Source: an uncultured bacterium
Lineage (GTDB): Bacteria > CAYUVA01
Assembly: GCA_964448115.1 (NCBI GenBank)
Contig: CAYUVA010000017.1
Coordinates: 62,001 to 82,556 of the forward strand
Reading direction: 5' to 3'
DNA length: 20,556 bases
The position numbers and the translations under genes are program-made. Shown here piece after piece: positions 1 through 20,556 of this stretch (position 1 is its first letter; each line of letters opens with the position of its first letter). Under the pieces are notes generated by a model that was not told the DNA's origin, made no database searches, and was given only the letters and a program-made list of their open reading frames with translations.

Positions 1-261
1 AGCATATCAGGAGAAAGCACAATACCTCACTTCTTGGGTGTGCTTGAATCATCGGATAACAAGCCCGGCGGGTTAGTTACATTAAACTTCATGCTCACCC
101 CGCAGGCTCAGCTATCAAAGTACGATCCCGATTATTGGGGGGACCTTCCTGTAATTTGCCTTGAAACAAGCCTGGATAAAAACAACCTTGAGAGGCTGAA
201 AATAATAAATTCAAGATACGGGAAACCTCCAGTGGAGCTTCTAATGCAATGTTGTCCATAG
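1..261 (+). CDS. 3' end of a YnjB-like ABC transporter substrate-binding protein; 5'-truncated by the window edge, possibly degenerate at the C-terminus
   Basis: Frame +1 is open from base 1: SISGESTIPHFLGVLESSDNKPGGLVTLNFMLTPQAQLSKYDPDYWGDLPVI. This resembles the recalled YnjB C-terminal pattern HF.aIP.Na.nkAgA.V.aNFLLSPeAQ..K.DP..WGD..Vl. TAG stop at 259-261. Confidence 0.55.
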   Translation, partial: SISGESTIPHFLGVLESSDNKPGGLVTLNFMLTPQAQLSKYDPDYWGDLPVICLETSLDKNNLERLKIINSRYGKPPVELLMQCCP

Positions 262-305
262 GTTACACAATTGCCAAGAGAAAAGCCTACTGTAAGAGAA
301 GTGGC

Positions 306-3300
306 TTATTCTATCGTAAGGTAAGGCCAGGGCAGGCTTGTGTTGCCAGCATTATCGGTGGCTACTAGCTCCAACAGGTAAATCCCCGACATGCCCTCCA
401 ATTCGCCCTGCGGGAAATAGATCCTGAATCCGAACACGCCATCCTGGCTCTCAAAGTCTCCGTGTAGTCCATCATCATGCAATAGGATACCAGTCGGTTC
501 ACCGTTATAGAGAACCTCCAGGCGTTGGATATCCTCGATTCCCTGGCGATCGCCGACTACTGCCAGGATAATGAAAGCGCCAGCTTCATCCTCGACCAAG
601 AAGGTGTTGTAGTAGCCGGCAGCATAAATCACCGGGCGATCCATGGAATCTTTCCCTTCTGACATTATCAGACGATGATAGAATACCTCCCAGGATTGGG
701 GGAGCGCTGGCTCCAAGTCGGCTGAATATGACCCCCCACTAGCATGATTGATGGTTAGATAAGGCCAGGTGAGGCTTACTGCCCCGGGGATGCTTATAGC
801 CTGCAACTCCAGTAGATACTCCTTCGGCTGCAAGCCGGGAGCGACCTCGACACCAGACAGCCAGAAGACATCCGGATTGCCCTCCCAGCGAGGCAAAGTA
901 ACTCCGGTCGGAGCGCCCCCGTAAAGAATATTAACCTTGCTTACTCCCTGTCCCTGCGGATCCGAGACCCAGGCTATCATGTCAAATATCCCGCCGGCTT
1001 CCCAGGTTATACTTGTGTTCATGTACCCTGCCATCAGTATGTAAGGCTTGGAGAATCGGGGATCAGAGGGGGTATAGGTAAGCGTCGGGGTAGCGCTTAT
1101 TGCTTCTGTGGGGGTAACTGTTGGCGTTGCTGTGGGCGTCGGGGTTACCGTCCTCGATATGATGAAGAAGCTGTAAATGTCGGTAGGCATGGAGATCCCG
1201 TTCCAGTCTGAGCAATCGATGGTTACATTGACCACCTGATCGAACTGGAAGGGATACTCCGGGTAGTGTGTCAGATGCAGGTTGAAGTCCGAGCCGCGAA
1301 GATTATAGGTAACATCCACATCCTCGACGGTCATCCGTATTGAGTGCCGGTTCACTCCGCTGTCATCATCTTTTATCCTCAGGGAGATATTGCAATCCGG
1401 CGGCACTGATCTCTGGTTCTTTGCTGGATCGTGTCCATCGGTGTAAGGTGAGGATGGGTGCGGGGTGCGCGTGGGGGTAGCAGTCGGAAATATTGATCCA
1501 GTGGCGGTCGGGGTCAGGGAGTATTCGATGGTGAAATAATAGACCTCGCGCAGCATGGGATTGTGGTTGATGTCAGAGGCATCCACCGTGATGGTTACCC
1601 TTTGTCCATATCTAAAGGGCTGGGGAGGCTGATATGACACATGAAAGCCACCGCCGATGGCGCTGAGGTTCGGCGTTACTAGCTCCCCGTTTACCGTCAT
1701 CGATATCGATGAGCCATCTACTTGGCTATCGTCGAGGATATCGAACTCGATGGATGTATTGGCAGGCACATCCTCAGCATACCTCTCGGGATGATGGTTG
1801 GTTACAAATGGTGGTTCTGAATCGCCAGAGCCGAGGCAGTAAAGCACATTGGAGCCTTGCTGCCCGACTAATAAGCTGCCGTCCTCAGCCACTGCCAGAG
1901 AGCCGGCTATCTCCATGCCTGATTGGAGAGCTTCGCTCCACCTTCCGAATCCGTCGTTATCCAATGCATAAACGATGCCCCCAGAGCTGCCAAAGTACAT
2001 GTTCCCCAGCCTGTCCAGGCTCAAAGGTGTGGTTGGGGTGGCGAATCCCTGTCTCTGGAAGATGAGTTGTCCAAGGTTATTGAAGCAGGTTATTCTGCCA
2101 TCTATTCCGATGGATAGTATATTGTCCGCCGTGCCGCAGGCTATAGGCTCGGATATGGGCGAGCCGGTATCCACCGACCAGCGAATTCCCCCGCTTGTGT
2201 TAAGGCTGATGATCCGCCCGGCAGCGGTGCATGCATAGGCATTCCCCATGGAATCGAACAGGGGACTGTGTAGCTCCTCACCAGGCAATGAATACGACCA
2301 GAGTAGCTCTCCCCTGCCGTTTAAAAGGTAGATCTTGCCCCGGTTGACGGTTACTGCAATGCGGCTATCCTCGATTGCCTGTCCATCATTATAGACCGCT
2401 GGTGAACAATTCGGTTGATCGCCCACATCATAAGACCAGAATATGGAACCATCGGCTTGGATGCTGTAAATGGCTCCATTAGCGAGCGCAATATAGCAAT
2501 GATGGTCATTACTTGCGGTTACCGCTCCAGATAAAGGACTGCCCAGATCCATCTCCCACCAAAATGCCCCCTGGGAGCTTAGCGATAGCAACCGGTTGTC
2601 TCCATCGCCGAAAACCAGGCTTTGGTCGCTAATCCATGCCGGGGTTAGGTAAACGCCTCCTGGAACAGGATATGACCAGGCGAGGGTCCCTTGCGCGGTC
2701 AAGCAGTACAATCCATCAAGGCAGCCTATGGCTATGGCTCCCTCGGAGTTGACCGCCGGCGAGGAGTTCTGTATCTCGCCGACCTCGTTTGACCAGTTGA
2801 TCCCTGCCGATGGCTTTGCGATGTTGCTACTTTTTCCCCTCTTGGAGGCATGGGCACGAAACTGGGACCAGGAATGGAGCTCCTGCGGCGTTGGCAGGGA
2901 GGTATAGGTCGCGGTAGGTGTGTTGGTCGGGGTAAAGGTCGCCATGCCGGTTGGAGTCGATGTGCTGGTGGGAGTGCTTGTTGGAGTCTTCGTCAGGGTC
3001 GGTGTCAATGTAGGATCTCCAGGCTCGGTTGCCGTCGGCGTGCTGGTCGGCGTGAAGGTCGGCTCTCCCGCATGAAAGACAACGATTTCATCCAGGTAGG
3101 CTGCATCCGCATTCTCCGGATAGTCCATTATGGCACGGAAGCGGATGATAAAATCCTCGATCATATCGAACTGACCCAGCTCCACGGATTGCCTCTCCCA
3201 TCCGTTGGTGCCGGAGGTCGCCCTTACCGCGCTGTGCCATTCTCCATCGAATATATCCAGGTAGATCCAGTGTCCCCCCTCGAATGAGTGGGTGTACCAC

Positions 3301-5639
3301 CAGTAGGAGAGGCTCGCCTCGGTCTGTCCATCAAGATCCAGGTGAAGATCGAGCGTTGAGACCGCATATCCGCCACTGGTCGCGTCTCCCAGGTATGCTA
3401 CCCAGTTGCCGCTGTACGCCTCGGTGCCTACTGGCGAATCATCAGCTCGCACCAAGGGGAGATCCCCCGAAGCGTCAGCATTGATCACATACTCATCAAG
3501 ATTGCCATCCTCGAAGCCATCGAGGAAGGGAAATGGATTGCCCTCGGTGGTCGGGGTTACCGTGGGGGTCGGGGTTATGGTCGGCGTTGCTGTCGGTGAT
3601 GGTGTCATTGAGGGAGCACTTAGCACCGTGAAGCTGAAGGACTCCTGGTCGAAGTTGTTCTGCGCCCAGGTTAGGTCATAAGCCCTGATATAGACCGATA
3701 CCTGCTCGCCAAAGGCAAATGGTGGATGATAGTATGCAACATGCCAGCCATAGTCTATGATGCTATAGTTGCAATCCGCAGCATGTTCATTCCCTTGCAC
3801 CTGGAATATGAGCGCCTCCGGATCTATACCGGTGCGATAATCGACCATATCGAACTCGATGGGGATAAAAGGTGCCACGCCGGAGTCGCCGGGAGCCGGA
3901 GTTATGTTCCTGATGATGGGATTGAAGGGATCCACCGCGCCGTTGGCTCGAATGGTGAATTGATAGATGTCCGGCTCCATCCACTGGGGTGGGCTGCCGT
4001 TATCCGAGGCATCGATCCTCACATCGACCACCTGGCTTGCTGACCAGTTGGATGATGGACGATAGAGCACCGAATATCCGCCGCTGATGGGGACTACCCT
4101 CACATCCTTGACCTCTCCCTCGACCTCCATGCTGATCGAGTCCGGGTTAACGCCACCGCCGGCAGCCATTACCCTTGCATAGATACAGGTATTAGCAAAG
4201 ACACCGCTCGCTCCCCTCGGCGGCTGGTGAGCGGTCGTATAGGGCAGCGTCTCCGGGGGGAGAAAAAGGAAGGCATAGCTCCCAGCCAATACCCAGGGAG
4301 TGTTATGGGAATACTGTATGCCAAGCGCTCCATCCACCGATTCTATGCCAACAGTAGCGCTGCCGCCGCTTCCCAGGCTGGTGTTATCCACATCCTTGTA
4401 CTGGAAGAGCACCTGGTCAGAGCCTTCCTGAAAGATTACTTGAGCCGTGATCCGGCTGGTAGTGCCGTAGATGGGAATGTCATCGTACTGGATGATAGCG
4501 TATCGGCTCGGATAGGTGCCCTCTACCTTGTAATAGACATTCCCTCCGCTGGATGGATCGAGATCATCCCAGAATAGTGCCAATAATCCGTTTGGCGTTT
4601 GTTCATCAGGTATGGAGCTGTTATCCGGGGAGGCTGCTGCGCTTGTGAAGGATAAAAAGCCATTGGAGCTTATATTCACGCTTGTATATCGCTGTCCATA
4701 AAAGATAAAGTTGAAGTCGAAATAAAGGTGGTGGCTGCTGTCATCTCCCAGTGATATTGGGGTTCCGCTTCCCGATATCTCGATCCATGAATAATTGCTG
4801 GTCTGTCCGCTGTATCCATATTCATCCTGGGCATACCATTGAACCATAGTTGCAGTAGCGGTCGGGGTGGCTGTGATTCCAGGGGTATCTGTAGGAGTTG
4901 CCGTGGCTGTGAAAGTTGCGGTCGGCGTGCTGGTCGGATCACCTATGAAAACCCTTAACTCGTCGGTATGGGGACCGAATACCGATGCTTCGTCCTGGGG
5001 TAATAACAGGTACCAGTAGTACAGTCCCTCGATTACATCGTGATCATAAGCCGGGCTGGAGGCATTGCCATTGATTAAATGATATATGCAATCGCTCAAC
5101 TGGTTATCGCCAGCGGATGGATTGCTTGAGCGATAAAGGTAGTAGGTTATGCCGGGTAATTGATCGAAGGTTATACGAACATACTTCGATGTTGAGCCTA
5201 GAACTTCCGCTGAGAGACCTGTCGGCTCACCAGGATAATCGGCAGCAGAGACCACTGTCTGACCTGGAAAGACGACATCCTCACCGGGCACAATCCCACT
5301 ATAGGCGCCGGCTTTTGATTCCGCAGCCACATAAACATAAACATTAAAGGGATCTCCCTCCGAAGCGTTAGGGAACTTGTTAAAATCGACCAACCAGTAT
5401 CCGATGCTCTCGTAGAACAGATAGCCTGTATCATAGCCATTTATCGGGTCCAGGCTATCCTCGGTCAAAAGATACTCCATGCCCTCGGTCAGGGTACAGT
5501 TGAATTTAACGCTCCCTAATGGCGGAGACCCTCCCGTATCATAAAGGACAGGCTGGGCACCGATACCGACAGCAGCAACAGGGGATTGGGATATGAAAAG
5601 AAGAAAAAGGATGATTACCAGGGCGACTCGATATCTCAT
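306..5639 (-). CDS. 1777-aa secreted/cell-surface multidomain protein: signal peptide, FN3-like, nidogen/NIDO-like, four SbsA/Big_5-like Ig repeats, MAM/jelly-roll-like, PQQ-type beta-propeller, Thr/Pro linkers, duplicated C-terminal domain
   Basis: Long ORF with signal peptide MRYRVALVIILFLLFISQSPVAA. NIDO-like motifs F.F.FYG..Y..V.ISSNGFLSF and LLALFWDDLDP. PQQ/BamB-like repeats (WSY...G.....SP) at about 1830-2870. Four ~100-aa Ig repeats and five PT/TP-rich linkers. Confidence 0.9.
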   Translation of the reverse strand: MRYRVALVIILFLLFISQSPVAAVGIGAQPVLYDTGGSPPLGSVKFNCTLTEGMEYLLTEDSLDPINGYDTGYLFYESIGYWLVDFNKFPNASEGDPFNVYVYVAAESKAGAYSGIVPGEDVVFPGQTVVSAADYPGEPTGLSAEVLGSTSKYVRITFDQLPGITYYLYRSSNPSAGDNQLSDCIYHLINGNASSPAYDHDVIEGLYYWYLLLPQDEASVFGPHTDELRVFIGDPTSTPTATFTATATPTDTPGITATPTATATMVQWYAQDEYGYSGQTSNYSWIEISGSGTPISLGDDSSHHLYFDFNFIFYGQRYTSVNISSNGFLSFTSAAASPDNSSIPDEQTPNGLLALFWDDLDPSSGGNVYYKVEGTYPSRYAIIQYDDIPIYGTTSRITAQVIFQEGSDQVLFQYKDVDNTSLGSGGSATVGIESVDGALGIQYSHNTPWVLAGSYAFLFLPPETLPYTTAHQPPRGASGVFANTCIYARVMAAGGGVNPDSISMEVEGEVKDVRVVPISGGYSVLYRPSSNWSASQVVDVRIDASDNGSPPQWMEPDIYQFTIRANGAVDPFNPIIRNITPAPGDSGVAPFIPIEFDMVDYRTGIDPEALIFQVQGNEHAADCNYSIIDYGWHVAYYHPPFAFGEQVSVYIRAYDLTWAQNNFDQESFSFTVLSAPSMTPSPTATPTITPTPTVTPTTEGNPFPFLDGFEDGNLDEYVINADASGDLPLVRADDSPVGTEAYSGNWVAYLGDATSGGYAVSTLDLHLDLDGQTEASLSYWWYTHSFEGGHWIYLDIFDGEWHSAVRATSGTNGWERQSVELGQFDMIEDFIIRFRAIMDYPENADAAYLDEIVVFHAGEPTFTPTSTPTATEPGDPTLTPTLTKTPTSTPTSTSTPTGMATFTPTNTPTATYTSLPTPQELHSWSQFRAHASKRGKSSNIAKPSAGINWSNEVGEIQNSSPAVNSEGAIAIGCLDGLYCLTAQGTLAWSYPVPGGVYLTPAWISDQSLVFGDGDNRLLSLSSQGAFWWEMDLGSPLSGAVTASNDHHCYIALANGAIYSIQADGSIFWSYDVGDQPNCSPAVYNDGQAIEDSRIAVTVNRGKIYLLNGRGELLWSYSLPGEELHSPLFDSMGNAYACTAAGRIISLNTSGGIRWSVDTGSPISEPIACGTADNILSIGIDGRITCFNNLGQLIFQRQGFATPTTPLSLDRLGNMYFGSSGGIVYALDNDGFGRWSEALQSGMEIAGSLAVAEDGSLLVGQQGSNVLYCLGSGDSEPPFVTNHHPERYAEDVPANTSIEFDILDDSQVDGSSISMTVNGELVTPNLSAIGGGFHVSYQPPQPFRYGQRVTITVDASDINHNPMLREVYYFTIEYSLTPTATGSIFPTATPTRTPHPSSPYTDGHDPAKNQRSVPPDCNISLRIKDDDSGVNRHSIRMTVEDVDVTYNLRGSDFNLHLTHYPEYPFQFDQVVNVTIDCSDWNGISMPTDIYSFFIISRTVTPTPTATPTVTPTEAISATPTLTYTPSDPRFSKPYILMAGYMNTSITWEAGGIFDMIAWVSDPQGQGVSKVNILYGGAPTGVTLPRWEGNPDVFWLSGVEVAPGLQPKEYLLELQAISIPGAVSLTWPYLTINHASGGSYSADLEPALPQSWEVFYHRLIMSEGKDSMDRPVIYAAGYYNTFLVEDEAGAFIILAVVGDRQGIEDIQRLEVLYNGEPTGILLHDDGLHGDFESQDGVFGFRIYFPQGELEGMSGIYLLELVATDNAGNTSLPWPYLTIE

Positions 5640-5674
5640 GATCTTGCTTTATCTCAGAATCTTTCTACTCGATA

Positions 5675-5703
5675 AATTTAGTGCCCAAACCTTCGGTTGT
5701 CAA
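5675..5703 (-). promoter_or_regulatory. sigma70-type promoter for the 1777-aa gene
   Basis: Minus strand TTGACA (5703-5698), 17-nt spacer, TAAATT (5680-5675), about 35 nt upstream of the ATG. Confidence 0.7.
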
Positions 5704-5743
5704 ACAGTATCCAAGTTTTGGCACTTGAAGCATGTTTATTGGA

Positions 5744-5772
5744 TTGAAAAATTGGGTAACATGTAATAACAT
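5744..5772 (+). promoter_or_regulatory. sigma70-type promoter for the membrane kinase gene (divergent from the previous promoter)
   Basis: TTGAAA (5744-5749), 17-nt spacer, TAACAT (5767-5772). Confidence 0.55.
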
Positions 5773-5860
5773 CAAACTTTGGACATATTGGGTGGGTTAC
5801 CAGCGGTATGGAATCGTGTTAGCCGTGAGATCATCGAGAAAGGATGCCTAAGAAAGCTAG

Positions 5861-8800
5861 ATGCCGACCTGTGAGAAATGCGGAACCAATAATGTAATCG
5901 GCAGCAAGTTCTGCTCCAACTGCGGAGCGCCTTTGCCGGAAAAGGGTAAGCTGATCAGGGAGCAGATATCACCTACATCATTCAAGGATGTGAGAAAACC
6001 ATTAGAGGAGGTCTTGGAGGGTCAATACGAGATCATTGATGAGATCGGCCGCGGGGGAATGGCTATAGTATATAAGGCGATCGATCTGAACCTGGAGAGG
6101 GTCGATGCCATAAAGGTGCTCCCGGTCGAGTTAGCATACGATAAGGAGTTTGTCGAACGCTTCCACCGTGAAGCCAAGATGGCGGCGCGGCTCCACCATC
6201 CCAATATCATCACCATCTATGCGGTAAAGCAGCACGAGAACCTCAACTTCATGATCATGAAGTACATCGACGGCAAGCCGCTCAAGAAGATCCTCAAGGA
6301 GCAAAAAACCCTGCCGGTCGAAAAGAGCATCCATATCCTCAAGGATGTCTGTAGCGCGCTTTTCTTTGCCCACAAGGAGGGTGTGATACACCGCGATATA
6401 AAGCCGGACAACATAATGATCGACCGCCACGACAATGCCATTGTCATGGACTTCGGCATTGCCAAGGCTGCTACCAGCACCGGCTTGACCACCGTTGGAG
6501 GTGTGATTGGAACCGCCAAGTACATGTCCCCTGAACAGATCAAGGGAGAGGCGGATAACCGCTCGGATCTTTACTCCCTTGGCATCGTTGCCTATAGGAT
6601 GCTGACCGGAAGGGTGCCCTTCACCGGTGAGGATAACTATACGATAAACTATAAACACCTCCATGATCCACCAGAGCCCCCCAGTAAATACAACCCTGCC
6701 ATCCCCAAGAAGCTAGAGGGCTGGATACTTAAGCTGTTGGAGAAAAATCCGAACCATCGCTACCAGTCTGCCCGAGAAGCGCTCGATGTGCTCGAGGAGA
6801 TCGAATATGAGCTTAAAAAGATGCACCAGGATATCTCCAAGATCTCAAAAACAAAGCCGGCTTCAACTACCGAGGAGATAAACGCCTACTTTAAAGAGGG
6901 CTTGGCTGCCTTCAACCAGGGCGAGTACGAGCGAGCAATCAGCCTTTGGGAGAAGCTATTATCGATCGATCCCAGCTATATAAAGGGCATCGAATACATC
7001 CAGAAGGCTAAACAGAAGATAGAGGATCAACAAACCATCGCCCAATTAATGCACGAGGCTAAGGAATACTACCAGGCGGGCAACTATCCGGAGGCGATCC
7101 GCTGCTGGGGTAAGGTGGTGGCGCTCGATGCCGAACAGGCGGAAGCCTTCGAGTGGATGGAGAAGGCTCGTGCAAAGATGAGCCACCTCGAAAAGATAGA
7201 GAAGCTGTTCCTTCAGGGCGATGACCTTCTCTCCAAGGGGGAGATCGAACAGGCGAAGGAGAAATTCCAGAAGGTGCTTCAGCTTGATCCCGAACACAAG
7301 GAAGCCATGCTGATGATCGAGGAGATAAGCGAGGAGGAGAAAAAGAGCCAACTCATCGGCGACCTTGTGGCAAGGGGAGACCAAGCCTACAATAATCGGG
7401 AATTCGAGCGGGCATTGCAGCTTTACGAGGAGATCTTTTCGTCCTATCCAGACCATTTGGCAACCGTAAAAAAGGTGGATCAGGTAAAGGATGCAATCAG
7501 AATAAGGGACCACCTCGATTACTATATAGAGCAAGCTAAGAAACTTGCTGATAATAAGGAGTATGAACAGGCGCTGAAGCTGTGGGAGGAGATCGTCTTT
7601 GTCAGCCCGGACAACGAGGAGGCAAAGAATAACCTTGAATCGGTTAAGCAGCTTTTCGAGAGGCAAAAGTTCGTAACCGAAAACCTCTCCAAGGCGCAAG
7701 AATCGTTTGAACAGGGCGATTATGCACAGGCTATCAAGCTCTGGGAAGCGGTACTTAATAAAAGACCCGAAGATAAACAGATCCTCGATAAGATCTTCGA
7801 GGCGCAGAAGCTGCTCGAGAAATCGCAGCGACTCAGTAAGCTCAGGGAAAAGGGATTACAACTATTCAATGAGCGCAATTACGAGGAAGCTTACCCGATA
7901 TTGGATGAGGCTTACCATCTAGATCCCCATGACAAGGAGATCTTCGAGGCACATAAAGAGACCAAACATATACTCAAGGTGCGCGAGATAAAACAGCTTA
8001 CCAGCCAGGGCAAGCAGTGCCTTGAGCAAGGCGATTACTCCGAGGCGGTACGCCTGTTCCACCGCATTCTGCAACTCGATCCCCAACAGGAACAGATCGC
8101 CCAGCTTCGTAACCAGGCAAGCGAAAAGCTCGAAAAGGAAAGGCTCAAGGAGATGCTGTTGCTGAAAGCAAAGAGCCTTCTTAAAGAGAAAAAAATACAT
8201 AAAGCCAAGAGCGCAATCGAGGAACTGATCGAGTTGGAGCCTGAAAATGAGGATGCCAGGCAGATCCAGCAAGAGATCGAAGAGCTTGCCGGGCAAATCC
8301 AAGCAAGTGAGCCAGAAGGCGAGGATGCGGAAGCCAAGGAAGCCCTGTTCATGGGAATAGAAAGCATCATCGCCGGACAAGCCCACCTTGCCAAGGAGTA
8401 CCTCCAGGATGCCCTGGAAATAGAGCCTAATAACCAAAGGGTCAGCAAGATCCTGCGTTCGCTCGGAGAGTTCACCCGACTGACCGAGGCAGGCAACCTG
8501 GTTGATGTCAACATGATGACAACCATCGAGACCTACATGGAGGAAGACTCCTCGTTCAAAAAACCGATCTACTTCGAGGAGGTGGCAGGTGAGGTAGGTA
8601 AACACTTTGATTATACCCCTGAAGCTGAAGGCAAGCCACTTTTGTGCCAATCCCCCAGCCTCGAAAGGATCATAAATCCACCCCAAGCGGATGATGATAT
8701 CGAATACACCGAGATGCCGATAGGTGAACACACCAGCCTTTATGTCCCTGAAGAACAGAAGGACGAGGAAGCTCAGGAAATAAAGCTCCCCTTCAAGGAA

Positions 8801-10291
8801 AGAACCAAACAGACCATCCTGAAGAACCCCATACTTCTGCTTGTCGCCTTTATCATTATCGCCGGCTCCATCCTCGCTGCCGTGCTTATAAAGCAGGGGA
8901 TCGAACATCGCAGACTGGAATACATACGGGATCTCTTCACCCAAGCACAGACCGCCTTTGCCCAAGGGCAGTTCCAGACCTGCGTCATCATCTGCGAGAA
9001 TATCCTGCAAGAGGATCCCCAACATCTGCAAACCAAGTCGTTGAAGGCAGAAGCGATGGCTCGTATAGAGGAGAAAAAGGAGAAGGAAAGGATCGATAAC
9101 CTGATAAAAACCAACCTGAGAGCCGCCGAGGAAGCTATGTCCAATAAAGATCCAGAGCAGGCGATAAAACTTTACGACCAGATACTTGAGGTAGTGCCGG
9201 ATAACGAGGTAGCCAAACTGCGCAGGGAGGAAGCGGTCGCCGCCTATGAGAAGCTGCAATGGGAGCGTAACCAAAAAAAGATGCTCGAAGAGAAAAAACA
9301 AGAGGCTAAGAAACTATTCGAGGAAGGCAATTGGCAGGAGGCGATCGAAACTATTGAGGTTATACTGGAGAAATCTCCCGGCGAACAGGAAATGATAGCG
9401 CTAAAGGAGAAAGCCAACCAAAGGCTCATCGCCGAGAAACTGAAGGAGACCATTGAGGGGTATAGAGAATCAGCCAAAAAAGCCTTTGAGAATAAACAAT
9501 ATAGCAATGCAGTGCACTACATGAACAAGGTTCTTGAATATCATCCAGATGACCAACAAGCAAAGGAGCTTATCGCTGAGGCTAAGAGGATAATGGCTGA
9601 ACGGGCAGCAAGGTTGGCGAGGAACCGAAGGATAAATGACCTGATCAATGTCATAGAATCTTATATTGCTAGCAACCGGTTCGATGATGCCATAGCCAAG
9701 GCTGAGGAGCTGCGACCCTTGTGGGCTGATAAGGCTGATGAGCTTGCTGAAAAAACATTAAAAACTAAAGCGAGGGTGGAAGCGGAAAGAAAACTTCAGG
9801 CAAAGATTGAAGACTTGCTATCCAAGGCAAAAACCGCATACTCGAACAAGGAGTACCAAAAAACCATTAGATACGCTAATGATGTGCTTGCGCTTCAGAA
9901 GGATAATCCAGATGCAATAAACCTGGTGGAGCTTGCCAATACCGCCATCGCCAACCTAGATATTACCGCACCGACCATCCAACATACACAGCCCGTATCC
10001 GAGGCGATAATAAAGACCGATATCGAGATTATCGCTAAGGTGGAGGACGATAAGGGTGAGCTTAAGTCAGTTACCTTGCACTGGAAGCATGATGGAGATA
10101 CCAAGTTTCACACTATCGATATGTACAAGAGGGGCGGAGCTGCCTGGCGCGCAAGGATCTCGAAACGAGATAATAATCAAGAGAAGAAGATAATTTATTA
10201 CATAACCGCACAAGATCCCGCTGGTAACAAAAGCGAAAGTTCAAAATATACCATCGAGATCACTGCTCCAGTGATACCAGGTCCGTGGTAA
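5861..10291 (+). CDS. Membrane-spanning Hanks-type Ser/Thr protein kinase with N-terminal zinc ribbon, TPR-like repeats on both sides of one TM helix, and a C-terminal Ig-like domain
   Basis: CxxC...CxxC ribbon (CEKCG..FCSNCG). Kinase motifs GRGGMAIVY, AIK, RFHRE, HRDIKPDN, DFG, GTAKYMSPE, SDLYSLG. TM helix ILLLVAFIIIAGSILAAVLI at about 8831-8890. C-terminal D.TAPTI.H....YYITAQD.AGN beta-sandwich. Confidence 0.95.
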   Translation: MPTCEKCGTNNVIGSKFCSNCGAPLPEKGKLIREQISPTSFKDVRKPLEEVLEGQYEIIDEIGRGGMAIVYKAIDLNLERVDAIKVLPVELAYDKEFVERFHREAKMAARLHHPNIITIYAVKQHENLNFMIMKYIDGKPLKKILKEQKTLPVEKSIHILKDVCSALFFAHKEGVIHRDIKPDNIMIDRHDNAIVMDFGIAKAATSTGLTTVGGVIGTAKYMSPEQIKGEADNRSDLYSLGIVAYRMLTGRVPFTGEDNYTINYKHLHDPPEPPSKYNPAIPKKLEGWILKLLEKNPNHRYQSAREALDVLEEIEYELKKMHQDISKISKTKPASTTEEINAYFKEGLAAFNQGEYERAISLWEKLLSIDPSYIKGIEYIQKAKQKIEDQQTIAQLMHEAKEYYQAGNYPEAIRCWGKVVALDAEQAEAFEWMEKARAKMSHLEKIEKLFLQGDDLLSKGEIEQAKEKFQKVLQLDPEHKEAMLMIEEISEEEKKSQLIGDLVARGDQAYNNREFERALQLYEEIFSSYPDHLATVKKVDQVKDAIRIRDHLDYYIEQAKKLADNKEYEQALKLWEEIVFVSPDNEEAKNNLESVKQLFERQKFVTENLSKAQESFEQGDYAQAIKLWEAVLNKRPEDKQILDKIFEAQKLLEKSQRLSKLREKGLQLFNERNYEEAYPILDEAYHLDPHDKEIFEAHKETKHILKVREIKQLTSQGKQCLEQGDYSEAVRLFHRILQLDPQQEQIAQLRNQASEKLEKERLKEMLLLKAKSLLKEKKIHKAKSAIEELIELEPENEDARQIQQEIEELAGQIQASEPEGEDAEAKEALFMGIESIIAGQAHLAKEYLQDALEIEPNNQRVSKILRSLGEFTRLTEAGNLVDVNMMTTIETYMEEDSSFKKPIYFEEVAGEVGKHFDYTPEAEGKPLLCQSPSLERIINPPQADDDIEYTEMPIGEHTSLYVPEEQKDEEAQEIKLPFKERTKQTILKNPILLLVAFIIIAGSILAAVLIKQGIEHRRLEYIRDLFTQAQTAFAQGQFQTCVIICENILQEDPQHLQTKSLKAEAMARIEEKKEKERIDNLIKTNLRAAEEAMSNKDPEQAIKLYDQILEVVPDNEVAKLRREEAVAAYEKLQWERNQKKMLEEKKQEAKKLFEEGNWQEAIETIEVILEKSPGEQEMIALKEKANQRLIAEKLKETIEGYRESAKKAFENKQYSNAVHYMNKVLEYHPDDQQAKELIAEAKRIMAERAARLARNRRINDLINVIESYIASNRFDDAIAKAEELRPLWADKADELAEKTLKTKARVEAERKLQAKIEDLLSKAKTAYSNKEYQKTIRYANDVLALQKDNPDAINLVELANTAIANLDITAPTIQHTQPVSEAIIKTDIEIIAKVEDDKGELKSVTLHWKHDGDTKFHTIDMYKRGGAAWRARISKRDNNQEKKIIYYITAQDPAGNKSESSKYTIEITAPVIPGPW

Positions 10292-10381
10292 ATGACCATA
10301 ATCCCAATAGGTATTACCCAGGTTACTTATCACGATCACGCGTTATAACTACTACCAAATACGGACATCGAGGCAGCTATT

Positions 10382-10410
10382 TTGACACTGAATGAGTTAT
10401 TTATTATCAT
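10382..10410 (+). promoter_or_regulatory. Near-consensus sigma70 promoter placing +1 on or next to the ATG at 10417 (leaderless)
   Basis: TTGACA (10382-10387), 17-nt spacer, TATCAT (10405-10410), 6 nt, then ATG. No Shine-Dalgarno sequence. Confidence 0.75.
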
Positions 10411-10416
10411 CTTTAC

Positions 10417-11961
10417 ATGCACGCCCGGGTACTAGTTATCGTTTTTACCATAACCGCAGGCTTTGCCTTGATGGCTTACGGCGGCGATGTTATAGGCAGA
10501 GCACAGCGCATTGGGCAGAACGACCACGGCGGCATCCAGATATGTATCGGTGGTCAGGACTTCATACCTTCTCTTTCCATCCTGGGTGTGGGGCTAGCTG
10601 CTTTGGCAATGGGGATAATCCTTTATTTGGTAAGGTTTCAGGCGGTGTCAATCTGCCTACTGATAATATCTTTTGGCACATTAGGCTGGTGTGCGTATCT
10701 GAGATATACGACTACCGATTATGGTGGCAATTATATCTTCGAGGATGTCCCGGCTGGTGTCTATAAGGTTTCCGCCTTCGATTACCATGGCTATAGGGGA
10801 AGCTCTCATGACAACATAATCGTTCCAACAGATGGCATTGTGGTGGTGCCGGTGCTCTATCTTTACCCGCACACGGCTACACCGACCATAACCCCGACTT
10901 TTTTCACCTCCACGCCGACCTCTACCCCAACAATTACCCAGACTCCCACCATCACTCCCACTCCAACAAACACGCCAACCGGCACTAATACACCAACATC
11001 AACAAACACGCCAACTAACACAGCCACTCCCACCAGCACTCCCTTTACTCCATACTGGGAACAGCTTTATCCACAAAATCATCCCAGCGGAAGAAACGAC
11101 CATGTGATGGTCTATGACAGCCATCGAGGAGTCGTTTACCTGTTCGGGGGTTGGTCATCGGGCGGGGAGAAAAACGACCTATGGGAATATGACCCTCAGT
11201 CGTCCCAGGGGTGGAGCGAGCTGATCCAGTCCTTTTCTCGCCCCTCTCCCCGCGAGGATCACGATATGGTCTATGATATACAGAACCAAAGGGTGATACT
11301 CTTTGGTGGCACCGGTCCATCGGACGAAACCTGGGAGTTGAATCCCGCCACCATGGCTTGGACTCTCAAGACCCCCTCACCGCATCCATCAGCGCGCCAA
11401 AGACATGATATGGTCTATGACAGCGATCGCTCAAAGGTGATCCTGTTCGGTGGCTGGCCTTACAATGATGAGCTATGGGAGTACGATACCGCTGCCGGCA
11501 CCTGGAGCCAGATCAGCGCCAGCGGTCCAGTAGGCAGAAGCGGACATGAGATGGTCTATGATCATCATCGACACAAGGTTTACATGTTCGGTGGATATCC
11601 CAATTTCGAGGATGTACTCGATGATACCTGGCAGTATGACCCCTCGTCCGGCTCCTGGTCGATGTTTAATCCAAGCACCAAGCCAGGGGCGCGCGGCGGT
11701 CATGCAATGGTCTATGACCCGGTCAGGCGCAGGGCGGTCCTGTTCGGCGGCGATGGTGAGGAAGGGGCGCTTGATGATACCTGGGAGTTTGACCCGGTAA
11801 GTGGTGAATGGAGCCAAATACCCCAACAGACGCACCCTAATATTCGATTCTCCCATGACATGGTTTACCTCGGAGAGCTGAACATGACCATCCTATTCGG
11901 CGGAGAAGACAAGGATGGAGTTCAGAGAAGCGACACCTGGAAGCTCGCATCATCGCCATAG
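10417..11961 (+). CDS. Exported Kelch-repeat (6-blade propeller) protein with N-terminal carboxypeptidase-regulatory-like domain interrupted by a hydrophobic hairpin, and a Thr/Pro linker
   Basis: Signal peptide, then TTTDYGGNYIFEDVPAGVYKVSA (CarboxypepD_reg-like), a TPT-rich linker at about 10870-11050, and six repeats P..R..H.MVY(D)......LFGG....DxW. Confidence 0.9.
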   Translation: MHARVLVIVFTITAGFALMAYGGDVIGRAQRIGQNDHGGIQICIGGQDFIPSLSILGVGLAALAMGIILYLVRFQAVSICLLIISFGTLGWCAYLRYTTTDYGGNYIFEDVPAGVYKVSAFDYHGYRGSSHDNIIVPTDGIVVVPVLYLYPHTATPTITPTFFTSTPTSTPTITQTPTITPTPTNTPTGTNTPTSTNTPTNTATPTSTPFTPYWEQLYPQNHPSGRNDHVMVYDSHRGVVYLFGGWSSGGEKNDLWEYDPQSSQGWSELIQSFSRPSPREDHDMVYDIQNQRVILFGGTGPSDETWELNPATMAWTLKTPSPHPSARQRHDMVYDSDRSKVILFGGWPYNDELWEYDTAAGTWSQISASGPVGRSGHEMVYDHHRHKVYMFGGYPNFEDVLDDTWQYDPSSGSWSMFNPSTKPGARGGHAMVYDPVRRRAVLFGGDGEEGALDDTWEFDPVSGEWSQIPQQTHPNIRFSHDMVYLGELNMTILFGGEDKDGVQRSDTWKLASSP

Positions 11962-11983
11962 GGCTAAGAAGGGAGTCGAGGTA

Positions 11984-12013
11984 TTGATTATTTGCTTGCA
12001 TAAGGATATCCTT
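11984..12013 (+). promoter_or_regulatory. Putative sigma70 promoter with a perfect palindrome over the -10 element
   Basis: TTGATT (11984-11989), 17-nt spacer, TATCCT (12007-12012). AAGGATATCCTT palindrome at 12002-12013. AAGGAG Shine-Dalgarno upstream of ATG 12049. Confidence 0.45.
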
Positions 12014-12048
12014 TAATCGATTTTTACATACGAAAGGAGCAATTAAGT

Positions 12049-12372
12049 ATGAATAGTGGAAGAAGACTGATACCATCGGTAGTATTGCTTGCCGTCGTTT
12101 CTTTGCTGATGGCGGGGTGTATCATCATAGATGATGATAGTGACGATAAGGAGCTTATCATCGTCGATAACTATACCGCTTATGACTCCATAGCATTTTA
12201 TCTGGATGGAAGATTCATGGGCTGGATAGGCGCTTACGAGGTCGTGGATTTTCGCGGGCACTTTGCTGGTTACCGTGAATTCTATGCCGAGGACGAGGAT
12301 ACCGGCGTGAGGTGGGGTCCGGACTACTTCTCGGTGCCAGATGACGGAACCTTCACATGGGAGCTTCTATAA
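12049..12372 (+). CDS. Small acidic lipoprotein of unknown function (probable single beta-sandwich)
   Basis: Strong Shine-Dalgarno AAGGAG. Basic N-region, hydrophobic core and lipobox LMAG-C, followed by a beta-strand-rich mature part. Confidence 0.85.
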   Translation: MNSGRRLIPSVVLLAVVSLLMAGCIIIDDDSDDKELIIVDNYTAYDSIAFYLDGRFMGWIGAYEVVDFRGHFAGYREFYAEDEDTGVRWGPDYFSVPDDGTFTWELL

Positions 12373-12821
12373 TCTTAATTGCGAATATTATCGACCACTT
12401 GGAGACCGTGCTCAATTATATAGGCAAGCGATTTATCGTTACCAGCAGCCTGCTTGTATTTGCCGTGGCTGTTATTGGCTGCAACAACAATCCGGATACG
12501 GCAAGCGAGGCTGTCAGGCTGTTTCAGGATCATCTTGGAAGGTTGCATTACGAGAAGGCTTATGAGCTGTTGCACCCCTACTATCAGCAGAAGTATTTTA
12601 CAATACTAACCAACTTCAAGTACTGGGTTGTGAGCAATCATTCGGTAGTTAAGCATATTTCACGCTCCAAGATCCAGAAAACAGAGCTGATAAAGCCAAA
12701 CCAGGAACGGGTGATCGCATGGGACGAGAAGTCGAACAGTTATGTCTTCTTCATCGTGCATAAAAGCAATGATACCTGGCGCATCTACGATATGCAGCCC
12801 TTCCAGGACTCGATTCATTAG
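12357..12821 (+). CDS. Lipoprotein, NTF2-like/DUF4878-like; true start may be the in-frame GTG at 12408
   Basis: KR followed by a hydrophobic segment and lipobox VIG-C. Pattern P....V..F...L....YEKAYELL and C-terminal K....WRI typical of NTF2-like lipoproteins. Confidence 0.7.
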   Translation: MGASIILIANIIDHLETVLNYIGKRFIVTSSLLVFAVAVIGCNNNPDTASEAVRLFQDHLGRLHYEKAYELLHPYYQQKYFTILTNFKYWVVSNHSVVKHISRSKIQKTELIKPNQERVIAWDEKSNSYVFFIVHKSNDTWRIYDMQPFQDSIH

Positions 12822-12898
12822 CAAGCTGCTGTTTTATCCCAAATTCTCGGTTTGAGATCCAGGGCGCGTGAATGACGAGAAATGAGTATCCTCTTTAT

Positions 12899-12986
12899 TG
12901 TCATGCCTGCCAAGCCTGTCCTCGCGAAACTTGTCCCGGCGAAAGGGGGTTCGGGGGACGCGAAGAGGCAAAGAAGACAGGATACC
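12899..12986. repeat. Nested GC-rich palindromic (REP-like) element between convergent genes
   Basis: Tandem CCTGTCCTCGCGAAA and CTTGTCCCGGCGAAA (12/15 identical). Nested complementary arms GTCCC/GGGAC, TCGCG/CGCGA, GCCT/AGGC, CCTGTC/GACAGG. Confidence 0.45.
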
Positions 12987-13065
12987 GTTCCATTGTAAAG
13001 CAATTTCAAACTGAAGATCTGGGTTTATTTTCGATTCGGGTTGTCTTTGCAGGGAGATCAGCCTT

Positions 13066-14211
13066 CTACTCGCTCAATTTTTCGGTTGTCGGCTTGTCCT
13101 GGTCTTCAGTGGTATCTTGTATCTTTTCTTTTTTGCTGGCTATCTGCTTGTAGAGATCCTCTCTTTCCTCCTTGAGCTTCTTGAGCCTTGATTCGCTGAT
13201 GATATCAATGTCCCAGCCGGTGAGCTTCGATGCCAGTCTGACATTCTGTCCCTTTCTTCCAATAGCCAATGATAGTTGGTCATCAGCGACAGTTACCTCT
13301 ACTCGTTTTTCGTCATCATGAACGACTATTTCCTGTATCTCTGCGGGGCTGAGTGATTTTGCGATCAGCTCTTTTACATCATCGGTATATGGTACAATAT
13401 CGATATTCTCGCCTTTGAGTTCCTTAACGATCGCTTGTACTCTGGTTCCTTTGATGCCCACGCAAGCGCCCACTGGATCCACATTGCTATCATAAGTCTG
13501 CACGCATATCTTTGCCCTACCACCGGGTTCTCGCACTGCGTTTCTTATTACCACTGTGCCCTCGAAGATCTCTGGTACCTCAAGGTAAAATAGCTTTTTC
13601 AAAAATTCAGGTGATGTTCTGCTTAACACCAATTGAGGGGCTGTTTTCGTTTTTCTTATCTCCTTGAGCAATCCTTTTACTCGATCACCCCTACGAAAAA
13701 TTTCTCCTGGTATTATCTCCTTACTGGGAAGGATCGCCTCCACCTTGTTAAGATCGAAATATACATTGCCAGCCTCTATATGGGTAACCTCTCCGCTGAC
13801 CACATCGCCTACCTTGTTCTTGAACATCTCATAAATATGTTCTCTTTCAGCCTCTGCCACATAGGCTGCTATAAGCTGTCGCACCTTCTGGGCGCCGATC
13901 CTGCCCAGGGTAACAATATCTCTTTCCAGCTCCACCTCATCGCCGATCTTGACCTCAGGTATATGTTTTATCGCTTCTTCCAGGGACATCTCTGCTTTTG
14001 GATTTTGAACCTTCTCCACCACCTTCTTCACGCTATAAAGGGCGATTTCCCCTGTCTTCGGTTCCACCCTCGCCTCGAGCTGCTCCTCGGGATCATAGTT
14101 TCTTTTAGAGGCTATGACGATAGCCTTTTCGATTGCCTCTATAATAACCTCTTTTGGCAGCCCTTTTTCTTTGCTTATGGTATCTATTATGGCAGCTAGG
14201 TTTAGTTCCAT
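13066..14211 (-). CDS. nusA: Transcription termination/antitermination factor NusA (short form, no AR domains)
   Basis: NusA_N, S1 and KH motifs: LVLSRTSPEFLKKLF.LEVPEI, REPGGRAKI, DPVGACVGIKGTRVQAIVKEL, QLSLAIGRKGQNVRLASKLTGWDIDI. GGAGG Shine-Dalgarno upstream. Confidence 0.99.
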   Translation of the reverse strand: MELNLAAIIDTISKEKGLPKEVIIEAIEKAIVIASKRNYDPEEQLEARVEPKTGEIALYSVKKVVEKVQNPKAEMSLEEAIKHIPEVKIGDEVELERDIVTLGRIGAQKVRQLIAAYVAEAEREHIYEMFKNKVGDVVSGEVTHIEAGNVYFDLNKVEAILPSKEIIPGEIFRRGDRVKGLLKEIRKTKTAPQLVLSRTSPEFLKKLFYLEVPEIFEGTVVIRNAVREPGGRAKICVQTYDSNVDPVGACVGIKGTRVQAIVKELKGENIDIVPYTDDVKELIAKSLSPAEIQEIVVHDDEKRVEVTVADDQLSLAIGRKGQNVRLASKLTGWDIDIISESRLKKLKEEREDLYKQIASKKEKIQDTTEDQDKPTTEKLSE

Positions 14212-14245
14212 ATTTCCAAGCCCTCCTTTGAAGGCGATAAGTGTT

Positions 14246-14698
14246 TTAGATATCAGGATTCAGACGGGCTTTGATAACATCCCGTATATTCATCATGACC
14301 GTTGAGCCATCGCTGGTTTCGAGGGCGATGATTCCGTTATCATAGCCGGTCAGCTTCCCCTGGTAGGTAACGGTTGTTTGCTGCTCGGCTGCTATTATCA
14401 ATACCTTCTTGCCAATGAAGTTTTTGTATTCTCTCTCGCTTTTGAGCCTTCTGAACAGCCCCGGCGAGGAGACCTCCAGGTTGTACTTTGCAGGGATAGG
14501 ATCTTCCACATCGAGCAAATGAGATAACTGCCTGCTCAGGTTCTGGCAGTCATCAAGTGATATTCCGCCCTCCTTATCGATGATGATACGAAGTATGTTC
14601 CTGCCACGCCGGCTCAGATACTCCACATCGACAAGGCGCAGTCCTTGCTCGTTGATTATTGGCTCAGCTATCCTTTCTATCTTCTCTTCGAGCTTCAA
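14246..14698 (-). CDS. rimP: Ribosome maturation factor RimP
   Basis: Motifs LRIIIDKEGGISLDDC..LSR.LS.LLDVEDPI...YNLEVSSPG..R.L. Directly upstream of nusA. TTG start preceded by AGGAG. Confidence 0.98.
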   Translation of the reverse strand: MKLEEKIERIAEPIINEQGLRLVDVEYLSRRGRNILRIIIDKEGGISLDDCQNLSRQLSHLLDVEDPIPAKYNLEVSSPGLFRRLKSEREYKNFIGKKVLIIAAEQQTTVTYQGKLTGYDNGIIALETSDGSTVMMNIRDVIKARLNPDI

Positions 14699-14723
14699 GG
14701 TCTGCTCTCCTTGGGCTTATCCA

Positions 14724-14755
14724 TAAAAAAAGTGGGCATCTTCCTGTCCCACTTC
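14724..14755 (-). terminator. rimP leader: intrinsic terminator/attenuator hairpin in the 5' UTR
   Basis: Minus strand GAAGTGGG-ACAGGAAGATG-CCCACTTTTTTTA: a stem followed by a U-run, between the promoter and the rimP start. Matches the GGG...CCC hairpin described upstream of rimP in many bacteria. Confidence 0.8.
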
Positions 14756-14783
14756 AAATTACCAGTGGTGGTCATTTTTAGTA

Positions 14784-14812
14784 AGTCTATCCTAAATATC
14801 AGATTATTTCAA
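14784..14812 (-). promoter_or_regulatory. sigma70 promoter of rimP-nusA
   Basis: Minus strand TTGAAA (14812-14807), 17-nt spacer, TAGACT (14789-14784). Confidence 0.7.
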
Positions 14813-14942
14813 TGATCGAAAACTTCACAAAACCACAGGTTGGATCTTACAGAAGAGACCCCTTTACGCAATGAAAAGACACTGCGAGCAGCGAGTAGAG
14901 ATTTTTACACACCCAATGTCTGCAGCATAGATGTTATAAGGT

Positions 14943-14975
14943 TATCTTGACAAGATAGAGGCTTGGTGATATCAG
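14943..14975 (+). promoter_or_regulatory. Putative promoter of the IHF/HU gene with a palindrome over the -35 element
   Basis: TTGACA (14947-14952), 17-nt spacer, TG-n-TATCAG (imperfect -10). TATCTTG-A-CAAGATA inverted repeat at 14943-14957. Confidence 0.45.
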
Positions 14976-15016
14976 TCAGGTAGTATCGTAACACTCGGAA
15001 GGAAGGGTTATTTGGC

Positions 15017-15295
15017 ATGACAAGAAACGATATTATTAACGCCTTGGTCGAACGCACCGGATTCTTAAGCAAGTCTGAAGCCTCAATGGTTGTCAGAGTC
15101 TTCTTTCAATTCATAACCAACAGCTTAATAGAGGGTAAAAAAGTCGAGCTAAGAGGGTTAGGGTCCTTTAGGGTACGAGAAAGGGGACCCAGGATAGGGC
15201 GGAATCCTCGTACCGGTGAGAAAGTCTATGTAGAAAAAAAGCAGATCCCTTACTTCAAGCCAGGCAAGGATCTATCAGCCATTGAAGAGGAATGA
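15017..15295 (+). CDS. ihfB: Integration host factor beta / HU-family DNA-binding protein
   Basis: Motifs G.KVELRGLGSF.VR.R.PR.GRNPRTGE.V and PYFKPGK. The latter is IHF-beta-like. Confidence 0.88.
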   Translation: MTRNDIINALVERTGFLSKSEASMVVRVFFQFITNSLIEGKKVELRGLGSFRVRERGPRIGRNPRTGEKVYVEKKQIPYFKPGKDLSAIEEE

Positions 15296-15428
15296 ACCAG
15301 CCATTAAACAAGCCATAACCTTCAGTAATAATTGCAGCAACCTGGCGATAAATTTTTTTAATCGTACCTAAGAGACATTGAAGAGCTGATAATCAAGGCT
15401 GAAAAACAGGGTATCATCCGCTTATATC

Positions 15429-17615
15429 GTGATAAAGAAAGCTTGTCTTGTTGGATTAGTAACCTTCGGACTCGCTCTATCAACTTTATGTCCTACCGTA
15501 TTTGTCGGCGATAGCGGTGAGTTGATCACCTCAGCGGCAACCCTCGGTATCCCCCACAATCCGGGCTACCCGATCTACAATATGCTTGCTCATCTGTTTA
15601 CCTGTATTCCCTGTGGGTCTATAGCCTACAAGGTCAACCTGTTCTCCGCAGCCTCTACTTCCTTAGCATGTTCATTGATCTTTATTTTTTTTACTCGATT
15701 GGGGTGTAGTCAAGCAGTAGCAGCGTCGCTTTCTTTAATATATTTCAGTGCCCCGATAGTCTGGGTTCAGGGGGTAACCGCCGAGGTTTACACTCCATTT
15801 ACCACCATCCTTGCCCTCATGCTCTTGTTATCGCTCAACCTTATGGAGAAACGAAGCGCAAAGGGATTGATGCTATGGATATTTGCTTTATCGTTAGCTA
15901 TCGTTTCCCACTATTCAGTTTTTCTTTTAATTCCTGGATTCATCTTGCTTGCTCGTATTCTTGGATTGCTGCCAAGTATTCCTCAAGGCTATATCTCCAT
16001 ACTTCTAGTCATTTTCATTCTCGGTTTATCAATATTTTTATATCTCCCCTTGCGATCCCAGGCGGATCCGGTGATGAACTGGAGCACCCCAAGCAAGCTC
16101 CAGGGATTTGTAAGGCATATAGGCGCCTTTGAGCATCGACATAAATCGGTTGCCAACCGAAGCCTTGAATTCTATTTGGAACGATCCCTAAAGATTATAC
16201 TCCATGTAGCTAATCAGATAAGCCTTCCCGTACTTCTATTGGCGCTGGTTGGGATGGCAGTGTCGGTGAGGAATAAGATCTTACTTTTTTCCCTGATTGC
16301 AATCATCATAGGTAACTTCATATTCATAGTCATATTTAACACTACTCCTTTGAATGTAACCGGTTTTGGATATCCCTCTTTGATGGTGCTGCTCGGTTTT
16401 GCTGGTATAGCCTTGGAAAAATTGTTGAAAACCTTAAAGAGCCGATCCTTAAGGTCCGCAGTATGTATTCTTATTCTAGCTTATGCTGTAGTTTGGCTTT
16501 TATATAATTATCCATCTAACGATCGCCGTGATTTCTGGTTTGGCTATGATTACGCGGTCAATATTTTAAGGACAATGCCTTATAAAGGGGTTCTGAAGGT
16601 TCACGGCGATAACCAGACATTTACATTGATATATACCCATGAGATCGAGTCGTATCGTCCAGATGTTATCTTATGCAACTATGCCGGGAGGGATCTAGGA
16701 CAAAGCCGCAGGGAGGTTCAAATACCCAAAGAGCTTAACCGAAGGGAGAACACCTATCATATTCCCTGGCCTGACTTTTCCCCCCAGGAGGGCTATCAAT
16801 TCGAGAACATCGGGTATCTATCCCAGGCTCGCTCGCAGCCACCTGGCATCGAGGAACTCGACAGGATTTTCTCGCTATACCGCACGCGCAATCACTTTAG
16901 AGATGATATACCCCTGGACATGCTTTCCTCGGAGCTGGTTGGAACATACTTTTATATTTATGGAATGTATTGCCTGAGCAAGGGGGATATGGGGGCAGCC
17001 AACCAGGCTTTTGAGATGGCTTCGCGCAAGGCTTCTGGAGTGCATTTCTTGCGAGCAAAGCTCGGATTGATCTACGAAAAGATGCGAGATTATCAAAAGG
17101 CGCTTGTCGAATACCAGGCAGCCATTGAGATATCCGCAGACTATGCCTTTGCCCTGTATCGCGCCGGAGTGGTGGCTGAGAGGTTGGGACTCGATGATCT
17201 GGCAATAGACTATTTTACCAGGACAGTCGGTGTAAATCCCAACGATGCGGTAGCCCTGAACTATCTAGGGATGCTTTATGATAGAAAAGGCGAAGCGAGG
17301 GTGGCAATCGAATACTTCCTAAGAAGCATTGAGGCTGATAAGGACTTCGTTGAACCTCGATCCAACCTGGGTGCCGTTTATTACAAGATGGGCGAGGATG
17401 CTCGCGCAGAAAAGGTGCTGCTTGAAGCCATTGAGTTGGCGCCAGATCATGCCACAACCTACCTTAACTTAGGCGCTTTATATGCCTATGGAAAAAAAGA
17501 ACCGTTAAAAGCGGTAAAAGCATGGGAAAAATACCTGCAATTAGCACCGGATAATCCCCAGGCTGACAACCTGAAAATAGAGATCGATCGCCTGGAAAAG
17601 GAGATAGATCATTAG
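15429..17615 (+). CDS. DUF2723/TMEM260-like multi-pass membrane glycosyltransferase (GT-C fold) with C-terminal TPR repeats
   Basis: Signature motifs PTV..GDSGEL......LGIPHNPGYP.Y, YKVNLFSA, W.Q...AEVY, YLPLRS..P..NW..P, GDN.TF.L.Y. Roughly ten hydrophobic helices, then six or more canonical TPRs. Confidence 0.9.
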   Translation: MIKKACLVGLVTFGLALSTLCPTVFVGDSGELITSAATLGIPHNPGYPIYNMLAHLFTCIPCGSIAYKVNLFSAASTSLACSLIFIFFTRLGCSQAVAASLSLIYFSAPIVWVQGVTAEVYTPFTTILALMLLLSLNLMEKRSAKGLMLWIFALSLAIVSHYSVFLLIPGFILLARILGLLPSIPQGYISILLVIFILGLSIFLYLPLRSQADPVMNWSTPSKLQGFVRHIGAFEHRHKSVANRSLEFYLERSLKIILHVANQISLPVLLLALVGMAVSVRNKILLFSLIAIIIGNFIFIVIFNTTPLNVTGFGYPSLMVLLGFAGIALEKLLKTLKSRSLRSAVCILILAYAVVWLLYNYPSNDRRDFWFGYDYAVNILRTMPYKGVLKVHGDNQTFTLIYTHEIESYRPDVILCNYAGRDLGQSRREVQIPKELNRRENTYHIPWPDFSPQEGYQFENIGYLSQARSQPPGIEELDRIFSLYRTRNHFRDDIPLDMLSSELVGTYFYIYGMYCLSKGDMGAANQAFEMASRKASGVHFLRAKLGLIYEKMRDYQKALVEYQAAIEISADYAFALYRAGVVAERLGLDDLAIDYFTRTVGVNPNDAVALNYLGMLYDRKGEARVAIEYFLRSIEADKDFVEPRSNLGAVYYKMGEDARAEKVLLEAIELAPDHATTYLNLGALYAYGKKEPLKAVKAWEKYLQLAPDNPQADNLKIEIDRLEKEIDH

Positions 17616-17684
17616 CTAATGTTTAACAGGCAAGATAGTAACAGGGATACTAGCATGGAATCTAAAGCGAACTTGAACAATTAC

Positions 17685-17713
17685 TTGAAATCTTATATCA
17701 ATTGCAATATTAT
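17685..17713 (+). promoter_or_regulatory. sigma70 promoter of the second kinase gene
   Basis: TTGAAA (17685-17690), 17-nt spacer, TATTAT (17708-17713). Confidence 0.7.
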
Positions 17714-17790
17714 TGTCTTAGATATGGCTTACAGTTGGAGGGAATCTCCAGTATAAACATGATATAGGTTGTCCCTATACTGTTTGAGTT

Positions 17791-19746
17791 ATGACTTTTA
17801 AGAAGATAGGCAGGTATAGGATTTTAGAGCTTCTGGGGCGCGGCGGAATGGGAGAGGTCTATAAGGCTTTCGATCCCAAGTTCAAGCGATATGTCGCTGT
17901 CAAGATCATACGCAGCGACCTTTTTGATGCCGAGTTCGAGAAGGCAAAAAAAAGGATGTTCTGGGAGGGGATAGCGTCCGGCAGACTATTCCATGAGAAC
18001 ATCATATCTACTCTCGACATGGGCGATTATCAAAATCTCACCTATATAGTAATGGAGTATGTCGATGGCATCTCTTTACGCAAGATGTTGCAGCAAAAAG
18101 GACCCTTTGCCATAAAGGATGCCATCCCCATTTTATTGCAGATCTGCAAAGCCATGATCAAAGCTCACGAGCTGGATGTGATCCATCGAGATCTTAAACC
18201 TGAAAATGTTATGATCTTGAGCGATAGCCATATTAAGATCGCTGACTTCGGCGCTGCTAAGGTGAAGAATATATTAAGCCAGGATAGCACCAAGCCACAA
18301 GAGATAATCGGTACCCTTAACTATCTATCTCCAGAGAGGATATCAGGCAGGAACGATGACCATAGATCCGACATCTTTTCATTTGGAGTAATGGCTTATG
18401 AGCTTTTAACCGGCACTCCGCCATTCTACGACCGGGATAGTGCAAAGGTGATCACCAATATCTTGAATGAGAATCCCGTTCCCTTGAGGTTTTTCGTCCC
18501 CGAGGCGACCAGGGAGCTGGAATATCTTATAAACCGTTGCCTGGAGAAGATGCCAGCTCACCGCTTCCAGAGCTTCAAGGATGTGATGCAGGCGCTGTCA
18601 GTACCATCAATAATGAAGCATGAAAAAATACGCATGCCCGTAAGAAGACTATCGCCACAGGCTTCCGAAAGGACTACCGAAAAGACAAGCACTAGAACAC
18701 TGATCGCGAAAACAAAACTGGTCAAAAAACATAAAACCAGGCTGATGATCCTCGAATCAGGAGACAAGATCGGTGCGCAGATGCTCGATATAAAAAATAC
18801 TGAGGTAATGCAAACCGAAAACCACAAAGAACTAATAGATCTGGTCAGAAAAAAACCACCGCATTGTATTATCGTAGATTTACAGACGCCAGGGATCAAA
18901 AAGGCAGCACTGCAAAGCATACAAAAGACCGTCCAAGACACCAAGATACCAATAATCTTCATCGGGCTGGAATCAAAGGCTATCGGACCATTCAAGTACC
19001 AATTGAGAAAGGGAATTGATCTCTACTTGGAAAAACCACTGTCAAGAAAAGAATTCGCCGGCATCGTGGATCGATTCGTAACCAAAAACAGGCTGCTTAG
19101 AGCTCAAATCGGCTCCACCGCTGAGTCTGAAAGAAGAAAGATAAAGGAATCCTCAAAAGAATTTACTAAAAAAGAGATAAAGGAAAAGACTGTCTCTAAA
19201 AAGTCCATTGTTATCGATGAATTGCTGAGAAATAGAAGATATGTCGAGGCGATCAAGGAGATCAGAGCCATAAGGGGAAAATCATCAGGCAAAGATCTTG
19301 ACCAGGAAATCAATAGGGTAGTAAAAAGAATTCTCAAGGATCATGCCTATGAAGAAAAAAATGTGCAGGACTATCGCAACGCAGTGCTCAAGGTGGCGGA
19401 TAATCTATATAGCAAGGCACAGTTCGAGGATGCGCTGCAACTTTACGAGGTTTATACCGCACTTAAACCAAGAGATACAAAGATAAAAAACAAGTGCCAG
19501 GAGATACAAAAACTCCTAATGGACGGACTCATGGCATACATCGGAAGCCCTAAGAAAATACCCAAAACAATCATGGAAAAATCTGAGCTTCTAAAGATGA
19601 AGCTATCGAGAGACCAGGGTTTCCTGGTAACTCAGATAGATGGAAAAACAAGCATTGAAGACCTGGTCAAGGTCTTCGGAAAAGGAAAGTACGAGACCTA
19701 CAAGGTTATCCTAAACTTAGTGCAAAAGAAGGTCATTAGTATATAA
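17791..19746 (+). CDS. Soluble Hanks-type Ser/Thr kinase with atypical receiver (REC) domain, TPR and C-terminal winged-helix-like domain
   Basis: Kinase motifs GRGGMGEVY, VAVK, HRDLKPEN, DFG, GTLNYLSPE, SDIFSFG. REC-like P.CIIVDLQTPG...IPIIFI...G.D.YLEKP. C-terminal LS...GFLV..IDGK.SI.DL...L..L.....I. No TM segment. Confidence 0.93.
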   Translation: MTFKKIGRYRILELLGRGGMGEVYKAFDPKFKRYVAVKIIRSDLFDAEFEKAKKRMFWEGIASGRLFHENIISTLDMGDYQNLTYIVMEYVDGISLRKMLQQKGPFAIKDAIPILLQICKAMIKAHELDVIHRDLKPENVMILSDSHIKIADFGAAKVKNILSQDSTKPQEIIGTLNYLSPERISGRNDDHRSDIFSFGVMAYELLTGTPPFYDRDSAKVITNILNENPVPLRFFVPEATRELEYLINRCLEKMPAHRFQSFKDVMQALSVPSIMKHEKIRMPVRRLSPQASERTTEKTSTRTLIAKTKLVKKHKTRLMILESGDKIGAQMLDIKNTEVMQTENHKELIDLVRKKPPHCIIVDLQTPGIKKAALQSIQKTVQDTKIPIIFIGLESKAIGPFKYQLRKGIDLYLEKPLSRKEFAGIVDRFVTKNRLLRAQIGSTAESERRKIKESSKEFTKKEIKEKTVSKKSIVIDELLRNRRYVEAIKEIRAIRGKSSGKDLDQEINRVVKRILKDHAYEEKNVQDYRNAVLKVADNLYSKAQFEDALQLYEVYTALKPRDTKIKNKCQEIQKLLMDGLMAYIGSPKKIPKTIMEKSELLKMKLSRDQGFLVTQIDGKTSIEDLVKVFGKGKYETYKVILNLVQKKVISI

Positions 19747-19757
19747 GCAACCTTGAA

Positions 19758-20249
19758 TCATTCCCCCTCCGGCGGAATGATTTTTATCTCAGCATAGACA
19801 GTCTTCTCATTGTTGGCGATCACCTTTATCACGGCTGTACCTTCTATATCCCCACCTTCGCCGCTCTCGGGTGCATGGTAGATCGTCTCGCAGTATCCTA
19901 GATTGGTGGTCTTATGATCATAGGTGGCGCCGCTGTTGGATGGATCAGTCCAGATGGAGCCTAAGCCTAGAAGATAAAAATCTACCGGTATCCCATTAGT
20001 CTCTATGCCTCCGGAATAGAACACATGGACGATGATAGCACAGGTCGATCTCCCGTCGCTCTTGACCGTTTCAGGCACTGGAGTGACCTCTACAAAAATA
20101 TCTCTATGGGGTGTGTCTTGGTTGGGCGTGGCAGTAGGCTTCGGTGCATCGGTCAGGATCTGTTCCTCGTTCTCCTCGCACGCCATGAGGCAGACTCCAC
20201 CAATGGCAGCTACTAACATCAGAATCGATATTACAGCGATATTTTTCAT
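19758..20249 (-). CDS. Lipoprotein with invasin-type Ig-like (Big_1) domain
   Basis: Lipobox LMA-C and a short PT linker. Pattern P.TV.SDG.ST..I.V.V.......GIPVDF....G.......TTN.G.....Y.AP....GTA.I.V matches invasin D1-D3 repeats. GAGG Shine-Dalgarno. Confidence 0.8.
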   Translation of the reverse strand: MKNIAVISILMLVAAIGGVCLMACEENEEQILTDAPKPTATPNQDTPHRDIFVEVTPVPETVKSDGRSTCAIIVHVFYSGGIETNGIPVDFYLLGLGSIWTDPSNSGATYDHKTTNLGYCETIYHAPESGEGGDIEGTAVIKVIANNEKTVYAEIKIIPPEGE

Positions 20250-20287
20250 GCCATCCTCACAATCTGGTAAAACACTGTATATAACAA

Positions 20288-20378
<91 letters not shown>

Positions 20379-20383
20379 GGGAA

Positions 20384-20425
20384 AGTGCCTACTTTCTAGT
20401 GCCTATTTTCTGGTGTTTAGTTTAT
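20384..20425. repeat. Tandem 14-bp repeat (two near-identical copies plus one degenerate) in the inter-tRNA spacer
   Basis: AGTGCCTACTTTCT, AGTGCCTATTTTCT, GGTGTTTAGTTTAT. Confidence 0.6.
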
Positions 20426-20472
20426 TATTGTTCGCTTGGCAATAGATTTCATGTATCTTCGCCTGTCAATCA

Positions 20473-20555
20473 CGGAGGGAGTAGGATTCGAACCCACGGA
20501 CCTTTCGGTCAACGGTTTTCAAGACCGCCGCCTTCGACCACTCGGCCATCCCTCC
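20473..20555 (-). tRNA. tRNA-Ser(TGA), CCA not encoded
   Basis: Acceptor stem GGAGGGA/TCCCTCC, anticodon arm GCGGT-CTTGAAA-ACCGT, variable arm GACC-GAAA-GGTC, GGTTCGAATCC, discriminator G. Confidence 0.97.
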
Positions 20556-20556
20556 G

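Follow-up and report, generated by a model that had tools for sequence, protein, structure and literature searches.

Exosortases are widespread, and to our knowledge their chemistry, their acceptor and the rules by which they recognize substrates remain largely unknown. Among the described systems closest to the locus reported here is that of exosortase H (XrtH, TIGR04177) and its sorting signal IPTL-CTERM (TIGR04174). A further NCBIfam family, NF033207 (cut-off 45 bits), bears the name 'midcut-by-XrtH protein'; a search of the available papers returned none using this name. Sorting signals are also described away from the C-terminus. In the available part of one report, the enzyme ArtA cleaves the Haloferax volcanii protein HVO_0405 at a centrally located PGF signal (PMC7157517), and in the available part of the myxosortase paper sorting tags are said to function mid-protein (PMC11980579).

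The window (the whole stretch of DNA that was analysed, 20,556 nucleotides from an uncultured bacterium) contains a gene for a protein in which a domain is split by a sorting-signal-like hairpin, an anatomy that was confirmed to be real and conserved. The first-pass annotation of this window had delimited the split domain and the hairpin, and both its coordinates and its peptide strings were exact. Position 10483 is the first base of aa 23 and position 10869 the last base of aa 151; bases 10564-10695 encode the hairpin (aa 50-93). The features of the gene are listed below with the evidence for each.

10382..10410, + strand: promoter-like site matching 11 of 12 consensus positions, 6 bases 5′ of the ATG (consensus match only)
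10417..11961, + strand: whole gene, 514 aa (ORF listing and translation)
10417..10482, + strand: N-terminal signal peptide, aa 1-22, with the end A-Y-G immediately N-terminal to strand A (hydropathy; homologue leaders alike)
10483..10554, + strand: N-half of the sandwich (strands A and B), aa 23-46 (hhalign; BLASTP)
10564..10575, + strand: IPSL motif, aa 50-53 (Pro kept in 34 of 34 modules; TIGR04174 profile positions 1-18 align from here)
10576..10635, + strand: helix 1 (aa 54-72) and the sole basic residue, R73 (hydropathy)
10636..10695, + strand: helix 2, aa 74-93, signal-peptide-like (hydropathy; end G-W-C-A)
10696..10869, + strand: C-half of the sandwich (strands C to G), aa 94-151 (Pfam PF13620 at aa 96-140; hhalign)
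10870..11040, + strand: Pro/Thr-rich linker, approximately aa 152-208 (sequence reading)
11041..11958, + strand: Kelch beta-propeller passenger (Pfam Beta-prop_ATRN-LZTR1, 1.3e-52; Kelch_4, 2e-36)

The hydropathy profile of the 514-aa protein consisted of the signal peptide followed by two helices with R73 between them; in sliding 19-residue windows, hydropathy exceeded 1.5 at aa 1-26 and, without a break, at aa 48-95. The insertion comprises 47 residues (aa 47-93: IPSL, helix 1, R73 and helix 2). Since 441 residues lie C-terminal to R73, the IPSL-type signal of the window copy is not at the extreme C-terminus. Four promoter-like sites were found against 3.6 expected in shuffles, and the site at 10382..10410, if real, would yield a leaderless or nearly leaderless mRNA. 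Upstream of the gene, the ORF at 5861-10291 (+ strand, 1476 aa) was Ser/Thr kinase-like by reading of its translation, with long helical-repeat regions and one membrane helix, its C-terminal part lying outside.

The segments flanking the insertion had been proposed to be two halves of one domain. This was borne out when a profile of nine split modules was aligned by hhalign to eight unsplit repeats of the metagenome protein P0002 (99.2% probability, E 1.1e-18): aa 22-46 and aa 94-152 mapped onto one contiguous domain interrupted by a single 47-residue insertion, with aa 23-46 falling on positions 1-25 of those repeats. P0002 is composed of tandem unsplit repeats that share the N-half signature of the modules, and the N-halves of these repeats were 48% identical to that of the window copy by BLASTP. 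The Pfam family CarboxypepD_reg (PF13620) matched the window copy at aa 96-140 only, on profile positions 30-73 of 82, and scored 19.0 bits with the whole protein and 22.5 bits with the N-terminal 151 aa, below the gathering score of 32.3. As this match starts at position 30, the second half of the domain is present and the first 29 profile positions are absent from the contiguous match. Relatives passed the PF13620 cut-off (the paralogue on contig C62, 36.8 bits; the protein P0210, 33.9 bits; the copy in genome G191, 38.1 bits), with matches confined to profile positions 24-81. The relatives in the PDB (NOMO, the B domains of SdrD and a cohesin-side cellulosomal module) likewise matched the C-half only. 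By profile alignment, aa 23-46 and aa 94-151 are thus predicted to be one CarboxypepD_reg-type (transthyretin-like) beta-sandwich with the insertion in its B-C loop.

The split module was found in 34 copies, comprising 4 in this genome, 24 in the small phylum candidate division CSSED10-310 (in 11 of the 14 genomes examined) and 6 in metagenomes. The first-pass annotation had suggested a search for paralogues of the same architecture in the genome and its relatives, and this search yielded three paralogues on contigs C46, C4 and C62 (E 2.7e-24 to 8.3e-9) and 30 further homologues. Because the layout is conserved across these proteins, with the Pro kept in every one of the 34 modules, the feature is considered real. 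Carriers made up 4 of 401 genomes sampled across the domain, and three of the four belonged to CSSED10-310. A locus search with a narrowed alignment returned seven genome loci, already in the set, and three additional metagenome loci. A whole-library profile search returned 40345 proteins at E ≤ 0.001 and was dominated by multi-repeat proteins; the split form was not found among the 150 of these matches that were listed, nearly all of them multi-repeat proteins of up to 7796 aa with 9 to 69 matched stretches each.

The passengers of the N-terminal modules vary (Kelch and other propellers, a beta helix and FGE-sulfatase domains), which indicates that the module, and not the passenger, is the unit. 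In a 1014-aa CSSED10-310 protein (L100:635-3679, - strand, G410:C71) the module stands at the C-terminal end, behind a beta-helix-like passenger, in the usual place of a sorting signal; no Pfam family was matched by this protein at 1e-5. None of the 34 copies took the form of two adjacent genes, and no module gene adjoined XrtH. Stop codons were present in two modules, L085 (G409:C102) and L083 (G401:C226), one inside the C-half and the other 14 residues past the matched stretch; these may be decaying copies or assembly errors.

The conservation of the IPxL-like motif, another point raised in the first-pass annotation, was evident from the alignment as [VIL]-P-[ATS]. The Pro was invariant in all 31 aligned modules and in three extra metagenome copies, and was preceded by V, I or L in 30 of 31 and followed by A, T or S in 30 of 31. 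At least two R or K residues followed helix 1 in 30 of the 31 modules, the sole exception being the window copy, with one (R73). The topology of the hairpin fits the positive-inside rule, with both halves of the sandwich outside and the basic loop inside, and the tethers on either side of the hairpin are 3-7 residues long.

Helix 2 ended in [AVSTGLIC]-x-Ala (small-x-Ala) in 29 of 31 modules by a rule-of-thumb count; this rule is permissive, since it was also met by 17 of the 31 helix-1 ends examined as a control. The window copy, with Trp at position -3 of the helix-2 site, was one of the two exceptions. The leaders of the homologues are hydrophobic and have a small-x-Ala end immediately N-terminal to strand A. 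As leaders and helix 2 both end in small-x-Ala, each half of the sandwich appears to be preceded by a segment resembling a cleavable signal peptide. Many CSSED10-310 modules have a lipobox-like G-L-S-C four residues ahead of the conserved Ala, and helix 2 might be a lipoprotein signal peptide in that clade; this element was absent from the four modules of the present genome.

The first-pass annotation had observed that the window holds no exosortase gene. The genome itself does not lack one: an exosortase H gene lies on another contig (G000:C2:147687-148241; TIGR04177, 96.8 bits, cut-off 86), directly downstream of a gene for a 958-aa choice-of-anchor-J protein with an IPSL-type tail. Cys90, Arg131 and His150 of XrtH, which we take to be its catalytic residues, were invariant in four aligned orthologues. 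The end of the XrtH gene is overlapped by the downstream gene for a 196-aa membrane protein (L033:8213-8803, + strand, G000:C2) with no NCBIfam match, weak relatives of which (24-28% identity) are neighbours of XrtH-like genes in G022, G343, G191 and four more genomes.

XrtH-like genes (E ≤ 1e-10) were present in 21 of the 401 genomes, that is, in all 4 carriers of the module and in 17 of the 397 others. They were also found in 14 of 14 CSSED10-310 genomes; since they are universal in that phylum, the co-occurrence of enzyme and module rests on two independent lineages and not on four. Along its full length, the XrtH of this genome shared 47-52% identical residues with its CSSED10-310 counterparts; identity to 10 other XrtH-like genes was 28-45%, mostly in partial alignments.

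The likeness of the internal segment to IPTL-CTERM, which the first-pass annotation had noted and proposed to score with the family profile, held in part. The IPSL motif aligned from the first position of TIGR04174, but the window copy scored 11.4 bits with the whole protein, 7.8 with the N-terminal 151 aa, 16.7 with the isolated 36-mer and 14.2 in a genome scan, all below the cut-off of 20.5. As sub-threshold matches to TIGR04174 were also obtained in 9 of 14 control genomes, the IPTL resemblance of the window copy, taken alone, is not beyond chance.

A comparison within the genome was made with its own tails. In nine ORFs the C-terminus consists of [ILV]-P-[ST]-[LM] followed by a helix and basic residues, and a profile built from these nine tails was run against the full set of 7733 ORFs of 80 aa or longer. 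The two best matches outside the training set were the internal segments of the paralogues on C4 (25.2 bits, 4.9e-6) and C46 (13.7 bits, 0.02); the window copy scored 4.8 bits (E 12) and the C62 paralogue nothing. No C-terminal tail was present in any of the four module proteins of this genome. Ordinary C-terminal tails of the IPTL type were also found in CSSED10-310 genomes. The residue after the Pro was Ala in none of the 9 tails and none of the 4 internal motifs of this genome, and in 6 of 12 tails and 17 of 27 internal motifs among the CSSED10-310 and metagenome copies. A Gly six residues past the Pro was counted by eye in 16 of 21 tails and 22 of 31 internal motifs. Within the family, the window copy is the least typical member and the one whose signal features are weakest, and it may be processed less well than the others.

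The reading favoured here is that the split domain is a conserved anchoring module whose internal sorting signal would be processed by XrtH. The cassette in the B-C loop would consist of an XrtH-type tripartite signal ([VIL]-P-[ATS], a membrane helix and a basic cytoplasmic loop) followed by a signal-peptide-like helix. Strands A and B would be exported by the N-terminal signal peptide, helix 1 would stop transfer, and helix 2 would restart export of the remaining sandwich and the passenger. XrtH would then cut the internal motif as it would a C-terminal tail, and signal peptidase I would probably cut after helix 2. These cuts would separate the sandwich from the hairpin and leave it as a domain of two chains, with the XrtH anchor moiety attached to the end of strand B, such that an enzyme specific for C-termini would tether the protein by its N-terminal domain.

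Several observations argue for processing by XrtH: the presence of XrtH and IPTL-type tails in the genome, the conserved motif, the co-distribution of enzyme and module, the Ala site of helix 2, the lack of a second tail on the module proteins, the C-terminal module of the 1014-aa CSSED10-310 protein, the precedents for mid-protein signals and the lineage match at the residue after the Pro. The case is weakened by the scores of the window copy, which fall under every threshold (TIGR04174, the tail profile and NF033207), by its single basic residue and the Trp of its helix-2 site, by the permissiveness of the small-x-Ala rule, by the fact that a Pro at the start of a helix and a basic cytoplasmic loop are generic in membrane hairpins, and by the restriction to two lineages with neither a module gene beside XrtH nor a two-gene form. 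On this evidence, processing of the internal signal by XrtH is judged to be about evenly balanced between true and false. Its most specific version is doubtful. Here the hairpin would be a disposable cassette removed by XrtH and signal peptidase, and the two-chain sandwich would leave the inner membrane held together by strand complementation; the two-strand piece would carry the exosortase-added anchor and tether the large passenger by its N-terminal end.

The strongest alternative is that the hairpin is a plain, uncleaved anchor. Both helices would then stay in the inner membrane, an intact sandwich and its passenger would sit on the outer face, and the likeness to an XrtH signal would be either generic or left over from the origin of the cassette. 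The predicted topology is consistent with this reading without any cut (signal peptide, helix 1 running out to in, loop inside, helix 2 running in to out), and tethers of 3-7 residues imply that the B-C end of the sandwich can rest on the membrane. The poor quality of the window copy and the C62 paralogue as sorting signals, and the fit of helix-1 ends to the small-x-Ala rule, also agree with it. An uncleaved signal anchor would, however, be a far simpler route to the same result, and the cleavable leader, the invariant Pro with constrained neighbours and the near-invariant Ala at the end of helix 2 are constraints that fall exactly at both junctions. The confinement of the module to lineages with one XrtH subclade would be left unexplained, and two of the paralogues are the best proteome-wide matches to genuine tails. 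The plain anchor is regarded as a serious possibility that falls somewhat short of an even chance, and processing by XrtH is favoured over it.

The first-pass annotation had also raised excision of the hairpin followed by rejoining of the halves. In such a reading, an acyl intermediate formed by XrtH at the motif would be attacked by the new amino terminus that signal peptidase creates after helix 2, the hairpin spliced out and the sandwich resealed. What agrees with this reading is permissive only: the junctions neighbour each other in the fold, with the insertion within one loop; conserved, site-like residues lie at both junctions; and relatives of exosortases are thought, in the available part of the myxosortase paper, to be transpeptidases (PMC11980579). 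Rejoining is nevertheless very improbable, as it has no precedent, no cassette is needed to encode a soluble resealed product, and the helix-2 site is followed by any of A, F, L, Y, G, V, S, D and Q, a variation that is unlike a dedicated nucleophile.

That a frameshift, a misassembly, the insertion of a mobile element or a wrong start merely mimics an insertion is so improbable as to be negligible: an overlapping alternative frame (10392..10766, + strand) is open for 124 aa and the insert has a G+C content of 0.47 and the gene one of 0.53, but 33 other proteins, encoded in 11 further genomes and 6 metagenome records, share the in-frame layout, the insert is single-copy with no flanking repeats of note, and hydrophobic codons account for its low G+C. 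The 171-base insert region had one full match, itself, in the 3.98-Mb genome, together with 13 others of at most 21 bases each (E ≥ 0.59), and since it is unique the insert is not a repeat element. Insertion of a repeat or mobile element was rejected on these grounds and for want of meaningful flanking repeats. A frameshift or alternative frame was rejected after all three frames were read, the main frame being the conserved one, and the 124-aa frame gave no sign of use. Translation from Met65, which would make helix 2 the true leader, was rejected because leader and N-half are kept in all homologues.

The split-domain module may represent a new way of anchoring proteins. It is a conserved family in which the signal lies inside a small, well-understood fold, beside a second likely cleavage site. 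Cutting of such a reporter would give two fragments that are easily distinguished, and any attached moiety would be carried on a peptide of about 28 residues, a size suited to mass spectrometry. If processing by XrtH holds true, a sorting enzyme specific for C-termini could be used, by way of a split domain, for tethering at the N-terminal end, which would be of interest in protein engineering. If XrtH were to rejoin the halves, this would be protein splicing by a sorting enzyme; and if there is no processing, a hairpin in one loop of a domain would still be an unusual anchoring arrangement.

Compared with the IPTL-CTERM signal of the exosortase H system, the window copy is alike in its motif, its helix, the single basic residue that follows and the presence of XrtH in the genome, but differs in that its signal occupies aa 50-73 of the 514 residues, within a domain, with a second helix and 420 more residues C-terminal to it, and scores below the cut-off. 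NF033207, by its name a family cut mid-protein by XrtH, shares the order of leader, internal XrtH-type signal and further protein, and matches to it run collinearly over leader, signal and second hydrophobic stretch. Three of nine modules matched this family weakly and collinearly at 14-18 bits: the C4 paralogue (18.0 bits, residues 12-95 on profile positions 6-80), a second paralogue (16.9 bits) and the G022 copy (14.2 bits), with positions 25-117 matched in one of two paralogues. Membership was rejected, as the window copy gave no match at E ≤ 10 and the paralogues reached at most 18.0 bits against the 45 needed. No true member of NF033207 was found in the 401 genomes at E ≤ 1e-7, and a search with the best-scoring fragment also returned none. 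In a separate observation, the C62 module (L012:1489-1950, - strand, G000:C62) matched NF058595 weakly (11.6 bits, E 0.26); this family is named 'lipo-invert putative C-terminal anchoring domain', by its name a curated anchoring idea that may be related.

The architecture had been called undescribed in the first-pass annotation, which was too strong, given the collinear layout of NF033207 and the cutting by ArtA of a central signal in HVO_0405 (available part of PMC7157517). HVO_0405 is like the module in that an exosortase-family enzyme cuts a tripartite signal away from the C-terminus; as described in the available part of that paper, it is unlike it in being a strain-specific fusion of two independent genes, and not a signal within one fold or a conserved multi-copy module (PMC7157517). 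The internal MYXO-CTERM of Myxococcus MXAN_5598 is likewise an internal tag for which processing is proposed, and the segment downstream of it has a fate of its own. It differs, as far as the available part of the paper describes it, in its myxosortase enzyme class and in being a proposed gene fusion and a single case with no split domain (PMC11980579).

The nearest likeness in cassette was found in a 1460-aa protein (L077:1697-6079, + strand, G343:C9) from the same phylum as most modules. Between its PKD/Ig-repeat passenger and its beta-helix passenger lie an IPTL-type signal, a basic loop and a helix that resembles a signal peptide and ends in G-F-A. The protein has a normal C-terminal tail as well, and at 31.8 bits it was also the best NF033207 match found. 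Unlike the module, this same cassette joins two passengers and splits no domain, and by its layout the protein looks like two exosortase substrates in one ORF.
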